DNA from: Asterias rubens
Lineage: Eukaryota
Length of the DNA: 64,000 nucleotides
Direction of reading: 5' to 3'
Assembly: GCF_902459465.1 (NCBI RefSeq)
Contig: NC_047065.1
Coordinates: 372,001-436,000 of the forward strand
Below, piece by piece: positions 1-64,000 of the stretch (its first letter is position 1; each line of letters begins with the position of its first letter). A program made the position numbers and the translations under genes. The notes beneath the pieces are model-generated. The model did not search any database. It was given only the letters and a program-made list of their open reading frames with translations, and had not been told where the DNA came from.

Positions 1-169
1 CCTATAATTAATCCTCTAATGATCAAAATTCAACATTATTTCTTATATTAATATTCTCAGTGTTTTTTAACAGACTCATTGATTTCTCTTTCATACTCAC
101 TATCCCCAACTTTTCCTCTCCTCTTTACAAACCCCTAAACCATTATCCTCTAACCACTCCACCATGAAG

Positions 170-481
170 CTTACGATGCCCTCTTGAGAACCAGACCTGG
201 TAGCGACACCACCAGCACCTCAACAAGAAGGAAACCGGAAGATGACATCCCCACCACCCCAACGAGAAGGAAACCGACCATCGAAGACGATACCACTTAT
301 ACCTCAAGGAGTAGAAGCAGGCCGTCCACCGATGACAGTCCGTCCAGAGTAAAACCCACTGAGGAAGACACCACTCCATCGAGGCGCCGTCACAGACCGG
401 AGTCTATCCCCGAGTCACCCTCAGTCTCTACCCCCGCTGCTACTCCTACTAATACCACCACACCGACATCTCCTAGTGAGA
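170..481 (+). CDS. FHOD3: FHOD linker exon, Thr/Arg/Pro-rich ([15 protein letters not shown]...PTSPSE), phase 1-1
   Basis: A long pyrimidine-rich AG-free stretch ends in AG at 168-169; donor A|gtaagt at 482; 312 nt, open frame. There is an in-frame stop at 151 upstream. The start is less certain than the end. Confidence 0.6.
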
Positions 482-3400
482 GTAAGTGTGGAGTAACGTT
501 AATCCTCTTATCCATTTTCTATTTAACTTCAAAGACTTGTGAGAGTAAATGTGGAGTAACATTTTATTATATGCGGCAGCACTGGCATGTAATCCTGCTA
601 ATTTGTGTTGCCCTTCCGGTCGAAGCTCAAATCATTAAGGTGTACTTTGCATGTTCACCCATGCCAGGAATATAGGTACAAACATAAACAAATATGCCTT
701 TTCTAAGGTGAAGAAGGAACAGCCTGTAAAAGTATTTACTATCGAAAAAGGCCAAATACACAAAAAATCGTTCTCTTTTAGGATGATGGTGTCCGCTTAG
801 TGTTACTCTTGTGATATGTATGCGCTTTACAAGAAAATGTGTAGCTTAAACCTCTCTCATAGAGGTACCTCTTGCTGAACCTCATCTTTAATGCCAGCTG
901 AAGCTTCTCCAATCACATTTGTAACAATAACCTGTCATCAAAGGATAGCTGTGTACATGTATGTAACTGCTATTTGGAATCATGTCGCTTTGGTAGCCGC
1001 TTTTTTAAATGTTTGTTGGTTGGTTTTGAGGGTACATTTGTCTGTTTGTCAGTTGGTATTATTGGTTTGTTTGTCTTGCTTTTATCATGAATCATGGGTA
1101 AGGGTACTTGCTTCAGGTTCTCACATGGTAAAATTAATCACTTCTTGGGAGAAGTCAGAGGGTTTGTATATTTCTGGCACTTTGGTAGCGCTGTTTCAAA
1201 AGTTGCCCAACTTTTTCCCCCATAAAGCGGATTACATAACAGAGAGGAGAAGACGGCGGAAAGAGAGAGAAGCTCAGAGAGCTGCAGAGGCAGCCGCTGC
1301 TGAAGCTGCCGAAAGTAAGACCAGATGCACCATGTTGTCTCCCTCCCCCTCCCACCACCCTGCACTCCCCCTCAGCCAGAGTCTGCCAAGTCTCTGCCTC
1401 CTTCATCTTCTTGCTGTGCCGTGTGCCACTTTTCATTGATTGTTGATCATCTCTATCGGACTAACATCCTGACGAGAGAGTGGCAGTTTTTCATCAGTTT
1501 GTGATCCCGCTGCTGCCACCAACTAACAACTTTCATGTAAATCCACAAAGTTTGCCCTAGACACCTAAAAGCCACCCATCTTGAGTGTCAAGCCTACCCT
1601 ACAGCCTCTCCTACCTTTCAAAGCCGTATCTCCCTCTTCACAGCCACTCTGCAAACCTTCTACCCAACATGCATATGTCCCATCATCCTCCTCGGGCCTC
1701 AACCCGTCCACCTCCAACCACCCCCTCCCCCTGCCCTGAACCAAACCATACCTCGCAGAATACAAACCCTTTTCAATCCCCACCTACCTGACCCATCCTG
1801 CACCTGTCTACCCAAGCCAGCCTCGTTTCATCCATCTTAATGTACCTCTTGAACCACAACAAACTCCTTTCCAGCCAACCACTCCCATTCTCTCTCCTGA
1901 CTTGTCGACAACATCCTCCTTATTTACTAAACCACGTTTTCCCCCATCATAGCTAACATAAAACTCATAATTAACTTTGCTGCTCTTGGATGATGCCTTT
2001 GTGTCTTCCTGATGTCTACAGAATTATTCATCGCATCAGTGCAAAACTGCTGTACCTTGATTTTGTAAAACATGTCTCTGACAGAGAGGTAATAATCATG
2101 GGTTTGATTGTACATCTGGGAATGTTTTTACAAATTCTGATGTGTATATGTAGCTTCAAGAATGCACAGGGTGTAAGGCAGCATTTTGGCACTGACTTAA
2201 GGAACTAACCTACAAATACATTTGTGAACATTCAGTTTTGATAGCAGCACAATGTATATTTTGTTCTTTTTCAACAGTATTTCTTCTGGTGTACACAATG
2301 TACTTAATAACTTTGGGTTTTGGGTGTACTAATAATTGAGCTAACCTTCTTTATAAATAAAGGTTTAACACCCTTACTGAGAAAAAAGAGAGCATCAATC
2401 CCTTTAGAATGACAGATGGTATTCCTGGAAACAAAATCAGGATAAAAGAGGAATTATTGATCTCTTACTAAAAATTATAACAATAGTGGCTTTTGACATG
2501 GCGCTCAAATCTGTCACTCAGTGACGCAACATTTGGTATTTATTTGCAAGGAATGTGGAGCTACTTTTTTGAAGTATGAGAAACTTTCCCTTAATATATA
2601 GCACCATGTTATGGTTTACAAAGTGCTGTGGCACAACATGCAGTCATTCAAACTAGGAACACCGGGGCAAACATATTTTCTTTATGATAAGTGCACTGTT
2701 TTTTTTTACGTGCATTACACAATACACAGGATTCTATCTGCTCAGCTACGACACAACATGTTCGAGGTATAACATTGTTATGTCAGTGAAAACAGTTGTA
2801 TCTCAATTTCACCATAAATGATTGTTTTGCACATGAGAGGCTTCATGCAGCTCCATATGCTTTCAGGCAAACAGCCCGGACAGGGTTATACAAAGAAAAC
2901 ACTTGTCTACTTTCAAATTTACACAATTTTCAATTTTTTCAAAATACAGCATTCTTCGCACTGATTTCAGTACGATATATCCACACTAGTTCAGTGCTTT
3001 GTTCAATGATGTTTTCAAATGCTGTCTTTACTAATACTAATCTCATTACTAATCTGATTTTCCACTTTTTACTAAAAGAAAAGCTGCTTTTGAAATTGAA
3101 ATTTAGATGTGAGAAAACCTTGTATGAGAAACTTGCTTGCATAGTGATAGGGAGGGGCTTTCAATGGGAGATTTTGGATCTCTAGGTGGCAGCAGACTTA
3201 CAAGATAAATTGACATTGTTGACGTCATTCTGAGCATGCGCACATTACCGAGCACAATGGATTTAACTGGTAAGTCTGCTGCCACCAAGCATCCAAAAAG
3301 TCCCCATTAGCCTTCCTCTTTATTTCTGCACGGCTGTTTATGCTTAACTCAATGTATGGTATTATTGAATTTGCCTGCAGAGCAAACTGCCACGTTACCA

Positions 3401-6400
3401 CGGAACTTCAAACCAGCTGATATTACCCCGCCTTTAACCACTACAGAGTGTAAGTCAAGAAGCGTAGACGCTCAAAAAGCTGTTGTATTGTAAGATTCAT
3501 GTGGCTAATCCATCAAGCCCTGCCCTCGCCACATATCAACCAATCGTAGGCTTGATTATGCACTCAAAGAAGTGAGTGCGTGCAGTCAATTGATACGGGC
3601 AGCACTTGATTTGCTCATGTATTATCGCTTAACTTTGCCCAATTTTATAGTACTACTTGTGGCAGAACTCTGCGCCTAAAAACAATCGAAATAGTGGAAT
3701 TGCAAGAGGGTTAGTAAGCATGGGCGTAGCTAGGACATTTTCTTTAGGGCATTGCTCTGAAACTGGGCAGTATACTTGATGGATTAGTCTAGTATTAAAT
3801 AGTTCAAATTTTAACATAAAGTGCGCTGTTGTAGTTTGACTTCGCACTGTTTTAACCTAACACTTTTTTACACGGAAAAAGTGTTTTCTGAGGTTTCAAA
3901 AGCTTTGTACTTTGCAGTTATTAGATGTTTTACTAATGTCTCGAGGTGTAGACACTTTTTCAAGCTTAGCATTTCCTGAAATTGTTTGCTATCCTTGGCT
4001 CTGTTATCCGTAGATGACAGATGTCATGCATTCCAGGGATTACAATTGAGCTCAGCACTCTCCTTGTTCAAATCCTATATGTACACATCTTGATTCTTGG
4101 TTGACAGTAAGTATGTTTGCGTATCATGCTTTGATAGCATTAACTCTGAAACTGCTTATTCAATATTTCATATATAACAGATGTTTCTCATCGACGAAGG
4201 AGGACAAGAGAAGATGTTCCTGAGGAAACAGGTAAAGTTAACATTCTTGCATTTACAGTTTGTTCGCCCTGAAACATCAGTCAAATTATCAACAAAAGTC
4301 TACACCAGCCCTTGTACTTAATTAAATATTCTTGCTTTTTGTTCAAGGGTAGCATATCATTCTTGTTCTTTAAAGTTACTATTCAGTATGGTTTTATCAA
4401 AATGGGCACCGATTTCATCAAGCCTTTACCCAGATGTATCATGCTTAAGGGGTGACCCTTTGCACAGTTTTTATTTCAGAAAAAAACTGTTAACTGTGAG
4501 CTAAGTAAAAGATTGCTCTCCATTTTTGTTATCAGAGGAGCGATACAACAATGCATAATGTCCATTGTGAATGGCCACATTAGCTGTCAAACATGTCAAA
4601 TCATCTCAATCATTTCAAAGTACACTTTTGCTTGTGAGGCTACTCGGGATGTAAGCAAGAGGCAAGAGGCACATGGCCTTAAAATGTTCAATACCTTGTT
4701 GGTGCTTTGGTTGTATCAGTTGTCTGCAATAGGCCCCTAACGTGATTCAGTCGCTACTGAGGGCATCAAATCTGACACAGCATCAATGATGGATACATTT
4801 TGAGACAAGAGAAAGAGTTGTTGATGTTCACACTATTTTTATGATTTTTCTTACAGTTTCAACAAACATAACAAGTAGACCTGCTGAGGTGTCATCACCA
4901 GTTGAAAATGGAGGTATGTCGACACAAAGTTTTGAACTTTTAATAGAGTGTCATTTATCAGAACATGTAATTTCTATTGTGTTCGGAGTTCTGAGCATTA
5001 CTGAAAACAAAGGAATTACCTGGTAAGTCACACTAATTTATGTATAATTAAAGATGTCAGTATGTGCAAAATTTATGTCCTCTGCATAAGGATTTATTTT
5101 TCTTTTGAGAACTGATGGTAAGCTTTTAAAGTTGCTAATAGTGGATTCTGTTTGTTGTAGTATTTGTTATTGATGTATTTTTATTTTTTGACGACCACAA
5201 ACCACCAGCTGTGCTTGATGGGTTAGCCTCATTCAATATGGTTTTAAATCAATCAATCAATCAATCAATTAACAAATCAATTTTTTTGATTGATATAACA
5301 TGGAGTGGTTTTGTAGGCTTTGATGTACAGTATCCAATTTTAAAATGTTTATTCATAATTTATCTTGTCTTAATAATGATGACTCTTTATCCAGATGTCA
5401 GTTCTAGCTCTTCTCGGAGACGCCGTCGTCAGTCCAAGGGTGATAAAACCCCCACGGAGAGTAAGTGACTGTCGGCATCTTGGGATTAAGATTCATTAAT
5501 CCAGTTAATCCCAAACCCTTGTAATCAAATCTTGTCCTCTTTACTTTATAAGGAAACCACTCTATTGATACTACCAAAAAGGAAGATAACGCACTCAAAC
5601 AAAAGGAAGATAACGCACTCAAACAAAAGGAAGATAACGCACTCAAACAAAAGGAAGTCTAGTCTGAAATTGTACAGTCACATTCTTATCCTTCTGAAAT
5701 TTATGTGAACACAAATTCATTGTTTTTGTGTTAATCGGTGTGCTCTACGGTCAAATTCATTTTTTATTTTCAAAATGATGGAGTCCTTATGAACAAAGAA
5801 TAAAATATTGCTATTCTCTAAACCTCTCATTAAAATGGTGTAAAATAACATGTTACTTGAAACGTACAGAGTGAAGTGTAAACACTTTCTTCTTTATTTC
5901 TTCTTTCTCTTCTTTCTCTTGTTCTATTATTTTCAAGAACAGGAAAACAATGTTTCTGGTCACCTTTTGCTGGAGTGTGTTTGATCTTTTTAAGAAGTCT
6001 TTTTCCTGACCAGTTTTCCCCCAAACTATTCCGGGATCCATTGGTGAAGGTGTCAAGATATTCTATTGTGATCTTTAAGACCATTTTAAACCATCAATAA
6101 CAACAAATTGAAGCTTTTATAAATGAACACTGTTCATTTTACTGATTAATATTTCTGTAACAATCTAATTAATTTGTATGAGTTTAGATACAATTCCCTT
6201 TAATTTTCTCAATACTCAACTATTTACACTCAATTTTCCATCTAATTGTTGTATTTTGGTATAAACTTAGGCTAGTATTTTCACCATAAAAACATTAAGT
6301 TACTCACTAATTATTCATAAGGTCTTATGGGCTTACCAACCAAAAGTAACTACGGTTTTAAATGCAAACCAAGTTTGATGACCTCATGTTTCGACCATTC

Positions 6401-9400
6401 CTTGTTTTGATTGTAAATCAGACTTCCTTTAGTAAATCTTTTTTAAAAACATAAGGAAGCAAAAAGTAAAGTACATAAAACTTAACACGATTCAAAACAA
6501 AGATTATTTTAGTTTTAAAAACATATTAAGTACTTTTATAAATAGTACTTTTATAAATATTTAGTACTTTTGTACTTGGTACTCACTCCCCATTACCATC
6601 CTGCATGCAATCTGATATAGCATTTACAGCGGTACTACCCAGACAGAGAATAAACAGAAAACATTATGAAGGTAACTTGTGCATTCTTAGATCAACTCTG
6701 CGCTGTTTCAAAAAAGAGCAAATAATTTGTTGCTGAAAAATTGGCGGCTGTTGAAATTCTACAAAGCAAGCTTTAGACTGTTAGTTCAGTGTTGTGGTTG
6801 CAGTTTGTATCTGTCATTGACTAGGAAGTTTGTGGATAAATTTAAAGAGCTGTACCTTATTAAAAAGTTGAACTAGGCTAGGTTTGATGAGTGTGTTAAG
6901 TTGAACTAGGCTAGGTTTGATGAGTGTGTTAAGTTGAACTAGGCTAGGTTTGATGAGTGTGTTAAGTTGAACTAGGCTAGGTTTGATGAGTGTGTTAAGT
7001 TGAACTAGGCTAGGTTTGATGAGTGTGTTAAGTTGAACTAAGCTAGGTTTGATGAGTGTGTTAAGTTGAACTAGGCTAGGTTTGATGAGTGTGTTATGCT
7101 TCTGTGATGCAGGCTAGGTTTGATGAGTGTGTTATGCTTCTGTGATGCAGGCTAGGTTTGATGAGTGTGTTATGCTTCTGTGATGCAGGCTAGGTTTGAT
7201 GAGTGTGTTATGCTTCTGTGATGCAGGCTAGGTTTGATGAGTGTGTTATGCTTCTGTGATGCAGGCTAGGTTTGATGAGTGTGTTATGCTTCTGTGATGC
7301 AGGCTAGGTTTGATGAGTGTGTTATGCTTCTGTGATGCAGGCTAGGTTTGATGAGTGTGTTATGCTTCTGTGATGCAGGCTACTTTTACCATTGCCGAGT
7401 AAAGGTTAGAATCCCAGAAGAGCACAATAGTTTTAAGTCAATGTGCCTGCTAAGCATGAACCAATTTGTTATGCAAGTTTAATGGTGTATGAATAATCTG
7501 GGGCTAATTACGTGGCTACCATAAACTACAAGTTTAGCACCAAATTTCTGCACTGCCTTCAAAGCCTAGAATGCTGAATGACGTCAATAAATATGCATAC
7601 TTGTACACTCAAGCAAAGCTTCCTGTAAATGTATACTTTTGATATCAGTAAGCACTGAAGCCATTCACCTCCAAATAATACCGTAGGTACAGAGAAAAAA
7701 GGCTGTTTGACTTGAAGCTAGGATATACTTTTGGTAATTGGCATATAGCAAAGCCTTATAATTGTTCCTGTAAGCTTAAACGTTTTGCTCCCTATTTCCT
7801 TGCTCTGTAGCAGGTCTGTTGATGTGTTTTTTTGTGTGTCTTTTTGTTGTGTTTTGTTGTTGTTTGTTTGTTATGCTAGACTTTAGGCTGTGCATGTTTT
7901 ATCTGTCTCGTTGAAAATGCTCTGCAACAAAAGAGTTTGAACTAATAAGTGTAACTACAACTAAAACGTTTCTTGTTAAAGGGCAGCTACAAGTGCTCCT
8001 TTAGCATAGACCCTTTGCATGTGACGTCACACGCTCAAAAAGCACCCTCACTGTGGTCAAGGAGGCATATGATTGGACAATAGCTGTTCTTTGCGTTTAA
8101 AAAGGTGTGTGTAATATCATGGAGGGGGTCTATAAGGTTAGGGTTAGGGGAATGAAACCATTCATGATAACTTTTTATCCTGATCAGGCAAAGAAGCGGA
8201 ACCAGAGGATATTCAGGAACTCATGGCACCAGATTGTGAGTAACCTGCATTGAGTGGGGTGTTGGCCAGCATGGATGGAGTGGGGGTGTCTGCCAGCATG
8301 GATTGATCAACACATTGGATTTAGTTATGATTTGATTTGTTCTTATTTTGCTGTTCTAATAGCGATGTGCTTAGGAGTTTGATGCATAGCTCACACAAAC
8401 TTATAAGGTAGAATCTGGAAAAGGTCAAAAGTTTGCTTAAAAATTCCAAAAGAGGGTGATAGCATCGTCTGCTTGTTGTCATTGATGCCGATGTTAAGAC
8501 TCCAGGAAAGTCTCTATTTTGACTGGTTGATGAAGGAAAAGCATGAATATTAATCAAACATTTTTCTTGTAATCAGATTATACAAAATTTAACATAATTC
8601 AAGAACGACACAAAACCTGAATGAACACAGCACAAGAAAATGACTTAAGAATATTATGTTTAGTTTTATTCTGACACTGAAGTGTGCTTAGCATAGAGCT
8701 TTCCGGGTCCTGCAGAAAAGACTTACTTGGGTGGGGTTCGAACTCCAGCCTTCTAGAGCAAATATCTTAACTGCTTACCCCTCGATTCTGCACGGTGGCA
8801 GAATACAGCATTCAATTAGGTCTGTCCTCACTGGGCCAACTTGGTGATCAAGCAGTTAAGGCAAGTTCTCTAGGAAGCATTGGGGGTGGGTTCGAATCCC
8901 TCCCAAGTACCCTGTTGATTTAAATCCGACAGGACTTGACAAGCACTGAGTATACAGTGCTGGTTAAACATCAATGTCAATTGTCCAAATAAATGAAAAT
9001 TAAGCATCTTGCATTAATCTATGTGATTAACCCTTTTTTTCTCAGGAATACGTGATTGATGAAGCCTGATTAAAGTTTTGTCTTCTCCTAACAGTTTTCT
9101 AAATTCATTCGTTTCTTTCCCCTTAACCACTTTTAATGATATTGATCAACATTAACAATCGCTTTGATTTCTCTTCTCTGGAGTAACATGTATGGTAATG
9201 TGTGTGAAACTTTGAAGAATTTAAACAAGCATGTTCTTTGATTTCGCTTTCTGTTTTGCATATGACAAATATTTGACCTGTCACAAAGAACAGTCCACCT
9301 TTTATAAAAGGCCCTCGTGGTTCTACAAAAGAAAAGAAAAACCAATATCATACATGTATACATGTATGTACATTCTGACAAGCAGGAGACATTATGCTTT

Positions 9401-12400
9401 GGTAGAGTAGGATAAATTTTTGTAGTTTGCAGAGCTATTTTGAAAAGAGCTGTGAGATGTTGAGTTGATTGAAAGAGCTGAGAGATTAATTGTATTTTCA
9501 CCAAATCTCTCTTTTTGAAAAAAAATACTGCCACAATTTCAGTCATATGTAAACTAGGCTGCATATTAGGACAACAGATATTTTTCATTTGAGCCAAACA
9601 TGGCCACATCATAGAGTGTTCACAGTTACACTTGTTTTCCATACATTTAAACTCTGAGCATACTCCCTTTGCAGATCTATCAGGTGGCATTGCAGCTAGG
9701 AGGAAGCTAAGACAGGAGCAGAGGGAGCGAGAGCAGCTGGAGAAAGAGCGGCTAGAGAAAGAGCAGCGGGAAAAAGAGCTGGCAGAGAAGGCTAAAGATG
9801 AGAGGAAAGATATCATCAAGAGACCGGTACCCATCATCCGGGAACCAACTCCATCTACCAGTGAAGAGCAAGATGAGAAGGACAAACAGGGTCAAAGTTC
9901 ATCATCACCAGCCTCGATGTCAAAGGTCGTAGGGATGAGTAATGGAGACTCCTCAGGTAAATTTAATGTTTTAGTAGCTTTTCATAACATCAGGCATAGT
10001 TACCTGCACACATAACTGCAAGTCTTTTTTCTTGCTATAATAAAAATTATTTTGATTTTAAACGTCTCGATTGTTAAAGTACAGTTACATGTTCTTTGAG
10101 ATTGTTTGATGAAATCACGCAACAAGCTCAAACAGCGCCCTCATTGAGGTCAAAGGAAGACCTATAAATGACTTAGAGTTGTACACTGCACTTGCATGCA
10201 AGCGTACATTATTTGACCTCAGCAATGTCGACCTGTACAATGTGTCTGTTGTGACAGGGCTCAAATTTTAAATGATTTCAGTTGTGGCTTTGTTTGATTG
10301 AGAAGTTGTTGGATGGAAATTTTGATTTCTCAATGTTGTTTTGATTTAATGCAGAAGCAATATCACCTCAGATTTCAAGAACTGCAAGTCCAGAGAGGGA
10401 CGAAGTATTTGCGAAAACCCCTAAGCCCTCAAGTGAAACCAACCATGTGGAACCATCATCCAAAAAGACCGAGCCAGCCAAAGACATTTCCGATAAACTC
10501 TCCAAGGAAAAGAAGGAAGCAGTGAAGCTGACTGTTGATACAACGACCAAGCCTGAAGAGGATAAGGTCAAAGGTAATGAGCCTCCGATGAGTGCTGGAC
10601 TCTCCAATAACAAACGCTACCAGCTTGCCATGATGTACTCTAATCGCACCAGCCAGGATGAGGCAACAGTGAGCAGTCCGACGCGGAAGGTGTCTACGAG
10701 TCTCCAGAGCAATGAGACTATCTCAGACAGGATTGATCAGTTAAGAAACGGCCCTGTTAAGGATGAAGATGGAGATAAAGAGTCACCGAAGACACCCAAG
10801 GAAATTGAAGTCACACCTGGGAAGGTTCAAGCAGTTCAGGAGAAGTTGCAATCTCCAGGTCCAATGTCTGGAGAGAAGGAGAAGTTTGCAGGGCCAACGG
10901 GTGATAAATCTGGTGCTATCGGCCTTGCCAAACACGGATTGAAGTCCGTCAACATCCCAATGAAGCAGCCAGCGGTACCTGTGAATAAACCTGAGACTGC
11001 AGAGGAACGGGAAGATGCACAATGGGAAGAGATTCTCCGTCAGAACAACCGAGAGCTTCGTGTCCATAACTGGGACTTTACAGACTTAACCAACCAAGAT
11101 GATCAGAATGTCTTCTTGATCAAATCCTTGACTGAGATAGAAGGTGTTGTACCTGCTCCACCTCCTCTGCCAATGGGTGGAGGAATGCCCCCGCCTCCAC
11201 CTGCCCCACCCATGATGCCTCCTGGGCATTATGGCACCCTTCCTCCGCCCCCTCCTCCTCTATCGGGTACCTCAATCAATGATGGGTACAACACGTACCC
11301 ACCTAAGAAGAAGAAGACGGTTCGGCTATTCTGGAAGGAGACACGGTTAGACAGGTTAGCCATGTACGGCAAGAAGGACCCAAAGGAGACGATATGGGGA
11401 GTGCTTGGAGATGTGACAATCGACAAGAGGAAACTAGAACACCTCTTTGAATCCAAGGCCAAAGAAATACTGCAGAAGGTAAGCGAAGGGAAACTTGATC
11501 ATATTGGCACAAGAGACCTTTGAGCCTTGTATGCGGTCACAAGGGGAAGTTGAGAATAGGAATATTAGGAGAATACTGCTGTGCTGCTGTGGAGTTGAGC
11601 GTTTTGTTTAAAGGTGCTATAATGACAGTTCCGTTTTCTGTACGTAGGACCTTTGAGCCTTGTATGAGGTCACAAGGGGAAGTTGAGAATAGGAATATTA
11701 GGAGAATACTGCTGTGCTGCTGTGGAGTTGAGCGTTTTGTTTAAAGGTGCTATAATGACAGTTCCGTTTTCTGTACGTAGGACCTTTGAGCCTTGTATGA
11801 GGTCACAAGGGGAAGTTGAGAATAGGAATATTAGGAGAATACTGCTGTGCTGCTGTGGAGTTGAGCGTTTTGTTTAAAGGTGCTATAATGACAGTTCCGT
11901 TTTCTGTACGTAGGACCTTTGAGCCTTGTATGAGGTCACAAGGGGAAGTTGAGAATAGGAATATTAGGAGAATACTGCTGTGCTGCTGTGGAGTTGAGCG
12001 TTTTGTTTAAAGGTGCTATAATGACAGTTCCGTTTTCTGTACGTAGGACCTTTGAGCCTTGTATGCGGTCACAAGGGGAAGTTGAGAATAGGAATATTAG
12101 GAGAATACTGCTGTGCTGCTGTGGAGTTGAGCGTTTTGTTTAAAGGTGCTATAATGACAGTTCCGTTTTCTGTACGTAGGACCTTTGAGCCTTGTATGAG
12201 GTCACAAGGGGAAGTTGAGAATAGGAATATTAGGAGAATACTGCTGTGCTGCTGTGGAGTTGAGCGTTTTGTTTAAAGGTGCTATAATGACAGTTCCGTT
12301 TTCTGTACGTAGGACCTTTGAGCCTTGTATGAGGTCACAAGGGGAAGTTGAGAATAGGAATATTAGGAGAATACTGCTGTGCTGCTGTGGAGTTGAGCGT

Positions 12401-15400
12401 TTTGTTTAAAGGTGCTATAATGACAGTTCCGTTTTCTGTACGTAGGACCTTTGAGCCTTGTATGCGGTCACAAGGGGAAGTTGAGAATAGGAATATTAGG
12501 AGAATACTGCTGTGCTGCTGTGGAGTTGAGCGTTTTGTTTAAAGGTGCTATAATGACAGTTCCGTTTTCTGTACGTAGGACCTTTGAGCCTTGTATGAGG
12601 TCACAAGGGGAAGTTGAGAATAGGAATATTAGGAGAATACTGCTGTGCTGCTGTGGAGTTGAGCGTCTTGTTTAAAGGTGCTATAATGACAGTTCCGTTT
12701 TCTGTACGTAGGACCTTTGAGCCTTGTATGCTGTCACAAGGGGAAGTTGAGAATAGGAATATTAGGAGAATACTGCTGTGCTGCTGTGGAGTTGAGCGTT
12801 TTGTTTAAAGGTGCTATAATGACAGTTCCGTTTTCTGTACGTAGGACCTTTGAGCCTTGTATGAGGTCACAAGGGGAAGTTGAGAATAGGAATATTAGGA
12901 GAATACTGCTGTGCTGCTGTGGAGTTGAGCGTTTTGTTTAAAGGTGCTATAATGACAGTTCCGTTTTCTGTACGTAGGACCTTTGAGCCTTGTATGAGGT
13001 CACAAGGGGAAGTTGAGAATAGGAATATTAGGAGAATACTGCTGTGCTGCTGTGGAGTTGAGCGTTTTGTTTAAAGGTGCTATAATGACAGTTCCGTTTT
13101 CTGTACGTAGGACCTTTGAGCCTTGTATGAGGTCACAAGGGGAAGTTGAGAATAGGAATATTAGGAGAATACTGCTGTGCTGCTGTGGAGTTGAGCGTTT
13201 TGTTTAAAGGTGCTATAATGACAGTTCCGTTTTCTGTACGTAGGACCTTTGAGCCTTGTATGAGGTCACAAGGGGAAGTTGAGAATAGGAATATTAGGAG
13301 AATACTGCTGTGCTGCTGTGGAGTTGAGCGTTTTGTTTAAAGGTGCTATAATGACAGTTCCGTTTTCTGTACGTAGGACCTTTGAGCCTTGTATGAGGTC
13401 ACAAGGGGAAGTTGAGAATAGGAATATTAGGAGAATACTGCTGTGCTGCTGTGGAGTTGAGCGTTTTGTTTAAAGGTGCTATAATGACAGTTCCGTTTTC
13501 TGTACGTATGACCTTTGAGCCTTGTATGAGGTCACAAGGGGAAGTTGAGAATAGGAATATTAGGAGAATACTGCTGTGCTGCTGTGGAGTTGAACGTTTT
13601 GTTTAAAGGTGCTATAATGACAGTTCCGTTTTCTGTACGTAGGACCTTTGAGCCTTGTATGAGGTCACAAGGGGAAGTTGAGAATAGGAATATTAGGAGA
13701 ATACTGCTGTGCTGCTGTGGAGTTGAGCGTCTTGTTTAAAGGTGCTATAATGACAGTTCCGTTTTCTGTACGTAGGACCTTTGAGCCTTGTATGAGGTCA
13801 CAAGGGGAAGTTGAGAATAGGAATATTAGGAGAATACTGCTGTGCTGCTGTGGAGTTGAGCGTTTTGTTTAAAGGTGCTATAATGACAGTTCCGTTTTCT
13901 GTACGTAGGACCTTTGAGCCTTGTAAAAACCTCAAACACAAACTGAATCATTTCTACTAAATTATTATTTTTTTTTTTTGGGGGGGGGGGTGTTGTACAC
14001 CCTCCAAGGGTTTGAATTCTTGTGGTTTAGAAATCCAAAGATTCTTTTTTCAGAAGTGAAGAGTGTCTTGCAGCCTTGCATCTCTTTAATGTATTGACCT
14101 GAAGGCATCTTGATCTGAATAATTTTTAAACCTTTGTGATTTGGTTGTAAAGTAGCTAACCTACTGTTGACTTCTACTTAATTTATGTTTAATGATTTAT
14201 GTGTGAAAGAAAGGCTAAAATAACACAGCATTCCTGCTATGTCTTTGTTTGTTATTTGTTGTGCTTGTGTTTGTGTTGGCACTACCTCCCATGTATGGAA
14301 CTGAAAATTATTTTCAAACCAAAACGCATGTTTGTTTTTTTATTTTGTGGAGAACCGCCCCAAAATGCAATAGTTCAAATTGTGTGGAACTAGTATACAG
14401 ATAATGAATGTTTATGAATGCAATTGTGCAAATACTTTCATAAGTTGAAAGATGAAATGTCTTTTCAAGGAGGCCGTGACGAGTTGAATGGAACAGTTCA
14501 TCTTTTAACAAATAAAAACAGTTCTCACCATTGAAATGAATGAAAAACATTCATTATTTGTTTAACATAGCATCCAAGTAGATCTTTGTCATTTTAATCG
14601 TAGGATTGAAAACCAACGAAGCGTACAATATTTAATTGAATGTTGATTGACTTTATTTTGCTTTGTCCAGCAGGGAATGATGAAAAGCATGATGCTTGAT
14701 TGCTATGTGATCTAACCACTGAATTATCTGCTTTTTTATATCCCTACTCCTCCTCCTTATTGCTCCTCTTTCCTCCTCCTCCTCCTCCTTGTTCCTGCAT
14801 TTTCCTCCCCCACGCCTCTACCTCCTCATCCTTGCATCTTGATGACAAACAACACAGGACCAGGTTAGTACAGCACCACTCTGTCAAACATGAGCAAAAA
14901 ACAAACAAAATCTAAAGATTTTAAACCGATGAGATATGGTGACACTTAAGTAAATGTTATGAAATAACTTCCAAAATGTCTGATTAAGAAAAATGGATTA
15001 GGGCCTTTTTCAAAAACCACAGTTTTGGCTTAGCCCCAGCATATTTGTATATTTGAAGCCAATACCAAAAGTGCACACTAAAAAAAAAATGATGGAGTGT
15101 AAGCCGGGTCCTTAGCCGGAGTCTATGTAGAAGCCATTGTTTCAAAAAGGGCCTAAGTGTACGTGCATTCTAGAAGACCATCAGTACAACAAAATTAAAC
15201 TCTAGTGCAAGCTTTATAGAATCTAGAAGGTCTGTTTAGGAAATAAATGAAGTTAAATTTAACAGTATATTGAAAACAAAACATCTGAACAAAATTCTGG
15301 CGAAAGCGAATTTGAAAACTTCAAGACAAATGTATATATAGGTGCATTGGAGAATAATGACAGAAATGGTACAAGAACATTAATGAGGAAATGTGGCACA

Positions 15401-18400
15401 CATCAAGTAGATTTATAAATTATGTGCTTGCTGATAACAGTTTATTGAGTGTGAGTGAATTACATGGCTATTTAATGACTATTTATTGACTATTTGCTCC
15501 CTGTGCCTTTATTTTTTTTTAAATTAAAATAAGAATTAAAAATTATCTTCCAATGATAATTTTTTAATACTTACTGTTAATTCTCTCTGTCTCGGATTGC
15601 AAATGACAAATCTTCCCGCAGAAAATTCTTGAAGCTGGCAAGAAGCATGTGATCTCTGTGCTGGACCCTAAACGCTCCAACCACATAAACATCGCTCTGA
15701 CTGCCTTACCCCATCCAAGTACTATCAAGCAAGCCATTATGAAGATGGATGGAACAGCAGTCAACAAAGAAGGCATTGAGGTAAACATTGTCAAATAAAA
15801 CAAGGAAGAAATATTATGTCAAGTTTTCCTGCATATTTATTATCGAGGAACACATTGAAAAAAGCTTATACCTCTATGACTTGAACTCTTGGGATCTACA
15901 TGTAGGTGTCTCTGGTAAAGACCACCTTTTTGAGTAAAATGTTAATATAAATTGGAACTTTAAACCCAAATTGCAGTCCTGATTGGAGTAAAATGTAAAT
16001 TGGAACTTTAAACCCAAATTGCAGTCCTGATTGGAGTAAAATGTAAATTGGAACTTTAAACCCAAATTGCAGTCCTGATTGGAGTAAAATGTAAATTGGA
16101 ACTTTAAACCCAAATTGCAGTCCTGATTGGAGTAAAATGTAAATTGGAACTTTAATCCCAAATTGCAGTCCTGATTGGAGTAAAATGTAAATTGGAACTT
16201 TAAACCCAAATTGCAGTCCTGATTAGAGTAAAATGTAAATTGGAACTTTAATCCCAAATTGCAGTCCTGACCAATCTATTTCTTGTTTACAGAAACTCCT
16301 GACGATGGTCCCAAGTGAAGAGGAATCTAATCTTATCAAGGAGTCCATGATTCTGAATCCAGACATCCCACTAGGCTCGGCAGAACAGTTCCTGTACATG
16401 CTCTCTAACATCACCGTCTTGAAAGCTAGACTCAGTCTTTGGCTCTTCAAGATGGACTACGAGTCTATGGAAGAGGTAACCACTTTGATCTTGCAGAAGG
16501 GATTTCATTTATTCTTATTGGAAAAGCAATGACTCTAAGAAAAGTGAACTTAATCACTGTACTAGACAAGAGGCCAATATAGAGGATATTGGGGGTTTTC
16601 CTCCCACATCTAGAACTGAAACTTCCTTCATTGTCTTCTCTTCATTGTGGTTATTGTAAAATGCACTTTATAAGAGTTATTATTATTGGGTTCTTGGCTA
16701 GTACAGTGATTAAGTTTGGTTTTCTGAGAGTCCTTCTTTTCACAATCAGAATACATGAAATGAAATGAATTTTAGCCTTATGTTGGTGGTCTGCTACGGG
16801 GGGAGGGGGCACCAGTCAAAAGTAATGCAACCATATAATGCTGTATAGCCAGGGGTCACACTCTGTTATGGGAAATGGCAATGTAAGGGGATCACGTAGA
16901 TCACTTCAAATATTCAATGTGATTACGTGGCGTTTAATTATAGTTGACCATACTCTCTCACTCAGTTATTGTTCCCTGACTCTCTGATGTTCATAAACTT
17001 TGACTCCCTTGCATGATTTGTACTACAGGAAGTAGCAGAGCCCCTGGCTGAACTGAAGAAAGGTATAGAGGATTTGAAGACGAATGAAACATTCCGCCAC
17101 ATCTTATCAATGCTTCTGGCCGTTGGAAATTTCTTGAATGGTGCTCAGGTGAGTCGCATTATCTCAATCTTATTCAGATTAAGGCTGTTTGGGTTTAAGA
17201 AATTATTATCGTATACAAGGGATTAATGACATATGATTATTGTAAGAAATGGATACTATCTGAATGCTTGATTTGGAAACATACATTTGTGAAGATTACA
17301 GTTAATTCTGAAAAGGTAAGTTTTACTGTTTGTAATACCAAATGTTTTACTAAATGTCATAATACCTATGGAAAGCTTCAAGTGAGTGACTATGGCTAAG
17401 TCTATGGTCAATGGCTAGCAGCAGCTATGCAAACAAAATGGAAGAATCTAACCATGGCTGTTAATTCAGCCATTGTCAGTTATCCGTCCATAACCAACGG
17501 GCATGAAGGCCTTTTTTTCTCCACTCTCCATGGCTCCAGAATGATCATCCACAACATCTTGGGGACTCCCCTCTCCATTTTTGGGTTCAGATGAACCTCA
17601 TTACCCATGGGTGGCTAGTGTGTACAGCTCTAGCCTGTCACCACTGGCCCTGGTTCGATTCCTGGCTTGGGTCATATGTAAGCAGAGTCTGTACGTTGGT
17701 TCTCTCCTTTGCTATGAGGGTCATTCTCTGAGCAGACAAATTATTCCTTTTTCAATCTCTGTCCGTGATCCTACATGGATTGAGGTGGCTGGCTGCCAAA
17801 GCGATGTAGCATGCCTGTGGCTCGACCTCATCAATCTGTGTCCGTGATCCTACATGGATTGAGGTGGCTGGCTGCCAAAGCGATGTAGCATGCCTGTGGC
17901 TCAACCTCATCAATCTCTGTCCGTGATCCTACATGGATTGAGGTGGCTGGCTGCCAAAGCGATGTAGCATGCCTGTGGCTCGACCTCATCAATCTCTGTC
18001 CGTGATCCTACATGGATTGAGGTGGCTGGCTGCCAAAGCGATGTAGCATGCCTGTGGCTCGACCTCATCAATCTCTGTCCGTGATCCTACATGGATTGAG
18101 GTGGCTGGCTGCCAAAGCGATGTAGCATGCCTGTGGCTCGACCTCATCAATCTCTGTCCGTGATCCTAAATGGATTGAGGTGGCTGGCTGCCAAAGCGAT
18201 GTAGCATGCCTGCGGCTCGACCTCATCAATCTCTGTCCGTGATCCTACATGGATTGAGGTGGCTGGCTGCCAAAGCGATGTAGCATGCCTGTGGCTCGAC
18301 CTCATCAATCTCTGTCCGTGATCCTACATGGATTGAGGTGGCTGGCTGCCAAAGCGATGTAGCATGCCTGTGGCTCGACCTCATCAATCTGTGTCCGTGA

Positions 18401-21400
18401 TCCTACATGGATTGAGGTGGCTGGCTGCCAAAGCGATGTAGCATGCCTGTGGCTCGACCTCATCAATCTCTGTCCGTGATCCTACATGGATTGAGGTGGC
18501 TGGCTGCCAAAGCGATGTAGCATGCCTGTGGCTCGACCTCATCAATCTCTGTCCGTGATCCTACATGGATTGAGGTGGCTGGCTGCCAAAGCGATGTAGC
18601 ATGCCTGTGGCTCGACCTCATCAATCTCTGTCCGTGATCCTACATGGATTGAGGTGGCTGGCTGCCAAAGCGATGTAGCATGCCTGTGGCTCGACCTCAT
18701 CAATCTCTGTCCGTGATCCTACATGGATTGAGGTGGCTGGCTGCCAAAGCGATGTAGCATGCCTGTGGCTCGACCTCATCAATCTCTGTCCGTGATCCTA
18801 CATGGATTGAGGTGGCTGGCTGTCAAAGCGATGTAGCATGTCTGTGGCTCGACCTCATCAATCTCTGTCCGTGATCCTACATGGATTAAGGTGGCTGGCT
18901 GCCAAAGCGATGTAGCATGCCTGTGGCTCGACCTCATCAATCTCTGTCCGTGATCCTACATGGATTGAGGTGGCTGGCTGCCAAAGCGAAGTAGCATGCC
19001 TGTGGCTCGACCTCATCAATCTCTGTCCGTGATCCTACATGGATTGAGGTGGCTGGCTGCCAAAGCGATGTAGCATGCCTGTGGCTCGACCTCATCAATC
19101 TCTGTCCGTGATCCTACATGGATTGAGGTGGCTGGCTGCCAAAGCGATGTAGCATGCCTGTGGCTCGACCTCATCCTTCTGCTGCATCCTTCCCAATTCA
19201 GCTCCTCAGCTGTGAGTAAGGATAATTTTTTAGCCTCCCAAATTATTACTTTTATTATATTAAATTTTGTCCTTTATGCAAATTTTACCCCTTGGCAAAG
19301 TTGCATTTAATATTATTTCTCTGTAAGTGCTAGTCTTATTTATAATGTTAATTCTTTCTCAACCGCTTTCTCTCCACTCCCTCCCCACCCTCCTTCCTTC
19401 CCAAAACAGATCCAAGGGTTCCACATTGACTATCTGGCCAAAGTGCCTGACATTAAAGACACAGTCCACAAACAGTCTCTGCTTTACCATCTGTGCACAA
19501 TGGTGATTGAACAGTTCCCAGAGAGCAGCGATCTGTTCTCAGAACTTGCTTCAATTTCTAGATGTGCAAAGGTAGGTGACAGCAGAAGAGAACAAGAGGG
19601 CCTTAAAGGTCTTCAGTAAGAATAGAAATAGATAACCAAAACCAGACTAGAACAGTTTTCTTTGTCAGTATATCCTAAAAAGGAAACGTAAACCTGTGGT
19701 ATTTGGAACCGATCGATTGTTCGAATCATATACAAATGTAGATGAATACAGTAAACTAGCATTTTGTTTCAAAAGGTGGCAGTATTTTTTAGATACTGCC
19801 AACAAAACGGAGCGGTTATGTCCATGCAGGACTAATTGTCTGCAATTGGAATACATAATCTGAGAGAAATATCTGACAGTAACATTTTCAAGCTCAAACT
19901 TTGGGGGATAAAAACTTGTTTCTTTCTTCATATCAAGTTGTTTAGTTTTAAACTAAACAACTTTAAATAAGTTATTCCGAGAAAAAGTATGTGGCTGAAG
20001 TCCATGAAGGTAGTTTTTAATTTGGATTTAGTAAACTAAGGGGCATCTTCAATTGTAGGATTGCGACCTCTACGTTAAGAGCCCACCCCTTCCTTCCTTC
20101 CCTTATTGCTTTAATATCGAATGTTATAACAGGTTGATTTTGAAGTTCTGGAGACGAACCTACAGAAGATGGAAGAGCAGTGTACGTCGTCATGGGAACA
20201 CCTACGAGTCATTAGCAAGCATGACAGCCATTCACCTCTAAAAAACAGGTACAGACAAATAAAAAACGTTGGTTGTTTTATTTAAGTAACGGTAAACATA
20301 CAGAGGGTGTATTGAGAGATCTGCTACATAGAGAACACAGTTTTCTTCTGTCACCTGGTTGCTGGACATCATTACTGGTCCAAATGCAGCACAACCCAAT
20401 TAAATGGGCAGACTATCACTAGTTAAGCACCCTGTATTCAAAATGCATTTTGTTTAACAAAAAATGGCAATTGTAAGTTGTCACAATTCTTTCTTCATCG
20501 CGACTATATTTGCCATTTTCAAGAGTTACACTTTTTACAGGATGGTGTACTACATAATGTTTGAGTAAGCACAATGGAATTGGGCTGAAAAGTATAAGGA
20601 GACAATTCAAAATTAAACAAGTGATAAATTTAGATTGAAGATCATGAAGTCATAGATTTTTTAAAAAGGTACAATGTGGTCGTAGTGCCTTCGGCCTCGG
20701 GAAATAGGTCTCTCTTCTGGTCACTCAAAGTCCCTCGAGGGAATAGACGAACACTATTTACCTCAATGCCAGTCATTATGTGTACACTGTAGGTCATTGA
20801 TGCCAAGTTGGAGGGCATTAATGCCTCGTGAGATGGGCATTAATGCTTGGTCATAGGGCATTGATACCTGGTTGTAGGTCATTTATGCCTAGTCGTAGGT
20901 TATTGATTATACTAAAACATGTCATACTTAAAGAGTTGAACACCCCACGATGACTGCATTTAAGATGCAGAACACTCCCCCTCCCCCCCAATGTTATGAT
21001 TAGTAATATTACTTTGATAATGGACACCCACACAATACATACCACGGTAGCCCCTGAAACATGATCACAGCGCTGTGATAATGTTTGGCTCAGAGAAAAC
21101 AAACATCGTCGACAGGACGCCATATCAAAATTCATCAACTTTATTGAAGTGATAATACTTGAGATCTATAACAACATGATGTCATGCTATCCTCCATAGC
21201 AGAATAAACAAGTTAAGAGTCCATCTACATTGACATAATAGGTGACTGTGCAAATGTCCCCTTGGCAAAGAAACGTTTGAACCATAGCATCAACAAATGA
21301 GATAGGATTCTAAATATGAAAACTCTTGTTTTCAGCAAAAGGTTCAGACATAATTTTGAAAGCATTTACTCTGACATAAATGTGTGATAATCATTTTATA

Positions 21401-24400
21401 TCTAGCTACCGGGCAATCTCGGTGGTCTAGTTGGTGAGACACTGCTCTAAAATTGCGAGGGGCGTGGGTTTGAATCCCACCCAAGTTAAATTCCTGTGAT
21501 TTTGTTCACAGAACTCGGAAAAGGATTTAGTGTACAGTGCTTTATCGGTTTAAGGGTAAAACCAAATTAATCTATTTAGATTTCTCTGTTAATTGTTGTT
21601 CAACTATTGGTTTTTGTGTTTATCTTTCAGACTGCAAGACTTTCTATCGGACTGTGCCCAGCGAATCATAGTACTTAAAATAGTTCATAGAAGAGTAATG
21701 AATAGGTATGAATGGTTTTTGTTTTCTTCTCTTTTTTACTAACTTATTAATTTAAAATGTTATTCTAATAATTTCTTTAATACACCTCTTTCCATTAATT
21801 CCAGTAATACTAAATTTTTGAAAAATGTTGACATAACCACAATACTTGATTTTTACTTGACAAGAAAACAATATGTTTTTGTTCTTGGGTTCTTAAAATT
21901 GTCAAGTGATATAGGTTTTTTTGTACTTGCACAATGAAATGTATAAAGGAAGATTGTAAATACTCTATTATTACTCTGTTATTATCAACTTGGTTTTCAA
22001 TCAAATAAGTCACTGCACTAGTTTATTTGAATGTTCAGCAAAACTGAAATGGTTCCTACAACAAAAATACAGCACTGCAAATGTTGACGCTTCAAACCCT
22101 TTATATATATACCCTGTCTGCTTCACTCGACAGGTTCAATCAACTACTACTCTACCTGGGCATGACCGCATCGTCTGCCCGCGAGACCAAGAAAACGGAG
22201 TTCTGCAAGATAATCAGTGAGTTTGCCTTGGAGTATCGTACGACACGGGAGCGCGTGCTGGAACAAGAGAAGAAGAAAGCCAACCACCGTAAGAGGGCTA
22301 TGACAAGAGGGAAGATGATTACAGAGGTATGTGAACTGGGAATTCCCTACGTCCCTCTCCCCAAACTCCTTAGGAAGGGTTGGGGCTATAGATAAAAGAA
22401 GAAAGCTAACCACCGTAAGAGGGCTATGACAAGAGGGAAGATGATTACAGAGGTACGTAAACTGGGAATTCCCTACGTCCCTCTCCCCAAACTCCTTAGG
22501 AAGTTGGGGCTATAGATAAAAGAAGAAAGCTAACAACCGTAAGAGGGCTATGACAAGAGGGAAGATGATTACAGAGGTATGTAAACTGGGAATTCCCTAC
22601 GTCCCTCTCCCCAAACTCCTTAGGAAGGGTGGGGGCTATAGATAAAAGAAGAAAGCTAACCACCGTAAGAGGGCTATGACAAGAGGGAAGATGATTACAG
22701 AGGTATGTAAACTGGGAATTCCCTACGTCGCTCTCCCCAAACTCCTTAGGAAGGGTTGGGGCTATAGATAAAAGAAGAAAGCTAACCACCGCAAGAGGGC
22801 TATGACAAGAGGGAAGATGATTACAGAGGTATGTAAACTGGGAATTCCCTACGTCCCTTTCCGTAAACTCCTTAAGAATCTTGAAGGAAACATACACGCT
22901 GAGGGTTACAGAGAAAAGTAATTGTTTAGTTTAAAGGTTGTGCGTAACATCAGTCTGGTATTCAATTTTCAAAGATTTAGACATAAGTTGCATAAGTTGC
23001 ACTTCCTTTGAAATATTTTGAGAAACAAATTTAGATGGTTGCCATTCTTGTGTCTTCATGACTCGTTGCTTTTCTTTCTAGAATCTAACCTTGAGTCAAG
23101 ATAAAGAAGAAGATGCTAAACTAAAAGCTCTTTTGAAGAATCACGTTGGCACCGCACCCGGTAGTGAAACTCTGAAAACTCGCACCAGACAGAAACCAAC
23201 TCTGGGTAAGTTTACAAAAAACCCTTCTCTAAGTTTAGCTGGTAATCACCAACAAGCAGTGTATTCTGTGATTCGTCTTGTTACCAGCCAAACTGCTCTG
23301 TAATGCACATTGCTTGTTTTCACAGGTTCCCTGGTTTTTGTCCACTTAGTAAACTTGTTAAGCAGTTTTCTATACCAGAACCAACATGACCTAGTTCAAG
23401 TGTTGTGGGTTGCACAAACAAAACTTTTCTATGAGTAAAATAAAGCGTGTGTAACACATTGCTAGGCAGATACATCACAGAGGTAATAAAGACTAGGGCC
23501 TCCATGCCCCTGATCATTCATTGCCTTGTTGCCCTTTGAAATCTTTGGGCCTCCATGCCCCTGATCATTCATTGCCTTGTTGCCCTTTGAAATCTTTGGG
23601 CCTCCATGCCCCTGATCATTCATTGCCTTGTTGCCCTTTGAAATCTTTGGGCTTCCATGCCCCTGATCATTCATTGCCTTGTTGCCCTTTGAAATCTTCA
23701 ATTAGAAATTAAAATTCCCTCATAGAGATGCCCTTTAATAAAGAAAACTGCCCTGCCCTTAGATCAACAAAGCATCAGACCTAGATTGTCCTACCCAGAT
23801 TATTTTCAAGCCAAGCAAACTACTGTTGACTAGTTTTGGAGAGCCTTCAAATGAAAGTAGTTTTCCCGTCTTCCATTTTTAGCACAACTCATTCAGTTCA
23901 GTTCATGTTTCACCTTGTTGCGTTTTCATCGACTAGTTTTAACAATTCTTGTATCTTTTCTCCTGTGAAAAGAAATAAATATAAGTAGAATTTGTTTTGA
24001 ACGGGAGATCAGTTTACACACATGTATTCATAAAAGAGCTCTTTTAAGAGTTTAAAAACTCTTGTATTGGGCATTGTGGCTTGAATGTGAAAGTAAATTT
24101 ACAGACTAAGTATTTGTAAAAACGTCTCCCTGGGGGAGTGGGTGGGCTTACATTGAGAATAAAAGACGGGTAATAATGGATAGGTACACTGATGCTTGAG
24201 TTGAAAGGTTTGTTGTAGATGAGCCAAAGTGCAGCTTGTATTTTGGATTCAACATCGATTTTTCAGTCACGGAAAAACGTTTAAATTTCATTACAAAATA
24301 TGAATAAATAACCAGAAATACAGTGGGGCAGATATGACAAATAATTATTTTGAGGACTTATGCCTTGATGACACAAGTATGTAGTATGGCACACAGTCAA

Positions 24401-27400
24401 GAATATGTCTCTAAATAGAAGAAAACAGAGGTCAGCCTCATTAATATTTGAATATTCTATTAAAGACAAATTGAAGAGCCTCATAAAAGGGTTACAGTAT
24501 AGATATTTTTTCCAAACTGTGGGTTCTTAACTTCCAACTTGTTTTACTTTGCGGGAAGGTGTAAATGCATTTTTCGATGCTCGGACATTTGAAAAAAAAA
24601 ACACAGGTGTAGGGTTGTTTTTGTTTGGAGGGAGAATAACATGACGGGCCCTGGGACGGGCCCTGGGACTCCCCTAATCATCTGTAGCAGAGGATAAAAG
24701 TTCAAGAGCTGTGAGACTTTCAGATGACAAGTCTGTGATGGGAGTACAGCCATCTTTCTCATGACTGTGACTGTGTGCCAGATTGCATGCTTGGCACAAT
24801 CCCATCTCTACCTGCCGTTCTAATAGCAGTTATGAATTTCCCCTCAAGCAATAGTACATTCATTTGTTGACAATTATATATAAAAATAGATTATATGAAT
24901 TGGATTGAGCTATGCATAATTTCCAACTTCATTCAAAACTAACGTAAAGGTAGAGTTTTTATTGCATCAGTTAAATATGAAAGGTTTTGCTTATGGTTCT
25001 CTGTCTGTTTGTTTTTTTCTTAAAAAAAAATATTTTACAACATTGTCTGCAGAAATTGATTTGAAGATGTACAGCAATTATGTTAAGTTACCCTCGACTT
25101 TTATCTTCTTCTTTATAATTATTAGAATTTTTTTCGCTTGATTATATTTTGATTTAATATAGTCCTCAAAGGACAAATCTTGTTTATTCGCCAACAAAAT
25201 ATGGAGAAATCTCATCATCAGAGCATATTATATCCAATTAGAGCAAGTCACAATCAAATATTGTCTTTCAATCTTTGAGAAAGAATGCAATTTGTGTTTT
25301 TCTTTACTCAAATCAAAACATCTATCTGCCATCAGAATTGAAGTTAGACTTTGCTGAATGACCAGCATTACAGAGCAGCGCAGTGTTTCAAACGCTAGAA
25401 TGAAACTCGGACTCTCACAGACACAATTACATTTGTTAGAATTGTTTGATTTCTCTTGTCCCATTCTCTCATTTTGTCCTCGATAATGAAATAAGGCCCT
25501 GAGTGAATAGTACACTAGATGTGAATTGTATAGGAATGGATAAGATGAGGATTATAAATTGGATAATGTGGATGGGTTCTAGGCATCCAAGGCTGACGGT
25601 AATGCTACAGAAGAAGAAGAAGATGATATATACAGAAAAAAGTCAAGGAGGTTTTTCATCTTGGAAATGTGCTCTCAATTCGGGAGAAGGTGGAGAATGA
25701 CACTTAAAAACCAAAACTAAAATTGGCAAGACAACGCCACAGCATCTAAACTCACAATTTACCTCGCCTATTTAGTGAAAAGATAGATTAGATTTCATTT
25801 TGAGGTAAAATACAATAAGACTGGGACAAATATTTTGCTAATTGAGGTCAAGGCTAGTAGGCAGAGGATAGCTGTGATTTTGTCATCTTTTTTTTTCTTG
25901 ACATGAGTTGGCCTGGATATGGATCTAGGCTGGTAAAGTATCAAAGTTTGAAAGGTCTTCATAAGTTTGAAAGTTTGACATCATAATTCAACTGATTGTG
26001 GAAACTTGCAATTATTGCATAACTTTGTACAAATTTTATTTATTGTGGAAACCTAATAGGATGAATTGTGTTTATTTGATAATGTTAAAGTAAAGTTAAA
26101 GTAATGTTAGATTACATCATTTGCACACATGATAAAAACGTATTCTTCAAAGTACCTACAAAAATAACTTGAATTATTCCTAAGTATGCAGTGAAATCGT
26201 TTCGCCAGGGGTTTATCTTATTTTATTTTAAAGAAGAATCTATTTTTGTAACATTCAGAAGCGATGGTCGGCTGACCATTGCTTGAATGTGTGGGTTTTA
26301 TTTAATACAAAGGGCTTGTCTGACAGCCAAAGATTTGTACCAATTGCTCTTATTTTTCTCGGCAGTCACCGTCAAATGTTAACAGGTAAAAAAGAAACAT
26401 CATGTGCCCTTGATGAGTGTGTTGTCTGATCTGGGTCCAATTTCTAAGAGCTGGTTCAGCAGAAAAATATCATTCAACAACTTTCTTCTCAGCAGAAATA
26501 AGCTGGAAACCATTCACAGACCATGCTTAGCTACTTTTGGTGCAAAAGCAGAGCTATAAAAGCTTGCCCTAAACCATACAATTTAGTCTGAGTAAAGAGT
26601 AGTGACCAAGCAAGTCAATGTACCAGATATTATACAAATTTGTCTCGCAAATAGCTCATTCGAAATCAGGCATCCACTTGTGGCCAACCAAGTCATTTTA
26701 TCGGATATAACTGAAATTCAACTCTCAAAAGCTCTTATTTGTGTCCCTCACTGCTCAAACGCTGCTCAACAAGGGCACTTTTGTCAAATAGAAGACAAAA
26801 TGTTGTGAAATGTTCCACTGACTTAATAGGAATGTAAGGTATGAAATGTTTGTGACAGACTGGTTCCTATGGGAATGAAACGGATAGTTCAAGTAAGAAA
26901 TGTGTTTCCGTAAAATGCCTTGTCGGTAGAAATGACGATGTTCCCCTGGGTGATTCAGACGGATCATTTTTGATATACTTGGAGGACGACCCAGATTATA
27001 AGTATCCGACCCAGTTGTACATATTTCACAAGGTGCTGAGCAAGATAAATGTAATTAGCTGTTTTGGAGTGTCATTTTCATTTCATTTATCCTGGTTGTA
27101 AAGCCAAAGACTTTCAGTAACTTAATCATTGTATTAGCCATGAACAAAGTAATTGCCGCTTCCCAGAAGTGCCCAGGTTGTATCGTAATTTGGGTGTGAT
27201 CACTGATATGGTTGTATGGCTTCTGACTAGCACCCTAAACAAAGATATTGACAAAATAGGGAGACCACCAAAATAGTAACGAGCTAGATAGCTCCGTTGG
27301 TTGAGCGTTGGCTATTCAATCTGTAGGTCTTTTTGTTCAACCCCAATTTGTTTGAAATCTGCCCAGTCAGTTTCCCTTGTGGTTTACTACTTGGCATTAT

Positions 27401-30400
27401 ACTAATTATCTAAAACAAACTTGTATACAATTCTAACCATTCACAAAGTAATTTGTAATTCAGGAATGAAGTGTCAACCAATTATTCCTTCTTCGTTAGC
27501 TCGCCAGGGTGGATTAGAAGTAGACTCTGAGGTTGTAAACAGTAGCGATAACCTAGGAGTGGAATCCCAAACCGACAATGACGACACGGACGCAGGTATT
27601 AGAAAGATAAAGTCTAGCATGGCGTTTGCTGTGGCCAGAGTGTTCTTTATTAGAGGAGCACTGCATGAATTAAGAACGGATTGAAGTGCCTGAAATCAAC
27701 CACTTAGCATCAGGTTGATTCATTTTTTATTTATTTATTTTTTTTTTTTGGGGGGGGGGGGGGAGGGCAGGGCGGGGGTTGTGTTGATAAACAATTTAAA
27801 AATGTTAGAAAACCCATATTTTGCATTTTGTGTTTGTTTTCTAGGAAGTTTCTGAGGGTGTATGCCAACTGTTTAGAAATAACCTTTTGTTTTCATATGG
27901 ATTCCAGCTTGTTTGTTTTAGTAAAATAAATTGTGGTGTTTTATTTTGCACAAAGATTTATGTAATTATGTTGTACTGAAAACCTGCAGCTAAATGGTTT
28001 TATTATTTTTGACATAACATAATCAGTTTTAATGAAGTAAATTATTAGTCTGAAGAGCCAGATTTGTTGCATTGAATTCTCCTTTGGGTCAAATTCTAAC
28101 CCTCCTGTTTTTCTATTAATACTGCTTGCTGTTTTCTTCCCTGAATGACACCCAGCCTCCTTTAAGTTTGTTTCAAGACTTTTTATTATATCTTTGTTAC
28201 AGACCAGCCCAGGCTGCTCCCCATGGAGCTGAGAAAGATTAAAGGAATGTTATTGGCCCAATGACCAGGGCACTAATGTAATCTATTTATTAAAGGAATG
28301 TTATTGGCCCAATGACCAGGGCACTAATGTAATCTATTGATTAAAGGAATGTTATTGGCCCAATGACCAGGGCACTAATGTAATCCATTGATTAAAGGAA
28401 TGTTATTGGCCCAATGACCAGGGCACTAATGTAATCTATTTATTAAAGGAATGTTATTGGCCCAATGACCAGGGCACTAATGTAATCTATTGATTAAAGG
28501 AATGTTATTGGCCCAATGACCAGGGCACTAATGTAATCCATTGATTAAAGGAATGTTATTGGCCCAATGACCAGGGCACTAATGTAATCCATTGATATGG
28601 TTATTGTAAAATGCACTATAAAATAACTATTTATTACTATTATTATTTTTATTTTTAATACTCAATGCTGCGTGGTTTAAACTGATCTTTTTCTGTTATG
28701 TAATAAACTGAACTAGTTGGTGTACATGAGGGAAGAATGTTATCACAATAATCTGATCAATATCAAATTCTCAAGTTCTCTTGATTTGTATGTAAACAAA
28801 AATTGGGTTAATAAACATTTGTTTACATGTTGGTCCCTAAGGTTGGTTGTATAGTACATCCCCATGAAATCACAGTTTCAGCGATAAAAAAAGACACTGG
28901 TTTATTTGCAGTGCATTGAACTAGTTCATGAAGAAATCGCATTGTGTTGTGTTTAAGATGAAGGTGATGTTGAGATGTGCAGATTTAATTCACACTAATC
29001 CTGCTGACCCAACTAAAATGACATAGTTTCCTCGTCTTTTCAATTTTAAAAGAAATTACACTTTGCATTCAATAATGTCCTGTGTAAGTCCATTACAGTC
29101 AGGCTTTGTGCTTTTGAACTGTCTAAGTCCTTTTTATCATGACCCATTTTAACTCCAATTTGTGTCTTATTTTATCCAATTATTATTTCATGTCTGCAAA
29201 GGAAAGTAAAGTGACTGGTTCATGTTGTGCTGATGTATAGGATGAAGCTGTAGTAGTAATGCATTGCAAATTAAGAGAAACCAGTGATTTTCTTGTGCAA
29301 GTCATGTTGGCAAATTGGTTTTGCTGCCCGGTGCTGCCTTTAAAAATCAACCTTTGAGAATGTTTGGCTGTGGCTGAATTGGCGGCTGCAGCTCTGGCTA
29401 GGGCTACAGCTAGAGTCTGGCGTCACCATGCATTGACATATAGGGCATCCTTAGCAACGCCCTTAGTAACAGTCGTAGCCATAGCTGTAGTGGCCAATTT
29501 GAATACAGCCTTAGGTGATTGTTTTTGTATCCGTTGGAAAAAGGACACCCAAAACAGCAGTTAGCGTGAATCTTGTATGAACCAATAAAGTAAACTTCAT
29601 AAAATATATGGATATATTGTTAAGAAACTGCACGAACATTCATCAGAATGATTTGACTTCAAGTTTGAGGTTTACTTACTAACACAGTCCTCGTATGTAA
29701 AAAACCCTGCATAATTTCTGAGTTTGATAGATGTAGCGTTAATGGTACGATGTTTGTCATTAAACGTTAGCCCCGGAGCCTGGTTGTGATCAGAATGCTG
29801 GCGTGATGATGGGATAATTACTATGTGTTCAACCTCCGTCACCTAACATGTTCAGAATTACACCTTCAGGAATTAAGTCAGTTTTCCCTTCCATGGGTCC
29901 CTTGCTGGCCCATTCAAACATTGTTGATAGTTTAAAGGAAGGGTATACTTCTTATAATTGTCAAAGTAGCCTCACAATTATCCCTTCCATGGGTCCCTTG
30001 CTGGCCCATTCAAACATTGTTGATAGTTTAAAGGAAGGGTATACTTCTTATAATTGTCAAAGTATCCTCACTTTGTGTATCCCAACATGTGCATACAACA
30101 TTGTGTGTAGCTCAACTGTCATAATCGTTTTTGAGATATGGTGAACACACTACTATGACACTATTAGGTTATGGTAAATTCTTCTTTATACACCCAAAGC
30201 AAACAGTGCACTCCTATAGCGTCCACCACATATCAAAAAGGCTTATTGAAGTTGCGTGAAAATAACACAAGAATAAAACACTTTAATGCATCGAATTATG
30301 TGCTTTCTGATACATGAAAAGGGCTTTTGTACATTTTTTTTCAGTGTCCAAGTAAACAAGCCAAACAAGCATCGCCCCCTGTGTGGGAAGCTTTCACTTT

Positions 30401-31476
30401 GATTGTAACACTACCTCAGTCTAAGGTCAAGTGAAAGTCTTCAACCATTTTCAAGTGTAGCTTTTTCTCCACGCAAGTGTTAAGGTCAACTCCTGATAAT
30501 GCCTGCGCTAGGTCAGACCAAAGTGCTTTTTCTATCTTAAATTTCTCTAATAATCTTCGATGCTTTTCCTATCTGCAGGTCACAGTGCAACTACAGCCAA
30601 CATGGAGGACGTTGGAGACGAACAGACAGATGAGATGCTTCAGATTCTTGTCAATACGGCTAAGAATACAAAGACAAGAAACACACCTAGAGAAAGGAAA
30701 CGAGGACGAACAAACCGCAAATCACGTGAGCCAATCCCTTGTATCATGCTGCATTCATTCATTAGTGGTTTATTCTTTTTAAATAAAATTGCACGGTGAC
30801 TAAGGGTCGAATTACAGGAAATATTCAGTTATACAAAATTACACAAAATCTTTAGTTCAACCCCAGTGCTAAAAAAAAAAAAAAAAGTTGGATAACTCGT
30901 CATTCAGACTGTAACATAAGAATTCTGCTTCGCGAGATCTTGAACATCTGTTTAGTAAATTGATTTGGCCATTACAAATACCTATTAATATTATTATTAT
31001 TATTATTAATATTATTATCTTGTCTCTGCTTAGTTGACTTTGTGTTTGATAATTTCTATTAATGAAAAGTTTATTAATGAAAGGTTTTGCTTTCGATGTC
31101 ATGAACTAGTTGACAAAGATTGATTGCAAATTCCTTATGTATAGAGTTTGTGTTTGAAGATTTTTATTTTTGAATAAAGAGCATTATTGGCTTACAAACA
31201 ACAGAGAGTTTTTTTTTAATTGTGTGCTGACGGAAAAGTGGAATGCCAGAAATTATCAAAAATCAAATTGTTTTGTAGATGAATATTCCAAGCCCATTGA
31301 AGTTTTAAAGACAGTTTTTATTTTTGTTGAAGGTTCGTTCTCCTTATATCAGTTTTAACTTGCTTTTAATTTGGTTTACAGTTCGGCGAACCCTTAAGGG
31401 AGGCACTGGTCTTACAGAAGCAGAGAGTCGAGCTTTGGGTCTCCATCCAGCATGCAAGACCGGCGTTCAGGTTTGA
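170..31476 (+). CDS. FHOD3: FHOD-family formin (FH1/FH2 domain-containing protein, FHOD1/FHOD3-like), multi-exon, 5'-partial
   Basis: The spliced exons give a polyproline FH1, an FH2 with FHOD hallmarks ([58 protein letters not shown]), a DAD (DEMLQILV...[17 protein letters not shown]) and the tail [12 protein letters not shown], which resembles vertebrate FHOD3 GLTPEEARALGL. Splice phases are consistent throughout. The symbol marks the family, not proven one-to-one orthology. Confidence 0.95.
1228..1314 (+). CDS. FHOD3: FHOD linker exon ([29 protein letters not shown]), phase 1-1
   Basis: Acceptor ttttcccccataaag| (an alternative in-frame acceptor gives a start at 1243); donor A|gtaaga at 1315; 87 nt. 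Confidence 0.6.
3162..3309. mobile_element. Palindromic MITE-like element, diverged relative of 36961-37110
   Basis: Imperfect arms caatgggag...tggcagcagacttac and gtaagtctgctgcca...tccccatt. Confidence 0.6.
4181..4231 (+). CDS. FHOD3: FHOD mini-exon ([17 protein letters not shown]), phase 1-1
   Basis: tataacag|ATGTT...ACAG|gtaaag; 51 nt, open in phase 1. Confidence 0.7.
4857..4913 (+). CDS. FHOD3: FHOD mini-exon ([19 protein letters not shown]), phase 1-1
   Basis: tttttcttacag|TTTC...GGAG|gtatgt; 57 nt. Confidence 0.7.
5395..5460 (+). CDS. FHOD3: FHOD mini-exon ([22 protein letters not shown]), phase 1-1
   Basis: ctctttatccag|ATGTC...GAGA|gtaagt; 66 nt. Confidence 0.75.
5577..5657. repeat. 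Tandem repeat, 24 bp x 3.4
   Basis: Unit aaaaggaagataacgcactcaaac, identical copies. Confidence 0.95.
6865..7382. repeat. Compound minisatellite: 33 bp x 7 followed by 38 bp x ~7.5
   Basis: Both units share the core aggctaggtttgatgagtgtgtt; the unit switches at 7096. Confidence 0.95.
8006..8133. mobile_element. Possible small MITE (atagaccc...gggtctat ends)
   Basis: About 8-bp inverted ends; internal gtgacgtca. A similar start occurs at ~61457. Confidence 0.35.
8188..8235 (+). CDS. FHOD3: FHOD mini-exon ([16 protein letters not shown]), phase 1-1
   Basis: ctttttatcctgatcag|GCAAAG...GATT|gtgagt; 48 nt. Confidence 0.65.
8662..8785 (-). mobile_element. tRNA-derived SINE copy (minus strand)
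   Basis: The reverse complement reads aagcagttaag...ctctagaag...gttcgaaccccacccaagt, similar to the copies at 8833 and 21411. Confidence 0.55.
8833..8965 (+). mobile_element. tRNA-derived SINE copy
   Basis: B-box ggttcgaatcc at 8889-8899; body ...actgagtatacagtgct is shared with the 21411 copy. Confidence 0.65.
9675..9956 (+). CDS. FHOD3: FHOD exon, charged coiled-coil-like ([34 protein letters not shown]...), phase 1-1
   Basis: ctccctttgcag|ATCT...TCAG|gtaaat; 282 nt; lies within ORF 9632-10015. Confidence 0.8.
10355..11478 (+). CDS. FHOD3: Large FHOD exon: linker, FH1 polyproline (~11150-11265) and start of FH2 (lasso)
   Basis: ttaatgcag|AAGCA, phase 1; contains [36 protein letters not shown] and [15 protein letters not shown]; donor AAG|gtaagc at 11479, phase 0. 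Confidence 0.95.
11515..13925. repeat. Tandem satellite, 133 bp x 18 plus 17 bp, near-identical
   Basis: 2411 bp = 18 x 133 + 17; starts 36 nt after the donor at 11479; only scattered SNPs. Confidence 0.97.
14395..14640 (-). mobile_element. Dispersed hairpin element, diverged inverted copy of ~58440-58675
   Basis: ataatgaatgttt...aaacattcattat fold-back plus the shared tail ttgttt...catccaagtaga...tttgtcatttt. Confidence 0.7.
14998..15156. mobile_element. Decayed MITE with TA-flanked inverted ends
   Basis: Ends ttagggcctttttcaaaaac and gtttcaaaaagggcctaa. Confidence 0.5.
15622..15780 (+). CDS. FHOD3: FH2 exon ([30 protein letters not shown]...NKEGIE)
   Basis: cttcccgcag| ... GAG|gtaaac; 159 nt, phase 0-0. 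Not in the ORF track on the + strand. Confidence 0.95.
15948..16270. repeat. Tandem repeat, 48 bp x 6.7 (variant copy from ~15932)
   Basis: Unit taaattggaactttaaacccaaattgcagtcctgattggagtaaaatg; ends 22 nt before the acceptor at 16292. Confidence 0.95.
16293..16475 (+). CDS. FHOD3: FH2 exon ([11 protein letters not shown]...[15 protein letters not shown])
   Basis: tcttgtttacag| ... GAG|gtaacc; 183 nt, phase 0-0. Confidence 0.95.
17029..17148 (+). CDS. FHOD3: FH2 exon ([12 protein letters not shown]...[11 protein letters not shown])
   Basis: gtactacag| ... CAG|gtgagt; 120 nt, phase 0-0. Confidence 0.95.
17609..17751 (+). mobile_element. SINE-like head (tRNA-related) preceding the 79-bp array
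   Basis: B-box-like ggttcgattcc at 17652-17662, followed by gtcatatgt...gttggttctctc, which I recall as typical of marine-invertebrate SINE2 bodies (not searched). Confidence 0.45.
17752..19175. repeat. Tandem satellite, 79 bp x 18, near-identical
   Basis: 1424 bp = 18 x 79 + 2; unit tcaatctctgtccgtgatcctacatgg...ggctcgacctca. Confidence 0.97.
19410..19571 (+). CDS. FHOD3: FH2 exon ([28 protein letters not shown]...SRCAK)
   Basis: ccttcccaaaacag| ... AAG|gtaggt; 162 nt, phase 0-0. Confidence 0.95.
20133..20248 (+). CDS. FHOD3: FH2 exon ([17 protein letters not shown]...SPLKNR)
   Basis: gttataacag| ... AG|gtacag; 116 nt, phase 0-2. Confidence 0.93.
21411..21565 (+). mobile_element. tRNA-derived SINE copy
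   Basis: A-box-like ggtggtctagttgg; B-box ggtttgaatcc at 21467-21477; body similar to the 8833 copy. Confidence 0.65.
21631..21705 (+). CDS. FHOD3: FH2 exon ([25 protein letters not shown])
   Basis: tttatctttcag| ... AG|gtatga; 75 nt, phase 2-2. Confidence 0.93.
22134..22326 (+). CDS. FHOD3: Last FH2 exon (FNQLLLYLG...[16 protein letters not shown]...TRGKMITE)
   Basis: cttcactcgacag| ... GAG|gtatgt; 193 nt, phase 2-0. Confidence 0.95.
22270..22875 (+). repeat. Tandem duplication, ~126 bp x 4.8, of the last 57 nt of an FH2 exon plus its donor and intron start
   Basis: Copies start at 22270, 22396, 22520, 22646 and 22772; donor GT at 22327, 22453, 22577, 22703 and 22829. Confidence 0.95.
23082..23205 (+). 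CDS. FHOD3: FH2-DAD linker exon ([23 protein letters not shown]...KPTL)
   Basis: gcttttctttctag| ... TGG|gtaagt; 124 nt, phase 0-1, bridging the flanking exons. DAKLKALL resembles FHOD1 HASMKSLL. Confidence 0.8.
23496..23698. repeat. Tandem repeat, 51 bp x 4
   Basis: Unit gggcctccatgcccctgatcattcattgccttgttgccctttgaaatcttt. Confidence 0.95.
26431..26570. mobile_element. Decayed MITE related to the gggcccaatttcat family (cf. 48052)
   Basis: Left end ctgggtccaatttctaagagctg; degenerate right end cagagctataaaagcttgccc. Confidence 0.4.
27281..27390 (+). mobile_element. Second tRNA-derived SINE family, internally deleted copy
   Basis: A-box-like tagctccgttgg; the segment tttgttcaaccccaa is shared with the 57517 fragment. 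Confidence 0.45.
27500..27595 (+). CDS. FHOD3: Probable FHOD cassette exon ([32 protein letters not shown]), phase 1-1
   Basis: ttccttcttcgttag| ... GCAG|gtatta; 96 nt, frame-preserving between two phase-1 junctions; more GC-rich than its flanks. Confidence 0.55.
28237..28596. repeat. Tandem repeat, 51 bp x 7, with higher-order pattern ABCABCC
   Basis: Unit-end variants ctattt, ctattg and ccattg recur with a period of three units. Confidence 0.95.
29885..30071. repeat. Tandem duplication, 96 bp x 2
   Basis: tcccttccatgggtccc at 29885 and 29981. Confidence 0.9.
30579..30725 (+). CDS. FHOD3: DAD exon ([28 protein letters not shown]...[12 protein letters not shown])
   Basis: ttttcctatctgcag| ... 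TCAC|gtgagc; 147 nt, phase 1-1; core DAD plus basic region. Confidence 0.93.
31382..31476 (+). CDS. FHOD3: Final coding exon ([31 protein letters not shown])
   Basis: tttggtttacag|TTCGG; TGA at 31474-31476; matches the FHOD C-terminus. Confidence 0.9.
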
Positions 31477-32084
31477 TATAGAGAAAACGAATTCCAGGAG
31501 AGACTCTTAGGGTGCTGTTGACGGTGACTCATGCAGTGTGTTTTCATTGAAGGGAGGTCCGCTTAGTGGTGCCACTATGGGCACTTTGGGCAGTTGCATC
31601 TAAGAGGACAAAACTTGCCCTTCAGACACACATTGACAGATTGACTTGGGCAAAACAGGTTCATTGCCATCAAGAAACCATCTTGATTGGGGTGTATTGC
31701 TTTTCTTGATTGGGGTATACTGTTCTCTCGATTGGGGTTTACTTTTATTCCGATTGGACCCACTTTCCCCAATGAAGGTATGAGTGTTTCCTGATCAGGA
31801 AAACCTATGAGTGGTTGTGATACATGGTGCAGGGACTGCTCAATTTGAAATGCCACTCTAAAAGTTGTAACTTATTTAACCATCCGGTCTTCTGGTTCGT
31901 AAAGCCTGCCCTCAAGGTTGTGTGTGTTTGCTCCATATAGAAGTCTAGTATCCTGACAAAATATGCACAGAGAGAAGAGAATTGTTAACAAGTTGCCTGA
32001 CTATCAAACTGAAAGTGAAAATACAGAATGAAATCATTATTTTTAGATTGAGGCTTGTGCCTTTAAATGATATATGCAAAAAGG

Positions 32085-32090
32085 AATAAA
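32085..32090 (+). terminator. Candidate polyadenylation signal for FHOD (first clear AATAAA after the stop; another at 33037-33042)
   Basis: Hexamer only; no transcript evidence. Confidence 0.25.
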
Positions 32091-35000
32091 AGCACCAAAA
32101 CGCAAACAAAAAGTGCAAACTATTTTTTAAATAGATTTTAACGCTGATAGTATTTATGTCTTGTGGAATATGGTTCTGTATTGAAATGTTGCTGTTTAGG
32201 GGCATCCTCTACAAATGTTATTTTAAAGGCTTAGGATTTTACAAATATTTTTTTTTAAGTGTGTGATTACTGGCTAATTGCGATCAATTTTAAAGATGTT
32301 TTAATGTAATTTTGCCCATTTTGATTAATGTAGATTAGCATTAATTTATCTATAAACAATTCAACAAACCCAATCCCTGTACTGTTTTGGATCCCAAGAT
32401 ATTTGCAGAAAACCAAACGGTTCATATCTTTCACAATTTAGACTTTTATACTTGTAAATATATCTAGAAATATCCACAGAAAAAAAAAGGCGAAAGTTCT
32501 GTTTTTTTAAATTTTATTCTAGGGGCAGTTCACAATTAATTTTGTTAAAATTTTCTGACTATTTAAAGTATTATGCACAAGTGACTTTTCAAAAACAGAT
32601 AACAAACAATACATACACCAGTGGCAAGCTTAAGAAGAGTGCAGCTTTTAAATGTGTTGCCATGGCAGCATGCACTGTAATCGGAAATGTATCTCTACTT
32701 TGAGTATTAGACAAGTTTTTTTTCCTTGGACAGTTCTGTCAAGTTCTTGAAGACTTAACACATTTTCTAAAAGTCTGCATTGAAACTCGGCAAAACTATG
32801 CTAAACTCGGCTAAATATAGTTATAATTTTAATCCATTTCGACCAGAGCTCCAATTTTACTTTCATTGTTCCTTGGTATTACATTAAATTATTCCAATGA
32901 AAATAAGGTCACAAATGCAGGCATGATATTCAACTTTCTTTAATCTGATTTAGGGTTCAGTGTTAGCCTTTAATGTTGTTACAAATTCTGGAAAAAAAGT
33001 ATACAAGCCTAATCATGTAGGTCAGCCCTTGTACTTAATAAATCTTCATCTTTTCAATAGACTAGGCCTGTATAATATAGCCATAGAAATGTTATGGCCC
33101 CAAGGAAACAAACTTAAAAGTAGTTTACAATTTATAGGTCATGATGGGTTATTGCAGAATGCTATTTTAATTACAAGAAAAGTACAGTTTTGAGGTTAGT
33201 TTTGTAATCATTACTAAATATTGTTGGAAAGTTTTGTTTGGCCCACATGTACTTTGCACTCGTTTGTATAGAGGGTTATTTATGTGATTTACTAAGATCT
33301 AGTATTTGCTTCTTTTTCATATTTAGAGAAACTCTTCAAAGCCACACGTTCAACCAAATTTTATCGAAATGCAAAGCCGGGTTCTATACTTTGTAAACAC
33401 ACAAATATCTACTAACGCTATGTTTCATGAATCCACTGAATTTATTTTATTAGAAACCTTTTAGTTAAAGAAACCCGACGACTATCCATAAATCGGCCAA
33501 AGCTTTCGTTTGGAAACGCAATCTGAATCAAAGAGTGACCCAGCTTTATCAAATTACCCCTCAATCAATGATATCACAGTTTGATTGACTGTACTGTTTC
33601 TAAGGCTTACCCCTTTCCATCTAAACTTGACAAAGAAGCAGATAAACTACAACAATGTTTCCAATTCTGAAGGAGCTGTTTACACGCCGGGGTTTTTCTT
33701 TTAACCATACCCTCCAAAGAACGAAAAGAGAAAGTATAGGCAGACAAAAAAAAAACACCCAACAAAACCGCCCTGATGAAGTTACATCGCCACTGAATGG
33801 TGCATGCCACATCTCTTTGTACCCCATTGGTTTTGATGACGTCAATGGAGTGTGGTCTTCTATTAAGCGATGGGTTGTAGGTTTCATACTGTGGGGTTAG
33901 GTATCAGATGTATTATATTCTACCTGTATGGGATGAGGGATGAGATGGCCAATCAATAGCTTTGCTCACCCACCCCCCTTCCCAACGGCTATCGTTTTCC
34001 CGCCTAAACGTATTCAGACATCTTATATACAAGCAGACAACTGATGTATGTGTTTGCAAAATGTATGTTTTTTCACTGTCGGCAATATTGGATAGATCGA
34101 ATGTACACAGTTCATATTGGATGGTTGTTAAAGGGTTGGTACATAATCTGAAATTGTTCACTTTAATTAAGTGTGGCGAATTGAGATTGCTGGAACAAAG
34201 TATCATTTTTAACCACCATTTCGGGATTTATTTACAAGTTAAGAATGGGTTGCACTAGGTGTGAAATACGTAATGCACCTAATGGATTCCAACCCACCCC
34301 TCGGGAAGCCATTTTGATTTGGTTATACATACATCAAGGTTTATTGCTAAAAGCAGACTGGTCCCCTTTTGACATTCCCTTTTATAGTGTATCCTCTAAT
34401 AAGGGATCAAGACACGTGGCACAGAGTAAACAAAAAGACTTGAGTACCCTCAGTTGTGATCTTATTGTGATCTTATTTAAATCTTCTTTTAAAAGAAGAA
34501 TAAAAACATCCCGTCTGTTTTCCCTCCCCAAGAACAAGTCCATACATTTTCCACACTTGCCCTTTAACCAAAAGATTCCCCTAAATTGGTGTATTTAGTA
34601 TTAGGGCTATTTTTGTTGCAAATATGGAACATGTTAAGGCTGTAAATTGACCCAGAATCAGAAACCCGTGAGAAAATCAAATTTATTGAACATTCACTTG
34701 GGAAATCTTCTCGGAGATATCATAAATTTGGACAATCCAAAAACCCAAATCCTTCTTGTCGTGCCATCTTAATCTAATTCATTTGGTATTTCCGTAAAAC
34801 CTAGGTAAACATTTGTGTGGGTGTTAACTCCAACCATAGAAATTAGATAAATTTATTTTAGATTTAGAGCCGGGGCTATTTTTCTTGTGTTTTTTAAAGC
34901 TACTGCGGTGTGGGCAGCATGCAGTACTCGCTAGAAAATACGCGATAAAGGGTTACAAAGCGAGAAATATTTACTGCCATAATATTTATTTTACTCTTGA

Positions 35001-36960
35001 GCAGGTCTTGATAGAAATTTTAAAAGGAAAGTACCTTCGGAATGGCCGGGGTATTTTCCAGTGAACTTTAATATCAATTTGTTGGCGGAGAGTTTTACCG
35101 TTTAGTTGTTTTGTCACATTTACTGTGATTGTGTTTGTGAAATTGGGCTTTCTATGGAGGCGAACAAAAATTGCGAACTTTACAAAACCCTGATTGTCTA
35201 GCGACGCGGTTTCGAAAACACCTTCGTAATGTTTTGTGTTGCTATAGAAATTGACTGCGCGGCAAGTTCATTTATTTACTCAAAGTAATCATCAACACAC
35301 TCCACTGGCTCTTTCCGAGCTTAGATGTAGGTTACCAGGCCAAAATTGTTAGCGTTATTTCCCGCGGTTTTGTAAAAGGCTTCTTAACCATGAGTAAATG
35401 GTTGCTTGAAGTGTGAACAAATTGCTTATGACCTCAAACCACGCCGTACAGAAGTAATTAGGCGCTGATATTTTTATTGGGTTTTTCTCTTTCTTTGGGT
35501 AATCGGGAAGAGATGTTTTGCGGAATTGTTTTGAGGAATGGCTGTTTTTTACCCAGTTTTTATATTTGTTTAGGTGTGTTGGCCTTTGCTTTGGTGTTTT
35601 TTCTTTACATTTAAAAGTCCACGTTTGTGTTTTTAAGCGCACACAGCAAGGATCCTTTGAAGGAATTTAAACAGAGAAAAGAACAAAATCATGTAATTTA
35701 TAATATAAATCAAATATCGATCAATTTATTAACTTTTTGATTCTTCTTTTTCGGTTTGGTTCCTTTTATTGCCCACATTGGATGTGTTTCTTAATCCCAT
35801 GCCTGTCACAATTTGCCACATCTAACATAACAAAATAGGAATTAATATTTTTAAACGCCTTATATCTTTAAGATTGCCTTATATTTTAGATTATTTTAAT
35901 ACAAGCTTACAAGTAATTTGTACAACCCTTACTTAAGATTCAGATACTGGACGGATGGATTATCCGGATCTGTAGACAAGAAATATGGTGTACGATTCTG
36001 TTGGTGGAATTTTTAAGTGGTCATTATTTTTAATTCAATTTTAGAAAGACAATTTTATATTTTGTGGTTGATGATGTAAGGTAGTGTGCAATTCAGACTT
36101 GTGTTTTGTTCTTCTTTTTCTTATTAATAATTCTTTAGTTTTAAATTATGAGCAAGGTCACCAACTGCGTCTGTTTTATGGTGTAACTGTTTGTTTGTAT
36201 CATATGGGAAGTCTGGGTACCATGCAGGAATTTGTAAGCATTATGTAAATAAGGTGTCTCTTTATTTGATGGTGATCTCTGGATGATGATATTTAATTGT
36301 AAGATATTCATTAAGACGGAGGGAATTGCTCTAATATTCGCGCAGCATGTACTTTGTGGTAATTGCAGGAAATTTGATGTAGTTATTAAATTAGTGTGTG
36401 AGCTAAAACAACGCATTTGCCAAAACTATTTTTTATCCGTAAAACAGGAATAGTTGAATAAATTAGTCGGTGATTCACTGCAGGTTTTAGTGAAGGAAGA
36501 ATATTATTATTATTGTTAATATGTTATGGTGGGGAAGGTTCAGGGAAAAAGTTTCCACTTATCAGAAGTCAATTTTAATTTGCTGTAATGCTCTTAATTG
36601 CTGTATGATTATCATGTGTTTGGACTTCCTGTAAGCAAACAATGATGATGTATGTGTCTTGCCTCGCACACCCCAAGACATTTGAACATAAATTAATTTG
36701 TAATGTTCTACTAGAACTTGGTCTTCAAGCTACAACCTTGATTCTAGTTTCGAATTTCTTTACAGTGGGCAAAATTTGAAATTTCATTACATTGTAACAA
36801 AATTGTGCTTATTCACCGTTCAACCATTTTTGGGGTAAACAAATTGTTAAACATTGGTATCTCCGATTAGCTAGAAGTGGCGCAGATCTTAAAGGTCAAC
36901 ACACTTTGTAAATCACCAAAAGATGTCACTATGTTAAAATGTCACAGCGGTGTCATTGAA

Positions 36961-37110
36961 CAATGGGAGACTTTCTGGGACGATAGAGGGCAGCAGACTT
37001 ACCGGGTTAATTCCTTGTTCTCAGAATTATGCGCATGTTCAGAACTACGTAAACAATGGAAATTTACCCGGTATGTCTGCTGCCACCTAGCGTTGGAAAG
37101 TCTCCTATTG
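36961..37110. mobile_element. Palindromic MITE-like element
   Basis: Arms caatgggagactttc...gcagcagacttaccggg and cccggtatgtctgctgcc...gaaagtctcctattg. Confidence 0.7.
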
Positions 37111-39589
37111 CCAAATTTACATAAATATCTCAGACGGAAGTGTGGCTTGAAGACACTTAATGTGGCTAAATATTGCACCGAGGTGTATTACTACTACATG
37201 GTGAACTTAATTAATATTGAGCAAAGTGGCGGGAAATTGCAAATAATATGGCGGGAAAAACGAACTTCCTGTTCGAGCTTCCTATACTGTATTTTATGTT
37301 GAGCAAAGTAGTGCTATTAACAAAAGCATGTTTCGCAATAGATCGTTGTAAAGAAAATGGTTTAAAAAAAGGTGTTTTGAGGTAATTTATTTTTTTTCTT
37401 TCACGTTTGGTTGATGGAATTTTTTATTTACAAACTGTTTTATTATTGAAAATAAAACAAAACATATAAAATGTTAATGAATTCCCGAGTAGATTGTTCC
37501 TTTTTGCCTGTGTGTTTGATGTTATGCGATGATTTGCGACTTGAAGTGACTAGCTTTCCGTGTTATCAGATGACTTTGTGATATCGTTGAGCCAAAGCCG
37601 TGAATATTTTGTTTACAACATTCAAATTGAATCCAGCATCGCGTTCCTTTCCGACTCTAACCCCAAATCGATTTTTTAGTTCAACCGTTCAGCTTCTATT
37701 CGCAGTTCAATGATAACAGACCTTCTTCGTGTTTTTACGTGACTTTGAACATGCCAGTAATAATCGATTGCTACGCTGTGACAAAAACAAACAAAATGGA
37801 GACTTTCATGTAACCGAAAAAACATGCAAGCGTTGATGGAAATTTGTCTGTAAATATTTGATATGAACGGCCTTCGATGATGGTGTATTGACTCCGTTGT
37901 CTGTCTGAGAAGAAACACACTTTACTGTTAAATGGTTATTTGTTTTGTCCCTACTCAATGAACCCAACCTCGTTCCCAATTAATGATGTTGGCGTTAAAT
38001 TTCCTCCCAGGAAGCCTTCCTCGATCTTAGATACAAGAGTAATTGATGCTGCGCGATGGTCGACACCAATGGATATTGTGCCGCAATCATAATGGGTAAA
38101 ATGCCAGATAAAATAATGTAAAACCATAGAAATTTGTAAAACGCACATCTGTACGCGCGGCGCACATGATTGGCAAATGAGCTGCCTCACTTTGATCTCT
38201 GACCGAGGGCGCCCTTCTTTAATGACGTCATACGCATCTTGAAGTCTACTTCCAACTTTTGATGAAAAACAAGTTACAATGTCTCCTTTCTCTAAAATCG
38301 CCAGTGCTCCAGATATTCTGCCGTCCGTAAATTTAAAGGAAATTGGCAGAGAATCGGTCGCAGTGCTGTTCTCGTTCCTTGGTTAACAACTGTTATGGGG
38401 TATGGAGTATAATTTGTAGCTATTGGTTGAAAAACACCATGTGAAGGCTTTATTTACCTGTAAAGAAAACATGGTACTGTTTGATCGATCTATCTAGCTA
38501 TGAGAGTTAGACATTGGGAAATTGCTTTGAAATGGCGCTTTTTGCACATTGCATCCTCTTATAAATGCAATCAGGCTGTGCATTGGCTGGGGGAATGAAT
38601 GAAGTCGTGTATCCAATATTATACAGTGCAATTTAAAACAAAAATCACCAATAGACGGTTTTAAAGAGATGATGTTGTCACACATTCATGAACTGGATGT
38701 GTTTCCCTTGTTGTCTGGAAACCCAAGAGTTAACTGCTTCTTTCGTTCCCGCCCTTTAACCTTCGATCAATCACAACTCACCGGTCACCAAGGCAATTAT
38801 TATACGGGCCGCGAAGTCTATTAAAATAGGCCACTCGATATCTCAACAGATTCGCAGCAAACGTCAACCGAAAATAAAGAGTTTTTTTATTAAGAGGATT
38901 CTTACACGTGGAAACAATGTTGTGACTTATTTAGTAAACGGAGTATTATAGAAATCAGATGGTTTGTGTTCAACCAACTTAACCCGCGTGCTTCGCTCAA
39001 GCTCACTCTGCGAAGCCGCGTATAAATGAGTGATGTCACCACTACGTCACGACGGTCGATCACCCACCACATGACATCCCCATGTGACAAAATGATCTCA
39101 GTGCGTTACTTCACACACACACACACCCCCACACACACCGCGCAGTAGGCACCCCCATCGTACTACACCCGTCCCTAGGTTTCACCGGTGTTCCTGGTGG
39201 TTTCGGCAGTGATCACAGCTCGCCTTTCAGTCAGGTAGAAATTGATGGTGGCAGTAATGATGATCATGGAATTGAACTAGGGCCTGACCGCCGGGCAAAG
39301 ACAGTATTTGCGAATCGATTGCATCAGGATTAGCCGTGTCCAACAACTGAGCCGTAGAGTTGTGTTGCGAGCGACTATAGTGCCTCGAGCGACCGGTCAG
39401 TGGAGCGACTAGCCACCCTCCCATGAGTGTGTGAGTGGTGCAGGGTGAACTTATTGACACCGTCCCTTAGATTTGCTTACCTCAACAGCGATGCTTGAAA
39501 CTTCATTGGAAGATTAAAGGTAAGACATTTTTAGAGAAATTCTTGATCCGTGAACCTTTGTTGTATAATATTGTGCCATCAATTTGTTC

Positions 39590-39861
39590 GGAAAAGTTTC
39601 CGTATGGCGCCACCACTTTTTCATTCGAAATAAAATAATATAGTATCTAATTTACCCGATTGGGATAACTTTCCGTATGGCGCCACCACTTTTTCACTCA
39701 TTGTTATAAAAAGGGATATATCATTGAGGTAAATTAGATACTATATTATTTCATACCGAATGAAAAAGTGGTGGCGCCATACGGAAACTTTTCCCCTGAT
39801 GGATATATCCCTTTTTGTAAAAATGAGTGAAAAAGTGGTGGCGCCATACGGAAAGTTATCC
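39590..39861. mobile_element. MITE (39662-39794) nested inside an oppositely oriented copy of itself
   Basis: ~35-bp TIR ggataactttccgtatggcgccaccactttttca. The flanks 39590-39656 and ~39797-39861 rejoin as the reverse complement of the same element. Confidence 0.85.
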
Positions 39862-40297
39862 ATTTGTTCTTAAGGGGATGGATACAACATTCTAGCTCGT
39901 CAAAGACATTCCTTCGAACTTGTCAAGCGTTGAGAAGAACAACCCATTTGGGCTAATGGTTTTAACACGCTTCCCTCTCAGTTCGGTCAACGCATTCAAT
40001 AAGATGGAAGTACTTCCTGTATATTTGTTGGTAGCAGGTTAACTGGTCAACTTTACATTTTGATAGCTGTACAAACTATGTTTGCCTGAAACTCTACACT
40101 GTTTTTTTTAATTATTTCTAGTTAAGTTGTCGGCGTAACAATCGTGGATTAACGTAACAAATATTTATGCACATTTTTGTCTGAGCTTGTGTATACCGTT
40201 GTACGTACTTATCATCGCTATTATTGCGTACGCTTGGCACCATTACAAAATAAATATAGAAATTTAACACAAAAGTTACTATCTGTAATTATTACGT

Positions 40298-40431
40298 GGG
40301 ATAACTTTCCGTATGGTGCCACCACTTTTTTCACGCATTTAAAGAAAAAGGGATATCTCATTGAGGTAAATTAGATACTATATTATTTCATAGCGAATGA
40401 AAAAGTGGTGGCATCATACGGAAATTTTTCC
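40298..40431 (+). mobile_element. Solo copy of the same ~134-bp MITE
   Basis: Collinear with 39662-39794, with few substitutions. Confidence 0.85.
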
Positions 40432-40842
40432 AAAATGACCCCTTTATCTAAACAAGAAAAGTACTTCAAAGGGCGTGGTTTTTATCAACTGTTCTCGTGC
40501 TCTTGACCAAGTAAAATGTCATGGTCATTAATTATTGGAGTAGGTAATTATAATGTACATTAGGTGTACCCTCCCTTTAGCAGATGCTAATTTTGTCATA
40601 ACTATTCTAAAAACAAAGGCTGTCAAATAAGCTTCCAAACGTGAAGTTAATGCCATGGTAACTTGAGACTCTATAGAATGCGATTAATGGCTAAAATGTA
40701 TGGACGTTCTGAGAAATTGCAATAAAGACTTGCCAGATTTGTTTTGCTTAAAAATTTCGGCCGCGTCTTAACCATTATAATACGATTTTTTATTGGAACA
40801 ATACGTCAACTATTTCAACCCCACACTGGTCTAGTAAGAATG

Positions 40843-41311
40843 TGGACTGCAGTGTTCCCATCAACAGTCGAGTTTTTGCATCATTAAAACTCTTTGGACT
40901 GCAGTGTTCCCATCAACAGTCGAGTTTTTGCATCATTCAAACTCTTTGGACTGCAGTGTTCCCATCAACAGTCGAGTTTTTGCATCATTCAAACTCTTTG
41001 GACTGCAGTGTTCCCATCAACAGTCGAGTTTTTGCATCATTAAAACTCTTTGGACTGCAGTGTTCCCATCAACAGTCGAGTTTTTGCATCATTAAAACTC
41101 TTTGGACTGCAGTGTTCCCATCAACAGTCGAGTTTTTGCATCATTCAAACTCTTTGGACTGCAGTGTTCCCATCAACAGTCGAGTTTTTGCATCATTCAA
41201 ACTCTTTGGACTGCAGTGTTCCCATCAACAGTCGAGTTTTTGCATCATTCAAACTCTTTGGACTGCAGTGTTCCCATCAACAGTCGAGTTTTTGCATCAT
41301 TAAAACTCTTT
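40843..41311. repeat. Tandem repeat, 52 bp x 9
   Basis: 469 bp = 9 x 52 + 1; unit tggactgcagtgttcccatcaacagtcgagtttttgcatcatt(a/c)aaactctt. Confidence 0.97.
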
Positions 41312-43089
41312 CCATTTGACATTAGTTTTTGTTTTATGGATGATCTAGTAATTATTAATTGGTTTTTAATTACTACTCCTTTACCAGTAGAAGGTTGGAG
41401 AGGTTATGCTGAAATTGCTTGTGAACTTTCCAACCATGTGATTATTACTACACTGTATCGTATTGTGTATTCCTTTGTCCACTTTCAAAATGATATAACA
41501 ATATTCATCCATATGCAGTAGAATCTCGTCAAAAAGGTGATAAAAATATATACGACCCAGTAACAACATTTTAGCATTTTATTGACGCCAGCAAAAGTGC
41601 AGTGGCTTGCAATTGTTTTGTTGTCAGAGTCAACAACTCATCTCTGCCGAACTCTGTCGATAGAAATAATATCGCAAAGTGAGACAGTTTCCCGCCAAAA
41701 TGCATAACCAAACGATACTGAGCATTAACGGCCAAATTAGGTACGTCATATTCTCAAGACATTTTGTTTTGATTTTCTTCTCTTAACTACCGCACTCGTT
41801 GTCTTTTACACTGGTTGGTTTGCCATCAATTCTTTTTTGGTACAAATCATTAACTGGGCAAGGTTGTCTCAGAAGTGATGCAGCTTAATATTAAACAAAG
41901 AAACGTACGATAGGCGACATTTTGTTTGGAAGCATTTGATGGTCAACAGTTGATTCACATATAAAACAATTCTCTTTATTGTTATTTCCCGAAGCCCAGC
42001 AAATTACATCACAGTGCAACACAGTTTGCACCGCTCACGTTGACATTTCATTCCCATAGTTCCTTTCAAACTTATGATTCTCTGTTTTAATTTAATCGGA
42101 AATTTAATAGTATTTACATCAACATAGAAGTTTATATAAAATAGAATTCTATGAAACAAATAGACATTTTAAACATGACCAAAAAACTAATTTGTGTTCC
42201 ATGTATTATAGGAATTAAATAATATGTTCTACTCAGTTGTCAGGTCAACATTTCCCCTTTTACACTGGAACCTTCCCAAAATGACACTAGGCTATTTCCT
42301 GTACTGCATGCGAAACACATGTTTTGGATGAAACTCACCTACGGGTTGTCGTGTGAATTCACTCATCACTAAACATGGTAGGTTCAACCATCTCAAAATC
42401 CACTGTGCATTATCGACTATTAGTAACCATGGTAACGGATTCTAAACTCCTCAAACAAAACAAAAAGAAGCTCGACATGAGATCACTATTCCTTCATTTA
42501 CAAACGTTTAGGTGTAATTCACTTAGGAGTTATTGTCTCTACACACACACGAACATAAAACAATTTTTTTTTATAAAACAAAATGCCATCTTCGGCAAAT
42601 CGTTTGTGATGCTGTGGTCGCTGACCTGTTATGAGCAACGTGGAATAATCGTGTTACAAATTACGGGATTTCGCTCAATGATAAAAATAAAAAAAGTCGT
42701 CGACCTCAGGTTTTATTTTCTGAAATTGATAGCGCTAAGTGGTAATGTGTAATGAAACTTGATACTTGGTCAAATTATATGTAAATTTGTTAAAATATCT
42801 GTATCCATGAAAATTTCTGGAAATTGACGGGTTGTAAAAATCTACACGTTGCTTTAAATTTCTTGATAGAAACTTGACACTTGTAATAATTAAATAGACC
42901 CCCCCCCTCCCCATGGGCATGCGAATGCTGAAATTTAAACAGAAATTGTACTTAAGCCTTGGTTAATTTATTGGTCAAAATAAATATGTTCATGACCCCC
43001 GACATTTCATGTGTCTTTGTGTTCGTTCAAAAAGCTCAGTAAGTAAAACTTGACATTAATTGCCCCGTGGTGTCAAAAGGTGCCCCTTA

Positions 43090-44017
43090 GTTTCGAAAGA
43101 TGCCCATGTAACTTCAGAAGTGCCCCGTGGTTTAGAAAGATGCCCATGTAACTTCAGAAGTGCCCCGTGGTTTAGAAAGATGCCCATGTAACTTCAGAAG
43201 TGCCCCGTGGTTTAGAAAGATGCCCTTGTAACTTCAGAAGTGCCCCGTGGTTTAGAAAGATGCCCATGTAACTTCAGAAGTGCCCCGTGGTTTAGAAAGA
43301 TGCCCATGTAACTTCAGAAGTGCCCCGTGGTTTCGAAAGATGCCCATGTAACTTCAGAAGTGCCCCGTGGTTTCGAAAGATGCCCATGTAACTTCAGAAG
43401 TGCCCCGTGGTTTCGAAAGATGCCCATGTAACTTCAGAAGTGCCCCGTGGTTTCGAAAGATGCCCATGTAACTTCAGAAGTGCCCCGTGGTTTAGAAAGA
43501 TGCCCATGTAACTTAAAGTGCCCCGTGGTTTAGAAAGATGCCCATGTAACTTCAGAAGTGCCCCGTGGTTTCGAAAGATGCCCATGTAACTTCAGAAGTG
43601 CCCCGTGGTTTAGAAAGATGCCCATGTAACTTCAGAAGTGCCCCGTGGTTTAGAAAGATGCCCATGTAACTTCAGAAGTGCCCCGTGGTTTAGAAAGATG
43701 CCCATGTAACTTCAGAAGTGCCCCGTGGTTTCGAAAGATGCCCATGTAACTTCAGAAGTGCCCCGTGGTTTTGAAAGATGCCCATGTAACTTCAGAAGTG
43801 CCCCGTGGTTTCCAAAGATGCCCATGTAGCTTCAGAAGTGCCCCGTGGTTTCGAAAGATGCCCATGTAAGTTCAGAAGTGCCCCGTGGTTTAGAAAGATG
43901 CCCATGTAACTTCAGAAGTGCCCCGTGGTTTAGAAAGATGCCCATGTAGCTTCAGAAGTGCCCTGCGGTTTCGAAAGATGCCCATGTAACTTCAGAAGTG
44001 CCCCGTGGTTTCGAAAG
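43090..44017. repeat. Tandem satellite, 40 bp x ~23 (dimer of ~20-bp subunits)
   Basis: Unit gaaagatgcccatgtaacttcagaagtgccccgtggttt(a/c); diverged gtgccc monomers flank both sides. Confidence 0.95.
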
Positions 44018-44724
44018 TATTGCTAGCCCACCCTAAGTTTTCAAAAGTGCCCCTTAGTTTCGAAAGTGCCTCGTGATTTCGAAGTGCCCTCGTAGCTTCG
44101 AAAGTGCCACCCCCCTGTATTTTTCTGAAATTCCGCCCCCTCACCGAGGTGAGCTTTCGACTTGTTAACAAACCAGCACCACTGTATGTGATGGGAAGAC
44201 GGTATATACAGTAGCTGAGAGTGATCTGCTTGAAGTTGTCGGGTCCTTGACGACAGTTGACCGTTAATTCAGCAGCTCCCAGAATGAATAATTTGTCAGT
44301 TTTACGTGACATAGTTGTTTGTTGCATCTTCGCACATCAAGCTGTGTTGCATAATTCAAAACATGACTCGCCCATTACTTCCGTTCATATATCGAAGGAC
44401 TTCTTTGAGTCGGCCATGCATTGAAGCAGATGTAATGTAAAAGGTGTATTGTTTAATTAATCGACTGGTTAATTAATTGATTGCTTACAAGGAAAAGTTA
44501 ATTTTTTATTCATTTGTAATTGATGGTTGGTTTTTCAAATAATGATACACTGTGATGTATGTACCAATATTTACCCACAGGGTTCAAGGTGGGTTCGACC
44601 ATACTGAGCAAGCACTGCTCTCAGCGCAGTAGGGGCGTGGTTTAGAAAGAGATGGTGGTGGGCGGGACATGGCAAGGCCGGAGATCGAGTCATGGGTCCT
44701 TTCCACTGTAACAAATACACCAGA

Positions 44725-44830
44725 GTAGTCTAGTGGTTAGTAGTCTAGTGGTTAGACTGCAGGACTTGCAATTACAAGGTTGTGGGTTCGAATCCCCCAG
44801 CAAACCGCTGAGTTCGCAATAACTAGAATA
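44725..44830 (+). mobile_element. tRNA-derived SINE head with a duplicated A-box segment
   Basis: gtagtctagtggtta x 2; B-box ggttcgaatcc at 44785-44795; no pairing anticodon or acceptor stems. Confidence 0.55.
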
Positions 44831-45738
44831 AATACTGTTGTCCGGTTACTGGATCACAATTTATTGATTTGTGCAATTCATTATCATGATATTTGGCTTT
44901 GTAGCACCTCTATGAATGCAAACCCCCGTATAGTTATTTTCATTTTAGGGAAGCGTCGTGTTTCTTATATTAAAGTATAGAATAATGATTTGTCATGGTG
45001 TTTGTGTGTTCAGTGTTCATATTCATATTCTGTTGTTTCTGGAATCCAAATGGTACTATTGGCTCCGGGATTATCGATTGTCTGAGTAAGAATCAAGATA
45101 AGCACTGCTCAGAATAAATAATAATTGTAGAATTGTTTGCTTACTAAGCAGGCACTCCCTACTCTAACGTGGAGAAAAAGTGGTTTCCGTTGTAGGTCTA
45201 TGCATTGATTCTAACTGCGAGTAAACAGAATCGTCAGATTAAACATTATTTTCCGGTTTTTACAGTGTGGGTTTTCCTCTGGGCCTGATCAAAATCAAAA
45301 CACGACTCCATCAAGTTGGCAGATCAACTAGCGGAATAGACGGGATGTCACAGGGGGACAAGATTCACCTTTACACGGCCTAAGTTTCTCTTGTAGACCC
45401 GCTCGCTCTCTACCACCCTCCCGTGGGAGCGGATGCTTTCTGCAAGAGGTTTATAGTGCTTTTCAGCGCAGAACAAACCCAAATTTGTGTATTCCGGTTT
45501 GTTTTTGAAGGACCCAAGGGTACAGGTCGTGTCTCTCTACCCTTTAGTAGCGGGAAGCATTTCAGAGAGACGCAGGAGAAGAAACCAACTGAATGTTGAC
45601 AAAAACAAGGGGCAGGGTGAAGAGTGCTCGAACCACCATAGCTTGACTCTGTTACTCGATTCAGTGAAGAACGAATGAAAAGCTTGGCTTAAAAAAAAGT
45701 ACAGGGTCCGAAGAAGCAATGATTGAACTTCATAAGAA

Positions 45739-45928
45739 TTACAATTCTCTGTATCATTGCTGGAATCATGTTGGTTAAGTCATTGCGTCACAAGCGTTTT
45801 TTTACAATTCTCTGTATCATTGCTGGAATCATGTTGGTTAAGTCATCGCGTCACAAGCGTTTTTTACAATTCTCTGTATCATTGCTGGAATCATGTTGGT
45901 TAAGTCATCGCGTCACAAGCGTTTTTTA
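45739..45928. repeat. Tandem repeat, 62-63 bp x 3
   Basis: ttacaattctctgtatc at 45739, 45802 and 45864. Confidence 0.95.
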
Positions 45929-46753
45929 AAATAAGTATGTGGTGTTTTTTAATGGGTATTTATTCCAGTCAATGGAGATTAAATTAAAATATATTGCACT
46001 CAGAGCAAATCTGGGTTAATAACCAGCAGATTTTGTACAAACTAAACATAATTTAAACCAGTCATTATGCATTCGTTACGCTCATTATTAACCCAATATC
46101 CACTATTCAATAGGAAACGGCCGGCCGCTCCCCTGAAAACCATTTATTTATCCAGCGACAATATTTTGATTTGCTCCAACCTCAATTTCCTGTAAGAGAC
46201 AACGAGAACCAATACTCCATAAGCTTAAAATGCCTCATTTCTTCTCGTCTCTCGCCATCATTTTGTAATAATCCCCTCCTTTTATTCTCTCTATCCTTCC
46301 ATTAAACAGGAAACCTTTTCTTTTAGTTTGGAGCTCGGCTCGCCGCGGAAAAGCGCTCTTCCGTAGCCCAGCGATTCAGATACCGTTGATCAGCTCAATA
46401 TGCCGGGGGACAATAGTGGTTCAATCCGCGTCAACGAACGGAATATAATGGATCAGTGCTGGCGATTCTAATAGAATAATGTGCGTGTCATTCAATGGAT
46501 CGTGAGCCAAATTGGCTGGCTGCATTAGTGGAGAGAAAAAATAAAGCAGTGCATGTCACTGAAAGTACTTTATTTCCCTTGTCTTTGTCATGCTTGCGTG
46601 GGAAGTCTAAACAAGAAAAAGACTGGAAAGTTGTACTTTTTGCTAGACATTCATCCCATGACTGTACTGGAATTTACATAATTAACATAGTCTAGAGTCG
46701 TATATTGTACAATTGAATTGGTGCGACTGTTTAGGGCTATATATATACGACGG

Positions 46754-47080
46754 TTTTGCGCGGGAAAAGCCCTGTTGACTTTTTAAGCGATTTGTACTAA
46801 CCTTAAAATAAATTAATTTAAATTTCCATTTAGGCAACGGTTTTTGTCGTAAAAATACATTACTTACGAAATGTATTTGTTTAAGAGTATGTTTACTATG
46901 TTAAAGTTTTGATATAATTTTTGTATATCCCGGTTTCATGGTTCTGCGTAACGCGGCCATTTTGCGGCCATCAGGTTGAGGTTTGCTTTTGAAAATGTAA
47001 CTTACATACTGTAGGATTGTAACGAGTCTAGGCTAACAGAACTGCGTCTTACAAAAAAAAATGGCTGGCTTCGACGTCAC
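46754..47080. promoter_or_regulatory. Promoter-like motif cluster (E2F-like, YY1-like, CRE-like)
   Basis: ttttgcgcgggaaaa at 46754-46768, cggccatttt at 46954-46963, aaaatggc at 47058-47065, gacgtcac at 47073-47080; locally CpG-rich. Motifs only. Confidence 0.3.
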
Positions 47081-48051
47081 ACACCGCGGCCTCTTTGTCG
47101 ATGCGTATGGCGTTTGTACCTTTCTGTTTAAGTAATAAGATATCACGATACATTTAAGGCACTTTATTAAAAGTATAATATATTATTGCAAAAAGTATGA
47201 AACTGATTGCTATGTAAGTACTCTGTAAAAGACCACGGTACATGAGTGTAAATTGAAAAAATCTTTACAAAGTTGATATCTGTTTAAAAAATCTTGCCGA
47301 ATACTTTCAATGTCGAAAAAATTGCGTTTGAAACCAAAGTGCTTGTTTCGAAACTTATACTGAAAAATCAGATTTTTTTTTTTTTTTTCTTTGTTCTTTT
47401 TCTCAAAACGTGCTCACCAAATGTGGTTTAGTTTTAAGGGGTTATTATGTTGTGTGTTTATTGAAAACTCTTTATTGGAACTCAGTTCAGAAAACAACCA
47501 TGACATTTCTCTTTAAAATGATGTCGTTTCAGTGAAGAAGAAAACGGAGCACATTTTTCCGTCTCAGGGTCTAAGAAGAGGGACCGAATCGGTCCCGACC
47601 CTATCTTCCTAGCTACCTGTTGCCACTTACAAGACCGTCAAGGGCTGCCCCAAAGCCACGCATCGTGTTGCGAGTACGAAACACAAGTCCAGAAATGCAA
47701 GAAAGTGCCAGATACAGTAACGCTTGAAAATTGCATTTCAATTTCCGAATCCTGTGTCTGAGGGTAGCGTGGCTGGCGCCTGGTTATTATAGTACCCTAC
47801 CAATAGCATCGCCATAGGACGGGTTGTTGAACAGACTCCAGATGAGGCAAAACATACCCGCGTTTTCTTGCATTCAGCTGCTGGTTTGCATTCTAAAGTT
47901 TCCCTAAAACTAGGCCACACACAAAATAATAAAATACAATGCATTATTAATATCGCAACGTTTCAAAAACAAATGTAGAGCAGTTTTGGTTCATTTGGAG
48001 AAACAAGACCGTTCGCTTCAAGGCTTTACGTATTCAGGGTAGCAAAGGCCA

Positions 48052-48301
48052 TGGGCCCAATTTCATGGCTCTGCTTACCGTCGAATTCTGCGCTTACGAT
48101 CGCGATTCCCCGCTTAGCGCAAGCGCCGAACTTCTGCGCTAGCCTTGTAAGCGTAGAATGCCTAGTAACGTGAAGTACGCACGCGCAGAAGCCCAAATTC
48201 GCCGCTAACCCGTGAAATACGCTTCCGTAAGCACAGAATTCCCTGCTTCCGTAAGCGCCGATTCTGTGCGTACGGTAAGCAGAGCCATGAAACTGGGCCC
48301 A
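48052..48301. mobile_element. MITE, 250 bp, ~29-bp TIRs
   Basis: tgggcccaatttcatggctctgcttaccg and cggtaagcagagccatgaaactgggccca (one mismatch); CpG-rich interior, so apparently young; TSD not resolved. Confidence 0.85.
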
Positions 48302-51300
48302 GATCATGAGCCATGAGCCCTTCTGTGGATTTGTGCGCTTTATAAGTTTTCATTATTATTATTATGGGCACAACATTAGCACAGCACAAGACAGTTTTGC
48401 TTACCAGAATAAGGTCACCAGCCAAAACACCATACAACGACTACAATTTGCAACTGGTTTCCTGCTGAAGTACTAAGCAAGCTTTGCTATCTAATTGTAA
48501 TCTTTGAAAGAAGGAAAGGCAAAATAGTCGAGAAGAAAGCATTTCGTGACTTAAAGAATTTCTCTCTGTATGGATAGGCCTATGGTATTCGTCCCAAACA
48601 TTTGGTATGAGATAAGTAATTACACATTGACTTTTAGTAAATTAATTATTTGTGTTAAGTACTGTAGCCTAATTGAGGAAAATAAATAGTTGTAGTTTAC
48701 GTCTTAGAGACTAGACTCTGTAATAGCTGTGTAGAAGACGCAGTGAGCATTTTCTACGTTCTGCTAATCCTCGCTTGATGCCCCATAGGCACATGCGGTA
48801 AAGTGGAATAATGAAAATAGATCTCCTTTGCAACATCCGCAGGGAATAGTGAAGGGAAACAGCCGTCTAACATTACGCTCTGCACTAGTCATTGTTCATT
48901 ATGATCGATTGGTGTCGTTTACCCTGCGGCCATTTCATTAACTATTCTTTAAACAAAAATAGCAAATTGTTCTGCTATAAGCTAATTAATTGCTACAAAT
49001 TAACATTTTAACCCAACATCCTGTGCTATCTGCAGATAAGCAATGCATGTTTTATATGGCTAATATTATTTTCATTTTATAAGAAACATTGAATGACGGG
49101 AGTCGCAATAATGCTAATCAACAGAGTCTTGATATGAATTATTATTATTATTATTCACTACCTTAATTACCGTTTAGTCAGCCTAAGTATGGAATAATGC
49201 TAACATTGCTAATAACACGTCCGATACAACAATCAAGAATATTTCACAATGGTATTTCTCCGACGAATTTGAAATCCTGGCTGTGGTTCAAATGGGTTAT
49301 TTAGACTTTGAAAATATTTCAGACGAAACATTACATGTTGCTTTGGTAAACTTTATAATCAATGAGCTCTCTGAAATGAAACCCATAAATAATTCCCTCC
49401 CCATAACTGCGTAATTACAAATCCCACACTTTGTCTTTGAAATTAAAACGCAAAAGCTATCTTTATTTTGTCGGTTGTGGTTACATACACATCATGTCAA
49501 CTCGTCAATTCTCGTCAATCCTTTCCTAGAACCTCTGATCTAAAGTGCTGCTTCGCGTAAACTTGCCATTAATTACTGCCAGTAATAGCTTTCAGAAGAA
49601 ATCTCCTTCACTCACAGGTACAAGCTGAGAGCTAAAGCAAACCACGCAGTTCTAAATAGCTAGTAATTGGAAACGTCAGTCAATAGTGATCAGACGAGAA
49701 ACGTCAATCTGATGTCATTTAGGCGGGAAAGTACTCAATTGAAAAGTGGACTGTTGTGGTTGCCTGGTATAATAATCAACATAAATTGCAAAGTAATTAA
49801 TAATAAACGGACATGTCATCTCTGTGTATGGAACCCTGTGTACTTAGTAATGTAAAAGTACAGACTTTCCATAGAGTTATATATAACTCTATGCGACTGT
49901 CATAAATAGCGGAACCAGACTATTATCGACCAGCCTCGGTTTGACCTTGTGACGTTTCTACAAGGCAAGCTTAACACAAAATTCCTATCACTAAAATGTT
50001 TATATTTCATTTTCGTTCGGTTGTTTTTTCAGAACTTCTGTAAAAACAAAGTGGTTGGGTTGTTCCCCCGCCGTCAGGTATAGCGGAAGATGTTTTACGA
50101 CTACAATGGTACATAAAATCTCAACCCATGAGAGAAGGCATACTGTTATGTTTAGAATATTTTGAAAACATGTTTGCGTAAAAAAGGCGAAATTAATATA
50201 AAACGGGTAATGTGACATAGCGTTGCACCCCCCCTTTTTTTTTATAAAGCCCCCATTTATGTTCAGAGAACGTTGTGAATAGAAGAGAAGTGTTTGAACT
50301 TTATCACTTGAAGTTTGATGGGTCAAAGAAATCCGTTTGCCGAGCCGGTTTCTAAAGCTCGATTTCCCACCAAAACTGACACTAACATCGCCGGGCAATT
50401 TGTTGTATAGTCCATCTCAAGTCAAGAGAGATAAGGGGGGGTCTAAACTTTTAGAAAAGAAGACTGGCATTTATGCAGTTTCCATTCTCGCATGAGTACA
50501 AGCAATTCTCCCGACCCTTTCTTGATGAATAAGATCGGATATAAGAGCCGACTGGCCAAGAAGTTCTCTTCGGTAAAAGAAAACGCCTGCAGACAACCGA
50601 TAGAATTTCAGCTTTCTCTATTTATCCATCATGGAGTTAATAAATTAAGAAGGACGTCTTCCGAAGGCATCCCCGGTAGGGGTTGAAGAGGGTTTCAGGA
50701 CTGAAGGAGCTAGAAGAAAAGGGAGGAGTGTGGGACTTTTTCCTTTGCTTTTTCTGTTTTATCCTTTCTATATCTTGGCTATCGAACGGACACAATGATG
50801 TACAAGCACCTAAGTTTGGACAAGATCGGTTCCCGCCATAAATGAAAAATATTGACTTTGTGCGGACTGATTGGCAGCTATGCGGGTTTGTTTACAGTGT
50901 AGGGATCGCTGGGAAAACATCAGGCCAGAATCACGCCAACCAAAACGGAAAGATTTCAGGTGAGCTCGCTCCTACTCTCCCGCCTTTTTTTTTTCAATTA
51001 CGCAAGAGATCACATTTCTGTTTATGAAATGCCAACTCTGTTTCCAGAATCAAATGAAGACGGATTTCCCAATGGATGGTTATTCTTTTTTCCCTCGGAA
51101 ATTGGAATTTTATTGTTTAGGGAAATTAAATTTGGTTCTATTTCATTCAAGATGTAAACGGATTACCGTGCATTGAGCTATAGGCCTTCTTCGGGCATTA
51201 GAAAATATCTCCAACTTCTTTGGTGGTCACTTATATGCAGATTTTATTGGTGGGGAGGAACAACAATTTATGATAAAATACCTTTAATTTTCAGCGAGGG

Positions 51301-51881
51301 CGGACGCTTTTAACTATCAGTGGTCTTCACTCAGCGTTATATGCATGTACAGGACAAACCAGACAACTTTATCAATTTTTGCAAAAGGGGTAATTAATTT
51401 GTTTGCGAGGGCGTGACCATAATAAACAAGGGGGCAGTTAGCTATCGCTTTGGTTTTTATTTAGAATCATGCTTACCGTATAATGGAAAATTTATACTGG
51501 TGATGTTCAACTGCTTGGTATATAGAATAAGATGAGTGTAAGGGTCGTGGCTCAATGAGGTTCTGTTTTCACTTTAAAGCCTGCATTTACTTTGGGTCAA
51601 GTGATGCATATTCGTGGCTTATTATTGGTTTCCAGTTTCTAAGTAATGAAAACAGGTAACCAATTTGAGTTCGACAATGTCTTTACTTGTTCGACCTTTT
51701 TTGTTACCCTTAACTTTTAGGCAAGCACTCATGTAAGGTTATGTCAAGTAAGACCTCAAAGCATGATGGACACTTCTTTGAAGATTGTATATGGTGCTTT
51801 TAAGAGACAGTGAAGCAACAATACATCATTTTGGGCAGCATGCATTTATCGTATCAATGTGAGAAAGATGGGCCACACGAG

Positions 51882-52117
51882 CCATTAGGCGTGACATGCG
51901 TTTCAATAAAGAGTCGTCTACTTTTCTGTATGGGTTTCGCGTCATCGTTCATCGCCCTACGACTACTTGATGTATCCCGTGACATTCTCAGTTCTAAACC
52001 ATTAGGCGTGACATGCGTTTCAATAAAGAGTCGTCTACTTTTCTGTATGGGTTTCGCGTCATCGTTCATCGCCCTACGACTACTTGATGTATCCCGTGAC
52101 ATTCTCAGTTCTAAACC
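51882..52117. repeat. Tandem duplication, 117 bp x 2
   Basis: ccattaggcg at 51882 and 51999; the copies appear identical. Confidence 0.95.
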
Positions 52118-53471
52118 GAAATCCATGTCTTTTTCCCTTTTCCCAACAAACCAACTGTCATTTAAAAGAGATACGGAAAATCCTAACCTCTTGTGCAGTG
52201 TTCACTAGCCATCAACTCGTTGTTAAACATTGATTTTTGACACTCGTGTAAATACTACATGATATTAAAAGCTATATCATTTGAATTTATGCAAGAGTTT
52301 GCTGAGATATAAATAATAAGCTAAGCCGGCCATTTTCTTTACCCCTTCCGGGCAGGTGGTGGTTTCCCAAGGGGATAAAAAACCAGCGGGTGGCCATGCA
52401 CCTCTCTGCCGTTCACCTACTCGGGACGCCCGGGTGCTCTAGTGAGAGGTGTGACTGCTCTCTCGGTGTTAGAGCTCGTTCTGTTTATATTATACGGATC
52501 GTTCTCTTTACGAACGTCATGTCCATAATATTGTGGTATTTTAGTGGTTCAATTTGAACGATTTTTCACAAGTTCATGCGATAGAAATTGCTTTGCAAGA
52601 TATAAAGGGAACTCACAAAATGCAGTCGATATTCAGGCAGCACGTTGAGGTGTAGGCCTACATAAAACAGACTCTATTAGACATTAATAATCGAAGTGAT
52701 TTTTAGTGAAGCATTATTACATCTACCTGAATCAACCTCAAAAACGCAAAAAATTGCGATGATGTAAGATATATTTTAAGAAATAGAGCACCGCAAAATG
52801 AGAATGGGGCTCTTAGTTCAAATTGAGTTTTGTGGTTGCAGTAATTTTTCAAAAGAGTATTTTATGAAAGTTGGTACAAACTTTGCGACCTCACGTTATA
52901 TAAATGTATCAATTTTGATTTTCAGTTTTCGCTACACTATTCTGCCACTTTGAGACTATAGTGGCAAATTATCCAATACCAAAATTACCCCTCAAAATTG
53001 TTGACAGTCATTAAAAATTTGAGAGGTTGTGAAGTTTCCATTTATCACCAGAATGTTTTTTTATGAGTGGCCAATTATCTGAAGGGTCACTCAAATAATT
53101 AAGTATTTATCGATCTCCGTTTGAATTGGAACTTTTGTTTAACTAAGTGTGATTAACTTATCGTAAATTGCGCGTGGATATTCATGTCCATCAAAACCAA
53201 TTTGTGAATCTTTCTTCTTCTTAATTGGGGTGCCACTTTAAGAATACCAACAATGGTGGTGGCCAATAATGGTGGCCAATAATGGCGGCCAATGTAGAAT
53301 AATCACACAAGGACACCACTTGACTATTATCAACCTGCATGGTACCCTCTTTGTCGTGTTCCTTGTGAGTTATTTCAATCACCACAGTGGACTCTCGAGC
53401 TGCCAAGTAGGCGCCTGACTATGTTTCCCCCGTACGCATCGTGTTGGATATAATGGTTTTAAACCCCGAGG

Positions 53472-53785
53472 AAAACCAAAACGGCGGCCGAATGATAGGC
53501 CTAAAGCCCTGTTTTATAGCAGGGCTGTGCTGGTTTTGCAACACAATGCAATCATCCAGGCACCATATTGAACAACGAATCAGTAAAAACCAAAATGGCC
53601 GCCGAATGATAAAGCCCCGTGGTATAACAAGGCCATTAGTTTCGCTGGTTTTGCAATGCAATCAATCCCCGATTCGAACATGGAGGTATGATTTGAACAA
53701 CAAACCGTGAGTCAAACCAAAATGGCCGCTTAATGAAAAAGCCTCCCGTGTCATAAACAAGGCCAATAGTTTGTTGGTTTTGCCC
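53472..53785. repeat. Three diverged ~115-130-bp copies starting aaaccaaaa(t/c)ggc
   Basis: Starts at ~53472, 53586 and 53714; each ends in ...(g/t)ggttttgc. Confidence 0.65.
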
Positions 53786-55045
53786 TACATTGAACCCCCT
53801 TTACAGCACCCGTGCACAGTCATGGTATCTCCCGAATCGACGAACCATTAACCCCCACCTATCCGTTATCAATACGTAAAAGCCAGATGTAAAACGCATG
53901 GACAAAGAGGACATGCCAAGTCACGTGCCTTCTTCGGTCACAGGAAAACGGACCCGTTCCTCATCGATTCCAATTCTCGCGTGAACATCCCTCCATCGAT
54001 TCCAATTCTCGCGTGAACATCTTCCCCTGTCTATCTCTTTGTTCCGGAAACTATATTCACGGTGTTTCGGTGATTATTTGGTGATTATTTGGTGATTGTA
54101 GGAATCTCTTCGATCCCAAGGAGGGCAGTTTAGTCATGGCAGGTAGCTCGCTCCGATTCGATGGAAAGTCACGCTTGTATAACTCGGTATTCTGTGATGA
54201 CAAGCAGGAGGCACGAAGGCTAGGTGCAGTGGGTTGAGCTGGGGCTTATCTCATCCGAATTCTAACTTATCTGGAAGTAAAAAGATTGAATTCTGAAAGT
54301 AATTCATTTTATAGCTTTCACTGTCTTGGTTTTGTGTGCTGGTTTCTAAATGAATGTCACTGCACATTTAAATAAATTTTTCTGTTTGTGTTTCTAGGTT
54401 TTTTTCTTCTTTTTTGTGTGGTTTGTTTTGTGCATATTTGCTGTAAATGCATAACTTCTCTCAATATAGTCATGCCCAAGCGTTACGGCGCGCAGAAACA
54501 TAAATAATGAACACATATACTGAATAGCTGCAGTTGTTAAAAAAGAAAGGTATAATGAGTCTTTAAAACTCAATGTAAGACTATTTTGTTCTAAGTGAAT
54601 TCATCTCTGTACTTTCCCTCCGACGTCCATCCTTCATCCTAATAGACATGATCCTATCCTAATCCGAGGTCTCCTTCTTAAACCCCCTCCCCCACCCCCA
54701 TCTAGATACACTTTGCGATGCAATACAAAGACGCCCGCCCCCTCTACTAGAATAGATTCCGTTCTACATCAACCTTGACATCCATGGTGTTTGGCGTTAA
54801 TCCACACGATGTAATCAGCTGCAACATCAATCTATAGACCGTCCAGTCTAACCTTAATGCATCATCTTTAAAGGGAGGGTCGTTTGATAACCACTCTTAA
54901 AATCACTGGCAATACAAACTTTTGGTTTATAGAAGCCTACTCCAGCTTCGATAGCTGGTAGCATTTGGGGAAATATTTCACTTCGAAGTAATTTGGTTAT
55001 GTAAAAACATGTAAGTTTTTATGACCCAAAATTGTAATCTGAGAA

Positions 55046-55176
55046 GCGTTATATATCTTGAGATGGTCGTCCATCCTGTCGATGTAAGGCGTTATATACC
55101 TTGAGATGGTCGTCCATCCTGTCGATGTAAGGCGTTATATACCTTGAGATGGTCGTCCATCCTGTCGATGTAAGGC
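55046..55176. repeat. Tandem repeat, 43 bp x 3
   Basis: gcgttatata(t/c)cttgagatggtcgtccatcctgtcgatgtaag. Confidence 0.95.
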
Positions 55177-55649
55177 TATCTCTATGTCCCCTTCACTAAT
55201 GGTCTCAACTTTAACATTCCAGTTTTTTTCTGTGTACAAATCTGCTGTTCTCTTTTTTGTTGTTGCTGATTTCAGTTTTGTCAATAATAATATTGTGAAT
55301 ATTTTATTAATTAAGCTTTGATAATACTTTCGTTTGTTAATCGTCAACCATGGACTCACAGCGCCTTTACGTACGGCAGACGTACTCGTCTAAAAATATG
55401 CGGCAATTTATAGTGTGTTGAGTTCAAAGCAATTTTTCCTCCCATGCAAGCAAGGTTGAAACGGGAGTCTTTAAAGTGCCTTTGATTATGCGTCATTTGT
55501 AACAAACTTGCTAATTTCGACAAACAAGCAAAACACCAATCAAAGCAAAAAGGGAACAAGCCTTGACAGACCAAGCTCATTTTGAATGCAATTTGGAGCA
55601 TCCATCTGAAATGATGTGTCTCCAAGGATTTAGTCATGTAATTACAGTG

Positions 55650-56365
55650 TATAGTTGCGTTAATGTAGAGGAAATATATGAACACTAATGAGCTTGAAAT
55701 GAAGTTGCATCGCAGAGACGCAGCAGCGGCAGAGAAGTGGTTGCGGTATGCTCGCTCAAATTAAGTTGCAGGAACGCAGACAAGTAGATATATGCACTTA
55801 TTAAAAGTGGTTGCAGTACAAGTGGACGTTTTGAAGTTTTACTGCATGTTGTAAGATCTTAGTAGGCTTTGCTACTGCGGGAGAAAATGTGCAGAAAACA
55901 GCAAACACTTTTTGCAGACAATCAAAACAACATGGGTTACTCATAGGGTATAGTTAATTAATGTAGAGGAAATATTAACACTAATGAGTTTGAAATGAAA
56001 TTGCATCGCAGAGAAGTGGTTGCGGTATGCACGCAAAGTGGTTGCAGTCCAATTAGTGCATTTTGTAAGATTCGGGAGAAAATGTGCAGAGAATATCCGA
56101 CACTTTTTGCAGATTTTACGCACTCACAATTATATGACAAAGTTTGTTATTAACGTAGAGGGAATACGAACACTAATGAGATGAAATTGCATCGCAGAAT
56201 GGAGTAGCAGCTGCAAACAGAAACGTAGTTATAAAAATTGTATCTATGCACGCATTAAAAGTAGGTGCAGTTATTCAAGGGTACGTTTTGAACCTTTGCA
56301 TCTGCGTTGTCTATACTGCTAGAGAATTGGTGCAGAGATTAACCAACCAACACTTCTTGCAGTTA
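55650..56365. repeat. Old, diverged tandem triplication (~200-300-bp units)
   Basis: The anchors tagagg(a/g)aata...aacactaatgag...ttgcatcgcaga and aacactt(t/c)ttgcag recur three times, with indels. Confidence 0.7.
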
Positions 56366-57516
56366 ATTTAAATTACAAGGTTTACGCATAAAACATGAAC
56401 ATTTCCGATCTTTGTCGTGTCGCTCTAGTTTCCTTGTTGTACTTTAACGGTGAGAGAGGACGGCCACATTTTTGTAAACCAATTGCTGCTATCCCGGCCA
56501 AGGTTGAAGGGCTTAGAATCTGCAATGACATACAATCTTTTAGCGATCGTACAAAACAGCGCCCTGGTTTTTAAAGTTTGAGACAGCACACTTGAAAACA
56601 AAAAATTGAACCGTACACTAAAATATTATGTGAACGTATAGTGGGATTACAGCTTAGTTCAGAATAGGCCTACGGCGTATTTATTTTACTGTTTTTTTTC
56701 TTCTTCTTCAGTCTAAGCCAGGATAAGATTGTGACTTTTGAAAGACCACTTAAAATATATTTATTTGTGGAAGCTTTAGCTTCAGGGATTCTCTAAGAAT
56801 ATTTGCAAAAATAACATGAACGTGTTAAAAGGAGGGGCAGGATTTGAAGTCAGGATGAAAATGAGTGGTCCTAACTAAACGTTGATTTAAGTTCGACAAC
56901 ACCAATCCTGTTTTATAAAGGTGCTGATTTAGGACATAGAAAGGCAACAGGAAGAGGAGACCAATTAGTAATCCGTCACTTGTTCGTACTTGGCCAAACA
57001 CTATGTCGAGTTAAATTCTTAGGATTTTACTTAAGAATGACAGCAGTTGGCAACCATAGTCTAAGTTGTGTCTTTAAGGTAAGCTTGCCCCAATGAAACC
57101 ATACTTGTTGTCTTATATATGACTATTTTAATAGCCAGGGGAAGCACACCTGCTTACTAACGAGTAGTGTTCTATGAGCAAATCCGGCCTGCACTTTAGG
57201 ACAATTTATATGGAGAAATAAAACCTAATGCATAGTCTCAGTTAAAGCTTGCCTTTAAGGTAACCAAAGTGGGACTACATTTAGGGTCAGTTACCACAGC
57301 ACCTGCCTATTTGCGTTTCTTTCCTTAAAGGAAACCCTTTTAAAGATAAACGATTTGTGGGAATACAGTACAAACCTTACCCTTAAGGTAGCAGTGTCCT
57401 TTACTTTAGCATGGATTTAATAAAAGCCAATGAAAACACCTGTCTCGTACATTTGTGAAAAGAGTAACCCCCATTTATTGTTTCCATCCTAGGCATTATA
57501 TTTATTTTGCTGGGAT

Positions 57517-57590
57517 ACGTTAATCCGGAGGTCGTTGGTTCAAATCCCGCTCCAATGTTGTCTTTGTTCAAGCCCAAATCATAATTTAAT
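57517..57590 (+). mobile_element. tRNA-derived SINE fragment (same family as 27281)
   Basis: B-box ggttcaaatcc; segment tctttgttcaagcccaa. Confidence 0.5.
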
Positions 57591-57923
57591 GTTTGTCTTT
57601 TTAGAAAGGTATCTCTGCGTAAGCTATCAGACGATCTTGGGAACGAGCTTGAATAAGCCATCACGATCTTAGGAACGAGCTTGAATCAGACATCATTGAG
57701 AGTTTTTGAGTGTTCTTTAGGTGCTCGTAAACAAACTTATATGGAAAGGAACAATGTTTAGCCTTTAAACATCCGTTTATGCATACAGGAAGCTTGATCC
57801 ACCGGGCGGGTTGGCCACATTCAGGAACATGTCAACCAAATAATAATTAAAGTTTGATACATTGGTTTGGGCTACATTATTTTAAGGACATCTATCTAAA
57901 TCCAACTTCCAAAGTAACTAGAT

Positions 57924-58066
57924 CCTGGGCTCGATTTCACAAAGCACAAGATTAATCTTAGAATGACTTGTAACGATTACAATAGTGATTTGTATTATCA
58001 CATCACACTTTGCTTTTGGCAATAAAGATTGATAGCAATTTTAATTTTTGTGAAATCAAGCCCAGG
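57924..58066. mobile_element. MITE, 143 bp, ~20-bp TIRs
   Basis: cctgggctcgatttcacaaa and tttgtgaaatcaagcccagg. Confidence 0.75.
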
Positions 58067-58256
58067 TCATAGTCCTTTTTTTTGTTTTACCTGAGTCGGG
58101 CCAGCCTTGCGGTCACTTTCAGATGCAACAATCATTATATAGCAGTCGGTAAACTATTTTATATAACACCCAAGCAGATCCTTGCCATTTGATTGGAGGA
58201 TTGTCCGTCACGTGATAGCAAATAAAAGTACCATTGCACGCTGAGTCACTCGCCGT

Positions 58257-58341
58257 GCTTTTTCGTTCCATCCGAAAAGTACCATTGCACGCTGGCACGC
58301 TGCCAGCGTGCAATGGTACTTTTCGGATGGAACGAAAAAGC
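58257..58341. repeat. Perfect 41-bp inverted repeat with a 3-nt loop
   Basis: Arms 58257-58297 and 58301-58341, loop cgc. Confidence 0.9.
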
Positions 58342-58439
58342 TGAGTAAAAACATCACTGCGTGCGCGTGTCTTTGGTAACGCAGCAGGTGTTACTGCAAG
58401 AAGGCATAGTAAAATTACTAGCATATTCGGCTTCTACAG

Positions 58440-58675
58440 TTGAAATTGTTTGTTTTGAAAGTTGTTTCTTTCAATCAAAATGACAAAGTTCTACTTGGAT
58501 GTTATATAAAACAAATAATGAATGTTTTTCATTCGTGCAATGGTGCGAATATGTTCATTCGTTGAAAGCTGGAATGTTCCATTCAACTCGGCTCCGCCTC
58601 GTTGAATAGAACATTCCATCTTTCAACTCATGAACATATTCGCACCATTGCACTCATAAACATTCATTATGTGTA
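58440..58675 (+). mobile_element. Dispersed hairpin element (fold-back 58515-58670 plus a one-sided tail)
   Basis: ~70-bp imperfect arms around tcggctccgcctc; a second copy lies inverted at ~14395. Confidence 0.75.
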
Positions 58676-59789
58676 TAGTATTGGACTCGCACTTCACAGA
58701 AAAAGAAAACAACCTAATCATATTTTAGTTACCTTGTTCAATCAATTGGTATTTCTGAATCTGCCCGAGTGTGTTATTTCTGTAGACCTATTCGGTTTCA
58801 CAATAAATCGCTGATGTTGATCCAGTTGTACCAAACGGTCGTTATTTGAGAATGGCGGGCTTTTAAAGCTTGAAACCACCGTTAGAGAAACACGAACCTT
58901 TCATAGCGTAAAGTGATACCTTACGTATATTGCGCATTCCCAACTTAAAAATGTATACCCATTTAAGGATTAGTCTGGTTATTTGAGAGTTCTGGATCTG
59001 TAAACCAGAAGCTGTGTGAACTATGGGTGTAAAATTGCATTTAATTGTCACTGCCCCTCCGGCATGCATCCGATCGTTCGTAGTTCGTTGTTTAATAAAG
59101 TATTGGGCACAGGGCTTGGGCAGCAATAATTGTTTAAAGGTTTAGCTTTTATTTTGAGGGGTATCATTCTGATTGATGCAAGACGCCCCGGGGTGCCCGT
59201 GTGGGGTCCCGCCCCCAACATAGGTACGTGTTTCTATACTTGGTGTGTCATATGAGATTTGTCACATATTGCCACTATAGTATAATTATAACTGCAGCAC
59301 GTTCAAATGAAACATGTTCCTTATAAATTATTCATAATTTAGATTTCTGTGATTGTAATCGCCGAAATGAAAGGCTTTCGAATCCCATCACCTTAAATAA
59401 ATAAAGGGGTATTTGAACAATGAAATACAAAAGACCTTGGACCAACTTTTATTATTGGTCATTGAACCTTAATTTAGAATTTTGATTTCGGTGTTATTCC
59501 CCTCTCCTTCTCGAATCAATACTAGATATAAATTAAAGTTTATTTCTTGGAAAGCCAATTTTCTTGAAAATTTAAATAACAACACCATTTCAATCACAGC
59601 ATCTTGTAATGCATTTATTCTGTGGCTGATGATTCAGCTTTGTCCGTGTACTTTAAGACATAAAGCCTTTTTTGAGAGCCTTTTAATGTTCTGACTGAAA
59701 ACAGATTGAAATAATTGTGTGTTCTGTTGAAGTCATCTGGTATACCAAGTCGATATTTTAATGAAATGAAATCAGTGATAGAATATCAC

Positions 59790-60370
59790 AACAATAAATA
59801 GAAATTGAAATAGGAATGGGCTTAGGATTATAAACAGAAAAATGATTAGCAAAGGGAATACGAATGAGAAATAATTTATGAATAGGAATGTAATAGGCAC
59901 AGGGATAGAAATAAGTACAGGAGTAGGAAATTGGATATGGATTGAAATAGGAAATGGAATTGGGATAGGATATATAACAAGTATTGGGAATAGCAATAGA
60001 AATTGATCATGAAATAGAAGTAGGAATGGGAAGAGAGGAGTGGGAAAATTAACATGTGTATAACTGATTTGGAACAGTAATGTGTAAGATTAAAATGTAG
60101 ATAGAAAAGAAGAAAGCAAATTATTATATGAATATTAACAGGAAAGGGAACATAAATATAAACCGGAACGGGAACATAAATATAAACCGGAACGGGAACA
60201 TAAATATAAACCGGAACGGGATTGCATGATAATGTATAGGAAAGCAGAAATTGGAAAGGATAACAAAAGGGAAAGCAACATAAATATGTATAAGAACAGG
60301 AGTATAGGAAAATGTATAGGAACGCAGGAATTGGAATATGGAACAGGAACATTAATTCTGACATGGGAAC
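59790..60370. repeat. Purine-rich decayed hexamer-like tract (ggaata/gaaata), including 24 bp x 3 at 60146-60221
   Basis: Strong strand asymmetry; the minus-strand ORFs read as alternating P/I/F, which is low complexity. Confidence 0.6.
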
Positions 60371-60397
60371 ATGAAAAATAAGTTGTAATCGTGCCTC

Positions 60398-60845
60398 TTA
60401 AAGACAGTGGACACTATTGGTAATTACTCAAAATAATTATTAGCATAAAACCATACTTTAAAGCCAGGGGACACTATTGGTAATTACTCAAAATAATTAT
60501 TAGCATAAAACCTTACTTGGCAACGAGTAATGTGGAGAGGTTGATAGTATAAAACATTGTGATAAACGACTCCCTCTGAAGTGGAGTAATTTTCGAGAAT
60601 AAAGTAATTTTCCACGAATTTAATTTCGAAACCTAAGATTTAGAATTTGAGGTCTCGAAATCAAGCATCTGAAAGCACACAATTTTGTGTGACAAGGGTG
60701 TTTTTTCTTTCATTGTTATCTCGCAACTTCGATGACCAATTGAGGTCAAATTTTCACAGGTTTGTTATTTTATGCATATATGTTGAGATACAGCAAATGA
60801 GAAGACTGGTCTTTGACAATTACCAATAGTGTCAAGTGTCTTTAA
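60398..60845. mobile_element. TTAA-flanked non-autonomous DNA transposon (Kolobok-like AG...CT ends) with a 60-bp duplicated left end
   Basis: ttaa|agacagtggacactattggtaatt ... aattaccaatagtgtcaagtgtct|ttaa; second left end at 60458. The superfamily call rests on TSD and termini only. Confidence 0.8.
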
Positions 60846-63105
60846 GAGGCATGATTACAACTTGTACAGTTTGTATTTCACGAATATTTTATGCAAAGTG
60901 TCGGCACTGCTTCTGTTAGAGACCGAACTTTGATTGGTTATCAAAGACGAGTAGTGTCTGTCTGTATATGGTTACCATGGCATTGTGTGAGATAATTATC
61001 AACACGTTTCATAGCTCAATGCATTTTTCCCCTTCATCTTGGAAGACGATCCGTCATCAGTACTCTGTACTTTAAGCTTTTATCGCTAAGAGGATCCGCG
61101 TATAGACAGGGGAAACTCAATTGTGCATTGTAATTGAACAATTTAAGATGCTGTAACAAACAATCACAATGTACTGAACGAACAATAACCTCACAGGAAT
61201 CCATATATGAATGGATGGAGCTGGGGAACGAACACTGGTTATCAAGTTTGATCCGGCGCAAATACAAAACAAAATGGAGATTTTCTTTTCACTTACACGC
61301 AATGACTAATCATCAATTCCCTTCAGACCGACTTCAAACCATAAACTGAATAACATGAGTTTCGCAGATAAATTGTTGTTGAACACAAAACGGCTGAGAT
61401 TTTCTTCAATATTTCACCCTGTTTTTTTTATATTAATCCTCACACACTAAGACGAGCATAGACCACTTTTGATTGTATCGCGAGGTCTCGCGAGTACGTG
61501 ACAGAGTTTTAAGACGGACTGGTGTGACGTCATCAAGTCCCACTTGAGCGCATAAGTCTCGTAATCGTTTTAAAAGGACAAACGTATTTCTCAAAAGTGA
61601 ATCGAGTGGGGAAGAAGATATTGTGAGTTAGATATTGTGGCTCGAGGCACATTTCAAAAAATCAAGGAACAGCTCGTATACACAACGCAAGAATTCAGCA
61701 AAAAAAACCTCAAACCAACTCAAAAAAGGGAAAAAACTAGAGCAGATACGGTAAGATAACTTTAGCAAAGGAAATAGTTTGTGAATAGTTCACTTTTAAA
61801 CTTATAAGTTAGATACGCATGCTTGAGCCATAGAGCAAGGCACGGCTTGAGCTAAGAAGCCAGTAACTTCCTTTTTATACAGTGATAAGAGAATGTAAGA
61901 TTGATAATCAAGACATTCTTGTACGAATCATTATAATTGATAGAGTTCTTAAATTGTTCTTAATTGAAAGAGTTCTTAAAAATCTCCCTAAAGTATTTTT
62001 TGTTTTAGTTTTCCCCTTTTTCTAAGAGTAAGTCGAAGACGAATATTATTCAATACATTGAGAAGACATGTCTGTATAATTTGAAAGTGTTTTTTTGCAA
62101 TTTTGGCGGGAAAACTGACGATTCGCACTCTGCACGGTGTTACACCGTTAAGGCTTACAACTTCAAGTGGGGGATTAGTGTGACTTATTCACTAATTAAA
62201 CGTTCATTAAAGTGTCATTTTAATTGACAATTTCAAGGACGTTTTTCAGTTAAGTCTCTTATTTATTCCTGAATATTACAAGACGTGGTTCCGCTTCAGT
62301 GGTTATTTATCTTAAGTGTATTTCAGCAGGAGACGTCAGTTTACAGTTTAAGTCATGGAATTTAGTCACAATCGAACTTTAGAAATGACTACTAAGCAAA
62401 GTGCAGAATCTCACTTGATGGTACCCTTATGGCCCAATTTCATAAAAAACGTTAAGCGTAAATGGTGCTTAGCAGAAATAAACAGGGTAGCATTTATTAA
62501 CAGGAAACATTTATATTTTAACCGTAACCTGATTGGACTCTGAAAACTTCCACAAAGGTTGAATCAAACGAGTAATTAGTCAACGGAAACAAACGAGAAA
62601 GTGAGTGGAACTACACAAAATAGAAATGTTTTGTATCTAGAAGGACCGTCTGTTGAAAATTCACGCTGATTCTTGTCGACTGTTGTAGACGAAACTCACG
62701 TAAAGTGCACGCAGTTCGGGTTCCCAGACACCCTATAGTCATTGTAACGGGATCAATAAACTTCGACATCATTTTCGACAACCGCGAAACGCGTAAAGTG
62801 ACGACGCACGCCGTATGACAAAATCTTGAGTCTTTTGTTAACGCAAATTATCGCCTGATTTCACAGCATTAGGATTTACAGCATGGTTCATCTGAATCAA
62901 ACTGCACAACGTGTAATGGTACACTACTTTAAGAATCATGAGGGGGTGGGTCGTATAAGAACTTACACAAGCAAACTAAACAACAACCAACATTGCAGGG
63001 ATACCACTTTACAAACTAGACTTAAACAAATTCATTCATTGTTTTAGAATGATCCTTTGGATGTCGAAGTTTGTAGGGTTTGAAACTTGACAAGGTGGAA
63101 ATACG

Positions 63106-63359
63106 ATATGGAAAGGTCTGCGGTAACACCGTGTATAAATCTCTAATGAGTTGGGGTGGTTCTTAAAAGAGCCGTGTGTTTTAACTCGACGTTTCGATCA
63201 GTATGCTCTGATCGTCTTCAGAAGAGAAGCCAGCTTTCTACTGAAGACGAACAGAGCATATTGATCGAAACGTTGGGTTTAAACCAACGGTTCTTTTCAG
63301 AACCACCCCAACTCATTAGAGATAGTCATTACATAGTGTTACCGCAAACCTTTCTATAT
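63106..63359. mobile_element. 254-bp palindromic element built from two inverted Penelope-like hammerhead-bearing arms
   Basis: Arms ~63106-63221 and 63241-63359 are imperfect inverted repeats around a 19-nt spacer. Confidence 0.8.
63185..63224 (-). ncRNA. Putative minimal type-I hammerhead ribozyme motif (Penelope-associated variant)
   Basis: The minus strand reads cuu-CUGAAGA-c-GAUCAG-agcaua-CUGAUC-GAA-ACGU-C/gag: conserved core, perfect 6-bp stem II, palindromic ACGU stem III, 3-bp stem I. Activity untested. Confidence 0.6.
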
Positions 63360-64000
63360 GTTGAAGTATGTTTGTTTTTCCATGTCATCTGTCATGACCA
63401 AAATTTATTCTGAAAAGAAAATCTGAAAACATTTTTCCCCGCAAAAATTGAGCAAGACATCTTTAATGCGCTGGATTTCAGCATGACTGGTAACTTGTTG
63501 CATAGATTGAAGAGAAGCAATGTTGATATGGACTATGATGAATACAAGTTGCATTTTAATCACACTTGTTAGATGATCATTATGAGTTGCCATGTCATCA
63601 CAACATACGGCTTTATTGTTACCTGACTTTTTCAGTGAATGCCTTAACATGATGAAGCCAGGTTCATTTAATACCACGAAGGGGGTGGGGCAGCAATGAA
63701 TGCCTTTATACATCATCAACCATAGCTCGTCTCATGACGTGAAAAGTACATCAAACCTCAGGTGTATTTGCCTTTCTAATTTGACTGACAGAACCGTAGG
63801 ATATTGGTCGCTCTCCGTTCTGTACACACACATACAGGCGTTGTTAAAACACCTAAGGCTATATTATAGCTTTTTGATAGAAGCATAACGTTGAGATTTC
63901 CATATCAGTTTTTGTTAATAGGTGGTGTGGTGTTTCCAGACTCGATTTACTTTTGTTATTATAGGTCAACCTTTATTGCTGCACCTGTAATATGTGTTAG

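What the first reader, a model, noticed from the sequence alone, without database searches (positions are those of the whole stretch)
63106..63359. Palindromic MITE-like element carrying a Penelope-type minimal hammerhead ribozyme motif on each strand
Seen: minus strand 63224->63185 reads CUU CUGAAGA C GAUCAG AGCAUA CUGAUC GAA ACGU C/GAG. That is the CUGAnGA and GAAA core, a perfect 6-bp stem II (one extra C before it), a GUC cleavage triplet (cut between 63188 and 63187) and a 3-bp stem I (C-G, U-A, U.G). A decayed copy sits on the plus strand at 63241-63277 (mismatch in stem II, no stem I). The whole region folds back as ~116-bp arms around 19 nt, possibly TA-flanked. Established: Penelope-like retroelements carry minimal type-I hammerheads whose stem III is a short palindrome and which cleave as dimers. 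Inference: this is a non-autonomous element made from two inverted ribozyme-bearing repeats. A read-through transcript would pair each ribozyme with its own antisense, so it could be self-silencing or switchable. It could also be a TIR-mobilised carrier of retroelement ribozymes.
Basis: partly seen in the sequence, partly recalled or inferred. Interest (0 to 1): 0.75.

Follow-up and report, generated by a model that had tools for sequence, protein, structure and literature searches.

The report
Inverted pair of Penelope retrotransposon ends
The palindrome is not a MITE but one old insertion of a sea-star Penelope-like retrotransposon, laid down as two truncated end pieces joined head to head, each with the element's usual mini hammerhead ribozyme motif; this is a known kind of structure.

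Summary
It is the only hit of a Penelope-type minimal-hammerhead descriptor in the window, against 0 hits in 200 shuffles.

The 254-bp palindrome is not a TIR element. It is one old insertion (window about 63072-63359, target duplication of 8-10 bp) of a Penelope-like retrotransposon (PLE) of a sea star. Two 5'-truncated copies of the element's last ~125 nt are joined 5'-to-5'. One copy carries the optional 35-nt PLE 'tail'.

Longer copies lead into an RT + GIY-YIG ORF that is 95% identical to Asterias amurensis proteins. Inverted pairs, one-sided tails, variable target duplications and hammerheads in the terminal repeat are all published PLE traits.

The genome holds at least 1,300 such arms. 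Most are single; roughly 10-15% sit in inverted pairs.

The window copy keeps the ancestral CUGAAGA core. The youngest, most abundant lineage has CAGAAGA (U4 to A).

Each arm also carries a histone-mRNA-type stem-loop and an HDE-like box. I found no paper describing this pairing. This scan has already noted the same family and the same pairing many times elsewhere in this genome.

No RNA data could be obtained, so cleavage is untested.

The parts
63061..63070 (.). Left copy of the target-site duplication (ATGTCGAAGT)
   Evidence: a 10-mer with 1 mismatch to 63358-63367. 19 other full copies show 8-15-bp duplications at the same two borders.
63072..63105 (-). PLE 'tail': the optional ~35-nt 3' extension of the left (inverted) copy. 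It holds the remnant of the ORF start (family CCACC-ATG; here ATG has become TTG at 63093-63091).
   Evidence: It is shared on one side only by 19 of 20 full copies. In the family consensus it reads MQSFKSY, compared with MQTFKHHL at the N-terminus of a sea-urchin PLE protein. A tail of 30-40 bp at one end is described in PMC8557442 and PMC11167929.
63106..63225 (-). Left arm: a 5'-truncated PLE terminal region in antisense orientation
   Evidence: aligns to positions 597-719 of a long copy at 88%.
63185..63224 (-). Minimal type-I hammerhead motif with an intact core (CUGAAGA, bulged C, 6-bp helix II, GAA, ACGU, C17). Helix I is CUU/GAG. The predicted cut lies between 63188 and 63187.
   Evidence: Read. 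It is the only descriptor hit in the window, against 0 in 200 shuffles.
63134..63178 (-). Decayed histone-type stem-loop (stem 63158-63173, one C.A mismatch) plus an HDE-like AGAGAU (63144-63139)
   Evidence: Rfam RF00032 scores 24.7 bits, below the gathering score of 34.
63226..63229 (.). Junction or filler between the two 5' ends
   Evidence: Centres differ in length and sequence among copies.
63230..63359 (+). Right arm: a 5'-truncated PLE terminal region in sense orientation, ending at the tail-less RT start (..CTATAT)
   Evidence: aligns to positions 590-719 of a long copy at 89%.
63241..63274 (+). Decayed hammerhead motif (core CUGAAGA kept, A.A mismatch in helix II, GUU, no helix I)
   Evidence: Read. 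It is not a descriptor hit.
63284..63329 (+). Histone 3' stem-loop-like element (stem-loop 63289-63304) with an HDE-like AGAGAT at 63318-63323
   Evidence: Rfam RF00032 scores 35.7 bits against a gathering score of 34. Host histone genes have the same stem-loop flanks and AAGAGAT 14-16 nt after the stem; here the distance is 13 nt.
63332..63350 (+). Block next to the RT start site (family CATGGTGTTACCGCAAACC)
   Evidence: It is 100% identical over 19-20 nt in a PLE that is only 61% identical in protein (L104).
63358..63367 (.). Right copy of the target-site duplication (ATGTTGAAGT). Its first 2 nt overlap the element's end.

Best explanation
The palindrome is a single, old, dead insertion of a Penelope-like retrotransposon (PLE) in a sea-star genome.

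Mechanism. The PLE protein (RT + GIY-YIG nuclease) nicked both target strands 8-10 bp apart. Each 3'-OH primed reverse transcription at one of two adjacent internal start sites on PLE RNA. One start includes the 35-nt 'tail' and the other does not. Both cDNAs ran only ~125 nt, to the region just 5' of the hammerhead. That point is probably the 5' end of the RNA. The two cDNAs were then joined 5'-to-5' with a few filler bases.

Result. The product is tail + antisense arm + centre + sense arm, flanked by a target duplication. Each arm necessarily carries the element's minimal type-I hammerhead, a histone-like stem-loop and the RT-start block, which gives one ribozyme motif on each strand.

Shown: the anatomy, the target duplications, the one-sided tail, the variable centres, the same-subfamily arms, and the link to the RT + GIY-YIG ORF.

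Inferred: priming on both strands (from published in vitro work), an RNA 5' end just upstream of the hammerhead, and any ribozyme activity.
For: Family and borders. The genome holds at least 2,474 first-look candidates, and the 40 scored places are all full-length at 83-88% identity. 19 of 20 full copies share a 35-nt extension on one side only and have target duplications of 8-15 bp.

Most members are single arms. Most places that hold the 34-mer are single arms with their own duplications.

Link to a PLE ORF. Longer copies continue 5' through ~520 nt into an ORF end, GVYRIPCECGKVYVGETGR. This is GIY-YIG by Pfam at 25.6 bits against a cut-off of 22.6. A 533-aa frame has RVT_1 at 40.7 bits plus GIY-YIG. 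Its best relatives are Asterias amurensis proteins at 95%, then other echinoderms, then Anolis at 41%.

Arms made together. In all 24 pairs in which both arms could be typed (the window's own left arm is too decayed), the two arms belong to the same subfamily, including one rare mosaic type present in both arms. Centres and inner ends differ between copies. All 5 close pairs in the first 100 rows are in (-,+) order, that is, with 3' ends outward.

Published PLE traits. An inverted 5'-truncated copy and a 30-40-bp tail at one end are described in PMC8557442. Nicking and extension of both strands, and two internal RT start sites that bracket the tail, are described in PMC11167929. Dual min-HHRs 100-700 bp apart on opposite strands are described in PMC4209133.

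The hammerhead. The descriptor finds 1 hit in the window against 0 in 200 shuffles. It finds 25 unique hits beside PLE ORFs in 80 metagenome loci against 0 in 20 shuffles. All 25 have the 1-nt bulge. Helix I, which is not part of the descriptor, is at least 3 bp in 80% of them against 3% in slid controls. They carry 22 different stem II sequences.
Against: No PLE ORF lies in the window, so the link rests on other copies.

Priming on both strands is taken from in vitro work on an Anolis PLE, not shown here.

Many pairs have arms of nearly the same length. That could also fit a palindromic unit copied as a whole.

Rfam's hammerhead models give no hit on the window even at E<=10. However, they also miss six clear PLE min-HHRs used as a control.

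The family majority has CAGAAGA, not CUGAAGA, so ribozyme function is doubtful for most copies.

No RNA data were available.
Confidence: 0.85

Rival explanations
1. It is a dedicated non-autonomous palindromic retroposon. A master copy containing both arms is transcribed as a hairpin RNA and is reverse-transcribed as one unit by the PLE machinery.
For: At least 20 copies have similar total length, and the whole unit is flanked by target duplications. The arms are concordant in subfamily, which a master copy would also produce.
Against: The centre and the inner ends of the arms differ from copy to copy, with fillers of 1-54 nt and different truncation points. Pairs occur in both contemporaneous PLE subfamilies and in a mosaic type. 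Single arms outnumber pairs by roughly 6-9 to 1. An RT would have to copy through a perfect hairpin of ~115 bp.
Confidence: 0.08
2. It is two independent PLE fragments that landed next to each other in opposite orientation, for example because the element targets itself.
For: The Anolis PLE protein is reported to cut within its own terminal repeat (PMC11167929).
Against: The duplications flank the pair, not each arm. The orientation is always 3' ends outward. The arms are always of one subfamily, and in young copies they diverge from each other by only 0.9%.
Confidence: 0.03
3. It is a MITE, that is, a DNA element moved through its terminal inverted repeats by a transposase and carrying captured ribozymes.
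For: It has long inverted arms and terminal ATAT on both sides.
Against: Target duplications vary in length from 8 to 15 bp. There is an asymmetric 35-nt tail. Truncated single-arm copies have their own duplications. The arms are continuous with a retrotransposon ORF.
Confidence: 0.01

Closest known systems
Penelope-like elements with a C-terminal GIY-YIG nuclease (Penelope/Poseidon-type; e.g. Poseidon 'PAc' of Anolis carolinensis, PMC11167929; structures reviewed in PMC8557442)
   Same: One ORF with RT followed by GIY-YIG. Heavy 5' truncation. An inverted 5'-truncated copy joined to a sense copy. A 30-40-bp tail at one end only. Variable target duplications. A hammerhead in the terminal repeat close to the ORF start. 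RT start sites close to the ORF start.
   Different: The host is a sea star. The RT start sites lie about 12 nt before and 22 nt after the ATG, rather than ~111-118 nt inside the ORF. A histone-type stem-loop plus an HDE-like box sits between the hammerhead and the ATG. The youngest lineage has A at core position 4.
Minimal hammerhead ribozymes of metazoan PLEs (Cervera & de la Pena 2014, PMC4209133)
   Same: Type I. No helix III loop, only the palindrome ACGU, so activity is expected only as a dimer. An unpaired base between A9 and G10.1. G10.1-C11.1. A 6-bp helix II. A 3-bp helix I. Occurrence as two motifs on opposite strands ~100 bp apart.
   Different: Cleavage was not tested here. Most copies of this family carry CAGAAGA. 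The window copy has the canonical core but is a dead fragment.
Twin-priming inversions of LINE-1
   Same: Both target strands prime reverse transcription in one event, which gives an inverted 5' part joined to a sense 3' part inside one target duplication.
   Different: In L1 the second primer anneals at a random internal site, so the two parts are different segments. Here both cDNAs start at defined neighbouring sites and copy the same ~125 nt, which gives a true palindrome.
Animal non-LTR retrozymes (tandem HHR repeats giving circular RNAs; bioRxiv 10.64898/2026.07.22.740005 links them to PLE terminal repeats)
   Same: Short non-coding DNA that carries PLE-type hammerheads and derives from PLE terminal sequence.
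   Different: Retrozymes are head-to-tail tandems. This is a head-to-head pair, which cannot yield unit-length RNA through two cuts on one strand.
Replication-dependent histone mRNA 3' end signal (Rfam RF00032 plus the U7-binding HDE)
   Same: A 6-bp stem of form GGYYYU/ARRRCC, a UUUC loop, an ACCC tail, a CCAAC 5' flank, and AGAGAU 13 nt downstream. This resembles the host's own histone genes.
   Different: It does not follow a histone gene. The third pair is U-A where the host has an invariant C-G. Inserted copies run 55-90 nt past the predicted cut, so the RNA templates were not cut there. A PLE relative (L104, 61% identical in protein to database PLE protein P0004) keeps the hairpin core but not the GG/CC base and does not score as a histone stem-loop.

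Membership tests
Penelope-like element (EN+ PLE) | Single ORF with a reverse transcriptase followed by a C-terminal GIY-YIG nuclease | tested here: met
   Met in longer copies of the same family, not in the window. RVT_1 scores 40.7 bits and GIY-YIG 23.6-25.6 bits. The arm is continuous with the ORF end. The window holds no ORF.
Penelope-like element (EN+ PLE) | An inverted 5'-truncated copy joined to a sense copy, forming inverted repeats | tested here: met
   Window arms are 63106-63225 (-) and 63230-63359 (+). At least 25 further pairs were seen. Described in PMC8557442.
Penelope-like element (EN+ PLE) | [quoted passage not shown] | tested here: met
   A 35-nt extension on one side is present in 19 of 20 full copies and in the window at 63072-63105.
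Penelope-like element (EN+ PLE) | Partial tandem arrangement that forms pseudo-LTRs around a full ORF | tested here: inconclusive
   The longest copy held (L101) shows only the downstream terminal region within 6 kb. No further genome DNA could be fetched.
PLE minimal hammerhead (min-HHR) | Catalytic core CUGANGA ... GAAA with the cleavage site UH | tested here: met
   Met in the window's left arm at 63221-63188. Across the family it is met in the older lineages. The diverged lineage, with 657 anchored copies, has the consensus CUGAAGA..GAAACGUU. It is not met in the young majority, which reads CAGAAGA: about 22 exact CUG 34-mers against about 650 exact CAG.
PLE minimal hammerhead (min-HHR) | An unpaired nucleotide between A9 and 10.1, a G10.1-C11.1 pair, a long helix II, and a palindrome at 15.2-16.2 without a helix III loop | tested here: met
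   C bulge, GAUCAG/CUGAUC, ACGU. The same traits occur in 25 of 25 (bulge), 17 of 25 (G-C) and 16 of 25 (ACGU) PLE-linked motifs from metagenome loci. The traits are listed in PMC4209133.
PLE minimal hammerhead (min-HHR) | Self-cleavage, as a dimer or with protein help | not testable with these tools
   There were no RNA reads. The only indirect hint is that 5 of 100 copies anchored on the stem-loop begin at the first base after GUC, against about 0.3 per position nearby. I read this by eye.
Rfam Hammerhead_1 (RF00163) and other Rfam hammerhead models | Score at or near the family's gathering score | tested here: not met
   No hit at E<=10 on 291 nt or on 16 family copies. The control shows that these models also miss six canonical PLE min-HHRs, so this failure says little.
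MITE / TIR DNA transposon | Terminal inverted repeats bounded by a fixed-length target duplication, with symmetric ends | tested here: not met
   The duplications are 8-15 bp and vary. One end carries 35 extra nt. Single-arm copies are common.
Histone 3' UTR stem-loop (RF00032) | Sequence and structure score at the gathering score, with a purine-rich downstream element at the host's spacing | tested here: met
   The right arm scores 35.7 bits against 34. Consensus-like copies score 33-36 bits. AGAGAT lies 13 nt after the stem, against 14-16 nt in 12 host histone stem-loop signals. The left arm scores 24.7 bits and is decayed.
Histone 3' UTR stem-loop (RF00032) | Lies after a histone ORF and directs U7/SLBP-dependent cleavage | tested here: not met
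   It follows no histone gene. It lies ~45 nt before the PLE start codon. Inserted copies extend past the predicted cut. Cleavage itself could not be tested.
Non-LTR retrozyme | Head-to-tail tandem repeats, each with a hammerhead | tested here: not met
   The two motifs lie on opposite strands, 5'-to-5'.

The most novel reading that the evidence does not exclude
This sea-star PLE lineage has placed a working mimic of the histone pre-mRNA end signal (a stem-loop for SLBP plus a U7-binding box) between its hammerhead and its start codon. It would use the mimic to give its mRNA a histone-type 3' end, or S-phase-coupled stability and translation, while read-through RNAs serve as templates. In parallel, the youngest lineage, which is also the most prolific, spread after losing the canonical U4 of the hammerhead. 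That would make it a natural case showing that ribozyme catalysis is not needed for PLE retrotransposition.
Probability: 0.2. Interest if true: 0.7.

Novelty: new member of a known kind. Interest (0 to 1): 0.3.

Why it matters
As found, this is a clear example of how PLE insertions can be mistaken for MITEs. A perfect-looking 250-bp palindrome with a ribozyme on each strand is simply the scar of reverse transcription primed on both strands. This matters for repeat annotation in echinoderm genomes.

Three side results could make open questions about PLEs testable:
- Copy 5' ends pile up just upstream of the hammerhead, with a smaller pile at the predicted cleavage site. These could locate the RNA 5' end and give genomic evidence for cleavage in vivo.
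- A young lineage of more than a thousand copies has a mutated core (U4 to A). This bears on whether catalysis is needed for transposition.
- The histone-type end signal suggests a link between a retrotransposon and the SLBP/U7 pathway. I found no description of such a link.

Tried and rejected
Rfam hammerhead models. They gave no hit on the window or on family copies. I rejected this as evidence against a hammerhead, because the same models miss six clear PLE min-HHRs. A genome-wide RF00163 search scored only 73 of 47,731 candidates and says nothing.

More genome DNA. As a result, the other PLE families of this genome (about 55% protein identity) and an unbiased set of diverged copies could not be read. 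I used pattern searches that print the matched letters instead.

A histone stem-loop as a general PLE feature: rejected. A strict descriptor found none next to the 25 hammerheads in 80 metagenome PLE loci. The closest relative held (L104) does not score as a histone stem-loop.

A host-specific covariance model of the histone stem-loop was not built. The host stem-loop is invariant, so such a model would only measure identity.

The test of whether the two arms of a pair are each other's closest relative was uninformative. Arms of one subfamily are nearly identical across copies. Subfamily concordance was used instead.

Reading the element as a SINE with a 5' head was my own first idea. I dropped it when the ragged end turned out to continue into the PLE 3' UTR and ORF.

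Full report
OBSERVATION

On the minus strand, 63224->63185 reads CUU CUGAAGA C GAUCAG AGCAUA CUGAUC GAA ACGU C GAG. On the plus strand, 63241-63274 is a decayed copy. The repeat finder gives arms 63139-63225 / 63237-63323 at 89% complementarity and outer arms 63106-63135 / 63330-63359 at 87%. As RNA the region folds into one long hairpin at -176 kcal/mol, z = -22.

I wrote a descriptor for the published minimal hammerhead: CUGANGA, 0-1 unpaired base, helix II of 4-9 bp closed by G-C, a loop of 3-8 nt, GAA, a self-complementary A..U stretch, then H. It finds exactly one hit in the 64 kb, which is this one, and none in 200 dinucleotide-preserving shuffles.

WHAT THE PALINDROME IS

The 254-mer is a high-copy repeat. 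There are at least 2,474 first-look candidates, and the 40 scored places are all full-length at 83-88% identity.

An alignment of 20 copies with their flanks showed three features that a TIR element would not have:
- About 35 nt of shared sequence continue beyond the palindrome on one side only.
- The whole unit is bounded by target duplications of variable length, 8-15 bp. In the window these are ATGTCGAAGT at 63061-63070 and ATGTTGAAGT at 63358-63367.
- The centre between the arms differs in length and sequence from copy to copy.

I then sampled places by the 34-nt ribozyme motif alone. Most of them turned out to be single arms, with or without the 35-nt extension, and each has its own target duplication.

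The ragged end of these single arms lies on the ribozyme side. In some copies that end continues into further shared sequence. Following it in longer copies runs through ~520 nt of non-coding sequence into the end of an ORF reading GVYRIPCECGKVYVGETGR.... Pfam calls this GIY-YIG. The longest frame held, 533 aa, has RVT_1 plus GIY-YIG. Its best database relatives are uncharacterised proteins of Asterias amurensis at 95%, then Patiria, sea urchins and a crinoid, and Anolis at 41%.

The genome (417.6 Mb) is therefore that of a sea star. The arms are the terminal ~125 nt of a Penelope-like element (PLE), read on the strand of the right arm.

The 35-nt extension is the PLE 'tail'. In the family consensus it contains CCACC-ATG and reads MQSFKSY. 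The N-terminus of a sea-urchin PLE protein reads MQTFKHHL. Copies therefore end either ~12 nt before or ~22 nt after the start codon.

FIT TO PUBLISHED PLE BIOLOGY

Craig et al. 2021 (PMC8557442) describe heavy 5' truncation, an inverted 5'-truncated copy adjacent to the sense copy, and a 30-40-bp tail that is often present at one end only.

Frangieh et al. 2024 (PMC11167929) show that an Anolis PLE protein nicks and extends both target strands. They also show that reverse transcription starts at two adjacent internal sites, and that the sequence between those sites is the tail.

Cervera & de la Pena 2014 (PMC4209133) found minimal hammerheads in PLE terminal repeats, including pairs 100-700 bp apart on opposite strands.

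The window element is exactly such a pair. The left arm, 63106-63225 (-), carries the tail at 63072-63105. A 4-nt junction follows. The right arm is 63230-63359 (+).

THE TWO ARMS WERE MADE TOGETHER

- The duplications flank the pair, not each arm.
- All five close pairs in the first 100 rows have 3' ends outward.
- In all 24 pairs in which both arms could be typed (the window's own left arm is too decayed), the two arms belong to the same subfamily. One pair has a rare mosaic type in both arms.
- Inner ends and fillers differ between pairs. This argues for formation at each insertion rather than copying of a palindromic master.
- The two arms of the window copy differ by 17%, so it is an old insertion. 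Each arm has decayed on its own.

THE HAMMERHEAD

All traits that Cervera & de la Pena list as not imposed by their search are present here: the unpaired base between A9 and 10.1 (C), G10.1-C11.1, a long helix II (6 bp), and the palindrome ACGU in place of helix III.

As an independent comparison I fetched 80 PLE loci from metagenome contigs using an alignment of PLE proteins. The descriptor finds 25 distinct motifs there, just before or just after the ORFs, against none in 20 shuffles. All 25 have the one-base bulge, although the descriptor also allowed none. They carry 22 different helix II sequences. ACGU occurs in 16 of them. Helix I, which is not part of the descriptor, is at least 3 bp in 80% of them, against 3% when the 3' strand is slid.

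The closest relative held is L104 (its PLE protein is 61% identical to database PLE protein P0004). It has the homologous motif with two changed pairs in helix II and a 5-bp helix I.

The window motif is a member of this class by architecture and by position. Rfam's hammerhead models do not see it. They also fail on six clear PLE min-HHRs, so this is a blind spot of the models.

CORE POSITION 4 ACROSS THE FAMILY

Across the family the picture is mixed. The exact 34-mer with CUGAAGA occurs 22 times. The version with CAGAAGA (A at core position 4) occurs roughly 650 times exactly and about 1,230 times within one mismatch (the split was estimated from the listed rows).

Copies with U4 are on average more diverged. 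A diverged lineage was anchored on its own downstream sequence, which makes it unbiased for the ribozyme. It has 657 matches against 24 for the control pattern, and its consensus is CUGAAGA...GAAACGUU. U4 is therefore ancestral.

The A4 form marks the young lineages. These include copies that are 97-100% identical over the adjacent 79 nt. From general knowledge of the hammerhead core (my own recollection, not checked here), U4 is one of the conserved core bases and its replacement strongly lowers cleavage. This agrees with the report that core mutants did not affect insertion in vitro.

The window copy has U4 in both arms. It belongs to an older A/B-like sublineage.

WHERE THE COPIES BEGIN

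Among arms that contain the motif, 32 of 44 begin within -10..+5 of core base C3.

In 100 copies anchored on the stem-loop, which is unbiased for the ribozyme, I read the rows by eye:
- About 58 begin at -10..+5.
- About 13 run further upstream.
- 8 begin at +6..+32, about 0.3 per position.
- 5 begin at +33/+34, the first base after GUC.
- 3 begin at +35/+36.

I read the large pile as the 5' end of the RNA, that is, a start-site cluster in the terminal repeat. Most copies would then be full copies of the short leader between the RNA start and the first RT start site. I read the small pile as a hint that some templates had been cut by the ribozyme. An RT pause at the edge of the folded motif is the alternative. 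Both readings are inferences.

THE HISTONE-LIKE SIGNAL

Rfam's Histone3 model hits the right arm at 35.7 bits (gathering score 34) and the decayed left arm at 24.7 bits. Consensus-like copies score 33-36 bits.

Twelve stem-loop signals beside host histone genes (11 distinct sequences) have an invariant CGGCUCUUUUCAGAGCCAC and AAAAAGAGAU 14-16 nt after the stem. The element has AACGGUUCUUUUCAGAACCACCCC and AGAGAU 13 nt after the stem.

The signal lies ~20 nt after the ribozyme cut site and ~45 nt before the start codon. Inserted copies run 55-90 nt past the predicted histone-type cut, so the templates were not cut there.

It is not a general PLE feature. None was found next to the 25 hammerheads in the metagenome loci. 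L104 keeps the hairpin core GUUCUUUUCAGAAC but not the G-C base pairs, and it does not score as a histone stem-loop.

I found no paper that links PLEs with the histone end signal (no mention in PMC8557442).

After reaching this point I looked up the scan's own notes. The same family and the same hammerhead-plus-histone-signal pairing have been reported many times from other parts of this genome. This is not a first sighting within the scan.

LIMITS

No RNA reads were available. Cleavage, SLBP/U7 use and the RNA start are all untested.

VERDICT

The Penelope-hammerhead reading is right. The MITE or TIR-carrier reading is wrong. The structure is a known kind, a PLE inverted pair, seen here in a new host and family. 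The unusual part, the histone-type signal, belongs to the family rather than to this palindrome and has already been flagged elsewhere in the scan.

Noticed in passing
family-wide; window 63221-63215 (-) and 63241-63247 (+): Core position 4 of the hammerhead is U in the window copy and in older or diverged lineages. It is A (CAGAAGA) in the young, most abundant lineages: about 1,230 arms within one mismatch, against about 90 for the U form. The change also turns UCUCCUG|A into UCUCCAG|A, which looks like a 3' splice acceptor. In Drosophila virilis Penelope an intron is reported to end at the 5' edge of helix I (PMC4209133). I did not test for splicing.
   Followed up: partly
family-wide (rows, e.g. 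G000:C1:11113614, C1:23829504, C1:25456034): The 5' ends of copies pile up within ~10 nt upstream of the hammerhead core. A smaller pile lies exactly at the first base after the GUC cleavage site: 5 of 100 copies, against about 0.3 per neighbouring position. This was read by eye from printed matches.
   Followed up: partly
window 63284-63329 (+), 63134-63178 (-): A histone-mRNA-type stem-loop and an HDE-like AGAGAU lie between the hammerhead and the PLE start codon. Rfam scores the right arm above its gathering score. I found no such pairing in the literature, but other reports of this scan have noted it repeatedly in this genome.
   Followed up: partly
window 63332-63350; L104:5766-5785 and L104:668-687: The 19-20-nt block CATGGTGTTACCGCAAACC, just before the RT start site, is 100% identical in L104, a PLE whose protein is only 61% identical to database PLE protein P0004. 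It is a candidate recognition site for the reverse transcriptase. L104 itself carries an inverted second copy of the block upstream, so it shows the same inverted architecture.
   Followed up: partly
L016, L019, L020 centres; rows C1:302995, C1:4984094, C1:5015649, C1:32195571: In a subset of copies the arm stops 3-4 nt inside the core and abuts an A-rich (AAAAG)n-like tract. This occurs both in single arms and in the centres of pairs. It could be a microsatellite target, since PLEs are reported to favour microsatellites, or it could be untemplated or switched synthesis. It is unexplained.
   Followed up: no
L044 (G000:C15:7920363-7921196): A complex young copy has three hammerhead-bearing segments: an inverted pair plus a 53-nt internal duplication of the ribozyme region.
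   Followed up: no
L022-L033 (histone loci of the same genome): The host histone stem-loop CGGCUCUUUUCAGAGCCAC is invariant in 11 distinct sequences. The downstream element has the consensus AAAAAGAGAU. This is useful for predicting the 5' end of this species' U7 snRNA.
   Followed up: no
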